This document shows, piece by piece, positions 1 through 64,000 of a stretch of DNA of 64,000 nt. Positions within the stretch are counted from its first letter, which is position 1, and each line of letters begins with the position of its first letter. A program made the translations under genes and the position numbers. The DNA lies in contig NW_027117338.1 of assembly GCF_038025025.1 (NCBI RefSeq), positions 3,038,001 through 3,102,000 on the forward strand, read 5' to 3'. A model generated the notes under the pieces. It searched no databases. It was not told the DNA's origin and was given only the letters and a program-made list of their open reading frames with translations. The DNA is from Phyllosticta citribraziliensis (Eukaryota).

Positions 1-688
1 CTGGCAAACTTCTTTGCTCTGCCAACCAGGATCGGAGAGATCTACCAATGACGTAGGGCTCGGCGAGATTGCAGGGCATCTGGACTGGGCTTGAGATGAG
101 ATTCCTGGAAACCAAAGAAGATTGACCAAAGACGCGTCCGACAAGACGCTGGATACATTACCTTGGCCGAGCAGGCGGACATGGGCTTACGACGGGCTGG
201 TCTTGAGCGATCCCTGTCACCAACATAACCACTCAACGTCCTCTCTGTGCCTCCCTCCGTCTCCGCCTCCGCCTCCGCGTCAGCCATTGTGCTGGTGGCG
301 CGCCGCTGACCACGACGACGATCGACGCCGAGTGACATGACGATCTGAATGGAGTTGGGTGGGTCGCGCCAACCGCTGGACCCTACATCAATCCCACGAC
401 CCCCTCTGCTTGGCCCTCCTGCCTTCTCACCAAAATCCATCCGCCACCATGCTCACACGCCCGCTTTGCCTGCATCTTCCGCTCGAAAAATAATACTCCC
501 GCGCCGCATCGACCGATACCACTGCTTTCATCAGCAACAAAATCTCCGCCGCCTTGGTCACATCTTCAGCTCTGTCTTGAATTCAGCCACACACCTACTT
601 GCGTCGTTAGCGCTGCTCAAACCGACCAACACTTGCTCTTAAATACCGCCCTGCACCCACCGTCGCCGTCCGCAAGCCGAGCGCAACC

Positions 689-1933
689 ATGAGCGAACAC
701 CAAGCAGAGGACCGCAAACAGACGTCGGCGGGTTCGGCCTCGTCGACCAGCTCCATCACCCTGACCCGCCGCCATAATCGCTCGACGCGCACCTTCATCA
801 TCCATACCCTCGTCCGTCCATTTCGGTATTTTATTCTGAAGCCGGGCAAGCCTTGGCCCGCCGATTCGCCTCAATTGACACCGCACAAGTCTTGCTCAAA
901 GACATGTAGTGTCAACGAGCGTTTGGTCGCCAGCATCTACATTTACGACATAGAACCGCGCAAGTCGAAAACGACTACGAGCAAGAGGTCGACCAATGCC
1001 GCGGCAGCACATACGAGCGTGACAAAGGAGATTGCGCACGAGGGGGCTCAAGCAGACACTCTACAAAAGAATGAAAAGAGCGGCATTAAGCGGCGGATAT
1101 ACTACATTGCTGGAGGCAGCTGGAAAAAACCGCCTTCCATTGAGCACTGGCAACTTGCCGCCAAGATGGCTTCGGCAGTCCCGCACACTGCCGTCAGTGT
1201 CATCAGCGTGCCGTTGGCCCCGAGAGAGACGGCGCCGACAGCCTTCCCGAAGCTGCTTGCAATGTACGAGCAAGTCATGATCGAATCAAAAGAGAGAGGC
1301 GAGTACGTGATATGGGCCGGAGACAGCAGCGGCGCCAACATCGTGCTGGGTCTGATTGGAGAGGCATTGAGGGTGGGACGGCCAGGGCCGAACGGTACAG
1401 TCCGCACAACGGAAAAGGTCAGCTCGCCTACCCGACAAGCAGAATATATCGAAGAAGAGAAGCAACCGATCAATGATCGGGAGGGCCCGCGACCTCTACT
1501 CGCCCCCTCAGCGCTGTTCCTCATCTGTCCCAGCGTCGACGCGAATCGAGACAATCCGGACATTGCGAAGCTTGAGCGACTGGATCCGGTTCTCAAGGCG
1601 GACGATTCGAAGAAATTCGCTGTTGCTTGGTCGGGCGATTGGTCGGTGAACGATGAGCGAATATCGCCGGCGCTGGAAGGTAGGCCGGGCGATCATGTTG
1701 TGCAACTGTTGCACGAACGAGGAGTCAAGGTACACGGTGTGACGGCTGGATATGACATTTTGAGTCCAGACGGCATCAAGCTAAGAGATAGACTGGAGAA
1801 GGAGGGCGTTCAAGGCAAATGGCTGCATTGGGACAAGCAGATGCATTGCTTCCCGCTGGCGTGGATTTATGGGTTGCCAGAGAGCAAGAAGGGCTTGTTT
1901 TGGATTTTGGACGTGTTGAGCGAAGAGGAGTAA
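689..1933 (+). CDS. Alpha/beta hydrolase fold-3 (HSL-family) esterase/lipase, intronless
   Basis: 414-aa ORF with oxyanion-region YIAGGSW, nucleophile elbow WAGDSSGAN, acid residue in GYDILSPD and His in QMHCF. Confidence 0.88.
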   Translation: MSEHQAEDRKQTSAGSASSTSSITLTRRHNRSTRTFIIHTLVRPFRYFILKPGKPWPADSPQLTPHKSCSKTCSVNERLVASIYIYDIEPRKSKTTTSKRSTNAAAAHTSVTKEIAHEGAQADTLQKNEKSGIKRRIYYIAGGSWKKPPSIEHWQLAAKMASAVPHTAVSVISVPLAPRETAPTAFPKLLAMYEQVMIESKERGEYVIWAGDSSGANIVLGLIGEALRVGRPGPNGTVRTTEKVSSPTRQAEYIEEEKQPINDREGPRPLLAPSALFLICPSVDANRDNPDIAKLERLDPVLKADDSKKFAVAWSGDWSVNDERISPALEGRPGDHVVQLLHERGVKVHGVTAGYDILSPDGIKLRDRLEKEGVQGKWLHWDKQMHCFPLAWIYGLPESKKGLFWILDVLSEEE

Positions 1934-2729
1934 CGAGACTGAAACGGAAGAAAGGGAGCAGACCGTCGAGGCTCGGATCCGGGTCTCAAGCATCCGAAAG
2001 CATTGGTGGTGTTCGACTGCAAGAGTAGTAGATCAGGGACTGTGGCGAGCTTCCTGATTGGACGAATTTGGAACCTAGGCCATGGTGGAGATGTGGCGTC
2101 AGACGTAGGAGCATCAGGATACCCACTTTTCTTCTCCACTGTGCGTCAGAATTCAATGGCAGGGCACTGCAGCGAGGGAACAAAAAAGGCTGCACACGAC
2201 CAAGGCTGGGTGGCAGGCTTAAGGCAACAAACAAGACATCGGATGGCGGCAAGGATCCTCAGCCCTATCGAAGCTTATGAGGGCTCCAACACGACGGCGC
2301 CACAGTTGTCTTGACTGGAAGCCGAGAACGTGCGTAAATACCGGCCGGACGACAGGACGGATGCCATGAACGAAGGCAGCAACAAGAGGCGACCCGACGA
2401 CTGTGTGACGGCCCATCGTTCGCAAGGCTTGCCTTGCTGCTGTCGACGTGCGCTTAAACCAGACGGGCAAGTGCCTCGGCCAACAAGTTCCCCAGACGCC
2501 ACACCCTTCCCGCCCTTTTCGGCCGACAGACCATCGACTTCATGATCATGATGCGAGTCCTCCACAGAAGCTCCGAGGCTGCTGGGCCCGCTGCCAGACA
2601 ATTAAAACCGCGGCACGCCTGCCCACTGCCTCTGTGCTCAGCCCTTTTAACCCACTTCTTGACTCCAGTCCTTCTCCTGCTCCTATTACACCTGCTTGCT
2701 CACTTCCCGCGTCTCACTCGGCGAGGCAC

Positions 2730-4247
2730 ATGCCAAACGAAACCATGGAAAAAGACACTCGCACTGACTACGACGTCATCATCGTCGGCGCTGGCATTGC
2801 TGGCATCAACGGCGCATACCGCGTCCAGACACAGTTGCCCGAGGGCACGTCGTACGCCATCCTCGAATCTCGCGACGCCATAGGCGGCACGTGGGATCTC
2901 TTCAAGTACCCCGGCATCCGCTCCGACTCTGACCTGCACACCTTTGGATTCCCCTGGCGGCCATGGAAGGAGCAAAGAGCCATCGCCGACGGCGAGTCCA
3001 TCGTCAAGTACATTCGCGAGTCGGCCGCCATGTACGGGATCGACCAGAAGATCAAGTTCCGCCACAAGCTGCTGGCCGCCGACTGGCGTTCTGAGCTCCA
3101 GAGATGGCGCCTCAGCGTCGAGCACAACGGCGAAAAGAAGACGCTGACCTCGCGCTTCCTGTTCATGGGCACCGGATACTACGACTACCAGGAGCCGCTC
3201 GAGGTGACCATCCCGGGTCTGGAGAACTTCAAGGGCACCATTGTGCACCCGCAATTCTGGCCTGAGGATCTCGACTACACAGGCAAGAAGGTTGTCGTCA
3301 TCGGCTCCGGCGCAACAGCAATCACGCTGCTCCCCTCGCTGGCCGACAAGGCCTCGCACGTCGCCATGCTCCAGCGCAGTCCGTCCTACCTCCTGTCCCT
3401 GCCCTCGGCGTCGCCCGTCGAAAAGCTCATCAGCTGGATTCTCCCTGCGGCCATTGGCACCAAGCTCCTCCGCTGGCGCTGGCTCTTCATAGGATGGTTC
3501 TTCTTCAACTTCTGCCGCGCTTTTCCTCGCGCAGCGCGTGCCATCCTCCGCCTACGCACACAGAGCATGCTCCCCAAGAACGTCCCCCACGACCCGCACT
3601 TCGTCCCGCCATACAACCCCTGGGAGCAGCGCATGTGCGTGTGCCCCGACGCCGACTTCTTCGACGCGCTGGCCAGCGGCAAGACGAGCATCGCAACGGG
3701 ACACATCAAAACCGTGACCGCCGACGGCATCCAGCTCACCGACCCAGCGGCGCAAAAGCTCAACCCGCGCATCACGTCCGGCGTCGACATCATCGTGACA
3801 GCCACCGGCCTCAAGATCCTGCTGGCGGGCGGCACGCGGCTCAGCGTCGACGGAACCCCCATCGACGCGGGCAGCAAGTTTCTGTGGCGCGGGCTGATGC
3901 TGCAAGACGTGCCCAACGCGGCCTTCGTCATCGGCTACACCAACGCCAGCTGGACGCTGGGCGCCGACGCCACGGCGCAGCTCTTCACGCGCATCGTCAA
4001 CCACATGGCCGCCGAGGGCATCGCCTCGTGCGTCCCCACCCTCCCGCCCCACGACGCCGCCTCCATGGAGAAGCGCCCCACCCTCAACCTTAACTCCACC
4101 TATGTCAAGAAGGCCATGGATGCGCTGCCCATGACGGGCGATCGCGGTCCGTGGGTTGCGCGCAGCAGCTACTATCGCGATTTTTGGAATGCCAAGTTTG
4201 GCGATTTCAGAGATGGCTTGCTGTTTAGGCGGGCGGCGAGCGCGTAG
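2730..4247 (+). CDS. FAD-containing Baeyer-Villiger/flavin monooxygenase (EthA-like), intronless; start at 2730 or 2745
   Basis: Two Rossmann motifs (VGAGIAG, IGSGATA), GGTWDLFKYPGIRSDSD, BVMO fingerprint FKGTIVHPQFW, PWEQRMC, ATG motif and GYTNASWTL; strong GC3 codon bias begins at MPNETMEKD. Confidence 0.93.
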   Translation: MPNETMEKDTRTDYDVIIVGAGIAGINGAYRVQTQLPEGTSYAILESRDAIGGTWDLFKYPGIRSDSDLHTFGFPWRPWKEQRAIADGESIVKYIRESAAMYGIDQKIKFRHKLLAADWRSELQRWRLSVEHNGEKKTLTSRFLFMGTGYYDYQEPLEVTIPGLENFKGTIVHPQFWPEDLDYTGKKVVVIGSGATAITLLPSLADKASHVAMLQRSPSYLLSLPSASPVEKLISWILPAAIGTKLLRWRWLFIGWFFFNFCRAFPRAARAILRLRTQSMLPKNVPHDPHFVPPYNPWEQRMCVCPDADFFDALASGKTSIATGHIKTVTADGIQLTDPAAQKLNPRITSGVDIIVTATGLKILLAGGTRLSVDGTPIDAGSKFLWRGLMLQDVPNAAFVIGYTNASWTLGADATAQLFTRIVNHMAAEGIASCVPTLPPHDAASMEKRPTLNLNSTYVKKAMDALPMTGDRGPWVARSSYYRDFWNAKFGDFRDGLLFRRAASA

Positions 4248-4680
4248 ATGATGCGGGAGGGAGGGTGTGGATGACTGTCTTTGCTGCTTTGCTTCTTTTC
4301 CTCCTACGAAAGACCACGCGTATTTTCATCTTTACCTCCTTCTTGCCCCTTTTGATCGCACCATGGATGCATGAATGAAATGAGTATGTATGGGATGAAC
4401 GACGGACGAGGAGAAAGGATTAGGGGGAAAGGATTCGACATTCGATGTTCTACGAACAGGGGTTAGGCGCGCAGGGCTATGCTATGGTAAAAGGTAGATC
4501 GATGTTTTATACAGTCAGTCAATTCAAACATGATGGCAAGCAGTGGATGATACATGAGGAAGTGACGGAAAGAAGAGTGAGGTTGCCGCACGTAACCATG
4601 TATCCATGCGTGCATACAGCAGACGCTGACTAACAACCGATGGACGACAGACCACCAACGCCATCTTTTAGTCCCCATCA

Positions 4681-4735
4681 CCATTCTACTCACTCCCCCG
4701 GTATCCACTCTACTCAATCCCCCAGTATCCACTCT
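4681..4735. repeat. Imperfect 24-bp tandem repeat (~2.3 copies) just 3' of the CDC23 stop
   Basis: CCATTCTACTCACTCCCCCGGTAT / CCACTCTACTCAATCCCCCAGTAT / CCACTCT. Confidence 0.7.
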
Positions 4736-4754
4736 CACCCTCTTTTCTCTCAAC

Positions 4755-6974
4755 CTACACACTCTTCCCAGCCCCTCCCCCTCCCCCACCGCCCCTCTCA
4801 ATCCTCGCCCTCACATCCCTCACCAGCGCCTTCGCATCCTCAACATCGACGCCATCCTGGCAAAGCTCATTCGCCAACTCCATGCTGCGCTGGTAATCAG
4901 CATTGAAGAAGGCCCAGCGAGCCAACCACATGCGAGCCTTGCTGGTCGTCGGCGTCACGCCGACGCCCAGGGACTCGACTGCGCCGGCGGCGTCGCCGTT
5001 ATTGTTGTTATTGTTGGCAGTGCTGGGGCCGAGGCCAGAGTAGACTGATGGAGAGAAGTTGTGAGGTGACGCGTTGCCCGACTCGGACGAGTTGTCTGCG
5101 GCGCCGCCGGGAGCGCCTGGGCGGGTGGACGGGGGGGAGGCGGCGATAGGCCCGTCTTCCTGCGCCAGACAGAGCTCCATGTAGGCGGCGCACTCGGCGC
5201 GGTCGTCGAGGCGCTCGTACAGCAGCGCGATTTGGTAGAGGACCTCGGGGTCGAGGACGCCGCTGGCAGAGCCCATGTCGTCCGCGTTGCCATCACCACC
5301 GCCGCCAAAGCTGCCGCCGCCACCTCCTCCACCCTCCGCTGCTGCGCCGTGCCCGCTGTCGTAGTAGCTGCCGGCCACCAGCGCGCGCTTGTACGCGCGG
5401 ATGCCGTTGGCGATCTTGCCCACCTCGGCAAAGCACTTGCCGACCGCCTGCCACATCTTGGGGTCGTATGGCCGCAAGCTCGCCGCGCGCTGGAAGTAAA
5501 ACAGCGCGTAGCTGTACATTTCGAGCATCTCGTACGTCTGCCCCAGGCCGTACCAGGCGCGGTAGTCCTTGCGGTTGACGTCGACGGCCCGCCTGTACGA
5601 CTCAATCGCCGCGTGCGTGTTCTTCATCTCGACGTACTCGTGGCCCATGAGCGTCCAGGCCGACAGGAAGTTGCGGTCCAGTGTCAGGGCGCGCCGGAAG
5701 TACATGACGGCTTTTTCGTGCTCGGATTTGAGCGAGTAGTAGTTGCCCACCACGCAGCAGGTTTCGGGGCGGAACTTGTCGTTGGCCGTTGCCAATTGCG
5801 CGAGGAACGCCAGCTTTGGTCGTTGTGACATGACGTAGAGGATGTTGGAGTAGTTGTCGAGGGCGTCGAGGCGGTGCGGATCCAAGATTAGGAGCGAAGA
5901 AAAGATGGATTCGGCTTCCTCAAAGTCTTTGGAATGGTAGTAGAGGAGGGCGCGCTGCGTCTTGAGAAATGCGCTGTTGGGAAAGATTTGCGAGACTTCG
6001 GTGACTTCGTCGTGCACTTGGTCGGTCGATTGGTAGAGCTCTTGGTTCGTGTAAATGTGAAAGAGAAACGTCATGAGGTTTTGTGGCAATTGCTCCGTGA
6101 TGGCATTGAGCTCCTCGACGGAGCTGATCAACGACGACAGCTCTTGCCATGCTCCCCAATTGTACGGGTACAGGTGGACGCTGCGGATCAACCACTTCTT
6201 GGCCAAGTCGTCGTTCTTACTCTTGGCCATTACGATGCCGTAGAGATACTCCAACCAGCCAGAACCCTCCTTGCCATGACCATGTCGGTCTGTAAACCAG
6301 TCCTCCAATACTCTTGATATGCCCTTGAGCTCCTTGTTTATCGTCATGCCGCCATCTGCCGGGCCGAGAATCATCTCACTCTCTTCATCCTTTCTCTTCT
6401 CCCCCGCAATGTACTTGGCGTAGAGCGCCAGGAATAACGACTTTTGGCTGAGACCGGACAGCGAGTGTGGCTCCGGCCTGACCTTTTCCGGGCTTGCATT
6501 GGCGCGTCCCTTGCCTTTGGAGCTTGTCTTTGGTCGAGTCATCTGTGGCGTTGGTGGCACGGCCAAAGAAGTCCCCGACCACATGCTGGTCGGTATGAAT
6601 ATCGCAGCGCAGCGGTCATATTCGCGACAGTCAAAGTACGTCTTGGCCAAGAGGAACTTGTGAAGCTCTTTTGCTTCCAGTCGCGCTTCTGCTGGGTCCG
6701 CGGCAAATAAATCTTTCGGTCGGCTCGGCGAGGTGCTCACGGGTGAATCTGCGTCGGTGTCTGAGGCATACGTTAGGTCGGGTAATTCGAAAGAGTTGAG
6801 AAGTTCGGCCGCCCTGGCCACATAGAGTCAGGCGCTTGGCAACATGGTAAGCGTGTGCGAGAATTAGACCTACCATTTGGCCGACTGAAAGAGGCATCTG
6901 TCGGAGCATTGGACGACGGCGTTCTGGAGCTGCGCCTGGAGCTGCGCGCTCTCGGCGTCGCTCAGGCCGCTCAT
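4755..6974 (-). CDS. CDC23: Anaphase-promoting complex subunit Cdc23/Apc8 (TPR); exons 6974-6874, 6813-4755
   Basis: Exon 1 ...CSDRCLFQSAKW joins AAELL over a 60-nt GTAGGT..CTGAC..CAG intron (6873-6814); LAKTYFDCREYDR, RPETCCVVGNYYSL, AWTLMGHEYVEMKN and DYRAWYGLGQTYE are Cdc23 hallmarks. Confidence 0.96.
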
Positions 6975-7317
6975 CTCGTATCGGGCCGGCGCAGCGCGTC
7001 TGAGGGTGGACTTGGATGAGGCGATAGGATAGGCCACGATACGGGGCGTCGGCGCAATATATAGGCTGGACAAGGTCGGCGTGTCAATTGTCGCGGACGA
7101 TGCCGCTGGTGGCGCATGGAAAGGAAGGCAGCCCACCTAGGTAAACACGGCGCAACGGAGAAACTCCGGTAGGTGGCCCTGCTATTGTCCATCAACGGCC
7201 GTCAAAAGGCGGTCTTTGGACCCTGACGCCTCACTTTCGTTCGTTCGCTCGTCGGCTCCACTCTTTCTTCCTCCTCTGTCCACTTGTCCCTCAAGTCTAC
7301 GTCCAAGGTAGCCCGCC

Positions 7318-8412
7318 ATGCCCGTCACCCTCAAGGAATTCGAGTCGGTCTTTCCTCAATTGGTCGAGGATGTTCTTGCTCACTGCAAGAGCTACAACCT
7401 CCCCGACAATGCCCAGGAATGGTACAAAAAGGTAGCATTTGGGTCGCATGAGCTCTATGATACGCCGCGCGTGAGCTGACCTCTCCAGAACCTCGAACAC
7501 AACACTGTCGGCGGAAAATGCAACCGCGGCATGTCCGTCGTTGACACTGCGTCCCTCCTCCTCGGCCGCGACCTGACCAAAGACGAGTTCTTCCTGTCCG
7601 CCACCCTTGGCTGGATGGTTGAGCTCCTCCAGGCCTTCTTCCTCGTTGCCGACGATATTATGGATGGCTCCAAGACTCGCCGCGGGAGCCCCTGCTGGTA
7701 CCTCATGCCCGAGGTCGGCATGGTTGCAATCAACGACTCCATCATGCTCGAGGCGGCCATTTACCTGCTGCTCAAGAAGTATTTCCGCCAGAACAAGTAC
7801 TACGTGGACCTGTTTGAGCTTTTCCAGGAGGTCGGCTTCCAAACCGAGCTCGGCCAGAACTGCGACTTGATCACCGCCCCCGAGGACAAGGTCAATCTGG
7901 ACAACTTTAGCCTGGAGAAGTACCACTTCATTGTCAGGTTCAAGACTGCCTTTTACAGCTTCTACCTTCCCGTTGCTCTCGCCATTTACTTCTGCGATAT
8001 CGCGACGCCGCAGAACCTGCAGCAAGCCAAGGACATTCTCATCCCCATGGGCGAGTACTTCCAGGTGCAGGACGACTACCTCGACAACTTTGCCGACCCG
8101 CAGACGCTGGGCAAGATTGGCACAGACATTCAGGACAACAAGTGCTCCTGGCTCGTCAACCAGGCGCTCAACATTTGCACGCCCGAGCAGCGTAAGGTGC
8201 TGGAGGAGAACTACGGCCGCAAGGACAAGGATTGCGAGGCTCGGGTCAAGAAGCTCTACAACGAGCTCCAGCTCGAGAAGCTGTACCAGGAGTACGAGGA
8301 AAAGATTGTCGGCGAGATCAGAGACAAGATCTCCAAGGTTGACGAGAGCGAGGGCCTAAAGAAGGCCGTGTTTGAAGAGTTTTTGAGGAAGATTTACAAG
8401 CGCAGCAAATAA
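7318..8412 (+). CDS. ERG20: Farnesyl diphosphate synthase; exons 7318-7431, 7489-8412
   Basis: 57-nt intron [69 protein letters not shown]-terminal KIYKRSK. Confidence 0.97.
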
Positions 8413-9941
8413 GCGCGTCGTCTTGGTGTGGGGGGATGAACCTTGTACCGCATGCATGTAACGGCCAAGCAAGCATTTGACAGATAACCTTAACAGTAGA
8501 GCAGATACCCGTCAAATTGAGGCGCAAGTCTTGAACATGGATTTTCCACACTCGACACCGCTGCCATGAACTCGCGTTTGCGGGGTAAACTGACTGAATG
8601 GTAGATGAACCTTCTTCCGAATTCAGAATTGGGAAGAAGATGTATAACGAACTTGGCTGTCTTGATCTCGATAGCGGACTGTTCTCCTGTGATCACGCTG
8701 TTTGCATGCCATCCAACAGCCATCACAGCTACCAGTACCTCAATCGTCGGATCCGTCTTGTCAGCCTGCTGCCTTTCGAGGAGGATGTTGTGGATTTTGA
8801 CTCTAGCAACATTCACCAGTCCACGACACCACCAGTGCCCAAAACACGCCAGCAAGTGCTGGTATGGTTTCCATCACCATCGATCGCTCCCCCTACAACA
8901 TGATATCTCAAAGCCAACCATGACAGCAACTTGCCGAAGCAGCTTCTCAAAAAGCAACGCACCACCATCCAGTCACAAGACAAGTCGACAGCACGCACCG
9001 CCAAATACAGTACCATCCAAACCAACCTCGCCAAAGTCTCTGGGCATCTAGGCGCCATCGTCTTTCTCCCCTCCCAGCATCGTCGGTGTGGTCCATGTGG
9101 TGTGGCGGTGCAAACAGCCTTCCAGGCTGAGTGCGTCGGCAACTTTGTTCAAAGAGCGGGCGGGCTGACATGTGGTCGGGGGTGGGGTCTGGCGCGTGGG
9201 CGAGTTGGACATGTGAAACTGCCACGAGCTACGGGCAGGAATCCTTGTGCGTGCGAGGGCAGGGTTCGCTGGTATAAAATGGAGTTGACGGCGCGCGAAG
9301 TGAGGGCATTGCGGTGTCTAGAGTTGAGCACAGAACTCCTGAACAAGTTGTCAAGTTCGCTAACAATTACTACTGTGGTGGTTTTGGGGTCGCTGGTTGA
9401 GGAGATGGGCTTGAGAGTTCTTCTTGAACGCAGAGGTCTGATGGGTTCCTATGCTGGAGAATATAGCTGACTGTTGATGGTGTTGAAGGATGGTGAGTTG
9501 TAATACTGCTCTACAATATTGACAGAAAGGCTTGCTTATCGAATCTGGTCACGGATACTCTCGTCTCAGATGTGTTATCCCTGGGCTGTTCACAAAAAAC
9601 TCCTTCTAGAAAGTCTCGAAGAATTGCTCGAGGCCAATTAACATACTGCCAGACACAATACTTCTAGTCAATAATGGTGGTTCCTTCCACTAGACTCCCT
9701 CGCAGCTTTACACACCACTGACGCACGACAGTGGCTTCTGGACTTGGTTGTCTTTCCACGGCACGCCGCGCACCGCCAGTCGAACTGAATCCGGAGCCAG
9801 GGCCTGAAACCAAGTGTTGAAATGAACATGCACCCAGGACCTAAAACCGAGAGCCGAGAGTTTCGTCTGCGTCGTCGAAGTGCTGGCCACAGAAGTTGTC
9901 TCGGCTTCGTTGTCGTGTTCGTTTGCGGCGGCGGTGGCAAT

Positions 9942-12468
9942 CTTTTATAGACCACGCCAGTCACCGAATCACAAGCAGACAGTCCTGGAGTGAGTCACAA
10001 GCTGCCGACGTCGCAGCTGCCTCCAGTACCCGCTGAGGAGCTCATGTGTCGAGGCCTGCTTTGATGCGTCACTGACACTTTCGAATCCAGCGGCACTAGG
10101 CCGCGGCAGGCTGGCGAGGACTTGGTATAAAAGCACCCTCTCCTCCTGGGTTTGTGAGCACTTCAGCCCCTTTGACCATCGGCGCAGAGTAACGAAGCCC
10201 AAATTCACTTGGCACTTGATACCATTCGACATGCATGGCACTCGGGTTTCGGCGGCCGCGGTCGTTTGTCGCGCAGTAGACAGTCGTCTTCACATCACCA
10301 CATCAACAGCATTACCACGAACCAAGCACCATCTTCGTCGATAACAAATGATGCTTTCCCCCATTTTCCATGAGTGGGATTGATACGAGCTCACCTGCTA
10401 CTCTTAGATTTCCCGGCCCCGACCTCACAGTCGCAGAAGGTAATTTCTCCTAACCAAAAGGCCAGAACACTACAGACCGAGTCGCACACTCCACGACTTC
10501 CGGGTTTCAGCATTGCAGGTAAGGTTGTCACTAGGAGATTGGATGCGTATTTGCGGGCTGGAATATAGGCTTTTATACTTCGCTTCGACTGGCATCACAT
10601 ACGGTTCAGATATGCTCAGTCACGAGAAAGCCTGGTTTAAGGTGCTTCTAATTCGCACGTGTCGGGGAACAAGGTTGCCTAGCGATGATGGCTACCTAGT
10701 GGTGTGGGTATAAAAACGCCTCTCTTTCCGAGATACGGCGCATCCACTGCTGTGCAGCCTCCGGCGCAGACAAACACAATCCTGAGCACCTCAAACACTT
10801 GCTCTGGTGCTTCGTGTCCCTGCAACAGAAATGTCTCATTTGGGCGCTCGCGGTCGCTTGTGTTGCTTTCCCAACGACTTAGAGCGGCAGAAGTAACATC
10901 ATCACCACAGCTGAATAACTATCTCCATCAATTTCCCATGATAGTGTCCGCCCTCATCACAGCCAATAAAATAGCCAGATATTCCTGAAACTCCTCAGGC
11001 AGTCAAGAGTGAGCAGCCGCACAAACGCTCACAAAGTACGGATTTCCTGGTGTATCTCTCCCAGCTGGTCAAGCACCGGTCGTCGTGCGCCGCAGTTGAC
11101 CGTCTCCTTGCCCGCCGGCGTTGACGCCTTTATACTCCAGGAGCTGCCACATGCGGGTGGGAAGGAGAAGTGACGCGCACGTCACGTCACGGGAGCATCC
11201 GACGGGTGACGTGGGGTGGTTACTTCTGATTCTTGTCTGCGCGTGGCAGGCGATAGATAGTTCGGTGGGTATAAAAGTTCTCGCCTTTCCTGCAGTTTAA
11301 CCGGCACTTCTGACGATGTGTCTACTGGACGCAACAACCATGCCACGCAGATCTACTTTGGCTTTCTGTGCCAAAATGCGGCTCAAGAAGTGACTTGCCG
11401 GCGGTCGCTTGTGTCCTACTCCAGAGACCTCTGCAATTGTGTCGATTCCATCATCGCTGGCGCAGAAGAGCTGTCGTCATCAACATGACATTGCGCTGTT
11501 TGCCTCTTCTACGCAATGGCGACAACGGGAGTACTGCGCGGCGAGGGGGGCCCCGCGGCGGAAGCCGGGACACAGTTTTACAGTGACCGAAACGCAGGCC
11601 AAGTACAGTCCTTGCATCTGAAGTGTGAGACAGGAAGTCTCGTCGAGGAGTTGATTGCGCTCCTAGCCCGTCGAATGGCTTCCTTTTATACTCGGTTGGT
11701 GCTACACGCCGCATGAAAGAGGCAAGTCACAAGTCACAGCCCGCGAGAGGTTGCTACTGCGGCATGTGGTTCGCGATGGCACATGACTCTCTGATTTCCA
11801 TGTGTCAAGCTGCTGCCTACCTGGCTTCGATGTATAAAAGCGCTCACGACGGCTGCAGTCTTCGTCGATCAGCAAGCGCTTCGCCAGGCACCCATGGGAG
11901 GAAAATCGCCATGGAGAAGGCAAGACTTTGGTGGTGATTCTGGGCAATCGATACTGTGCGTGGGCAGCGTTTTTTTCTCACAGCAGCGTCAGTGCGCCGT
12001 CACTTTGCACGACCCCTGTCATTGAGTATAGAAATGCTGCTCTCCATCACGCCTCAAAAATGGTGGTCGTCTTCAACACCACAAATCGAATCCGCTACCC
12101 CTTACTGCTCCGAGAAAACTTTCCCCGCGTCCGTGGACTCCGCCAAACAGAAAAGAGTAGTCCTGGGTGTTCCAGATGAACGGAACCAGGGCAAACCAAG
12201 CAGAGTGATTCGTTAGACTGAGAGCGCTCCCAGATAAATATGACTGTGGTGCTGGTTTCTGGGCCGAGCGAACGAACAGTTGAAGGTCTTACTTTTATGT
12301 CTCTGGAGTCTTCCGGTACCGGAGGGGAGGGGAGGGCATCACCAGATGTCTGCTCACAAGGCGCTCAGCGCAAGACACTCAGCGTGTGATGCTCATCGCA
12401 CATGTTCTTCTTTGCGGAGCTGGAGCCTGTGTTCCGCGGAAGGAGTGGGCAGTCGGCGTGTATATAAA
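9942..12468. promoter_or_regulatory. Degenerate tandem array of five ~560-630 bp units, each with a divergent TATA-box pair (putative bidirectional promoter array)
   Basis: Minus-strand TATA at 9942, 10570, 11127, 11683, 12292 (last degenerate, CATAAAAG); plus-strand TATA at 10126, 10709, 11270, 11833, 12461; shared position-conserved motifs between units (see findings). Confidence 0.6.
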
Positions 12469-12753
12469 TGTCCTCCTGGCAGCCCGAGAATCTCTCATTC
12501 TACATGCATCCACTTCCCGGCCACTCAGGAAAGAGTCAATCCAAAGCCTGCACTGGTGGTCGTGGGACCGTCCAAGTCGTCACTTCTCGCGTGCGGCGCT
12601 CCGTTGGCAAGCCAGGCACCATAGTCGCGGCACCAGCACCATCAGAACCCAATAGTAGAAATGTCATCCTTCATCACTTCCCAAAAGCGAGTCGAATCAT
12701 GAATATATGTATATGCTGCTACCGAAATTTGAGCAATGAAAAACACCACTCGA

Positions 12754-15700
12754 CTACACGCTTCCCCTGAACCACATCTCCCAGATACTCAACTCGCGCT
12801 GCCCGCCCTTGCCCCATCCATAACCCTCCTGCTGCAACGCGACCAGGACGCGCCAGTCAAACAACATAGTGCTGGCGACACAGTCGCCGAGGCAGTCGCG
12901 GACGAGCTGGAGCCAACGTGCGGAGGCGTCGGATGCCATGAACCCACCACCGTCACCACCACAGTTCCCCGCCGAGCAGGAAGGAGATGTCTTGCCAGTC
13001 GCATCTAGGGGGTGTTGGCAGCGTGCAGAGAGAAGAGAGGACGCAGAAGCCGACTCGACAAGGACGATTCTGCGCCAGCCCTCCCACGACGCATACGCCT
13101 GGCTCTCGCCGACGACGGGGCCGAGGGGCTCGTAGACGGTGGCGTCGCGCTGCCAGTGGCGCATATCGGTCACCAGGGCGCCGATATGGGGGCCGGACGC
13201 GTCGAGGGCCCTTAGGGCGTCGCGGAGGGCCGTGTTGTTGGTGTGGAGGTAGGGCGGTAGCAGGATTGCGGTGTGTGCGAGGGCATAGGGCAGGTTTTGG
13301 GGTGGTATTGTGCCGGTTGTGTTCGTGGTTTTGGGGTTGGGGCGGGATGATGATGACGATGATGATATGGGTGTGGTTATGGTGCATGATATGTTGCCAG
13401 TGCCCCATTTTGGGATCTTGCGGGGGACCATGTCGACATCGAAGTCGTCGACGGCAGCGCGTTTCGACTTGGATCGCGTCAGCGAGAGATCAGGCGAGCT
13501 AGACGGTAGTTCCAGGGGTCGCAGTGGCTTCTTCGTGCTTGATCGACCCGAGGTGCCCTTAGCCTTTGTCACTGTTGGCGTTTCTGTAGGAAATGGCGGC
13601 GCCGCGTTTTCTTTTCTTGAAGAGGGGCGCGGTGTCGGCGGGACGATTTCGACGTAGGCCGGTTGCCGTGCTGTTGCCTTTGGAGTTAAAGGAGCCATGA
13701 CGGACTGGAAGCCTTTCCTGGCAGATGCTGCATCATCTGGAGTCGATTTTGGCGTGGGTAAAGAGTTGCCACGACTTGGAGGCTGGGCTGGTTTAGGACT
13801 GATAACAGGCTGATTAACAGACTCTGCTGCTGTCATTGAGAGAGCCTCTTGCTTTGAAGCAGCACTGCCACTTGCCAACTCCTGTCGCTGTGCACCACGT
13901 GCATGGCTCTGGTTAGCACCTTGTGCTAGAAAGGTCTTTAGAGGCTTGAGGGAAGAACGCTGCTCATCTCCCTTTGTTGCAGAACCACTCTTAGGGACAG
14001 GAGTATCAAGAGTTCTGGGTAGCTGCCCCACAGGCTTGTCTTCGTTCGTTGAACTCTGGACGTGTCCAAGATTCACACTCGCAGGCAGTCTCGCGACTGG
14101 TTCTGTTCCCTGAGGATCTGGCAAATTTGACAGCTGTAGTTGAACGGTCGAGGAATTTGGATGTTGGACGCGTCCTGCAACTCCGTCCATATTCAGGGCC
14201 CGCCTTTTAGGTGGTGAAATCTCTACGCGAGGCCACTGGACGACCTGTGAGGACCTCGGGCTCAGAATTGTCTGCGTATGTGCTGTAAGCTGAGTTGTAG
14301 TAGCTTCTCTTCCAAGGACTTCGTTGGAAATCGGATGCATGACGCCAAAAGTGGCCGGATTTGGGCATGGCTCAGGGGAACGTTGTAGCGGCGCCTTTGA
14401 AGGACCAGAAATCTTGCCCGCAGGTTGGACAGGTTGTATCTGAGCAACAGCTCCAGGAGTGGGGCTTCCAGCCTCATTTGCCAGGTGAATAGCACGCCGA
14501 ACGGCTGAAGCAGGGCTCTCAGTGGTCGCCGACCGTGGAGTAGTGGATCTTTGGCGCTCCTCCGCCCTCTTCATCTTGCCATACAGCTTCTCAACAAGTC
14601 GCCTGGCCTCTTGAGATTCTCCCTCTGCAGGTGCATTCCTGGCTTCATCTGCCATTCGAGCCAGGCCAGAAACAGTGATGCAGTCTTCCCACGAGCGGTC
14701 ATTGTGGATCTTGAGAACGCGGGGGTGTCGCAGCATCCAAAAGTCTTCATTCGCTGGCTTCTCGAAAGCACTGCCCAAGATTTCAACGACAAAAGGGTTT
14801 CGAAAGAGAACATCAGGAGATGAGTTGCGTCCAATTTGAATATCAAACTCGTCGATGCCGTCCGGGTCGTACTCTGTCTCCCGGAACTGCCCGTGCTGAT
14901 TCAGAAATTTGAGGTCTGGAGGTGGAATGCACTGGTCTTGTTTGATGATGGCCACAATCTTGAACTTGGGTCTCGACCGATATCTGGCCTGCTCGTCATC
15001 CATCAGGCAGCCAAGATGAAAATTGGTCCAGCGGAGGCGTTGCTGGCCCGCCTTCTGTGCTTGTTGTACTTCGTAGCTGGCCCCGATTACAGCAAAATCG
15101 GCAACATCTCTCTCGCCGCCCAAGTCAGTCATGTAATCCCTCTTGAGCTTGATGAAGCCCCTATAGCCGCTCCGGGGTTCTCCTGCGGCGAGTGAAAAAT
15201 AGGATGCGTTGGGCTTGAGGACGAGCCCCTCACAGCGCTGTACCAGAGCAGCTGTGAATTGGACTACAAGGCTTTTCTGTGCCTGCTTAGTGGCAAAGTC
15301 AAGGAGCTTCCATTCGACAGTCGAGGCTCGGCCTGGGATTTTGGTCAAGAGGCTCGAGAGGCGCTTCCTTCGTTGTTCGTGTGGTTTGGTCATAGTAAGC
15401 TCGTCGTCAACCATGAGAACGTCGAAGAATGCAATCATGAGGTGTTCGTGTGGGTGCGGCTGCGAGTCCTTGTCGGTGCCAATGAAGGATCCAGCTCTGC
15501 CGACAAACTTCCTGACCTTTTCGAAGCCGAGCACCTTTTGCTCGAGGTCACTCCAGACCACCATTTCACCGAGGAGGATGCATTGGTCTTGGATTTTGCA
15601 GTCTTCCTGCCCAATCCTCAGGCATTGGCGGAGAATCTTGTGCAGCTCTCTCCTGTCCTGTGTGGAATCTCTGCCGTTCTTTGAGAAGATTTTGATGCAA

Positions 15701-16626
15701 TCCCGGCCCTTGGCCAAGTCGATGTGAATCTCAACATACTCACCATCGTACTTTCTTTCTATGATCCACTGCCCGTGCGCGACTAGATCGAGACAGTTCT
15801 TGAACGACCGAGCCTTGATCCAATGTGGTCGGCCAACTTTGACGCCAATTTGTGGTCGGACAATGTGACCTTCGGCTTCTTCCAAAAAGACTTGGCGGGA
15901 CTGAGGGTCGGGGTTCGCAGGAAACTTATTGAGGGGTCCACGCAACAGATTGGCGGCGAAAGTGAGGTCGTTGTTGAATTTGAGCAAAAGTGGCAGCAAA
16001 AAGTGGTATCCTTCGAGCAAGAGCTTTTCAATATATCCTGAATCGGCTTGAAGCAGCCCCATGCTCTTGAGAATCATTCTGACGAACCATTTCTTCTCTC
16101 GGGAATGCATCTGTCGCATTGTGGGTTTCAAGATTTGGTCGGGGATTGCAGCCGTCACCCTCTTCATGACTTCTGGTCCCGAGAAGCGGCACCTGGCTGC
16201 CAACTGGGTGAGTGCGGCGTCTACCTCTTCGACGGTCAGCGGTGCTCCCACTGGAAGTGGACAACAGTCGAAATCCCGTTCAATCCGTTCGACGCACTCT
16301 CCAAGATCACCACCGCCTCTTTCTCGCCATCTGCCCAGCTCTCGGTACTTTGCTTCGCCTAGCACGAGGCATCGTCCGACAATTTTCTCGAGCAATTTCG
16401 ACTGAATGCCGTAGACGCGATCGGTCCGCCTATCAGGCAAGAGAGAAGAGAGAACGGCAAGGCGATCGCTATCGTGGTCCAAGGCCTTTCGGTGCGTGCG
16501 AAACCAGAGCTGGATAGTTTGGCGCAACTTTTTGTCTTTTTGTGCTGGAAGATATGGTGGATCCCTCGATATTACTTGTTCCAGGTTCTGAAAAAGTTCA
16601 CAGATGGCTGTGAACTTGAGAGGCAT
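12754..16626 (-). CDS. Fungal-type ATP-dependent DNA ligase-like protein (1290 aa, intronless)
   Basis: N-terminal DNA-binding domain (LLPDRRTDRVYGI, GDLG); motif I ERKYDGE, III LLGEMVVW, IIIa FFDVL, IV EGLVLK, V IKLKRDY, OB-fold LRHPR; long low-complexity C-terminal tail. Confidence 0.88.
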   Translation of the reverse strand: MPLKFTAICELFQNLEQVISRDPPYLPAQKDKKLRQTIQLWFRTHRKALDHDSDRLAVLSSLLPDRRTDRVYGIQSKLLEKIVGRCLVLGEAKYRELGRWRERGGGDLGECVERIERDFDCCPLPVGAPLTVEEVDAALTQLAARCRFSGPEVMKRVTAAIPDQILKPTMRQMHSREKKWFVRMILKSMGLLQADSGYIEKLLLEGYHFLLPLLLKFNNDLTFAANLLRGPLNKFPANPDPQSRQVFLEEAEGHIVRPQIGVKVGRPHWIKARSFKNCLDLVAHGQWIIERKYDGEYVEIHIDLAKGRDCIKIFSKNGRDSTQDRRELHKILRQCLRIGQEDCKIQDQCILLGEMVVWSDLEQKVLGFEKVRKFVGRAGSFIGTDKDSQPHPHEHLMIAFFDVLMVDDELTMTKPHEQRRKRLSSLLTKIPGRASTVEWKLLDFATKQAQKSLVVQFTAALVQRCEGLVLKPNASYFSLAAGEPRSGYRGFIKLKRDYMTDLGGERDVADFAVIGASYEVQQAQKAGQQRLRWTNFHLGCLMDDEQARYRSRPKFKIVAIIKQDQCIPPPDLKFLNQHGQFRETEYDPDGIDEFDIQIGRNSSPDVLFRNPFVVEILGSAFEKPANEDFWMLRHPRVLKIHNDRSWEDCITVSGLARMADEARNAPAEGESQEARRLVEKLYGKMKRAEERQRSTTPRSATTESPASAVRRAIHLANEAGSPTPGAVAQIQPVQPAGKISGPSKAPLQRSPEPCPNPATFGVMHPISNEVLGREATTTQLTAHTQTILSPRSSQVVQWPRVEISPPKRRALNMDGVAGRVQHPNSSTVQLQLSNLPDPQGTEPVARLPASVNLGHVQSSTNEDKPVGQLPRTLDTPVPKSGSATKGDEQRSSLKPLKTFLAQGANQSHARGAQRQELASGSAASKQEALSMTAAESVNQPVISPKPAQPPSRGNSLPTPKSTPDDAASARKGFQSVMAPLTPKATARQPAYVEIVPPTPRPSSRKENAAPPFPTETPTVTKAKGTSGRSSTKKPLRPLELPSSSPDLSLTRSKSKRAAVDDFDVDMVPRKIPKWGTGNISCTITTPISSSSSSSRPNPKTTNTTGTIPPQNLPYALAHTAILLPPYLHTNNTALRDALRALDASGPHIGALVTDMRHWQRDATVYEPLGPVVGESQAYASWEGWRRIVLVESASASSLLSARCQHPLDATGKTSPSCSAGNCGGDGGGFMASDASARWLQLVRDCLGDCVASTMLFDWRVLVALQQEGYGWGKGGQRELSIWEMWFRGSV

Positions 16627-17913
16627 GGTGGTGGTATATTAGGCGGCCAATGGGCATCCAAGGAAACAGGCTGTCGCTGTAGGCCAAAAGCTGGGTATCT
16701 CAATGAAAAAAAAAGACTAAGGGGTATCATAATGGCATAGAAAAGGTAGAAAAGATGCAGAGTGCCCTCACTGGTGCTGGGACGAGGTCGTCACCATGAA
16801 AGGCACAAGGCTGCGGGGTGGTGAGGAGGAGTGGAGTGGGGAGAGTGGGTGAGACGCGAAACAAAGAGCGCCGACGCGTCGAGCGAGCGTAGTCACATGG
16901 GCATCCCAAAACAGCCTAGCTCGAGGGTACGCAAAGTGAAGAGGAAATCGTCAACCACGTGGAGCTGCAGTGACGGACCGTCAGTGATGGTCGATCGGCC
17001 ATTTGCCTTGGCCGCTGATCCGTCCTTGAGGCACATCATCTCCTCTCGTCGCGTCGCGTCTCATCTCCCTCGCTCTCCAGCCCCTGCATCTTCGACTTCA
17101 CCCACGCTCGTCTCCCGGTCATCACCACTGCTGCAGCCGTGACCCTTTCTTTTCTTGTCCGGACCATTCCTTGGCCACCTGCCGCAACCCGTCCGATGGC
17201 CGTTTTCAACAACCAATGGCCCGAGACAGCGCATCAGCTTCAATTCCCAGGGTCCAGCCAAATGCCAACTTCAAACACGCTCACCGGCAAGCGGAAACTT
17301 GCATATCCGAAAGTCTTGGCTGCCGATTGGACGCAAAAAAGAAATGATAATAAAAAACAACCAAAGAGCATGGATCACCGACGAGAGGACCGGGAGCTGG
17401 CGTGCGTGCTGCCGTCCATGCCCAGACACGCGCCTTTCCTTGTGAATGTGTATAGCCCGCGTGCGGTAAGGGTGTGGGCTCTTTCGGCATCGGAGGCGGC
17501 CTTCTTGACAAAGCTCTCGGCATAATCCACCATGTAGCGCGCGACGGCTTATGAAGCGGCGGCGGCGCCGCTGCTCGCATCTGGCGGTCCCTTCCTTATT
17601 TTTAGTCGCCCAACCTGCTGTCTGTCCGTCACCAGCAGCAGCTTCAACGTCAGCCACAACCTTTACCGGCCATTCAGCTGCCATCCATCGCGACAGCACG
17701 GCGCCGCGTACGCAATCCCGAGTCCAGGCCTTGTAGACCGCCAGCCAGCCCACGCGAACCCGAGTCCAACCAGCGATTGAGGACCCAGTCGCCGTACCCG
17801 AATTCGCATCCCTTTGGCACTCCAGCCATATACAACGTCAGCGCCGCCCTCGTCCATCAATCCGCCGAACAGAGCACAGCATACGCGAATAGCTCCACCC
17901 CACCACGTCCACC

Positions 17914-18873
17914 ATGTCGTGGCTCATACCCGGCTGGGCCAAAGAGCGCCACTTCGACATGATCGAGCGCGGCCGCAAGCACCCCACACCGCTCGGCGGC
18001 AGCATCTTCATCGGCCTGCGCGCCATCGAGCCCGCGCTGCAATACGCCATCCTGGCGCGCGGGGTGGGCAGCGCGGTGCTGCAGACGCTGCACATGGACG
18101 CGCTGCCCGCCTCGACGGCCGGGCTGGCCGCCACAACAACGGGCATGGCCGCCATCGACGCGCTGGGGCTGAGTCCCGCGGGGCTGATCCTGCTCGCCAT
18201 GAGCGTCGGCGCCGCCGCGAAGCAGGCGTACTGGCGCGCGGCGCTGACGGCCGAGGAGATGCCGCCCAAGGCCGCGGTCGAGATATCGCTCTTCAACGCC
18301 GTGTCCAACGCAATCAACACGCTGGCGTTCTGCTCGGCGGGCTTCTCGTCGCTGCGCTACGCCCCGCTGCCCCTCCCCGGCGGCGTCGCCTCGTCGCTCC
18401 CCGCGCCCGTCGTCGTCGGCGCGGCCCTCTACGCCGTCGGCCTCACCCTCGAATGGTACGGCGAGGTGCAGCGCGCGGCGTTCAAGGCCGACGCGCGCAA
18501 CGCCGGCAAGCCGTGTACGCGCGGGCTGTGGGCGTACGCGCGGCACGTCAACTACGGCGGGTACACGCTGTGGCGGGCGGGCTTCGCCATGGCGGGCGCC
18601 GGGTGGTGGTACGGGGCGTTTGTGGGCGTCTTCTTCCTGTGGGACTTTAGCACGCGGGGCGTCGTTGTGCTGGACAAGTACTGCAGTGAGCGGGTGAGTC
18701 TTTCCGTCTCCCCCCCCCCCCCCCCCCCCCCCCCCCCCGCCCCCAACGTTCAAACGAAACAAGCAACGAGCAAAAACATGAAATGCAAAGCTAACTCACC
18801 ATCACAGTACGGCGAGGCTTGGACGCGCTTCAAGCAGCAGACGCCGCACACGCTGATCCCTTTCTTGTGGTAA
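17914..18873 (+). CDS. DUF1295 / steroid 5-alpha-reductase-like membrane protein; exons 17914-18693, 18808-18873
   Basis: Hydrophobic helices, QRAAFKAD..NAGK, TRGLWAYARHVNYGG and C-terminal YGEAWTRFK..TP..LIPFLW; intron GTGAGT..CTAAC..CAG. Confidence 0.82.
   Translation: MSWLIPGWAKERHFDMIERGRKHPTPLGGSIFIGLRAIEPALQYAILARGVGSAVLQTLHMDALPASTAGLAATTTGMAAIDALGLSPAGLILLAMSVGAAAKQAYWRAALTAEEMPPKAAVEISLFNAVSNAINTLAFCSAGFSSLRYAPLPLPGGVASSLPAPVVVGAALYAVGLTLEWYGEVQRAAFKADARNAGKPCTRGLWAYARHVNYGGYTLWRAGFAMAGAGWWYGAFVGVFFLWDFSTRGVVVLDKYCSERVSLSVSPPPPPPPPPAPNVQTKQATSKNMKCKANSPSQYGEAWTRFKQQTPHTLIPFLW
18710..18738. repeat. Poly-C tract (29 nt) inside an intron
   Basis: Homopolymer read directly from the sequence. 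Confidence 0.9.
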
Positions 18874-18877
18874 ACAA

Positions 18878-19070
18878 GCAGCGGCAGCGGCGGCGGCGGC
18901 GGCAGCAGCAGCAGCAGCAGCGTCAGCAGCAGCGTTCGAGGAAAACGAAGCAACGAGTTATCCCATGTCCCCACGCACGCGGGTGCTAGCTTCAGAAGGG
19001 ACGCGGCTGGGCTGGGCGCAACTGGAACGAAAAAAGGGAGAAGAAGAGAGAGAGAGAGAAAGAGAGAGAG
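18878..19070. repeat. Microsatellites (GCG/GCA)n and (AG)n in the 3' flank
   Basis: gcagcggcagcggcggcggcggcggcagcagcagcagcagcagc at ~18878-18921; agagagagagag runs at ~19045-19070. Confidence 0.8.
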
Positions 19071-20463
19071 ATCACAAAGGGGAGCCAGGAAAAAGGCTGA
19101 CGAGAGGAGTACACCTACCTACTACGGCATTGTAGGCCCCACTTTATCTGCATCAGTACATGTTATGTTGAGTTTGTTTGTAGCACATACGTACATATGC
19201 ATATACACATGGATGTACACATCACACCGGCACCACCACAAACATAACTAGTTCCGTCCATTCAATGAGAGAAGAGATGTGAGAGACACCACCACATTCC
19301 CCGCACCCACCAGGATGAGTCATCAAGCAAGCACGCACAGAGCAATGACACTCAATTGACTTGATTGATTTGAAAAGCGAGGATGACGATGATGGTGGGG
19401 GTGATGTTGTGAAAACACAAACCAACACCATCTCCCCATCCATCCATCCACATGCATACCATACATACCTAACCCATAAAACATCCGTTTCAACAGCCCC
19501 ACTGTATCGCGCGTCTGTCTGCTCTGCTCTGCACTTCTAACGTCCAACTTTTGCGCCATACAACCAAGTAGCGTGGCAGCCATGAGAGAGACGGCTACCC
19601 AGCCAGCTAGTGAGCAGGCGACGTCAGCACTGCGTCCCGCGAATCTGTCTCTCTTTCCTTCTTTCAATCCAGAAAGCCCACAACTCTTCTTCCCCTCGCT
19701 CTTCCATCTCGCATCCCGTCTCTCTTCTCTTTGTCGACGACACCCCACGGCACCAGCAAGGAACCCTCCGCATCGACGTCATCGACCATAAAAAGCAAAG
19801 GCCACCCGATCTCATCCAAGAGCAAGGCAACAAACAAGCAAACGGATCAGCTAGAGAAGAAGGAAAAGGGAAAAAAAAGAAAAAAGGTATCCAAACAAAA
19901 AAGGTTTTGAAACAAAGACCCAGTAGAAGATGAAAAACAACGACAACAGCCAGCCCATCGCCTCGGCCAGATTCAGTTCAGCTCTCAGCTCCCGGCAGTA
20001 GCGCCCTCCTGATTCGCCTCAAATGTAATGATGATAATGGTGTCTGATGAGCTGGACTGGACACAGCTCAGCCCAACGCCTGCCTGTGCCATGGCAGACA
20101 GTGTCGTACTCGAGGCTGCTGTCCAGCCGTTGTCTTGCGAGTCGAAGATGCAGAGCGGTCGGTCGAAGCTCGTGGCTGTTCTCGCGAGACGGTGAGTAGT
20201 GTGGCGCTGCGTGTTGGTGTGAGTGGAGGAGTGTGATTCGCATCAGGACGGTAGTAGCGGCGGTGGCGGCGGCGGCGATCGAGCGTAGAGACGGCGGGCG
20301 ACAGCGATTGCGACGGGCGAGCGACGACGGCGACGGGCGGCGCGGCGGCATTTCGTGGCGAGAGCTCCTCTACGCTCCATATCTCTCTCTCTCTCGCATC
20401 TCACCTCTCTTGCAAAAGAAGAAAGGAAAGAAAAAAGGGAGAAGAAAAGACGACGAGGAGCGT

Positions 20464-23062
20464 TCAGATCTCGCCCTGCTGGATCCTCTTGACCGGATGC
20501 AGCAGCATGCCAGGAAGACACATTCGGCCACCTACGACGGGCTTTTCAGTATCCCTGTTATCTGATCCACCAACTTGAACGCGGTCGCCCATACCCTTCT
20601 CCTCTTCCTGGCCGCCCACGATGCGCTCGGGCTCTCCCCACTCGTGTACCTTGACCTTCCATCCCAGCCAGCGGCGGTAAATGTCCTTGGGGAAGCGGCT
20701 GCTAAAGTACCAGCTCCATCCGTAGTAGTTGTGCTCCCGGTCGCCGTTGTATGGCGAGTCGGGACCTTCGCTCCAGCCAATAGGGGCGTACTCGCCGTCA
20801 GTGTTGGCGTTGAAGATGGCGTCCGTGTAGTGAGGTGGCCAGATGCGGTCAAACCAGATGGGCTGCGGGGCATAGACAGCCTTGTAGCCGTGTTGCAGCG
20901 ACACGCTGGCGGGCCACATTTCAGCTTGCATATCGCGACCTGCCTTGTTTTCCATGTGCATCGTGTGCAACAAACGCCGGCTGAAACGCGCCACCGTGTT
21001 GATGAAGATACGGCGGGGAATCGTGGGGAAACGCGGGTCGTTGAAGCCATTGTCGTACGGGTCGACGCTAAAGTCGGGGTGTTTGCCGTCAATGTAATTC
21101 CAAATCTTGTCGCGGTACGACCAGAATGTGCGAACAGGGTCAAACATGGGCAGAAGAGTAATCAAGTCGGCTTCCTCGCCAACACCCCACTCGTAGTTGT
21201 CCGAAGTCATTTCGTGCGGCGGCATGGGACCGAGCGGAGTCTGCACAGGAGCATATGGCATAGCACCCCAGACAGGGCTGCCAACGGCGCCCTCGCTCCA
21301 AGCATCCTCGACGGCCTGGTTGGTGTCGTTGAAGAAGGTCTCCCAGTCGCCGTGGAGCTGCGGTACATAGTAACGCTTGTTGCGCTCCCAGAGATATTTG
21401 CGCGGCTGCTTCTTGGCAAACTCCTGGACTCTGTGGAGGAAGTGGTAGTGCTGACCGGTGTAGCGGGCATCGGTTTCCCAGTTCCAGACGTAGTCGAATT
21501 CGGGGTGAGTCTTGCTGAACCACTGGACAGGCATAAATTGGTGCCAGTAGACCTGCCAGTCTGTGACTTCGGGGTAAGCCCTTTGACAAATGTCCTCGTT
21601 CCACAGAATGCTGATGCTGCGCAGCTCGGTGGGCACCACCTTCTTGAGCATGTCTTGGTAGGCATTTTGGTCGTCAAAGATGGGAACACTGCGGTCCTTG
21701 ACGTTGACAAAGAGAAAGACTTGGTATTCACCGCCAGACCACAGCGACGTCTCTTGGATCATGGCACGGATCGCCTGCAAGTCGTTGTCGGTGTACGTGT
21801 AGCCCTCCCACGTCCGGATGAGGATGGCTGTGCGCGGGTGATACTTTTGCGTAACCTCACCACCAGACTCGCGGCGAGAAAGCTCGGTGTAGTCGATGCT
21901 TCCCTTGGGGGCTTCGGTGTCGGTTGGAGTCTCAGGTATGTCCATGCCGGGGGTTAGGTTTGTTTCAGTGGTACGTGCCTCGGGTGCGAAACGCTCGTGA
22001 TTGCGCTCGACGCACTGGTTTTGAAGCTTGCCCCAGTTGATGTGGCGCCAAATGACCGCCTGCTCCTGAACAGGCTCCCAGTCAGGCAAATCGTACTCGT
22101 CAGCACCAAAACCGTAGGCGCCATAGCGGCCGTAACGATCAAAGCACACGTTGGCATCTAGACCCAAAGCCTCGAAAGACCCGACGGACGGCTTTGGGAA
22201 GTTGGGAGAAATGTCGGGATAGGCCGTGACGAGGTCCAAGCGACTCTCATTCAAGAGTTTGCCACGCGGACCCTCGCATGCCACGTATTCACCCTTCCAC
22301 TGCTTGCTCCAGTCGGGACCATTGTAGTCGGGATATGGGAGGTAAGCCTGTTGCTTTTTGGCCTTGAGAGTCTTGACGCCTTCGGTGTAGTAGCCACGCT
22401 CACTGGTGCCGTGTTAGTAACTGAAGATATCATGGGGAATGCAATCTTACGCAGGAAACGCCTCCCAACGGTTGGGGTCGTAGTCGCGGTCGGCATAGTC
22501 CTGATAGGCCGGCCAATGGCTCGGATCGGGCCCTGGGCGAGCCCATACAATCATTTTGTTGATGTATTGCTTCAAGTTGGAAATGGGCGACAGCTTCCTG
22601 GCGTGTGCAATGGGCGAGTCGGAGGAGCCCTTGATTGCGTCAAAAGCATGCCAAGAGTTGCTGGTGCTGTTCGGACGTGTCTCCGAGCTTAATGTTGGTG
22701 ATGTAGAGGCCGTAGAGGCGGTGGATGTGGATGTCTTGGGCTTCTGTGATGCGTGTTAGTTGCCAGGTTGCCACATGTCGAGATGGACAGCTTACCGACT
22801 CAGCCGGGAATGAATACTGAGGCTGGGAGGCTTCTTCCTTTGCAGGCTGCTTGTCCGCCGCGACGTCCTGCGCCGGTGACGACTTGTCCGAGGAGAGGTG
22901 TTCCTGTTGGTTGCCCAGACGGCTGCTCCATGATTCTGGGATGGCGGCGACGCGATCGGTCAAGTTGTTCTCGAACGAGTTGCGGAGCAGGATGAAGAGG
23001 CAGCAGACGATGAAGAAGACGAAGAGGACCAGCTTGCGCGGGCCCAGGCCGGAAACTAGCAT
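20464..23062 (-). CDS. DUF3405-family type II membrane protein; exons 23062-22796, 22743-22451, 22402-20464
   Basis: N-terminal TM (LVLFVFFIVCCLFILL); introns 22795-22744 and 22450-22403 restore YDPNRWEAF..PYPDYN..ACEGPRG; RTAILIRTW, YVWNWETDARY, RKYLWERN, GVGEEADLITL and LLHPVK motifs. Confidence 0.85.
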
Positions 23063-26000
23063 GTTGGACGTCGAATGCAGAGGAGATTATGCGAAGACGA
23101 CGACGACGAAAGAGTGTGATGCCGAGCCGGTGGGCAGCGGCGAGAGAGAGGGTGGCAGAGCAGCGTGCAGTACGGTAGGTGGTAGCTGTAGGTTGCTGCT
23201 GTATGCGGCGGAGCGAGTGGAAACAGCGTAGGGCGGGCGGAAAGTTTGTCAAGCGACCATGTCCTGTCCGGGAGGTCAGAGGATCCGATGGCGACGGCTG
23301 AGAGAGAAGAGCGGCGGACTTGGGACTGGGGCAGAATATGAGGAATTTTGGCCAAGCGGATTGCAGGGCTCTGATTGCGGGAAGATGGGAGCCGTGGTCT
23401 GGTCTGGCGCAGGTGCACATGCAGCAGAGAGCAGCTGGGCCAGGGCAGGGCAGGGCAGGCAAATGAGGTGAGACCGAGCGGCCCTGTGTCAAGGCCAACC
23501 TTGATGCCGCGCCAGTCCCCTACTTTCGCACCCTCGCAGCCACTGCGCCCCTCGATTCGTGACACCCAGCTCGTTTCAGCGCCATAAATCGCCAAAAGAG
23601 AAACGTAGAGCCTCGTGTTTGCTTTGTCTTGCCGTCCAGTGGTCCAGTCGACAACACTCACTCCCGCGGTTGGTGGCAGACCAGTATCGATCGGCTCCCT
23701 GCACTCTCCCACCCAACAGCGATCTTCAGGAGCAGCGACATCATCGTCATTCACTCATCGGTCCTATCCTATCCTATGCGGCACTCTCTGCAGTGTCGCC
23801 AGGGCGAGTCTACCCCTAGCTCCAGTCGCATTGGATTACACCTGTAGCGCGCCGCGGCGACGGGCTGCGCCATCCATCTGTCAGAAGCACACCAAGCGCT
23901 CCGCTCCCGACGACGCGTCGTCAGCACAAAAACTCGACCTCTTTTCTCTACATCATGCCAAACGTGCGCCATCCCCGCCCCCGATTTTGCTAGCTGGCCA
24001 TCTGCACTGCAAGCCCGAGCCAGGAGACGCGCTGTCCGTCTCACTGCGACTTCACCGTCTGGTACCACGGACGCGTCTAGAAAAAGAGTGCAGGAATGCC
24101 GCCACTCGAGTCTTATCAAGGAGCAGTTTTTCCTTCCCACTGGTCCTTCGCCTTCCATTCGGCTTGCCGTCGGTCCTGTACCGGTTTCCCGGTCTCCGTC
24201 ACATCACTGCTCTGCTCAATCTGAGCGGCTGGAACCACATCCCAGCCTTTTATCACAAGTCCGGCCGCAGGTAGATGAACGAGACAATGCCACGCCGGCC
24301 CAAGTATTTTGCCAGAGCGTCATCTTGCAGCCAACCGTCGCCGAAAATGCTCCAACTGTCCTCGTCTGGCTGGCTGGCCGACTGTCGGAAATGTGTTTTT
24401 TTCTGTCCTTGGTGCTGCTATCTGGGGTATCCAGCGGCGCAGATCCGCAGGCACTCAAGCTCATTTTGAAACGGCGCCGCGTGGAACCTTCTCTGCCTAC
24501 TTTATTTCCGCCCGGACCGCCCGCCCTCCGTTGGTCAGGTCTGCTGCTCGTCATAGCTCAACCCAATGGCCTCACTGCACATCCATCTCAACTGCCTTTT
24601 GCTCCATCACCACTTTCTCCGCCCACAAAAAGCGCTGAACCCTTGCCATCCCCTTGCAGCCCAAACACCATATCAGCCGCATGCAACCTCGTCCACGTCC
24701 AAGACGCGTCTCTCTCCCCCTTCCTTCGCTAGTCCCGCGTCCCTGGTTCTACGCCCGCGAACATCGTTTTTGTGTCCTGACTCTTGCCCGCTTGGGGCAT
24801 GGCTCCGAGCATCCGCAAAACTCGAGCCAACCCAAGCTTTTTCCAAGCCTTTTGGCTGCAGACCGCCTGCCTCTGTCAAGTCGATGCCGAGTCAGGGGGA
24901 GGGACCATCTGCCGCCACCACCACCCCCTTCCCCCTCTGCCTCCTTGCTGGAACCCTCAAAAGTCATGTGGAGGTGCAACCGACGTGCGGAGAGAGTCAG
25001 GCGGTGAACCTTGGCTTCTGCCCCTCCTCGCCCGCCCCTCATCGACAAGCGTAAATGGTACTTTTAGACATGGTCACCTCGCCAAACCTTCACAAACCGC
25101 TCAACCGCCCATCACTGTCTCGTCTGCAGACAGGAGTCAGGACAAGACTCCACCCTCGCGATTCACGGCGGTAGCAAGCGGCCATCCTGACTTTACCGAC
25201 CATCACCGTTGCTGCACCCCTTGAGAGCCATGACCTGTCGATACATGTAGGTACGCCGTACGGTACGCAGGAGAACAAAGCACCCACCTATCCGCCTGCC
25301 CAACACGTCAATGGCTGCATGGCCCTGTATCAGCGGCCGCCGCAAGTTGCCTTCGCTTCGCCTCGCCTCGCCGGGAGGGAGGGCGCGCCTGGTCGTAGGG
25401 CAACCAGCAGAGGCAGTCGATCTCTGACCATCACAAACTGGGTCGGGTCGTCTCGGGCGTCCTAACCTCTCCCAAACCGGCCAAAACCACGCGAGAGGAC
25501 GACGAGTCGACGACGCTGTAAAATGATGCACGCACGTCGTCTGAAGTCTGATGCCTGCCATTTCGCCTACTTTTGTGTGCCTATTTTGCTCCACTCACTC
25601 TCCGTCTTCCGTTCGTCGACGGCGTCGGCACCCACGCGCCGTTGTCGGGCGTCTGGTTGGTGGTCGATTTCTTGTCGTCGTTGGATTTCCGCGTCTTTGT
25701 CGATATTGCTGGTTCGCGGACGGAGATGACGATGCGACGCGGCCAAGTCGTTGCTGAAGACGCGGGTCACCACGCTCTTCCAACCCACGCACTCCAAGCC
25801 GGTATCGCTGATCGCGGGCGAACAATTATTCAAGCGGTGATATCCCCGTGTGCGCCTTTAATTGGCTGCGAGCAAAGCTACAAGGTAGGTTGGTTGGTTG
25901 ATTGGTTGTTAGTCGCCTGGTGTCGTTAACAATGCGTCCTGCCTGCCACCTACTGTCCGCCTGCCAAGTCCACAGTCTTTCCTTGCAGCTCCACCACCCA

Positions 26001-28282
26001 CCGGCGGATATTCAATGTACGTACCTTTATCCGTCTACCGGCAGCCACGCGCCGGCTTTCGCGGGTGGCTGGCAACGATGGTGGTGGTGGTGGTGGTTAG
26101 GAGGAACGTGCGAGGCAAGGCAGCCGTTACCACTCAACGTCTAGGTACATAGGTACCGGCGAGGCAAGGCACTGGAAACCACATGCAGAAACGATGAGTA
26201 TCTGGAGGTCTGGACAACCAACCCAACCTTCCATATCCATCATTCATCATCTCTCTTTATCTCTATCTCCACGGCTGGCTGGCCATTCCTAACCTCGTAT
26301 TGCAACCCCCACGCCTTGGGAAAGAAGACCACCTCATGTATCAAGGAGCCCTTTTCTTCCTTGCCTCACTCATTCACCCGTTCTCTTACTCACTCCACCG
26401 CGCTCTCGCTCTTATCTCGCCCTTCTCCCGTCTCTCCTGTCCCCCCTCTCTCCCAGCTTCACGTCTCCATCATCTCACTCCACTCCACTGCACTTCATCC
26501 CATCCCACCCCATCCATCCCTTGAACTAGCTCCCTCCCCAACCGGCGCCGCGCCCTCGCCCTCGTGTCCCACGCGACGCGTGCTCGCGTGCGTGGTTGGT
26601 CCTGCAACCCTTCACTCCTTCTCTCCCTTTCTCCTGCCGTTGGAGGGACCGTCGGCCCCTTGCTTCCGCCCTCCGCTCTCCGCTCCGCCCCTCGCTAGCT
26701 TGTTTTTGATGATGGTGGGAGCAGGGCTTTCATGTGCGTGCGTGAGGAGGGACCTCAGGAAGTGGAGTGCCTGGAGCGGAGCGGAGCGGAGAGGAGAGGA
26801 AGGGATGGCGGGATGGGACAGGATGGGGTGTGGTGCCGCACGTGGAACGATAGATGGCGGGAAGTGGTTACGGGAGGACGAGAAGGCGTTTGAGGGAGGC
26901 ATAGAATGATGCGATGGTCAGACATATACAATGTGACAAGGTAGCTCACAACACGCCTACCTATGTAGACACGCTTCGCGCATCTACTGATGATCTATTC
27001 CATAGCATCGGGTTATATACGTGCATGTACCGTAGGTGCCAGCAACCAGCAAAAGTTGCGCAACCACTACCATACTCCCCAATCAACACTCGTCTTGCCT
27101 TCGATCCGTCCGTTTGTGCAATCACGCTGTACCATTTGAACGCTAAACACCGCCCAGCTTTCTTCCCAGTATACCGCACTTATCCACTCGTGCACTTGAC
27201 ACTATTACTCGTACTCTTTCTCCACCTACCTACTCCTACCATATCGACCATGTCGTATAGCCAACGGTCGCGGCCACGGCACCTGCCGTCCGTCCATCAT
27301 CCCTACGCATGTGTGTGTGGTAGGGTAGTGTGCGTGCCTAGTCAGGCCTAAGGCGGCTCGGTTGCTTCGGCACAGGGCCCGCCGCTGATTACTTGCGTCG
27401 ACGTTAGCAGATGGGTGGCCTAAGAAGTCTCTAGGCCTATGTAGAGTTTATGTAGGGGACAGGGGTTGTGATGGGAAAGGGGGTGACGGGGACAGGGGGA
27501 GGAGAGGGTGTGAGGGGAGAGTAGGAGAGGGAGAGATAGGAGGCTGCGACTTTCTTCCACATTATGGAGGAAATACATCTATATTCGATACATAGTTGCA
27601 CACTCGTCGGCGGTTCTCACCTGTCTACGCCAGCTGGTGAGATATGGGGAGGCATGATACGTGTGATGCAGCGCAGTGCCACACAAGGTAAGGTGCTGGG
27701 TCTAGGTTGATGACCAAGGAGGAGGAGGAGAAGGGGGGGCTTAGGATCTGGGCTTGCCGGGCACTTCGTCGTTAGGATTTTGGTGGGAGATAACTGCAAT
27801 GGAGTAGGTATACATGCTCAAGCTAACGACGTCTGGCTGGCTGCTTTGGAGAGGAGGTACGATACGGTAGACACAGGGGCGCGGCTTTGATATTTGCAGT
27901 TGTTGTGGTTCTGTGATGCCGTCATTGTGAGAAAGAAAGCTCGAAGCAGAGTCGAGGTCCAAGGATCGCGTCATTGCCAGACCTTGCCCGCTGGTCAATG
28001 AATCGTAAGACTTCACCGTTCTTGGCACCTCTCGACAAGCGCACGCGAGTATTTGAAGACGCCGTGCCACCCTCTAGTAGCTGGTTGATTTCATCTTTTT
28101 CGCCGATCTATCATAGCCAAACACATGGCTTCCGCTTTCTCTCAGCTGACGTGAGTTGGGTTGCAAAAATTGGAAAAACATAGGCCATCTTCTCTGCCCC
28201 GACTAACTCACCGGCCTCTGGCTAAACCATCCAAAACCGCTGGATACAATACGTTGATCCTACATGGAGAATGTCGGTCAGA

Positions 28283-29189
28283 TTATTGGCGAAGCGCCGT
28301 GAGAATCTGCTCCTTGACGAGCTGGTTGGCCTCGTCGCCGCCGCGGTGCAGAGCCACCGCGCCGACAATCGCGTACAGGGTGGTGGCCACGACGGCGTCG
28401 ATACCGGAGCCTTGGAGGTTTTCCACCTTTGCAAGTTAGTCAGCCCATACGCATTGGAATGCCCATCCATGATGGCGCTGGCAGCTTACCCTCTTGGGCC
28501 TCCACCGAAGCACCCGGTCTATGCCAAAACCATATGCAACTTGCGCCAGCTTCTCCTTCCCTGCGTAGTGCGCCTTTGCCTTGTTCGTGATGTTGTTGAC
28601 ACCCAGCAGCGATTTGTGCTCAAATACCTCGCGTTCGAAGGGGTCGGGGAAGTTGCTCTTCTGATTAGCTCTCGGCAGGTTGAGCAGTGCAAGCGACGTT
28701 TGAAGTTCCACGATTCGTCGTCCTGGATTGTGTAAGCTTTTGCCCACGAGCTCGCTCAATGGCCTGGCCTGGCCTGGCCTGGGGTATGGGCTTACCTAGG
28801 AATGCGAGCCTATCATTGTGACCTCTCCGGCCGTGGTCGAAACTCTTGTGTGTTACTGCAAGCCATTTGACCTCCTCCGGCAGCAGCTTGGGTCCTCTTT
28901 CTCCAAGTATGCGCTTGTACACCTCGTCGAGCGCGACTGGGTCCTCAATCACTTTCCACACGTTTCTCGGGTTGATCGGCCGTAATCGCACAGGCGCCAC
29001 CATGGCCTTGGGCGTCTGCTTCCATCTCGGGACGTCGACGGGGTCGGGCGATGGTTTTGGTTCTTGGACGGGCGTGGTCGAGAATTGGCGGACATGCGCT
29101 GTGATGGCGCTAGACGAACATTGCGCAGCACGGTGTGTTGAAGGTCTTGCGGCCGCAGTGAAGGGCCGGAGGAGAGCTTTGGAAGCCAT
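28283..29189 (-). CDS. MRPL15: Mitochondrial large ribosomal subunit protein mL57 (RNase III-like); exons 29189-28796, 28722-28490, 28426-28283
   Basis: Arg/Ala/Ser-rich presequence, PRWKQTP, KWLAVTHKSFDHGRRGHNDRLAFLG, LRWRPK, LYAIVGAVALHRGG; both introns keep frame. Confidence 0.88.
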
Positions 29190-29353
29190 TGGCGTGGTGT
29201 GGAGATGCTGGCGGTGGTCGACGTTGGAGAACCGAAGGTTGTCTCGTGCTAGGGCATTTTTCGGTTAAGGTAGGCGCGCCAACCCTGGCCGTACACCGCG
29301 CGCCGCGTCCTCTCCTCCGTCTTGCCTTCTCTTCCACCTCTCCACTCTTCACC

Positions 29354-30985
29354 ATGGCGAGTCGAGCGCATGCTGGCGACGCGTCTCTCACAGATATTCT
29401 TGCCGAGGCCCTCCCACAGGATGCAAAGTTCACCTTTTATCACGTCTCCACGCCGCCGACCAAATGCGCTGCCATCTTTGCTCCGCCGCCAGGTGCCAGG
29501 GCCGAGCGAACCTACTGCGAGTCGCACCATCTGAACGTCTCGGTACAACCGCAGGATGACGGTCACCCGGGCGAAGTACTTGTATTCGCTATCGAAATCC
29601 TCATTTACACGACAGCCCATCTGACTACCCTCTTCGTCTCCAAAGCAGACTCGACCGGTTACCTCACACTTCTCAACCTCCCCCGCTCTGCCGAGTCACC
29701 CATACGCACCATCTCTACAACCTTCATAAGTTGGCTCGTCAAGAACAGGCAGCGACTTGGAAAGCGGCTTGTTGTCTCGCTTTTTGCCAGAGCCCAGGAC
29801 CAGTACCTCTTCCCGGGCAGTGTCGACAACCCAACCAAGCATGTGGCAGACGATACGGCCTTGGTCAAATGGTGGTGCAAAGTCTTGGACCCAGTGCTTC
29901 GAGAATATGATCCCGAATCTGGACCCGGAGGAGCATCGGCAAATGGCACTACCGCTCATGGCTATCTCATCATCCCTGGCTTGGAGCGCAACGAGACCCA
30001 GAGGTTTTTCCCCGTAACTGTCAAGTCCGACCCAGCAGAGCAGAAGCGCTGGACGCATGGTCATCCTCTTTTACAGATTACGCGCCATCCTAACGCGCCA
30101 CCGCGTTGCATCATACCTCACTTCCCCGACGACCCAAAGGCGCGATACATGGACGAGTTGGACGACGAGCTGCCCGACGGAGGAAGCCAGTTGATCCTCA
30201 GTCCGCGTGGGAACGGGCAATGGAAAAGCGTCAGGAGCTTGGACCAGTTCTGGGACATGATGTCGTTCCGCCAGGAATGCTCTTCAGGAAGACTTGTTGG
30301 TTTTATTTGGATAAACCTCACGCCTTCCGATCTTGAGGAAACGGTAGAAGATGAAGAGCTTAGCAGTCAGATGGGCTCAATCTCCGAGGTGCTGGCACCG
30401 AAGGTCGACGAGCGAAAGGAAAGCACGCCTGCCCCAAAGAAGAAGAAGAAACTCACAGGCCCTATAATACCCCGTACACCACGCATCAAGCAGAGGACCT
30501 CGAAACCAAGAAGGGTTGCGAGAGATGAAGTCACCAAATACTACGCCTGGCCTGTCTCCAGCCGTGGTGAACTTGTCCTCGATGAAAAGGCTTACAAACG
30601 GGGCACGGAGCTTCTTCAGCGGCAAAACTTTTCCAACTACGAAGCTGCTTCGTCGAGTACCTCTCTTTGGATCAACGAGGCCAAACTTCTCGGAGGCGTC
30701 TCATCGTGGGGCTTACCTGTGGTTGGAAAAAAGAGCAGACCAATCGTGGACAGTGCTACGAATGGCACGGGAGTCAATGTCCTTAATGCATCAGCGGTCC
30801 GCAAAAAGAGAAAGATAGAGGAAGATACCCCTGCATCACAGAGCAACTGTGACGATGTTCAGACCCTCTCAACCAATCTAATCAGGAAGAAGCCGAAGGC
30901 AGAGGGTGCTGTGGCATCTACCGACACATCGTCTGAGGTCAACGTGCTTGGAAGCAATTTGGTTAGGAAGAAACCGAAGGCTTGA
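29354..30985 (+). CDS. RTT109: Histone H3K56 acetyltransferase Rtt109, intronless
   Basis: LFVSKADSTGY, SLFARAQDQYLFPGS, LVKWW, HFPDDPKAR, FWDMMSFRQECSSGRLVGF; Lys-rich LVRKKPK tail; divergent from MRPL15 (164 bp apart). Confidence 0.93.
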   Translation: MASRAHAGDASLTDILAEALPQDAKFTFYHVSTPPTKCAAIFAPPPGARAERTYCESHHLNVSVQPQDDGHPGEVLVFAIEILIYTTAHLTTLFVSKADSTGYLTLLNLPRSAESPIRTISTTFISWLVKNRQRLGKRLVVSLFARAQDQYLFPGSVDNPTKHVADDTALVKWWCKVLDPVLREYDPESGPGGASANGTTAHGYLIIPGLERNETQRFFPVTVKSDPAEQKRWTHGHPLLQITRHPNAPPRCIIPHFPDDPKARYMDELDDELPDGGSQLILSPRGNGQWKSVRSLDQFWDMMSFRQECSSGRLVGFIWINLTPSDLEETVEDEELSSQMGSISEVLAPKVDERKESTPAPKKKKKLTGPIIPRTPRIKQRTSKPRRVARDEVTKYYAWPVSSRGELVLDEKAYKRGTELLQRQNFSNYEAASSSTSLWINEAKLLGGVSSWGLPVVGKKSRPIVDSATNGTGVNVLNASAVRKKRKIEEDTPASQSNCDDVQTLSTNLIRKKPKAEGAVASTDTSSEVNVLGSNLVRKKPKA

Positions 30986-31629
30986 ACTCTTTGTTTTGAA
31001 TGCGCTTGGCTACTTTCAGGATGAAGGAAGCCTAAAACCATTTCCTTGCTTGGGATTATTCTGGCGCACCTCGGATTGGATGGACTTGGAACTTGACCGG
31101 GAGATACCAAACAAAAGGGGGACCACTAGGGATTTGGTGGATTGAGGATACGAGAGAGCCTTGGAAAGGGGTTTAATTCGATTTAGTTTGACAGCCACAC
31201 AAAATGGAGAGGTCACTCGCTCCACACAAGGTTTACGCTTGACGACATTTGCAGTCAATCGTAGAGTTTAAGCATTAGCGTTTGACTTACCCGGCTCTAT
31301 GCAACTTCCTTGAAATGCACGTGTTTTTGATCGATCCTCGGCGGGAAAATGCCATGGCAATGCAGAGCAGACCTGGAGGATCAGAGGGCATGGTGTTGTG
31401 GTCGATCTTGACGCAGGGGGTGGTCTGTGGTGCTAGTGTGCGGGACGACCCGTGTTACTCCGCTGACCAGAAGTGCGAAAACAAAACAATCTCTCTCCAT
31501 GAGAGCCGCGCGCAAGCACTCGACGCATTTTTCTTCATTTCTGGGTCATGATTTAGATTGCGCGCACCGAGCCCTCACACTTCGTGTCTGCGACTCCCCG
31601 ATTACCGCGACTGGCCTCCTCTCGCAATC

Positions 31630-34146
31630 ATGTCGTTTGTCACGACGAGCACTACTCCTCCGACGTCCCCACCCACGCCGAACGGGTCCTTTGCGCGCCC
31701 CGCCACGTCCTCTGCGAACCCTTCTTTCCAGCAGACAGTGCAAGACTCGGACGAGACGGCCTACAGCATTGATTTCGACGCGTTGCTCGGAGCGAAAGGC
31801 TCGGATGATGACCTCACGGAAGAGGTTCCCGTCGACGTAGTGCGCAGCGACGATGTGGACGGGCCGAGCGATTTCACGCAAAACATGGAGGCTTGGATGA
31901 GAGGAGAACTGCCAAAAGAGAAGCCGGACGACACAACACCGAAGCAAGCAAAGTATCAAGACAAGGCTGCCGGCGTCGACGCGATGGATCACGCGGTTCA
32001 GCCACGCCCGCCTGTCGACTCGGGCGCAGGCGCAGAGACGTACATGAGCGATACCGAAGCAGACGAGAGCGATTCAGAAGAAGAAGAAGAGCAGCATGAA
32101 TCGGCGCACGCAGCGATGGAGGATCTCAAGGGCTACGTCGTTTCCGAGGAGGGCGAGGCTGTGGAGAACGCGTCGCGGCGCGCGTCCATTGATCAGCAAC
32201 TGGACATTCTGTCCAGCATGGACGATGTCGACGAGGAAGAATACAGGTCGCCTTCGGCGTCGCCGAATCCCCCGCCGAACCAAAATGACGCGCAGCAGGC
32301 ACCAGCACCGGTGTCGAGACTGTCGTTCCTACAGCCCACGGTGGAGGACCACGAGGACACTCCGTCGCCCCGAAGCGCGCGCCCCAGCCCCCATATCGCG
32401 AGGCAGAGAACGCCAGAGGTCTTCGTGGAGGACTTTGGAGACGCGTCCCAGAAGCAAGACGTAGTCGACCGATCGCCGCTGTCACGTATCGGGTCGCGCA
32501 TGAGGAAGACACCTTCGCCTAAGAGAAAAACGGACCCGTCTGATGGAGAGTCGGGTGACGACAGAGAAGACTTGGTTTCACAAATCAATCGCCTGGCGCG
32601 GCAACTCGAGGATCAAAAGACTAGCTTCGGGTCGAGAATACAATCACTCGAGTACCAGCTTGAAAACTCCCGCTCCGACGCCTCAATGGCGCGTGAGAAT
32701 GAGCAGCGCCGTATCAACGATCTCCAAAAGCAACATGGTGACAATGTCACAGACATCGAGGGGCATTGGCAAGGCCGCATCAAGTCTGCGACTGAGAGGT
32801 ATCGTCAAGATCTAGAGGAGCAAAAGGCCGCTTTTGCCCTGGTGAAGTCAAGCTTTGAATCACGCCTGTCCGCGACAGAGGGCGCTCTTCAATCCCAGCT
32901 TGCACAGAAAGAGGCAGAGCTTGAGGCGGAGAAGAGTAGGCATGCTCAGGAGAAAGAACAGACTCGTGTTGGCCATGAAGCTAGAGTTTCAGCGCTTGAA
33001 GAGAATGTCGGGGCGCTTCAAAAGCAGCTGGCCAAGCAGGAACAGTCACCAGCACCTACGCCAACGTCAAACACCACGACCGACGCGCAGGTGCCTTCTC
33101 AGCGCGAGCGGGAGCTCGAGCAGCAGGTTGCTCAGGAAAAGGCCAGCTCCACTGCACGCATTGCCGAACTCGAAGCTCGCCTCAGCACCTCCCAAGCCCA
33201 GCTCGAAGCTGTGCGCACTGAATCCTTGGCCAAAGACTGTGCCGACGAGTCGCACAAACACACCTCCGATCTGCTTGCGGCCTCCAAATCGCAAATCACC
33301 GACCTCGAATCGAGCCTCTCGCTCCTTCAGAAGCAGCTCGCGCTGGCCCGCGATGAGATCACCTCCCTCCGGCGCGACGCGGACACCGCCCGCGAATCGG
33401 CTCGCGTACTGCGCGAAGAGCTGTCCGAATCGCAGCTTCTTGCGTCTGACAAGTCGCTCCGGGTGGAAACATTGTCGGCGGCGCTTGAAGAGGAAAGGAG
33501 CAGGGGCGTCGCGGCGCGGGACGTGGAGCGAATGCTGGAAAACGTGCGCGCCGAACTGAACGACGAGCGCAAGATGAACGCAAAGAGGACTGCGGCGTTG
33601 GAGGCACAGGCGAAGAAGGCGCGAGAAGAGAAGGAACGGGCGGTCGCGGACATGCGCAGGCGGGCTGAGGAGGCAGTGCGGAAAGCGGCGGGCATGCTCG
33701 GTGCGGAGAGGAGCGAAAAGGACGAGTTGAAGAAGGCGATGGAGGCGTTCAAGACCGAGGTCGATCAACTGAGGGGACGCATCGAGAGCAAAAAGGACAA
33801 GCTGGCGAGCCAGGCCGAAGGCGCGGCCAAAGACGAAGAGATGGAGAATGTCAGGAAGGCACTGAGGGAGCAGAGCCTGGCAGTTAAGAAGGCCAAGGAG
33901 CTGCTCAGGACCAAGGACGAAGAGATGAGGGTGTTGAGAGAGGATCATGAGACGGTGAACCGGGCCATGGATGAGCGGATACAGGAGATGCTCAGGGCCA
34001 AGGAGGACGAGTGGAGGGCAAAGTACGACGCGCTGTTGAAGGAGAAGAAGGCCTTGGGGAGAGCCCTCATGCAGGAGTGGGGACGAGAAGAGTGCGGCCA
34101 GGCGACTCCGCAAAAGTATCGCTACAAGTTTGTCCAGAGAGCATAG
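31630..34146 (+). CDS. Long coiled-coil protein, probably SnaD-like spindle pole body-associated protein
   Basis: Acidic N-terminus with DGPSDFTQNM, about 500 aa of heptad-rich E/K/R/L sequence, C-terminal ALMQEWGREECG..PQKYRYKF recalled from SnaD-like proteins. Confidence 0.7.
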   Translation: MSFVTTSTTPPTSPPTPNGSFARPATSSANPSFQQTVQDSDETAYSIDFDALLGAKGSDDDLTEEVPVDVVRSDDVDGPSDFTQNMEAWMRGELPKEKPDDTTPKQAKYQDKAAGVDAMDHAVQPRPPVDSGAGAETYMSDTEADESDSEEEEEQHESAHAAMEDLKGYVVSEEGEAVENASRRASIDQQLDILSSMDDVDEEEYRSPSASPNPPPNQNDAQQAPAPVSRLSFLQPTVEDHEDTPSPRSARPSPHIARQRTPEVFVEDFGDASQKQDVVDRSPLSRIGSRMRKTPSPKRKTDPSDGESGDDREDLVSQINRLARQLEDQKTSFGSRIQSLEYQLENSRSDASMARENEQRRINDLQKQHGDNVTDIEGHWQGRIKSATERYRQDLEEQKAAFALVKSSFESRLSATEGALQSQLAQKEAELEAEKSRHAQEKEQTRVGHEARVSALEENVGALQKQLAKQEQSPAPTPTSNTTTDAQVPSQRERELEQQVAQEKASSTARIAELEARLSTSQAQLEAVRTESLAKDCADESHKHTSDLLAASKSQITDLESSLSLLQKQLALARDEITSLRRDADTARESARVLREELSESQLLASDKSLRVETLSAALEEERSRGVAARDVERMLENVRAELNDERKMNAKRTAALEAQAKKAREEKERAVADMRRRAEEAVRKAAGMLGAERSEKDELKKAMEAFKTEVDQLRGRIESKKDKLASQAEGAAKDEEMENVRKALREQSLAVKKAKELLRTKDEEMRVLREDHETVNRAMDERIQEMLRAKEDEWRAKYDALLKEKKALGRALMQEWGREECGQATPQKYRYKFVQRA

Positions 34147-34367
34147 TACGTGGTGGTCTGAACATCGGAGTAGGACGGCAGGCCCGCCGCAATATATTTA
34201 TTTAACGCTGCACACGACACTTCTCCAAACCCGATCCTGAACTTGACCAAAAAGACTTCTTTTCTCCCAATGCGGTCGAGACATCCAAAACACGTCCGTC
34301 CTCTTGGACCCCAACGCCAAAGAAAAATGCACCCGCGTCTCGAAACGACGCAGCCTGGTTCTTCTGT

Positions 34368-34836
34368 TTACAGCAAGCCCTTCCGCGCCAACTCGATCTT
34401 GCGCAGCGCCTCGCCCTCCTTGAAGCCACCCTTGCTCGCGCAAATGGCGATGCCGTCGCCCAGCTCGACCTTGTCTTCGACGGCGGGAAAGGCGCAGGGG
34501 CAGTGGTGCGGGAAGTGGACGCAGGCCAGCGTGCCCGGGCAGAGGTACTTGTCGCAGTGAGCTGAGGGCGAGATGCGTTAGCACTTCCTTTCCTTTGCTT
34601 TCTCTCCCCTCCCGTTGTTTCCTCTAGGAGCACAAATGGCCGTACGCACCGCCTTCGTATTGCTGCTGGTACCAGCCCGAGTCGCTCGGCACGTTCTGCG
34701 CCTGCTGGTGGTGGTGCTGCGCGTGGTGGCCGCCGCCGCCGCCGCCGCCGAACATTTGCTCGAAGAACTGGAATTGCGCCGACGCGCTGAGCGCGAGGCT
34801 CAAGACGAGGATCGCCAATTGCATCGGCGTCGGCAT
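34368..34836 (-). CDS. LCL2: Long chronological lifespan protein 2; exons 34836 (or 34824)-34650, 34561-34368
   Basis: Signal peptide then [18 protein letters not shown] and, after an 88-nt intron, [40 protein letters not shown]. Confidence 0.92.
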
Positions 34837-35245
34837 CGTGGGAAGTGGAGGGAGGTGTGTCGTCTTCGTCTGGTGGGTGGGTGGTGATGCTGGGAGCTTG
34901 GATAGGTACCGAGCTCGACCAGTGAAGCTGGGTGGCCTTTTGCGATTGGTCCGTTGGTTGGCGCGGGAAGGGCTGCAGGGATCTCGGACGAGACGGGGGT
35001 CCTGGCTGTCTTGCCGCAAGACACCGCCGGCGCCCGGGTTGTTCCACGCCGCTGAGATTTCGCAGCTGCAAGAACCGTCATCCATCAAGTGTTGTATATC
35101 GTCAAGGCCTCTTCACTATCCAACACCAGCGCATCCTCCCTCCACATCCTCCCAGTCCACCCCGCCGCCTCGCCCACCAATCTTCACGTGAGCTCCAGTC
35201 CTGCCCCAGCGGTGGAGACGTCCCCGACTGATTTTGCCATACAGC

Positions 35246-35599
35246 ATGCATCTCATGTACACTCTCGACGCCGAGGGCAAGCGCGTCTACACGCTCAAGA
35301 AGGTCGTCGGCGACAAGGTGACCAAGAGCGCCCACCCAGCCCGCTTCTCGCCCGACGACAAGTACTCGCGGTATGCACGCACCCTACTCCGGACAACAGC
35401 ATCAGCTGCCACGGATAGAAGGAGAAGAAGAAGAATGCTGACCCCAATCTCTGCAGTCACCGCGTCACCCTCAAGAAGCGCTTCGGCCTGCTGCCCACCC
35501 AGCAAAGTCAGTCGACATCCCCAACCCCCATGTTGATACTTCTAGAATACCTACTGACGCTCTCCGCACGTAGACAACAAGGTCGCTGCTGTCAACTAG
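35246..35599 (+). CDS. NOP10: H/ACA snoRNP subunit Nop10; coding exons 35246-35370, 35457-35506, 35574-35599
   Basis: [49 protein letters not shown]; canonical introns. Confidence 0.95.
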
Positions 35600-36183
35600 A
35601 GTAGAAGCCCGCGCTTCTTTCTCCCTCGATTGAGATGGGACGGCGTTTTACTGTTTTTGGGATGCTTCCGTTTGGCGGTGCCCGGCGGTGGTGAAATCAT
35701 GGGTGGCGTTTGGGAAAATCTTGCTGGCTCGGCCTGCGGGCTGAGGTGTTGCCACTGCCGCTGCTGCGAGACGGCGGTAGGGAGTATGATAGGAAAAAGT
35801 ATCGTTCCGAAACTTGGGGAATGTGTTTGGCATTTGGGCAAGTCCTCTATGCGTGATGCTAAATTTGGGGTCTGGAGGCTCTGGGTCCTGTTAGGGAGGT
35901 AGATGGGATTGATGAAATTTGAAATCTGGCAGTGTTCAATGTGTACTCTGCCGTGTGTGTTGAGCACCACTAGAAGGCGCTGAGAGAGCAGCTTCATTCA
36001 CAGCGAGCAATCACATCTGAGTCCATCGAAATGAGAAAAATGGCAGTAATCATGACTTTTATTTCCCAGCAACCCCATGTCTTGTCCAAACGCCGGGAGA
36101 TGCAGAAAAAACCCAACCCAGTGTTCCCGTCTCCTGAACAATCATTTTCATCCATCCATGAGCCGTCTCGTTTCCCGAATCCG

Positions 36184-37566
36184 CTACTTCCTCTTTCTGG
36201 AGTTGACGTTTCTCCCCGCGCCAACCTTGGGCCGTCCGCCTGCCTTGCTCCTCTCGCCAGTCAAGATGCCAGGGAGATAATCCTCATCCATCAAGTCCCT
36301 CTGCTTCTGCCTCTTGATTTCGGTCATGGCCCTCTCGTACTCCCTCTGGTCCTCGGTCAAGATAAGATCGGCGCCCCAGCCCTGCGCGCCACCGCCGGCA
36401 GTGATGCGGCCACTGGCGCTCTTGCTCGCAGGCTTCGGAATGGAGTAGCGCTCGCCGCGGTTGTTGACCTGGAAGTTGCGCTTGAGGTGCAGCTTGAACT
36501 CGCCGTTGGCGCTGGTGCTGCACGACACGCGCGTCAGGCTGGGCTTGCCGCAGCGCGGGCAGAACTGCTTGTCCATCTGCTTGGTCGTCAGGAAGCACGC
36601 GTAGCACCGCAGGACGTAGCTCTTGACGTGCTTGATGCGCTGCAGCGCCGGCGACAGCAGGTTCAGCCCCATCTGCAGAATCACGTTTTGCATGGCGAAG
36701 TCGGTCGTCATGATGGCGGCTTGCATGTGTCGGGGCTCCGCGCCGGAACCTGCGCCGGCTGAGTCGTCTTCTTGCTGCTTGCGTTTGATGTTGCCGGGCG
36801 TGATCCAGCCGTCCGAGTCGGAGTCGTTTGCTTCTTGGCCTTCGGCGGGAGCTTCTGCGTCTTCTTCTGTTTGCGTGGTTTGCTGGGCGGTCTGGTCCAA
36901 ATCCACAGGCTGGGCGGTCTCTTGCGAAGGCTGCTCGGGTTGCGCGGCCTCTGGCATGATCACGGGCTCTTGGATCTCATGCTTGTCCGCGTCTTGAGGC
37001 GCATCTGAAATGTGGGTGTTTTCCAAAGCTGATGTCACCGCATCTGTTGCATCGGGTTTAGCAGGTGCTGGCGCCTCAGCGGCTGCTGGTTCGGTCGATT
37101 CTTGAGTCTCCGCTGGCTGTTCGGGCTTTTCCTCATTCTGCGTCTGCTCTTCGCCACTCGCGGATGATTTCTTTTCGCCCGCTTTGCCAGGAGGTTTGCC
37201 GTTGGTGCCCTTCTGTCCAGGAGCATTCCTCAAGCGCCAGTCTCCGCCGTTACGCTCGCATTCGATCTCGCGAGCCAGCGCGATGAGCTGAATATCCGTC
37301 GCGCTGAGAACCTGAAGGTCGCCTGTCCGGCGCGCAAAGTCTTGGACAATCTTGACCGTCTCCGGGCGAGGGTTTCGTTGCGTCAAGAACGGAAGCAAAG
37401 TCGTTTCTACCCTTGCTCTTGTGATCTCATCTCTGATTTCAGACACGACGGCTGGAATCGTGTAAAGAGCCTCTGCTTGGGCAATCAAGGTTGACACTGG
37501 CGGAGAATTTTTGATGATTGGGCCGGCGTCTATGACGAGGCTGTTGACTGGCTTTTTGGGAGCCAT
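36184..37566 (-). CDS. NOB1: 20S pre-rRNA D-site endonuclease Nob1, intronless
   Basis: PIN domain (LVIDAG, EIRDE, TGDLQVLSATD), GWITP, TTDFAMQNV, zinc ribbon LRCYACF..FCPRCG, EDQREY. Confidence 0.95.
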   Translation of the reverse strand: MAPKKPVNSLVIDAGPIIKNSPPVSTLIAQAEALYTIPAVVSEIRDEITRARVETTLLPFLTQRNPRPETVKIVQDFARRTGDLQVLSATDIQLIALAREIECERNGGDWRLRNAPGQKGTNGKPPGKAGEKKSSASGEEQTQNEEKPEQPAETQESTEPAAAEAPAPAKPDATDAVTSALENTHISDAPQDADKHEIQEPVIMPEAAQPEQPSQETAQPVDLDQTAQQTTQTEEDAEAPAEGQEANDSDSDGWITPGNIKRKQQEDDSAGAGSGAEPRHMQAAIMTTDFAMQNVILQMGLNLLSPALQRIKHVKSYVLRCYACFLTTKQMDKQFCPRCGKPSLTRVSCSTSANGEFKLHLKRNFQVNNRGERYSIPKPASKSASGRITAGGGAQGWGADLILTEDQREYERAMTEIKRQKQRDLMDEDYLPGILTGERSKAGGRPKVGAGRNVNSRKRK

Positions 37567-38737
37567 GTTTGCGGATCGCAGCTTTTGGGCGAGACAACAG
37601 CTCAGGCGGACACTCAAGCAAATATCGCGATCAGTTTCTTGTAGGTGCTGCGTGGCAAGGGCCGTGGTCGATTTTTTTGTTGGAGTTGTCTTCTGAGTCT
37701 TGAATTTTGAACCGCACAAAAGTCGTTGCCGCTAAGTTGGCACCATCACGTGTCGCTGACCAATCAGGTAACCGCTAGCCAAAAGGCACCTCATCGGGTC
37801 GCGTCTGTCGGTGCCACTGCATCTTGCTTCCCTCCGTCAAGCGCTTTGCGTAGACGCCGGGCACTCGATAATGAGGTGTCTGCGACCACACTGTTGCGTA
37901 TCCTCGGTCAATTACGGACGTCAACAACGTTGGTACCACATTAAAATCTGCAACCGACTTTGACATTCTTGGGTTTGTTCAATGGCACAGCAGCTCATTA
38001 CCAGAAACAACCTTGAAATCTTACTCCTCGACTGATTTTGGCTCATACAGTAGCCCGGACTGCTTCATGCAATCTGCTTAGCGATTTCTCCCCGCTCACA
38101 ACAATGGGCAATCAGCATTTCCTTCTTGAGAGACATTGGACTTGCCCATCGCAAAGAGACAGATGGTAGTACCAGCAGATTCTGGCTGCGACACCTTCTG
38201 TCACGTCGATGCCAGTAGCCGGCCTCCTCATGCGTGCGCCCGGGTAGTTGCAGGCGACGAACCAGAATGCGAGAATCTTCTGCCATCCGGACTTCTTGAG
38301 TAACCCACAGCGTATCATTCATCAAAGTCTTCCGTAGTCAGTTCTACTGTCATGTCACTATCCGCACATACGCAGCAGGAACAGATCAGACCGCTCTCCG
38401 TCTTTTGGCAGCCATCCAGCCAGGAAGCTGAAGACGCTCGGGGAACGGGCGCCTGCTGTAGCCATGAAGATCTTCTCCGTTTCTTCTGTATACACCAGTG
38501 ATTGTCAGGATTTGGGTCCACCTTGGGGCAGTCGGCTGGCAATTACCGCCCGCTTGCCGATGCTTTTCGACTGACACCTGCAGACAGTGGTGTAACGGCT
38601 CAAAGTGATGCTCTTGATGAATCTTGAGGCTCTGCGGCTGTATTTAAATTCAGCTTGCTTGTCCATTTCCTCATGAGACCAACAGAGAAGTGACAACCCA
38701 AGTGGACTCGAGCAGAACTATTGACTTGACAAGAACA

Positions 38738-39543
38738 ATGGTAAACAGCTTCCTTCCTTTTCCAACTCCCACTGACTGTCCGACGAAAGGCATCATTCTA
38801 CTTTCAAATCACCAATCTCTGTCAGAAGCCAAAGGTCAGACCAAGAAACACCAAGTACGGCTGGATTCCTCCATGGCAGAACAATTCCTTGGCGTCTGAA
38901 AGCCATTGCTTCTTCTTCAACGGGACCCAGGCCTTCGAAGTGGCCACGCTCCCGCCATCCAAGCAAATATACAGCACACGGTCCGTCTGTCACGACGACA
39001 GCCGCTTCTGGGCCGTCCCATACGACGCCACACAAGCATCAGTTGGATTCGACGGGCCCGACTGGCATCGCATCGGATTCAGAAAGGACTACTCAGACGG
39101 CGGCCTCGTTTCTTGGGTTGGGCTGGGAGGCAAAGACAGACGGCTGGGGAGACAGCAATACCGAGACTGGATCCACATGCTCTTTCCGGAAAACCACCAG
39201 CCGTTGGGACATGGTCGCGGCGCCGCGTGCGGTGGCCTTGGAGGGGAGCTGCCTATTCTCCTGGCGCTGATTGTGTTTTCTGCTGAACCTCGCGCGTTCT
39301 ACGCCGCTTTGGATGTGTGTATGGATTCGCGGGCTGGGCATTGGGGCGCCCATTCTTTTTCGCATGGACGTGAGTATTTTTTTTTTCCGTTCCAGATTTG
39401 ATCTGCTTGCGTCTAATGCTTGAGCAGGTTACGACGGGCGCGGTGTTGTCGTGTCAGTGTTTACCGCTGCCAACACATCTACTGCCGAAGAACTTGAGGC
39501 TTTTGAAAACGGGAGAATCTTCTTTGATGATCGCGGCGAGTGA
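38738..39543 (+). CDS. Uncharacterised ~232-aa protein; exons 38738-38740 (ATG only), 38790-39369, 39428-39543
   Basis: Two introns with GT..CTRAY..AG signals join one open frame MASFYFQIT..FWAVPYDAT..GGLGGELPILLALIVF..RGVVVSV..STAEELEAFENG; AT-rich TATTTAAA at 38641. Confidence 0.7.
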
Positions 39544-40244
39544 GGTGTTCATTCGGCTGCCTTGGATATCTCTCTCGTCTCATACTGGTAGATTGTCTCT
39601 GGCTCAGGGCGTGGAATTCTTGTTGGGTTGTTTGCCGCGCTCTCCAATCGACAATTTATTTATGGGCATCACGCGTTAAGCATCTTGTGACATGCAACTG
39701 TCCATCATACCGAGCCTCGTTAAAGCACAAATGCAGAACCTGGCTTTGGAAGAAAAGCATACTCAGCTTCGAGGGACCAACATGACCCAGAAAACTCCAA
39801 AGTGCAAGCTTCATTACGACAAGTACTTCACTTGGACTCATCGCCACACTACACACTACACCAACGCTCAATCTTCTCCCACTCCAAGCTGACCACTCTA
39901 GAGTCGACGAATCTATCAGTCTTCTGCACCGCCGCACAGTACCGCTCAGTCATTTCGTCTCATGCAACCCTGATCGTCTTTGTTTCTGCAACAGAGGCGT
40001 ACATGCAAGATGCGGGATGCCGCTGCAAGGCGCGGCGGATACGTTGCACCCGTCTGTCTGCAAGGGCCCGTGGCGGACTGGACGGGGAGCGCGGTGTCGC
40101 CGTTATTCTCTCCGCAATCTCAGATTGCACACGCTGCGCGCGTAGTGTGTATGACCGGTTTGATAGGCATTTTGTCTCTGCTGTCCGACTACATGCACGC
40201 CAGCACCAACATTCCGCGCAGTCGCTTTCTTTGTATCAGTCTCC

Positions 40245-42305
40245 TCACAGTCTGCCGCCGTCACCAACCCTCTTGGCCTGCACGCTCCTCGCAAAGACCG
40301 TTTGCGCAACCTCGGACTGGAAGAACGACACCTGATGGCCGCTCTGATCGACCCGGACAAAAGCCAACCCCCCACCCTCCCGCACGACGCCCTTCTTCTC
40401 TCCGCCCGCGCTGAGCAGCACGTCCTCCTCCGCCGCAACCCTCCACAACCCCTCCTTCCCCCCACCCCACCGCAAACTCCTCGCCACCTCCTCTCCGCCC
40501 CGCCAGTTACACGTGAAATCAGCATCGCCATGTACCAGCACCACCCGCGTCCCGTACCCCAGCACCTCCTCCAGCGCCGCGCGGAAGATGGGATACGCAA
40601 AGTCGCCGCTGTCGCCCAAGCCGCGCGCGACGATGCTGTTTTCCGCCGTGGTGTAGTTGAGATCGACGCCGAGGGCGCGCTGGATGCGCGCGCGGTTGAG
40701 GTACCGGATCAGCGTTGGGGGGCGGTCGGGGCAGGGGGTGCGACAACGGATGTCGTATACGCTGCGGCCGGAGAACGACTCGTAGGGTCCGCGGACGAGG
40801 CCGCGGCAGATGGAGAGGGCGGAGGAGCACTGCGGCGGGGAATGTTAGTGGAGAAGGGAGTGGCCAGGGGAGGGGACGTTGCGTACGAGGATGCGGCCGT
40901 GTTGGCTCTCGCGGTCGGCTTGCTCGCAGGCTTCGATGGCGTCGCGGCAGCCGTTGGGGAACTCGTAGGCTTGCTTCATGAAGGTGTAGATGGTGTCGTT
41001 GACCTGTGCGGGAACATGTTAGACTACGCTGCCACGATACCAGACTGGACTGGATGCTACTCACAGCTTTGATGCCGTACGTGTTGTTGACGGGAAACTC
41101 ATAGTACCATTTGGACTGGATCTTCGCGTCGATGAGCCCGCTGATGATGCCCAGTGTCCCCAGCTTGACCTGTGTGCCCTTGGCCGTCCCATTCGCGATG
41201 GCGCGGTTCTGGTCGTAAAAGTAGCGGTAGAATACTGGGATGTAGTGTCCGGCGTACGACTCGCCCCACATGTTGAACTCTGCGTCTTTCGATATCGTGG
41301 GGTTTAATTTGGGAAGACCGGCGAAGAACGCTTGGACGACGTCCCACGCGGCGACAGCAGCCTTTTCTGTAGTATCGTAGGCGTAGGGATCGATGTCCGC
41401 ACGGCGCCCGTTCGGATGAGAGCAGTCCTTCCACTTTTTTGTTTCCTTGTCATAGCAGCCGAGTTTCTTTTTCTGGTAGGAGAAGCCAACGCCGAGCGGC
41501 TGTGAGAGGTAGAGCATGTTTGAGTGGTTGTTCCATGAGTATTTGTTGTAGATTTCTTTCAAATCTTTGTCTATGCTGCAGGGTCCGTTGCCTGGCACAG
41601 ATTGTATGAGAATCAAGTTCAGGGGACAGACAGATTATTGGCAGAGCAAGGACACTCAATACAGGAAATTCGGTTCTTGGACTTGTGCAAGGGCTTGCAA
41701 CCAGTGTCTCCACTTACCTTGGAATAGCCCCAACAGTGAATCAGCACCTGGCCCTCCATTCAGCCTGGAGTCGATTAGCAAGTGCAGAAATTGTGAATAA
41801 ATTTGAAAATACCAAAGAGTTATCTAAAAGGCGAAACCGGTCAGTTGCGAAGAGTGAGTTGAAACAGACGCTGATGGGCTTACCGGCGCATCTTGAGGCT
41901 TGTCTCTTGCCTCGAAAAACCAAAAGAACATGTTCGTCGTGGCATTCAAGCTGATGTATCCGGAATATGATTTGACGCCCTTGGTTTGGTGTGAGCATTG
42001 TAGTTCAACTAGAACAGTCTGGCAAAATAGAGCTCAGAGCAAGGATCACGATAGCGTCACCCTGACTGCAACTTGGAAGGCATTTGTTTGCCAACGTCTT
42101 TCGAAAGCGGGCAAAGAATAGAAAGTATTACCGGAGTGGTCTCGCACAGTCCTGGCTCTTTGTACCTTATCTCTGCGCCTTTTGGCAGTTTGATGACTTT
42201 GAGATCCGTCGGCTCTTGAGGGATACCTTGGTCAAGGATACGCGTCGAATCAGGAACGCCAAACGTGAACAGCAAGAGCAGCGTCATCAACCAAAAGAAT
42301 ATCAT
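40245..42305 (-). CDS. Secreted serine carboxypeptidase (S10); exons 42305-42132, 41979-41884, 41823-41813, 41764-41718, 41591-41065, 41003-40887, 40829-40245
   Basis: Signal peptide, [45 protein letters not shown]; catalytic GESYAGHY (Ser), GDADFTCNW (Asp), SGHQV (His). Confidence 0.9.
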
Positions 42306-42829
42306 GATGATTCTGACAGGGCTCGAGCTAAGAAAGCGACGGCGATGCACAGCGGGACGAGAGACGTGGTATGGGCCATCGTTCATCTCGTACATGGCGC
42401 GGAAGTATCATAATCGGGCGCGGCGGAGACAGGTCGATGCGGTAAAGTTGACACATTGAGATGTTAAGCTCTTCCGCTGATTTTAAACGGCAGGGTTCCT
42501 AGCAGCGTGGAGCTTCGGGGCCGGTGGGTTGATATGGTTCCTGGAGCGGCCTTTTGGCACCTTGTTGACCCCGCGTCCGAAGTGCGATAGGGCGGCATTT
42601 GCGTGGCTGTGCCGGCTGCACTAGGGCCTGGGCAGCTTACATGGCTTTCGAAGTATTGACGAGCCTCATTCAACGTTTGGGTCTGGGGTTGAGGTGTTGG
42701 TCAAGGCCCAGAACGAGGCAAGCGTAGCCGAGGCTCGGACATGGGCCGTGGATCCTACGCAACACACCCGGAGCTCCAGCTGCTTGCATCGCTCTGAATG
42801 TACCAACTTTCCCTCCACCACTTTCCAAC

Positions 42830-43681
42830 ATGATGAATTCCACAGGAGATGAGGATCCCTTCCTCCAAGTCCAGGCGTATGTTTCCCGTCACGTCAATGC
42901 CTCGCAGAATACTGACTCGCCATAGCGATGTCCTGTCCCTCCTAAACAACACGCGTCCGCTCTTCACCTCTTACCTGCGCATCCGCTCCTCCGCCTCGAC
43001 CGCAACCTCGCCTGAGCTCGTCGAAGCACGCGAGGAGCTGGAATCCTCCTTGACAGACTTATCCGCCGACCTCCGCGACCTGATTGACAGCGTCAAGGCC
43101 ATCGAGCAGGACCCCTACCGCTTCGGCATCGAGCTCGACGAAGTAGAGCGCCGCCGCCGCCTCGTTGACGATGTCGGCCGCGAAGTCGAAGATATGCGGC
43201 GCGAGCTGCAGCGCACAGTGCAAGATGCGCAGACAAGTGGGGGCAGCGGCAAGGGTAAGGGTGTGGCTAGCAACCCAGACGTGCTGCCTGACCCCGACGA
43301 GTTTGACGAGGACGAGGACGGATACGCCATGATGGAGCAGGAGCGTCAGCAGGAGCTGATGGCCGAACAAGACACTGCGCTCGACGGCGTGTTCCGAACC
43401 GTGGGCAATCTGCGGCAGCAGGCCGACGACATGGGACGTGAGCTCGAGGAGCAGGGCGAGATGCTGAACGACGTCGATACTGTGGCTGACCGTGTGGGCG
43501 GCAAGTTGCAGAATGGATTGAAGAGAGTGGGCTGGGTAATACGGCAGAATGAGGGTAAGTGCTGCATTGGAATGGAGGTGCGGTGGCTGACCATTATGGG
43601 CCAGATCGATATTCGAGCTGCTGCATTGCAGTCTTGATATTCGTCCTCATTGTACTACTTGTCCTGCTCCTTGTACTTTGA
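42830..43681 (+). CDS. TLG1: Syntaxin-6/Tlg1-type t-SNARE; exons 42830-42876, 42926-43554, 43605-43681
   Basis: EDPFLQVQADV N-terminus, DPYRFGI..EVERRR, SNARE motif EQDTALD..MGRELEEQGEML, C-terminal TM SSCCIAVLIFVLIVLLVLLLVL. Confidence 0.92.
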
Positions 43682-44589
43682 TCATCAGGAATAGGACTTG
43701 CCCCACAAGTCACCTTCAACTTTCCTCCCGGCGCGACGCTCTGCGAGAAAGCAATGAGCCGCCTGTGCGCAAAGCACTCGGATTTCCGCACCAAAAGCCA
43801 TAGACCCATTTGGAAAAGTCCTAATCGCCTTGCCAAGGCTGGACAAACCCTGGTTTGGGCTGGACGCTGGACCCTGATAACAGCAAAGATGGCCAGCCTC
43901 AATATCCACAAAGGCAGCAATGAGCTCGTTGACTGTAAAGTCGCGCCAAGAATCTCCGCCGTAGCCCCGAAGTGGATAGGTTCGAGAATGTGGGCAGAGG
44001 CTGGCCTAAAGATAAGCATGTGGTGGGTGCTTTAGAATGTTCGTTGAAGAACGCCCAGCGACGCAGATGAGTGCGCAACAAAGAAGAGACAGGAAGAGCA
44101 TAGAAATATGCGGTACAGCTGGTCGGGGCTGTTACGCGACAATCTATTCGGGAGACTGGAGTTGAGTGGATTTGTTGCGGTATCAAATGTATCGTAAGTT
44201 TAGTAGAAGGTGGCATCTTCTCAAGCCCGCAGTGCCCATTCAGGAGGACAGGATCTGCAGAGTGCATGCCCAGAAGAGGGCGAAGAGGTTGGCATCTCTT
44301 GGGTTGGCGCGACAGTTGCGCGTTCTCCTGGCCGAGGAATGCTCGCCCTTGAGTGCAGCACCTCGGAGCACGTGGCTGGCAGCACATCGTTCCTTCTTGT
44401 CCTGCCTTCGAGCCGCCGCAACCTGGCCCAGCCTTCGACTGAGGACCCCATTTCAAGCCAACAGAAGACTTAACTTCTTCATGGCTCGTCTCAGTGTGCC
44501 TCTCCGTCAAGTTGCACACCCCCTCGATCCTCCTGCGCAGCACCTGTCTGCTCCTCTCTGCGACATCCACCGCATTCCTGCCTGTCTAT

Positions 44590-47423
44590 ATGAGGTCGTT
44601 GGGCTTCCGTCGTCTTGAAGGAGGGCCTACGGAGCGCCGTCAAATTACCCTTCTCGCCATAACGATATGTCTACACTTCCTGTTCTGGAGTTCTCTTCTA
44701 CCGTTTGTGACCATGCTCGCCCTCTTTGCTGCTCGTAGCATGGATTCTACCGTCTTACCTTCGGCAATATTGACTATCATATCGGTACGTCATGAAGATA
44801 TTCTCCTCTTGATTGTCTCTCGATTGACCCCTTGCACAGGCTGTTCTCTCCATCTGCTACCTCATCCTACATTCCTTCATCTCACGCCGCCAGCACGTCT
44901 GGACCGAAGAGTACACGCACGCCCGTCGAGTCTCCTTCATTTGTGATGTTGCGTACCGTCTGGCGGCAGCTGTTCCCATCTTCTGGTTTCTGACGACGAT
45001 TTGGAACATAATCATAGCCGTCAGACAACCGATCTGTCTCTTGACCGAACCGGGACCCAACAATAATCAAGAATTCTGGAGAGTAGGCAGTGCCTGCGCG
45101 GCTGTCCGCTCCAGCGTTGCGATATCTTTGATTGCTCTGTAGGTTGCAACCTGTAAATACAGGAGAAGCCACTGACATATGCAGAATCGCATCATGCACG
45201 CTCTTTGCCATAATCAGCAAGGTTCGCCGCCCATTTGAAGCTTCGCTCTTTGGAAGCTGCGCTTTTCGACAAAGGAGCAAACTTTCTAGCTTGGAGGATG
45301 GCACGGGGATCGTCACTCAACAGGTCCCACCCAGCCGCAATGACTCTGAGAAGTCTTTCGCGCACTCCATTACCGCGTCCACTCCGGGACCTTCATTTCC
45401 AAGTACTCCTCATACAGGAGACGTCGACTTTCGGCCCGGTCTTGGAATATACACACCTCCTACGCGTACCCCTCCTACGTCTGGGTCGCAGCGTCCGACT
45501 GCCAAACGCAGCAACAGTGCCAATTCTCTGTTCAGCGTCTCGACCGTCATTCATTACGACGCCGCTGGCCAAAATGGTCAAATACTGCCTCGCCATGGCA
45601 ACTATTGCTCCCCGCTTGCAGACTCGGCCTGGCGTGCCATGCATCCCTATCCTCCTGGTAGCCCGCGATCCATGTCCTTCCACAACTTCCATGGTAGTGG
45701 AAGCAGAACGAATCTAGTGCATCACATGGCCCCGTCTTCTTCAAGCAGTGCCATTTACGAGTCTCCGTCGGAGCTTCCCTCCTCTCTACGAATACGCACC
45801 CCTTCAGGTCCCCCGCCGCAAATCAGACCCTCTGTTCGTCCGGTACGACCTTCACCAGCACTCTTGTCACTCCAACATCGCGCTGCACGGCAGCGTCCGC
45901 TGGGTACACGCCCACGCACTAGTCCTGCGGTCAGTGGAGGGCTATACGCATGTAGTAGCGCAAACGCCAGCACGACTAGTCTGTCAAGTCTTGGAAGCAA
46001 GCGTTGTTCGAGCAGTCCGCTCAGCACCATGGTACGAGCTTGTGAGGTAGAAGTCGATCTGCTACGTGGAAAACTCAAGAATGGGGGAAAGGACCAGGAG
46101 AGCAACTGGGTTCGTGAGGACAGTGGCATATCAGTTTCAGGAAGCAGCACAGATGGCAGATGTGCCGTTAGCAGCGCGAGCGACGGTGAGGGCAAGAAAA
46201 AGTCCAAACATCGCGCAAAGCGTAGCATCAGCGCCCCGCTGCCTCTGCGCCTCCGCCGTTCAACACGCCCTGAACCACCATCCCGGCCTGCCAGCCCACC
46301 GTCTCCTCAAGTCACTCCCATCCCTCGAAGACCTTCCCGAGAGCAAAGATCCAGGGCCAAGGCAAACCTATCCCTTCTTCCGCCATGGGACCCTGCCAGC
46401 CGCGAATTTGACCAGGTGCCGCCTTGCAGACCAGAAACGCCGACGCCCAGCTCTCGAGGGGCGCGCGAGCTCCGCGCCTCGCTGTCTCGCCTCTCGTCCA
46501 AACAAGCGCCGCCGCCGGCAACACTCCAGACATGCACATCGTCCTCCCTCTCTTCGCACCCCGAGTCCAGCGCTGGCGTCGACAGCGACCCGTCATTCCT
46601 CGAAGCCGTCCTGGCGGCTGGCCACGTCACGCCGCTGCTGACCAGCGCGGGCTTTGCGTCGCAGCGCTCGAGCATTCGAGCGGCGCTGTCCCGACGCGGG
46701 AGCAGTCGGCGCAGTCGCAAGAGCAAACAGCATGCGACGACGCCTGTGCCTGCTTTGCCGGAGAATGCGATGGCATCAGCGGTGGCTCCGGCTGTCATGA
46801 AATCCAAGACACGGTTGGAGCGGGATCTTTCCTTTTCTACATCTTTTGACGCCGATGCAGGAGACGAGGCACCGTCTCTCGGCGAAGCACAGCAGCGCAA
46901 CAGCAGCCGCAGAACCCACACTCCCCCCTCCGCCACGCCCGGCGCAGACGCAAGCAAGACACCAGCCGACGCAAAGAGACAGAGCGAGACGGCCAGCGCG
47001 TCGGCCTCGCTGCGCTCGTCGCTCGCCGAGTGGATGCTGCGCGAGCGCCAGCGCAGCCACTTCAGCCACGCTACCACCAGTGCGGCGACTACGAGCCAGA
47101 GCCACCAGCTGCTGCTGCTGCGCGAGGCGTCGTGCTCGGCGTCGAGATCTTCTTTTACCTCTACGTCTACCTCGGATCTACTGACGTCGTTGTCGTTGGA
47201 TGATCGTCTGGGCGTGGATGGGGATGGGGATGGGGATGGGGATGGGGATGGGGTTGGGGGTGTGGAGGAGAAGAGGCAGAAGGAGAAGGAGAAGGAGAAA
47301 GAGAAAGAGCCCGTCGTTGAGATTTTCTGCTCGGATGTGAGGGAGGCGAGTGTTGTCGGGTTGGGGTTGGATGTTGGCGATGAGAAGAAGAGGTGTGAGG
47401 AGGCGGGTGAAGGCAAGATTTGA
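44590..47423 (+). CDS. Hypothetical membrane protein: four predicted N-terminal TM helices and a long Ser/Pro/Arg-rich tail; exons 44590-44784, 44840-45138, 45185-47423
   Basis: Two canonical introns link hydrophobic segments (LLAITICLHFLFW.., AVLSICYLIL, VPIFWFLTTIWNIIIA, SVAISLIALIASCTLFAII) in frame to the 45132-47423 ORF. Confidence 0.7.
47218..47310 (+). repeat. Coding (GGGGAT)n and (GAGAAG)n repeats encoding (GD)n and (EK)n; G-quadruplex-prone
   Basis: ggggatggggatggggatggggatggggatggggttggggg followed by gagaaggagaaggagaaagagaaa. Confidence 0.8.
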
Positions 47424-48260
47424 GGATACGTCCTCGGGTGAGGTGAGGTGAGGTGCGAGATTGCTTGCTTTCTTGCTTTCTTTCTTGCTCTGCACACTTT
47501 TCCGAGCGTTGATGGGTTTGTTCCTGTTGTGAGGCATTGGCTGGCTGGGTGGTGTTGAGGCTACTGTGGCTTGCTTTTGTCCGTGGATTGACTGACTGAC
47601 TAACCGACTGCGAACGACTGGCCGGATGGGGAGCGGAGGCCAAGTAATAACAAGTAGACCGTGTGCGTGCGCTGTATAGTGTACCTATGTAGACTACATG
47701 CATAGTATATACTCAACTATTCCTCCTTCAACGCTCGTCTTTCTACCATGCTCTCTTCTCTTCCCTTCGTCCCTTCGTCTCTTCTTCTCCTGGTCCCCGC
47801 ACGCACACAGATTGCTTCATTGTTGATGTGATGGTTGTCGTTGTGGCTTGCCAATGCCATGCCATTGATTGAATTGATTAAATTGACCACCTCTCTGTGA
47901 TGCGTGAGGTATCGCGCGTCCTGCGTGCGTGCTTCCTGCTTCCTGCCTTCTTCCACTTCCCTCTCTTGCTCCCTACTCTCCTTTGCCTACTTCATCTCTT
48001 CCCGCTTTTCCTCGCACACGTACCCATCCGTCTCGTCCCATAAAGCCGTCTACCAATCTATCCTTTAGTGGCCTTCTATTACGTTCTGTCCGTTCCGTCT
48101 ATTCTTTCTTTCTTTTTTTGATGTTTTGTGTTTGGTTGTACAGTGCGGCAGTGCGAGAAGCGTGAGAGGGGGAAAGGGGCGAGGTGTGAGAGGAGGGGGA
48201 GCAGGGGGTTCAGGGGACTCCCACGAAGGAGTCTGCTTCGTTCCGCCTCTTCGAGCGCGC

Positions 48261-49253
48261 TCAGAGCGGACTCCCATTCCCAACCGCCCCCTGCGGCTTC
48301 TCAGCCCACCCCTCGCTCTTCTTATGATCCTCATCGCCGACCGCCTTGCCATTACCAAAGCTCCACCACTGGAATCCCAAATAGGCGTCGCAGGCCGCCT
48401 GGAAGAGGCCGCAGCACTTGAAAGCCCAGGGGACGTCGCCGTCAGGACTCAAGAAGAAGAAGCACAGCTTGAAGACGTCGCCGACGAGCCAGTTGGCCAG
48501 CACGCTGACGCGGAAGCCCTTGGTGCTGCGGCTGCGCTGGTTGGCCAGGATCTGCGGCAGCGGCAGCGTGGCCTCGATGGCCAGCGCGACGGAGCCGAGC
48601 AGCGACGTGTAGGGCGCGAAGAGCGCCGTCGGCGAGACGAGCACGTGCAGCAGCAGCAGCGCGCCCGTGAAGTACAGCAGGAAGGCCCAGTACGGCCGCG
48701 TGGGCCGCCACTGCCAAAAGTTGTACGGCCGCCGCGAGGGCGCGGCTGCGGAGGCGCCGGCGAAGGGCTTGTGGGACGCGGCGTACGGCGAGGGCCGGTG
48801 CGTCAGCGCGACGTGGAGGAGGAGGAGTTGCACGCCGACCATGAGCGCGGCTTGGAAGAGGAGCGAGAGGGCGAAGCGTGCGCCAAGCCAGTAGAATATT
48901 CTGGTGACAAAGGGCATGCCGCGTTAGCTGTCTTGTTCTTCTTCGGCTTCTGCGCAAAAGGGATGGCACCGCATATGTTGTATGGAGGAATGGGTGGCGC
49001 GTACTTGAGAATCGAGGCGACGAGCATGATCAGCGGTATGTCGAGCGAGAAGCCCGCCGACGACCGCGTGCGGTGGATCGAGTATATCTGGTCGGCATAC
49101 GAAGTGACGGGCGACGAGACGATGCTTCACGGCAGGCAGTCCGTCAGTGCAATTGATCGATCTCCCGACAATGGTCGTCGCGTGCGCAAGGTGGAGGACG
49201 AGTGCTTACAATATCGGCGCAATGTGCTGCACGGCGGCAGCAAAGATGCCCAT
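48261..49253 (-). CDS. PQ-loop repeat membrane protein (Any1/PQLC1-like); exons 49253-49210, 49124-49005, 48900-48261
   Basis: SYADQIYSIHR..SAGFSLDIPLIMLVASILKIFYW, RPYNFWQW, EATLPLPQ, GFRVSVLANWLVGD, FQAACD. Confidence 0.9.
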
Positions 49254-49914
49254 GATGCCAGCCTCTGCGGTCAGGTACTCGGGCAGGTAGTCTGCGAGGG
49301 GCATGTGCGGTGGTGGCCGGCGGGCGGCGGCAGACGAGGCGTTTTGAGGAGTGGCTCGTTGGCTGGAGGAGCGCGCGGAGCAGACGAGCGGTCGTGCGTG
49401 GTTGATGGTGGATACCAAATGACGGACAGATGAGCGCAAGGACAACGATTGTCTATCTCGTCTTTTGGACTATCGACGCGAGGGGTGGATGGGAGCGAGG
49501 CGGAGAGATAGGAAACAGGCAAGGTAGCCTTTTCCAGAGATTTCAGCGTATTCGTGGATTGGAGAGTGCAGAAGTGAGAGGTCAGTACAGGTAGCTTAGC
49601 TGAGAAGGTGAGGTCGACCAGTGGCTGTCAGGCATGAGCAGCACTGTAAGTGACACCGAAACCAAACCCGGACGACCTGACGGGCCCTGACGAAACAAAA
49701 CGCCCGCTCCGCTCCGCACCAGCCACGCAGCCACATACATTAGCCACACCCTCGCTCGCGTAGGGCTGAGTCGCATATCTCCGTCTTATCTCCAACTCCA
49801 CCACCCATGCCCTCCCTGTGCAACAACAACACCTCCACAACATTAATCCAATCCCGTACAGCCCATCCAATTGACCTTCGCAGCAGCCCACCGCACCAGT
49901 CCACCACGCCCATC

Positions 49915-50767
49915 ATGGCCGACCCCTCCCCCGCCGACGCCTTCCACACCGCCTTCTTCTACGGCACCCTCATGTCGCCGCAAGTGCTGCACCGCGTCAT
50001 CCACGGCACCACGACGCCCTCGGCCCTGCAGCGCCAGGTCTCGCCGCTGCGCACCTATCCCGCCCTGCTACCGCACCACGTCCGGCACCGCGTGCGCGGC
50101 TGCGACTACCCGGCCGTCCTGCCCGCCGCGACTCCAACGTCTTCTGCCGAGGAAGATGCGAGCAGCGTCCGCGGCACCCTCGTCACCGGCCTCACCGCCG
50201 CCGACCTGTGGCGCCTCGACCGCTTCGAGGGCGACGAGTACGAGCGGCGGCCCGTCGACGCCGTGATCCTGGGGCCCGGGACGAGCACCGCCGACGACGC
50301 CGACACCCCTCAACAACAACAACAACAGCCTCCCTCCATCCCCCACCACCCCGCCGCCGCCGTCGTGCGCGCCGAAACCTACATCTGGGTCGCCGGCGCC
50401 GACAAGCTGGAGCCGCGCGAATGGGACTTTGACGAGTTCGTGCGCGAGAAGCTGAGCCGCTGGACCGGCGACGACGGCGAGAAGGAGTATGCTGGTGCGG
50501 ATGACCTACCTACCTACCTACCTATCTACCTACCTACCTATCGGCTTAGGCAGTGCACTTGGTGCCATGCCATGCACGCCGCGTGAAAGAAAGAAGTGCA
50601 TGCTAACTGACACATGCCTTGCAACAGACGTCGACGATGCGATAGCGGCGGCAGCGGCAGAGCAGAGTGCCGACACGATGGGTGGGCGCGGGTGGAACGG
50701 TGCGCTGGGCAAGGCGATAGACGGGAGCCGGCAGGCGGAGAAGGAGATATTGCGGGAAGCGGTATAA
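49915..50767 (+). CDS. AIG2-like / gamma-glutamylcyclotransferase-fold protein; exons 49915-50494, 50628-50767
   Basis: AFFYGTLM, RHRVRGCDYPAV, VRGTLVTGL, RLDRFEGDEYER, AETYIW, EWDFDEF; the intron contains a (CCTA)n microsatellite. Confidence 0.9.
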
Positions 50768-51714
50768 TGGTCATGCGTGGAGGAGAAGAGGAGCTTGGAC
50801 GGGTGGGATAGACCAAGACATGACATAGATAGATCTAGAGCGTGTCAATAGTTAGTCAGTCACACCCCCTTCCCACTTTCTCTCGCCTCTTCACCACCCC
50901 TTGATCGCTTCAGTCTGCAGCGACAGATTCTCAATCCACGCACGCGCGACGAGATCACTCTCGCAAGAAAAGGAATAAGGATGCCCGTCAACACTGTCTT
51001 GTCTGTGCATTTCCCCTGTACATTACCATCCTTACGCCATCATCCCACCACGCACCATGCACCAGCTAAGCAACCACGCCATCATCCCTTCGAACCCTCC
51101 GGGTATAAAGACGACAGTCCCTCCCACGCACCAGCAACCGCTCGAGGCAGGGCAAACAGAAAAAGGAGAAGCAGAAATGACAAACACCAGAGAAGAGAAA
51201 CCTGATCAGAGAGTTTGGCCATGCACGCACCGTGCCTCCACTGATTCGCACCACGCAAGGGGGCCAGCAGAGCCGAGGCACCGACCATTGCCTTCCCATC
51301 TCATTTGCCGTGTGCGTCGTGGCGCAGTGGTCAAACTGGCCGCCGAGGAAAGGGGCGAAAGGGAGACAGACACACATGACTGACGGAGAAAGAAAAGAGG
51401 ATCCGTGCATTCTGCAAAGATGACTGCCTCGTTTCGTGGAGAAAGACGCTCTCGGAACCATATGTGCGGCCACAACACTGGTCGTTGTGCATCGAGGCGC
51501 GCTGATGAAGCGGCAACGCCGGCGCCGACGCCGACGCCTTAGCCCATGCAAGCCGGAAAAAGACAGCGACTATTTGAGACAGAGATGGAGAGCAGGTCGC
51601 GTCCCGACCCGCACAGGAAAACATCGATTCTTATTTCGCGCTCTCCACGGCTCGGAGCCAGAGGGGCATGTGGCAGATGAGCTGGTAGATGTGGAAGACA
51701 AAGCCCGGTGGCTA

Positions 51715-54700
51715 TCACTCGTCGTCGTCGTCGTCCGTAAGGCTAATCACTTCGTGCTGCCGAAAGCCATTTCGCATATCCAGGCTGTAGTCCTCGGAGC
51801 GATGGAGATCAGGGCGGTAATTCTTAGAACGGAAGTCCTTTGGCGGTGGCGACCACTGTGTCGTCTTGGGCTCGCCTTGCCCGTGTGCGTGCCGGGCCAG
51901 GTCCGTCGTCCAGTCTTCCAGACCTTCGGGCTGTTGGCTTTCTTGCATCTCCGAATCTCCGTACACACCCGTGGTTCCGCCGTCTGCTTGCCATTGATGC
52001 TGATGATAGTCGTGGTGTTGTGGATGTCGCACCAAGTCCACCTCGGAAGGATCCTCGATGAACTCGTCGTCGTCGGATTGGTATTCCGGCTGCGGTGGGG
52101 TGCGCTGGACTTCGATGACCTCGTCGTTGTCGTTGTCGAATAGCTCCTTCAATTCCGCATGGGTCCGCCGGACCCTGCGCATCGTCCTATGACCGTGCGC
52201 AGTCTGATTATCATGGAGCGAGGTGCTACGTCCATCTGGATACACCACGCTCTCCGCGTGCTCCTGTGGAGGAGATTCCGGAATCTCGGTCCGCAACTCA
52301 CGCGCCCGTCTGTTGCTGGATGGCCGCTCTTGAACAGCGGATCTGTCGATCTCTACGGGCTCTTCCCTTGAACCCTCGGCCGCAGAAAGAGTTTTAGCTT
52401 TTGGCGCCTCCTTTGGAGTTTGAGATTTTGGCGATGGAGACTTGGGTTTCTTGCTAGGTGACTCGGACTTTCTCTCCTCCAGCCTTGGCTTCTTTGAAGG
52501 CCGGTCGGCGTTGAACGCCCTGACATCGTCGTAATTCGACCTCTTGCTCAAGTGCTTGCTGGCAGTCTGTTCTGGCGCTTTGGAAGGCGTTCCGACAGCC
52601 GCAGCTTGCGCGGGAGGATCCGTAGATGGTGTAGGAACTTCCTTCGGTATAACGACTTGAGGGCTCCCTGTCCTGAGATGTTTTTTCTCTTGGCTCTCTG
52701 GCGCAGTTTCCCGGTCAGGCGCACTTTTCCAGACAGAAGTGGAGAGCTCTGTTGGGGGCTGTGGCGGGTGTGTTACTGGCTGCGCGTTGTCATCGGACGA
52801 GTCGGTGGAAGCCTTTGCCGGCGAACTTTCTTTTGGAGTCGCGCTGTTTTGCTTCTCAGCCTCTTCCTTTTTCTTCTTCTTCTTCACTTCCTTCCTTTCC
52901 CGGTATTGCCCCTGCTGCAGAGTGAGGAGCGTCATGAGGGTGCTCCGGCGTATGTTGAGGGGGTCCAGATTAGGCCAGTCTTGAACGCGGTCCATCTCTT
53001 TGTACATGATCTTCTTCACAAAACCGTCTGGGTCTTGCATGAACTTTTCGAAATAGCCGCAAACAAACACGCCACAATCGTAGTAGTTGGGCTGAAGAGG
53101 TATATCCTTTGCATTGATGGTTTGAATGTCTCGAGCGGTGAGCGCAAGACCAAGTTTTGCCTTTGCTTCCGCAATGATGTATTGCTTCAAAGTCTTGACA
53201 GTCTTGGGATGGGTAGCGCCGAGAGAATCAAATACGATGACCGTGGTGCTGGGACGGTCAGCGCAGGGAAGATTGAAAGTTGTCGCGATGACTTACCAAT
53301 CTGGGTCAATGCTTGATGTTTTCTTGACCGCAGCCTTTGCAGGACTATTGAGCCTGTTATTCGATTTTGCTTCAAGGAATGGTCAGCCGTTTGACGTCGT
53401 CCATCTCCGTGGAACTGATCCCTGGTGCTTAGCTTACCACTCAGCTTTCCGGATTTTCCAGCGCCCAGAGTTTTGAACAGGTTTTGTTTCAATTCAGATT
53501 GAGGCTGAACTTCATCACCTTCCGCTGTTTGGTCCGAGGCCGTCGCTTCTTCGTCGAGGCGCTTACGTTCGTCGAGGCTCTTGCTTATATTTTTCATGTT
53601 GACAATGATGGCAAGGTGCCAGTGTTCAGCGTCATTGACCGGCACGATGACGAAGTCGCGACTGAAGAGATCGATTTTGGACGTCCATCGTACGACATTG
53701 CCGTAGTTGATGCCGTTCGTCGTTGGTGCCTCCCAGAGCTTGGTGCAGAAATAGGTGGAAAAAATGTGGATCCTGGTCTCGTCGAAACCAATTTTTTCCT
53801 TTGCTTCGTGCAAATACCAAGCCATGCAAAATGAAATGACAGAGTCATTCCAAAACTCACCGTCTTCTAGCCTCTGGAGATCGGAGAAGGACACTTGCGA
53901 CTGGTACCGTCCAGTGGAGGGAAAGACCACTGGATGTGGCCATTCAGGACCGAATCCGGGATCTTCAGAGAGTTTAGGCGGTCTTGGGGTCAATGCTGCC
54001 TCCTCTTCCTTGACTCTCCGGTGAGTTGAAGTGTATTCATCATCTGCAACTCGGGCGGTTGAACGAGTCTGTCTTAGGTCGTTTCTGCGCAGTTTCCTCC
54101 ATGCCGGCTCAAGATCTTCATACGCCTTCTCAATTTCCGGACGCATCTGCGATACCAATTTCGCAGGTCGTTCCCGTCGGACATCAGTGCGGTGATCGGG
54201 TTCATGTTGGTGAGGCGTTTCGTCTCGTCCCCGCGTCCTGGCTTGGAGCAAAGCGGCTTCTTCGTCCAGTCCCGGCGGATTGGACGACACAAACGGGTAT
54301 GGAGTTTGGAACAAGGCCTCCATCTCCCGACTGCAATCGAGTTAGCAAATGCCTGATGACAAAAATTGTCATGATATCACCTGTGTTTTTCTTCCAGCTT
54401 CCTTAATCCCATTTCCTGCACGTACTCCAGAAAGTCGACAAGGTCATTTTTGGCGACGATTTCGAATTTCTGCCAATGATCGCGTCTTTTATCGATGATT
54501 TGAACTCTCCATGGACTCGACGAACTGTAGGATACCTCCGCTATGTTCCCAGTGTCGATGAACAGATGTCCGGTCCCTTGAACGATAGGACCATCCCTAT
54601 TGACGACCTCAAAACGAGAACGCCGCAGGTTGTATTCCAAAGCAAGTGTGCCGTCGGTTTTGATTTTGGTAGAGCGCACGGAGAATTCACGAATCTCCCA

Positions 54701-56088
54701 CCGCCGAGGCTTAGAGGCAAGCACAAGGGGTTTTGCAGGTGAAGTGGTCGAGAAGGACAGAGATTTTTCAGATTCTATTCGGGAGTTTCGAGCCGGCCGG
54801 CTGTGGACCTCTTCGATGGCATCTGGTCTCTTCAGGGATTTTGGAAGTTGGGTGATTCTTCTCTGCGAACCATATTCTGTGGCGGTCTGAACATCCTTTG
54901 ACTGTGACTTGCGTCTGGGACTGAACGTGCCAATGTCTGGCTGCGGGCCAATCGCCTCCATCAATCTGTCAATTGATTGCGGGTTTCGCGCTGTTTTCTT
55001 CTCGGACAGCTCAGACATCGTACTGGATGCGGGCCTCATGTCCCCAGATGCTTGGACATATTTCCTTGGAGCCCTGCAAGCTAGTCGATCGTTCACTGCA
55101 CTGTACTCAGCCGTTGAAAAATATCCGGAGCGATTTTTGACGTCGGTGGTAGAGCGGTCACTGTCAATGGAATGGGCCTTGATGGGTTTCCCGTATTGAC
55201 CGATAGTGCCAGCAGGCTGACGCCCCGTTGACGTGGTGGGTGGCTCGTCCTCTGTCAAATCGACCATTGGTGCTGCGGGGCTCGACTGGCTTCTGTGCAC
55301 ATCTTCTACCCTTTGCCTTTTAGGCGCTCTAGTATTCGTCGAGTCTGGGAAATCTGGCATGGTATCGCCGTACGTACTGCCCCGCGCTTTTGCCGCGTAG
55401 GATTGGTCTTGTCCTCGCTTTGCGCCACTTGCATACGGGTTGTTGGTATGCGCAGAAAATGTCGAAAGCGGGCTGGCGGAATTGGTGTTCAGGCGGTTTA
55501 TGGGTTTGTGAGCATGAGAAGCTCCCGGCTGGAAAAGATTAGCATGATTATCGGGTGGGCGAGCGGAGAATTCGAGATACCTTCCGACTAGATTGCGAGG
55601 TTCCCGACAGAGGTACCATGCCGGGCAAAGGTATTTCTGTGGCATCCCGAGGTTTGCTACTCCGACTCAGCCGAACAGTCTCCCTCAAAAATCCTTTTGC
55701 CCTGCATTGCCTACCTGTAATCTTGTATGTAGTGCTTTCGGTCGAGGTCGTCGGATGGCGGCATCCGGTCGTCGTCGGGTCGATGGTGAAGGTCTCTGAC
55801 GCGTATGATGAGTCTTGAGCTTTGTGGGCGGGGTGGTGTGAAGTCGTTGTACAGCTCAAGGCAATTTACGGTGCGGTTGCCGCGTCGTGTGGGTTGCCGT
55901 TGCGGTGTCGAGGTATCATATCCTGGCTGCTGCAGGTGAAGCGAAGTGAGATTAGTAGCCGCGCAAAGTATCAGGGAGTGCCGGTGGGATGGGACTAGAC
56001 GCACTGTCGGGGTTGGTCTTCTCGTTTGGTCCTGACGCGGAGGAAAGAGATAATCGGCTACTGTCTTGATGTAGAGAAAGTCGACCAT
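51715..56088 (-). CDS. Ulp1/C48-family SUMO protease (Ulp2-like); predicted introns 56004-55930, 55714-55657, 55580-55529, 54380-54331, 53437-53370, 53296-53249
   Basis: LEDGEFWNDSVI, HIFSTYF, VVRWTSKIDLF; catalytic His (EHWHLAII), Asp (VFDSL) and Cys (QPNYYDCGVF); splice phases consistent, 5' exons less certain. Confidence 0.85.
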
Positions 56089-56713
56089 AGAGGTAGAGGA
56101 TGCGAACTCGTTGTACGTTCGCGCGTGGGAAAGGATCTTGGGCCGGAGTTTGCAGCATGGAGCGCGATGGAAAGCTGCCAAACCTCCCTCAGGTCTTTTG
56201 TGCCCAAAGACTGCCAGTCGCGACTTCCATTGTTTGCGGCGAGGGCGGCGCTGACATTCGTTTGTCGGTTCGGTTTGGTGGGCTTGGTTCCTTCCCTTCG
56301 TGACCCTTCCGTGACAAGGCCGCGGGGAACGCCATGGCGCCGCAACCAACATGAGCCTACATACGCGACCACATCCAACACCAACAATCCGCACCCCTTG
56401 TGGGGAGCAGCTTTGCACGACATGCAGGCTCGAATCATGAAGGTGGCCATCTTTATTTACCCCGTACAGCTTCAACGTCACGGTAGGTACTTGTGCACTG
56501 AGCGTCCAAAGTCATTCTTGGCCCACGGGCTCTCAAATAACGGCAGGCTTCGCTTGACTATAGAGTACTGATACATTGCGCAAGAAGCGCGTCTTGCCAG
56601 AAGTGAACGCAGATGCCTTGCAACCCAAAAGTTCAATGCCCATTCACTCCACCCAGTTAATGCAAAGCGGACCCGCTGTCATGGTATCGGAAGCTTGTAG
56701 AACTGAACCATCA

Positions 56714-57911
56714 TCAAGTCGACACCTTCTCCTTCTCTTTGTGAGATTCCTCGGCTGAAACTCCCACCCTCCGCCTCTCTTGCGCCTTTTCTTGGCGTTG
56801 CTGATCCAGCGTGTTTCGTTGGGCAATGCTCTCATCGTGGCTCTTCCATTCGATGCGAGTGTCTGGTGGCAGCGCCAGGACGCGCTTGATCGTCTCTCTG
56901 TACCGAGTTAGCACCCTGCGGGATCCGCTCAAGCCGTGTACGAACCGTATCTTGACATTGCGCCCTCCATCGTTCTTGGTCCAGACACTGAAGACGTCCT
57001 CGCCACTCCTGACGCTCACCACAGCTCCGCACACCTCCTCCCCAGCCTCCGCAAACTCGTTGCCAATCAGCGCAAAGAGAAGGCTCTCCCAGTACCTGTC
57101 GGCGACCCCCTTTTTCAACCTCATTATCCATTTCCCTCCCTTCTTGTTCTCGTCATCCTCCCAAACCGGCCTGATGCCCTCCTTGAAAAAGTGGTAGTCG
57201 GACACTGTCGGGAGCATTGACGGCCGCTTCAGGTGGCGAAACACTTTGACAAAGTCTTGCGCCGTGGCCATGCGCAGCATCTTGACCGTCGACTTTTCAT
57301 AGTCGGAGTTTTTGGACGTGGGCGGGCGGTACCAGACGACCCAGGTGAACTTGAGCGGGGCGGGAACATCCCAGCTCAGGTCTCCTGACACGGCCTTGAC
57401 ATCCGTTGTTCCCTCTGGCACCGCCTTTGCCGGAGTCGACACGGTCGCCTTGCTCAATGGCTTGTCAGCCTTGGGGGCCGGCGTCGAGGGCGACGGCGCA
57501 ACGGCAGCAGCGGCCTTTGTGAAGTCAAAAGCTGTGCCTGGGGTTTTTGGCGTCTTGGTGGCGGATCCAAACGAGGCAAAAGCTCCCGAACCAAGTCCAA
57601 AGGCTGTCGAGGCTCCAGATGTCGGCGAAGATATGCTAGCCGTGGCTAAAGGCGGGATGGCGTTGAACGGGTTGGACCTTCCGCCGTGCGAGGAGCTCCC
57701 GCTACCGAATCGTTTGGTACTGGAAAAGTCGCGTGTGGGGTGTTCGCCTTTGTTTTCGTTGTGGTCTGTGTGATTCATGGACAGGGAGAGCTTGGAAGTG
57801 CTAGAAGCAGGGTCAGCGAGCGGCTCGCAACAAGTGCGCCGACGGGCTTGGGGAGGGGGGTGCAGCTCACTTTGAGCGGCGGGTCCAGAGGTTCTCCCTG
57901 TCTCTGTCCAT
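56714..57911 (-). CDS. Class II-like (4EHP-type) eIF4E cap-binding protein; exons 57911-57871, 57800-56946, 56897-56714
   Basis: MDRDRENLWTRRSNTSKLSL N-terminus; core TWVVWY..DYEKS, DYHFFKEGIRPVWED..GGKW, EVCGAVVSVR..SVWTK, EWKSH. Confidence 0.9.
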
Positions 57912-59572
57912 TGAGGCAAAGCTACAGCTTCAGCGAAGAGAGGGCGAGGGCGCGAGGGCACGAGGGGGAGGGCGGCGAGGGAGTCGGGTTGGAGGTGGCA
58001 GAGCTTGGTTAACTGCTCAGGATGATGGCGGCGGGACAATGGCGAGAGCAAAGGTGATGTGATGGGTGGGCGGTCGGTGGCAGCGGCGGAGTGGTGGAGG
58101 AGGGGGCGGTGGTGTTCAAGGGGTTGCAGATGGCCAGGGTGGAAGTTGCGAGGTGAGGTAGGTGAGGTGGTGTTGGTGTTGGAGGTGGTGGTGGTGGTGG
58201 TGATGGAGAATTGCGTTAGGTTGCGGGAAAGATGTCGCCTCGCGCCGGTGCAGTGCGTGTTGGCTGTGCTTGGGTCCCGGTCAGGTCCAGTGCAGTGCAG
58301 CGCGCGCCAAGAAAAAGCCGACTGGTCGACGCTTAAAAACTTTGTCCCTGGCCCAACGGCCTTCTCTCCTTTCACAAACAACAAGACCACCAACTCAAAT
58401 CATCGCCAGCGCGACTTCCTCTGGGACCTCTGTGCCGCTGGCGACTCCGATGCGTAGGTCGAGAGCACGCTCAACCCACTTCTAAAACCATCATCACGAG
58501 GGCCCCTCTGCGCGGCGCCCATGATGCGGTGATGACCTGAAAGATGGGACATGACGACGGCGACGGCGACGACACTTGAAATTTCTTGCCAGACACACAT
58601 CTACTTTATGTACCTGAGTCTGACACTGCGCTGCCTCCGCTCAGCTCAGCAATTGCCTGCGGGCCTGCGGGCGTGATTCTGCAATGCAGCCCGTCTTGAT
58701 CTCGTCGCCGGCTCTCCACACAATCCTTTGTATGCGACCCTTTATTGGACATGACGTGAACGAGGCTGGATGGCTGGCTGTCTGCTGCAAGGGCCTCGGG
58801 ACCACCACATTCCTGTAAGTGCGGCTTGCATGTCCTTCCTTTGTCGTCTCTTGGTGATGACAGTATTTCTGGTAATCCAACTGGCACAGCCGCCACTACA
58901 CTGCGCGCTGGTTGTGCATGCGGTCAACTGGCAAACCAAGTCTGAAGAACAAGAGCGACGTTTGCATTCGTTGCGCCACTATGAACCTCACACTGCGACG
59001 ACGCTCGACTGACTCGTCACATCTGCAATAGACTCGAAAAGGACATGAGGGCAGACGTGTGAGTGGCTCTGACGGTGGCATGCGCAACGGGGCGGGGAAA
59101 ACGTGTCAACAGGCCTCAAGGCGCCCGGGGAGGAATCGAGGGAGTCGAGCTCGAGCAGCGTGAGACGGGCAAATAATGCAGACATGGACCATTTGGACGT
59201 TGATGTTCTCGTGATGTACGGTGCATTGGGTGTACGGGCATGTGGTCGCATACGTCATGGGCATTCCCGCTGGACGCGATCGGTGCTCTGAGCAGAGGTC
59301 AGGTCCCGCCGCGGCAACCACCCACCAGCAGTGCCAGTGTGGCAGGGCTACCGTATCTGACTCCGGCCCACCTCTGCTCACCATTCCATTCCATTTCCAC
59401 GCAAAGATCACCCTCTGCTCACTTTCCCCTCCACCACCCCTCCTGCCATCCCGACTGCCGACGTCGACGCTTTCGCTGCCGTCTCCCATCTTCTACCCAC
59501 AGCAGCTTTGCCAAACACCTCACCCTCCACCGCGCTTGCGCCCGCCAGCTGTCCATCCGTCCCGTCGCAACA

Positions 59573-60534
59573 ATGACCCAGCACTCTCCGCGAAGCCAGC
59601 AGCCCTTGCACTCGCCGCCCCACCATCACGGCAATGAGCGCCCCAGAGGTACGTCCCGTCTGTCAAGAGCTCGCCCGTCTTGCCTGCATAATGTCTGGTG
59701 TTTGCAAACGATGCTGACACGTGCTGTTACAGGCATTCTCAAGAACCCCTCCTACTCGCACCCCTCTACCTCGCCTCCCAGCGAGGCTCCTCCGCCCGTG
59801 GTCGTGCCCACTGAGCGCCCGCAGGTGAACAGGGAGATGTCGGAAAAGGAAATCGTGCTGCAAAACACCATCCAAAACGCCGGCCACCGTCGCTCGTCGT
59901 CTGCCGCTCGCGGCCCTCCGTCCCGCCGTACATCCACAACCCCGATCCACTCTCAGGTTGACGAGAACAGCCCGCGCTTGAAATGGGACGAGGCCAACCT
60001 CTACCTGACCGAGCAGCAGCGCGATAGCACCATGAAGATTACCGAACCCAAAACTCCCTATGCCAGACAATACGACCCTACCGAGGACGAGGAGGAAATC
60101 AGCGCCCTCAACGCCGAGGAGCTCATGGTTGACGAGCTCGACAAGACCAAGCCCAAGAAGAAGACCTCCAAGGAAGAAGAGATTCCCGGTCTCGATCTTG
60201 GTGAGCCCGAGGTAGAGCAAGCAGTCCCTCAGACGCCCGACGGCGACAAGCGCGTCATTGTCGACCCCGACTACATGGATGAGGGTAGGCACGGCGAGGA
60301 GATGGCAGACATGACCAAGGAAGAAATGGAAAAGCACCGTCAGTTTGAGCAGGCGCGCAAGAAGCACTACGAGATGAAGAACGTCAAAAGCCTGCTAGCG
60401 TATGCTTCCCAACTGCCACCTCACGCGACCGATGCTGACCGCTAGACAGACACCCAGAGGAGCTACTAGCCGACGACGAGGAGGAAGACGAGCAGCCGCC
60501 GCCCATGCCCACGGCTCCTGTCAATGGCAGATGA
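59573..60534 (+). CDS. GLC8: Protein phosphatase 1 inhibitor-2 (Glc8/IPP-2); exons 59573-59648, 59733-60399, 60450-60534
   Basis: GILKN (SILK motif), [29 protein letters not shown]. Confidence 0.9.
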
Positions 60535-63146
60535 GGAACAATTCCCATGACTGCCGTCTCGCCCAACCTCTTTCGCCGCTTTAGCTTCACTATACCCAGC
60601 ACGCCTTCTTCAAGTTGAGAATTATTCTGCTTTACTGAGGAACCCAGCTACATGATGTTTCCCGTTCACACCTCCCTACAACACACTCCGCATTCGGACG
60701 GCGTCTCGGATTGCAGGCCACGTTTGCCTTCAGGAAAGGCCCGGACATGATTTTTTCTTCTTCGTACTCGTCTCCAATTCAGCCCCTCTCCAGTCCTCTT
60801 TCCCGCTCCCCAGCAGCCTTTTTCTGTCGTTCACTCGGTTCTGACACGGTCTGCAATCGAAAACCACCAAACCCTCACATGTACACGTCCTGTTCCTGTG
60901 CAGCAGCAGCTGCTGAGCTTGAGTAGAAGAAAAGAAAAATCCCTCGTGTCTCCATGCCGCGCCGCCACAGTCTCTTCCGCGTCTCTCGTTCAGCTTTCAT
61001 CGTTGTCCTCGTTTCGAGAAAATCGCGGGCCTTGATCAAGCTCCTACATGTATGAAATCGTCGTAGCAACAAACGGATGCTGATTTAACTTTGGGGGGGA
61101 ATATCTATCTGTGCTTTCGCTATCTGAAAAATCTCTTTCCCCTTGGCCGCCTGTGTATGCTGGCAGTCGTCTGGCCCGGCTTGTCTTGTCTACATGTAGC
61201 TCCCGGGCGGTTGGGTAGCCTCACGGCTGCCAGCTCACTCGACTCGGCCAGCCCCCGCCTGCGGTAGCCTCACCTCCGCGCAGCGATATCCTTGTTTGCT
61301 CTGGCGGCGGTTGGTGGATGCGTGACGTGGGAGCTGTCTGTCGTCTTCTGTGCTGACTGGATGGACGGATGGATGCACTTTCTCTACGATATTCTGGAGA
61401 AAGGTGTAGCGTTTTCGCTCTGCTTGCTTGATTGCTTGCGGCCAATGATTTGAAGCGGATAGAGAGGACGGCAGGGCTTGTATGCCGTATGGATGAGATG
61501 GATATGCGCTGGTACATGTAGTTGTCCTATATACATCCATACATCCATCCACATCACCACATCTACTCATACCACTATACCGTACTAAATTGCCTTCTTA
61601 CCGACCACTAGTAGACAGGCAGACAGGCAGGCATGCAGATGGGCTAGACGACCAGGTGGCTGTGCCTGAAACGCCGCGTGCGGCAAGGCCTTGCCGGGCC
61701 AAGCCTGTTGGGACGATGCCGAAACCTTGAAGCTCGTCTGCCGCGCGCCCGCGCGTTGCGCGCGGGTGCTATAGCTACTTGCATGTATTCATACTGTGCA
61801 GTGGTGTATGTATGTAGACAGCCACCAGTAGGGCAGGGCAGGAGAAGAGGCGATTTGCCGGACTGCGACGGACGGAGAGTGAATACGTGCCCTGCCCGTC
61901 CGACGTGAGTTGGCGGTTGAAAATTTCACGCATCAACATGGTGGTTGGAGTCGAGTCGAGATGGCAGTGGCCGCTCTCGTCCTGGCCTGTCTCCAACGAC
62001 TGTGCGCCATGCTGTCCAGCCAGCCAGCCACTGATTACGCGGTTCATCAATTTGTCCAGCAGCCACGTCGTCGAGGCTGACCTGCCAGCTTGCTGCAAGA
62101 CGACCCAAAAGCTGACCCGGCACGCCCGCGTCATAGACAGCATCATCTTCGTTGGTGACACTGCACAAGCAAGACGTCTGGGTACGTTTGAACCGAGCAA
62201 GCAAGCCCGCACAGGACAAAAATCAAACAAGAAAAAAGAAACAAAATCGGGCATGTCGGGCCCCTCTGACACCGCCCACGCAACGTATAGGTGCGCGGCC
62301 AGCTCTTATGGGTCCCGCGAGCGATAAAACTCCTCCGTCTGCGCACCGCTGAATCGCTGGACAGCAATGGATAACCAGGCAAAGCGACATGACGCCGCGT
62401 TTGCGAGTGGCTGCTGAGAAGAACTGTCTGATGGGTGCGTGACGAGAGAAAGGAGGAGTTGTGAGAATTGGAAGGGTTTTGATGAGCCGCTGCGCCGCTA
62501 GTGCCGGAACGGTTAGTGCGGTGCGGGCCGGCGGCGAAGCGAGCGATGAGGACGGATGATGTAGTGGCCGCTGCTGCTGTCGACTGCACCCGCAGAGGGT
62601 CGACTGGTGCTTCGCCTTGTGCTCTGAACTCCCTCGATTGCTCAGTTGGGTGCTTTTTCTGCTTTGCTTCCTCTTGGCTTGGTCAAACGACTCCCGCATC
62701 ACTTGTCCTTCAGCGCAAATATGGCGCCATTTCGCTCCTCCTCCAAGCGCTTGCCATCGGTTAGTTACTGCTGAAGGCAGCTCGTGTCGCAAGCGCAGGA
62801 AGAAAGCTCGAAAGGCAGTCAATCTTGCAACGGTTTCCGATGGACTCGTGGAGAGCCCTTTTTGACAGCTTTGGTTAAGAAGGTCGCGGATGGATGCCCT
62901 TCTCAGCACCCGGTCTTGACCTGACCTCGTCTCTCATGAAAAGCCCAGGAGCCGAGAGGATGGGGGATGTTCGCTGTCACTGTGGTTGGACATCGCTTCG
63001 ACAAAGATGGCGGCAATATCACACTTGACGCTCGTGTCTTGCTGCGTTCGTTTCGAAGCCATTGTCCGCATTCTCTTGGTCGACAATCGTATTCGTAGCC
63101 CTGGTGCTCTGCCGAGATCTTGTGAGTTTTCGACTATCAATCAGGC

Positions 63147-64000
63147 TCACAAGAAGCAAGACGGTGCTGACGTAGAATTACCCGGTAGCCTCTCCCTCTC
63201 CCTTGTTTGATATGGGGATCGTCTCTGGAATGGTGTCGTCTGGCCTCGAGTCATCCAGACCGATACAGGACAAACAGGAAAGCCTTTCAGCAAAGCAGCC
63301 GAATCTGTTGTCTGGAACTTTTTCAGGTCTCCGGTCTCCAATCCGAGTGCTTTTCTTGGCTTCTCCAGTGCCAGAAACAAATATCGGATGTTTTTGAATT
63401 TGCGCTTCGACTTGAGATACAACTGTCTGGTCGGATGGGGCATGGTCCAGCCCCCGCTGTTGTCTCCATGCTCTTGGCATAGCCTGAATTGGATCCTATC
63501 CAGCCACGGCTCAGGAAAGTGCCACGAATATGACAGGCCCTTCGGACGGATATCAACTACGCCCTCCGAGAACTTTTGAGCAACCATCATGTCCGCCTAA
63601 GCGGAGTCGGACATTGGCCATGATCCGTTTTCCATAGTGAGACTGGAAGGGACCCTGATATCAACGTCAGCTTCTCTTTCCTCGTCACTACAAGGGCGCC
63701 CAAAAAAGCTACTCACACCATCGGGCGGCTTTCTAAATCCGCTCGGGTCTTACAACAAGGAGAGCGGACATTGACTGATATCAAGAACGGTGGAGGGGTT
63801 GACAGGTAGAGCTGTTCCATATTCGGTTGTGATCTTCCAACGTTTTGTGGCCTGCTCATCGTCACAAGGGAGCGGTGAGATCGACCGACGGCTGGAGAAC
63901 CTGGAATGAGACCGTCCAAACCAGAAAGTGAAATCTTTCCATTCTGGATCTCGTTGCAAGAGCTCGCAGTGTCTGCCTGTTGCTTCAAGAACATCTTTTC
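63147..64000 (-). pseudogene. Possible disrupted or partial gene running in from beyond the window edge
   Basis: Intron-like GTGAGT..CTGAC..CAG near 63715-63655, then an in-frame TAG (~63597) just upstream of the 147-aa ORF 63590-63147; no family recognised. Confidence 0.25.

Follow-up and report, generated by a model that had tools for sequence, protein, structure and literature searches.

A periodic array of paired TATA boxes between the convergent ERG20 and DNA ligase genes: a probable cluster of a few non-coding transcription units

What is an evenly spaced series of paired TATA boxes doing in DNA in which no gene can be recognised? The question is raised by a 4.3-kb interval of the window (the whole 64-kb stretch of DNA analysed here), on which two genes, ERG20 (plus strand) and an ATP-dependent DNA ligase gene (minus strand), abut with their 3' ends. 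The preliminary description of this DNA recorded the boxes but missed that the array occupies the space between the 3' ends of two convergent genes. These flanking genes are:

7179..8501, plus strand: ERG20 (farnesyl-diphosphate synthase) mRNA, stop codon at 8410-8412; Pfam PF00348, E 3e-72
12754..16626, minus strand: open reading frame of the ATP-dependent DNA ligase, 1290 aa; Pfam PF01068 and PF04675

All 11 boxes that had been described were recovered, and both the within-pair distances (177, 132, 136, 143 and 162 bp) and the plus-to-plus periods (583, 561, 563 and 628 bp) proved correct:

9942, 10570 and 11683, minus strand: boxes reading CTTTTATA on the plus strand
11127, minus strand: box reading CCTTTATA on the plus strand
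12292, minus strand: box reading CTTTTATG on the plus strand, degenerate
10126, 11270 and 11833, plus strand: boxes TATAAAAG
10709, plus strand: box TATAAAAA
12461, plus strand: box TATATAAA
9273, plus strand: an extra box

The boxes form five inverted pairs in which two opposed core-promoter boxes stand 132-177 bp apart, i.e., within ~200 bp of each other, and only one of the ten paired boxes (12292) is degenerate. They are far commoner and more regular than chance would give. Such boxes had looked scarce in the rest of the window, and counting TATAAAA and TATAWAW on both strands of the 64 kb bore this out. All five TATAAAA copies of the plus strand and three of the four on the minus strand are inside the array (the remaining copy is at 4505), as are seven of seven plus-strand and three of six minus-strand TATAWAW matches. 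GTATAAAAG with at most one mismatch occurs 13 times in the window against 3.58 +/- 1.91 expected from 100 dinucleotide shuffles, none of which reached 13 copies. Nine of these 13, together with all five exact ones, fall within 9272-11840, which is 4% of the window.

The stretches between the paired boxes, overlooked in the preliminary description, hold conserved motifs as well. Together with the boxes they make up a module with a recurrent order of parts: an inverted GTATAAAAG box (in five of six units), TCACRAG/GTCAC, one to three E-box-like CAYRTG motifs, a forward GTATAAAAG box and a pyrimidine-rich tract. The six modules are:

9094..9280, plus strand: module 0, without an inverted partner box; CATGTG at 9094, 9169 and 9210; plus box GTATAAAAT at 9272-9280
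9942..10133, boxes on both strands: module 1; minus box at 9942-9950, plus box GTATAAAAG at 10125-10133; TCACAAG at 9969 and 9995, CATGTG at 10043
10570..10716, boxes on both strands: module 2; minus box GTATAAAAG at 10570-10578, plus box GTATAAAAA at 10708-10716; TCACGAG at 10620, CACGTG at 10656
11127..11277, boxes on both strands: module 3; minus box GTATAAAGG at 11127-11135, plus box GTATAAAAG at 11269-11277; CACATG at 11148, GTGACG/ACGTCAC cluster at 11170-11211
11683..11840, boxes on both strands: module 4; minus box GTATAAAAG at 11683-11691, plus box GTATAAAAG at 11832-11840; TCACAAG at 11727, CAYRTG at 11763, 11780 and 11799
12292..12468, boxes on both strands: module 5, degenerate; minus box ACATAAAAG at 12292-12300, plus box GTATATAAA at 12460-12468; TCACAAG at 12354, CACATG at 12399

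CAYRTG precedes each plus box by 34-179 bp; all ten CAYRTG sites in 8400-13000 are located at this distance upstream of a plus box and none is found in the spacers. Its density is 9.4 per kb between boxes vs 0.88 per kb in the window, and that of GTCAC is 13.4 vs 1.56 per kb. The orientation of TCACRAG is constant across the array. This motif does not appear to fit the sterol-regulatory (SREBP) site, and a link to such sites, suggested by the neighbouring ERG20, was dropped. In the 30 nt following five of the six plus boxes the pyrimidine fraction is 0.60-0.70. With this tract downstream of five and CAYRTG upstream of all six plus boxes, the boxes resemble filamentous-fungal core promoters.

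The recurrence of short sequence words marks the interval as a true, ancient and decayed tandem repeat, a feature that the preliminary description had missed; the repeat length is ~520-640 bp, and six units of ~560-850 bp extend over 9.1-12.5 kb. When the boxes are masked, shared 6- to 8-mers still concentrate at offsets of 480-640 bp (z 3.3-8.5 against mononucleotide shuffles; the weakest offset bin is 560-599 at k = 8, z 2.8) and also pile up near three periods. Short direct-repeat families are spaced 551-627 bp apart, and both the k-mer offsets and this spacing are those of copies joined head to tail. Tandem Repeats Finder did not detect the array, because the copies are too diverged. The boxes had been described as the best-kept part of otherwise decayed units, and their pairwise identity of 0.85 (0.83-0.88) vs 0.27-0.31 in the 30-nt flanks is in full agreement with this. 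The array is saturated with change except for its promoter parts, i.e., the boxes and the CAYRTG and TCACRAG/GTCAC motifs. The spacers of ~420-450 bp between modules have drifted to random, and the RNA bodies are the least conserved portion of each unit.

Two other origins of such a repeat were considered and rejected. Relics of RIP have TpA/ApT above 0.89 and (CpA+TpG)/(ApC+GpT) below 1.03. In the array, whose GC content is 53-54%, the two indices are 0.64-0.67 and 1.24-1.25 and do not differ from those elsewhere in the window. It is also not a copy of another promoter or gene in the window, where a single 25-nt match (E 0.82) was found.

Neither codon periodicity nor peptides conserved between copies, the two marks of a protein-coding gene family, could be found in the array. 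The codon-position GC contrast averages 0.09 (maximum 0.21) against 0.23-0.57 in three flanking genes, so no codon-position periodicity is present, and peptides compared between units have no significant colinear similarity (the best match, E 0.001, is not colinear). None of ten of the longest array ORFs was found in the protein collection by exact look-up. A Pfam scan of nine proteins, three from the flanking genes and six from ORFs of the array, gave no match for any of the six from the array. As far as these tests go, the statement that no recognisable gene lies between ERG20 and the ligase holds.

Specific kinds of genes were searched for too. Precursors of lipopeptide (a-factor-like) pheromones are encoded by ORFs of ~21-26 codons ending in Cys-aliphatic-aliphatic-X-stop. 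An array of such genes is unsupported and was ruled out, because none of the array ORFs ends in CaaX; the closest candidate, 24 codons long and terminating in DVVM (10290-10364, minus strand), lacks the Cys. Histone-type gene pairs were rejected since no such ORFs are located beside the array promoters.

Evidence of transcription comes from contigs of two public runs, X1 and X2, which belong to two studies. Neither run is on record as RNA (both are marked 'RNA?'), and we take them for RNA only because their contigs skip the introns of ERG20 (7429..7487, GT..AG) and Cdc23 (6760..6874); the 57-nt ERG20 intron is missing from contigs 7179-8392 and 7188-8501. Contigs of both runs cover the interval, in support of the supposition that the array is transcribed:

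8706..9895 (X1) and 9553-9903 (X2), strand not given by the contigs: RNA contigs over unit 0
10091..10784 (X1) and 10178-10695 (X2), likely plus strand from 10178: RNA contigs over unit 1 and module 2
10789..11089 (X1), plus strand judging by adapter type: RNA contig over unit 2, start marked by an adapter, end estimated from bin depths
11113..11641 (X1), minus strand judging by adapter orientation: RNA contig of 529 nt over unit 3 and all of module 3, an adapter at each end
11883..12753: RNA cover from unit 4 into the ligase gene, by X1 contig 11883-17000+ and X2 contig 12013-12429

The contigs across the array are 0.35-1.2 kb long and unspliced, no splice joint being reported there in X1 or X2. 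Stretches without contig cover, as judged from bin depths, are 9896-10090 and 11642-11882 in X1 and 9904-10177, 11765-12012 and 12430-12748 in X2. These gaps lie over modules 1 and 4 but are given no evidential weight, and contig depths do not serve as an expression ranking.

Since contigs cannot prove where an RNA starts or ends, its strand or its level, the link between boxes and RNA starts is a statistical one. Among the 14 contig ends, five fall 46-54 nt downstream of boxes in the matching orientation, against a random mean of 0.64 (P = 3e-4 for a window of 30-60 nt; this wider window was set from the literature, the 46-54-nt one was picked after seeing the data). These five ends involve four boxes, two per strand: 9942 and 11683 on the minus strand and 10126 and 11833 on the plus strand. 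Around module 1, contigs stop at 9895 (X1) and 9903 (X2) and start at 10178 (X2), which is 54, 46 and 52 nt from the boxes, ends 9895 and 9903 being derived from separate studies. Around module 4, a contig end at 11641 and a contig start at 11883 are 49 and 50 nt away.

The other nine contig ends are not at a box. The adapter-marked contig start at 10789 is 80 nt after the plus box of module 2, X1 contig 10091-10784 begins 35 nt upstream of plus box 10126, and at module 5 X2 contig 12013-12429 ends 32 nt to the left of TATATA. Contigs 10091-10784 and 10178-10695 both traverse minus box 10570. No direct sign of use was seen in the X1 and X2 contigs for boxes 10570, 11127 and 12292 of the minus strand or 9273 and 11270 of the plus strand. 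Each pair had been proposed to fire both ways. The contig ends hint at firing in both directions for two pairs, 1 and 4, where they fit divergent starts; at pairs 2 and 3 contigs pass straight through.

Strand calls based on adapters have two flanking-gene ends as their sole control, and adapter ends can be artefacts because one of them (8392) falls inside the ERG20 coding region. Judging by adapter orientation, a plus-strand RNA from 10789 and a minus-strand RNA running from 11641 to 11113 would converge across two units, and they appear to lie ~23 nt apart without overlapping.

To see how widely the array is distributed, we compared 80 metagenome ERG20 loci, in which the best ERG20 identity was 79% at the amino acid level; 46 of them were at least 4 kb long and were scanned for boxes. 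No comparable array was present in these 46 loci, nor did any of them have DNA similarity to the array. The same convergent layout of ERG20 and ligase was found at only one locus, that of a distant relative (L039), where the two genes are ~330 bp apart. By this comparison the array is lineage-specific.

The short RNAs carry no sign of coding, and therefore the locus probably represents a small group of units transcribed into non-coding RNA. The account we lean towards, at somewhat better than even chances, is a very old lineage-specific tandem duplication in which each unit has retained an RNA polymerase II promoter module that makes non-coding RNAs. RNAs would start ~50 nt downstream of the boxes on both strands, with modules 1 and 4 firing divergently and some RNAs reading through modules 2 and 3, as hinted by the contig ends; RNAs from neighbouring modules would run toward each other. 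Selection, which is read here solely from comparing units within the array, may have acted on whether transcription can be initiated, or on the binding of TBP and an E-box factor, and not on the RNA sequence. The function, if any, would therefore be in the act of transcription. Possible roles are convergent or antisense interference, sense-antisense RNA pairing, or control of the 3' ends of the flanking genes, and we propose these rather than a structured RNA or a protein.

The modules might instead be relics of a dead tandem gene family: five or six copies of a small gene with a TATA promoter would have lost their coding parts, leaving promoters that fire as noise with no present function. 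This agrees with the decayed state of the repeat, with the lack of any coding signal left in the array and with its absence from the single syntenic relative found. However, neutral decay which took the flanks to 27-31% identity, the random level, should have erased the boxes too. The survival of nine boxes within one mismatch of the 9-mer (plus two degenerate ones) is unexpected, and the orientation-conserved TCACRAG and CAYRTG motifs are equally unexpected survivors, so we consider relic promoters rather unlikely. Even if the transcription is noise, the locus would show that promoters can stay active after the tandem genes they once served have died, a point of relevance to lncRNA annotation. 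Still less probable is a cluster of fast-evolving micro-protein genes, each RNA having a 21-53-codon ORF near its 5' end. Every putative RNA does have an AUG 11-74 nt from its presumed start that opens a short ORF (candidate ATGs are at 10231, 10831 and 11894 on the plus strand and at 11617 and 9829 on the minus strand), and promoters with a TATA box and a pyrimidine tract are of a kind found at protein-coding genes. Yet these ORFs are mutually unrelated, their GC content at codon position 3 is not raised (0.43-0.67 vs 0.84 in ERG20 and 0.78 in Cdc23), the conserved 14-mer GCGGTCGCTTGTGT is in different frames in units 1 and 2, and the look-up of ten ORFs in the protein collection gave nothing.

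Two further explanations seem very improbable to us. The units could be genes, each driven by a separate TATA promoter, for structured small RNAs such as snoRNA, snRNA or telomerase RNA; the RNAs are indeed discrete, unspliced and 0.35-0.7 kb long, and contig 11113-11641, which is joined to an adapter at either end without an A-run, has a fold slightly more stable than that of shuffled sequence (z -2.45). The other RNA tested, 10091-10784, folds worse than shuffles (z +1.28), so no convincing structure emerges, and it is the RNA bodies that are conserved least within the units. Rfam gave no match at E up to 1 across 8000-14000 and in the array no C box and D box were paired across a terminal stem, which led us to drop a snoRNA cluster; telomerase and Sm-class RNAs were dropped as there is no telomere template and no clear Sm site. 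Nor is there much to recommend the idea that the boxes are not promoters at all, serving as 3'-end (poly(A)) signals or representing 9-bp terminal inverted repeats of transposon-like insertions. GTATAAAAG and its reverse complement flank both modules and spacers, the presumed minus-strand RNA from 11641 to 11113 has UAUAAAG ~14 nt before its 3' end, and TATAAA is nearly the sole poly(A)-signal-like hexamer in the interval. But the poly(A)-signal reading suits this one RNA end only, and five contig ends lie downstream of boxes at promoter-like spacing. Complementarity is limited to the 9 bp (flank identity 0.27-0.29), on which ground a MITE with 9-bp terminal repeats was rejected; no target-site duplication was seen, and the even spacing suits tandem duplication, not repeated insertion.

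A bolder form of the retained-promoter account, which we offer as a speculation with the odds well against it, is a tandem repeat that has kept nothing but its promoters. Selection would have preserved six TATA/E-box modules, five of them two-faced, in the gap between the two 3' ends, where they send short RNAs against one another across freely drifting spacers. Were it true, the collisions, or the pairing of these RNAs, would lead to silencing through small RNAs or chromatin, or would govern how ERG20 and the ligase gene are expressed and how their 3' ends behave, and the locus would be of a regulatory type not known from fungi. In fungi, non-coding transcription is mostly regarded as spill-over from the promoters of genes; the array has consensus TATA promoters with no genes attached, six times over. 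The promoters alone resisted decay in the array, which makes the locus a naturally occurring case for asking whether transcription as an act, as opposed to its RNA product, can be the selected trait. It is small, sharply bounded and located between two easily assayed genes, ERG20 of the sterol pathway and the DNA ligase.

The literature searched yielded no account of paired TATA boxes arrayed periodically in fungi, and the known systems resemble this one in part. Divergent histone genes of Aspergillus share short bidirectional promoters with two opposed TATA boxes. The array modules would be similar to them as short common promoters firing both ways; however, the histone promoters sit between two conserved coding genes, whereas the modules have no coding sequence on either side. 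Bidirectional promoters of budding yeast yield unstable non-coding RNAs (CUTs, SUTs) from nucleosome-free regions. Short non-coding RNAs and, presumably, firing both ways are common to both systems, but the yeast RNAs arise as by-products at the promoters of genes and for the most part have no TATA box to themselves, whereas the array has a consensus box for each direction and no gene. The intergenic spacers of animal rDNA contain tandemly duplicated spacer promoters that are kept while the spacer drifts and that make non-coding RNA. A tandem-copied promoter retained amid a drifting spacer is what the array shares with them; these are Pol I promoters beside rRNA genes, in contrast to the TATA-type (Pol II-like), putatively bidirectional promoters of the array, which are unlinked to rDNA.

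In the core promoters of Aspergillus nidulans, according to a survey of transcription start sites, TATA lies ~30-45 nt upstream of the start, a pyrimidine-rich stretch covers -50 to -1 and CACGTG peaks near -70 (PMC4046813). The likeness to the array consists in a TATA box at a presumably fixed distance upstream of the start (here contig ends are 46-54 nt away, counted from the box's first T), in pyrimidine richness of the sense strand over the intervening stretch and in a CACGTG-type motif further upstream. The array differs in that no recognisable gene is driven, the boxes form inverted pairs, the arrangement is repeated six times at ~560-630 bp and the whole is set between the 3' ends of convergent genes. 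The disiRNA loci of Neurospora come from gene-rich parts of the genome and feature convergent transcription with overlapping sense and antisense RNAs, dynamic DNA methylation and Dicer-independent small RNAs of ~22 nt; the abstract makes no mention of promoters arrayed periodically (PMC3764098). The two systems would have in common Pol II transcription from both strands, convergent (presumably so in the array), in a gene-rich, non-repetitive part of a Sordariomycete-like genome. In the array, contigs lie on both sides, and the RNAs assigned by adapters to the plus strand (10789 onward) and to the minus strand (11641 to 11113) appear to abut without overlap.

TATA boxes in the gap between ERG20 and an ATP-dependent DNA ligase gene are organised into six modules, of which modules 1-5 combine a minus-strand and a plus-strand box, while module 0 has a plus-strand box (9273) only. 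All box coordinates of the preliminary description match the sequence, and its distances within pairs (177, 132, 136, 143 and 162 bp) and plus-to-plus periods (583, 561, 563 and 628 bp) are correct.

Boxes of the array and flanking genes
Left flank, minus strand: Cdc23
Left flank, plus strand: ERG20
9273, 10126, 10709, 11270, 11833 and 12461, plus strand: TATA boxes
9942, 10570 and 11683, minus strand: TATA boxes, CTTTTATA in plus-strand reading
11127, minus strand: TATA box of module 3, CCTTTATA in plus-strand reading
12292, minus strand: TATA box of module 5, CTTTTATG in plus-strand reading
Right flank, minus strand: ATP-dependent DNA ligase gene

The suspected scarcity of such boxes outside the array is borne out: all five plus-strand and three of the four minus-strand TATAAAA occurrences in the 64-kb window fall inside it. 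Boxes of both strands share a longer consensus, GTATAAAAG, which is found with at most one mismatch 13 times in the window vs 3.58 ± 1.91 expected from dinucleotide shuffles, a count reached in none of 100 shuffles; nine of these 13 copies, including all five exact ones, are located within 9272-11840. The only other near-consensus box of the window to keep the TATAAAA core, GTATAAAAC at 4504-4512 (minus strand), sits just past the 3' end of Cdc23 and presumably belongs to the next gene leftward. A weak TATA-like TGTATAAC at ~8643, with the adapter-marked start of a contig 63 nt further on (8706), may be an extra degenerate unit left of the array, just past the 3' end of ERG20.

Since ERG20 and the ligase gene are convergent, the array occupies the gap between two 3' ends, which needs no promoter. 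We compared 80 metagenome ERG20 loci, all with at most 79% amino-acid identity. None of the 46 loci of at least 4 kb carries a box array, and no DNA resemblance to the array was found among the metagenome ERG20 loci. The convergent ERG20/ligase arrangement occurs in a single metagenome locus (L039), with a gap of ~330 bp vs 4,341 bp here. The short gap and the lack of an array among the scanned loci suggest, at this level of identity, that the array is an addition in the P. citribraziliensis lineage. The head-to-head Cdc23/APC8 (minus) and ERG20 (plus) pair (4755-8412) is present in many of the 80 fungal loci (e.g., L008, L014, L025, L032); this synteny is broadly conserved and the right side of ERG20 is variable. 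The ligase ORF (12754-16626, minus strand) codes for 1290 aa. Its relatives in the metagenome loci cover only about the first 765 residues, its Pfam domains stop at residue 477, and the C-terminal half is long, of low complexity and lineage-specific.

The array is a decayed tandem repeat, of which only the promoter parts are kept. Tandem Repeats Finder detected no array here, and the units come out near noise level in multiple alignments. With all boxes masked, common 6- to 8-mers cluster in the offset range 480-640 bp and again around three periods (z 3.3-8.5, one bin excepted at 2.8), and short direct-repeat families, e.g., GCGGTCGCTTGTGT, are spaced 551-627 bp apart. In a box-anchored comparison, mean pairwise identity is 0.85 for the 9-mer boxes and 0.27-0.29, the random level, for the 30-nt flanks on either side. 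All ten CAYRTG sites of 8400-13000 lie 34-179 bp upstream of plus boxes, each of the six having at least one, and none falls in the spacers between modules. Their density between inverted boxes is 9.4 per kb vs 0.88 per kb in the window; for GTCAC it is 13.4 vs 1.56 per kb. TCACRAG is present, in constant orientation, in four of the five stretches separating paired boxes, and a pyrimidine-rich tract (fraction 0.60-0.70) follows five of the six plus boxes. No RIP signature was found in the array.

The 14-mer GCGGTCGCTTGTGT is the sole element kept within the spacers. It is exact in units 2 (10850-10863) and 3 (11401-11414), with a near copy in unit 1 (10258-10269), each ~60-80 nt past the inferred plus-strand start; a CATCATCACCAC-like block lies ~45 nt after it. 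Its reading frame differs between units.

Contigs of two public sequencing runs from two studies (X1 and X2, both labelled 'RNA?') were placed on 6500-17000. As the 57-nt GT..AG intron of ERG20 and a 113-nt intron of Cdc23 are both missing from these contigs, we took both runs as RNA.

Contigs over the array and contig ends downstream of boxes
X1 contigs: 8706-9895, 10091-10784, 11113-11641, 11883 onward
X2 contigs: 9553-9903, 10178-10695, 12013-12429
9895 and 9903: ends downstream of minus box 9942
10178: end downstream of plus box 10126
11641: end downstream of minus box 11683
11883: end downstream of plus box 11833

Modules 2 and 3 are traversed by contigs. No contig joints are reported within the array for either run, so its RNAs look unspliced. 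The X1 contig 11883-17000+ links the last unit with the ligase gene, whose 3' end may therefore overlap with RNA of the array. Among 14 contig ends or adapter-marked starts counted in 9000-12760, five are 46-54 nt downstream of an orientation-matched box, while random placement puts a mean of 0.64 in the 30-60-nt window (P = 3e-4); contigs reveal neither where an RNA starts or ends nor its strand, so this agreement amounts to a statistical hint rather than a mapping. Each pair had been proposed to fire both ways, every spacer then giving overlapping sense and antisense RNA in the manner of Neurospora disiRNA loci. The data back this proposal in part: promoter use and divergent firing of modules 1 and 4, which the contig-end positions fit, are hinted at.

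Some contig ends carry adapter sequence directly; the two that belong to the neighbouring genes, 7098 and 8392, are consistent with a library whose second read is sense. If the second read is sense, we infer that a plus RNA would begin at 10789 and that 11641-to-11113 would be a discrete 529-nt minus RNA, the two converging and halting ~23 nt apart. Within 11113-11135, the minus RNA would read UAUAAAG, the minus box of module 3, and stop ~14 nt past it, so a TATA box may also act as a poly(A)-type signal on RNA that reaches it on the same strand. Hardly any poly(A)-type hexamers exist in the interval besides TATAAA boxes, the exception being one AATAAA (10965). The 8392 adapter end of the X1 ERG20 contig is within the coding region, 20 nt before the stop codon, and the X2 contig extends to 8501; an adapter at a contig tip thus does not guarantee a true RNA end, which calls for caution with this reading.

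The array shows no sign of coding or of a known RNA. Its GC contrast between codon positions has a mean of 0.09 and a maximum of 0.21, the neighbours having 0.57 (ERG20), 0.37 (Cdc23) and 0.23 (ligase gene). Six-frame peptides of the units have no significant colinear similarity, six array ORFs have no Pfam match, none of ten of the longest ORFs is present in an exact look-up of a protein collection, and no array ORF has a CaaX ending; fast-evolving micro-protein genes are thus an improbable reading of the array. Structured RNA genes would be still harder to credit: Rfam gave no array match at E up to 1, neither C/D-box candidates nor a telomere template or clear Sm site were found in the array, and the two best-defined RNAs, which fold with z-scores of -2.45 and +1.28, have no strong structure. 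That the boxes are poly(A) signals or transposon ends is very unlikely too. A dead gene family whose relic promoters still fire as noise is doubtful, if the least implausible of these alternatives.

We lean, with modest confidence, towards a TATA/E-box promoter module that was duplicated in tandem long ago, specifically in this lineage, and whose copies are still in use and produce short unspliced non-coding RNAs. Five of the six copies carry a second, inverted box. The RNAs would come from both strands and head towards each other. Selection appears to act on transcription start, not on the RNA.

In the literature searched, no periodic paired-TATA-box array is described for fungi. The ingredients are already known: TATA core promoter, bidirectional promoter, convergent non-coding transcription and tandem repeat. 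What is unusual is their combination: no part of the repeat other than the promoters is conserved, and these lie between two gene tails. Neurospora disiRNA loci are reported to have overlapping sense and antisense RNA (PMC3764098). In Aspergillus nidulans core promoters, as described in PMC4046813, TATA lies ~30-45 nt upstream of the start, the -50 to -1 region is pyrimidine-rich and CACGTG is near -70; this is the layout of the array modules.
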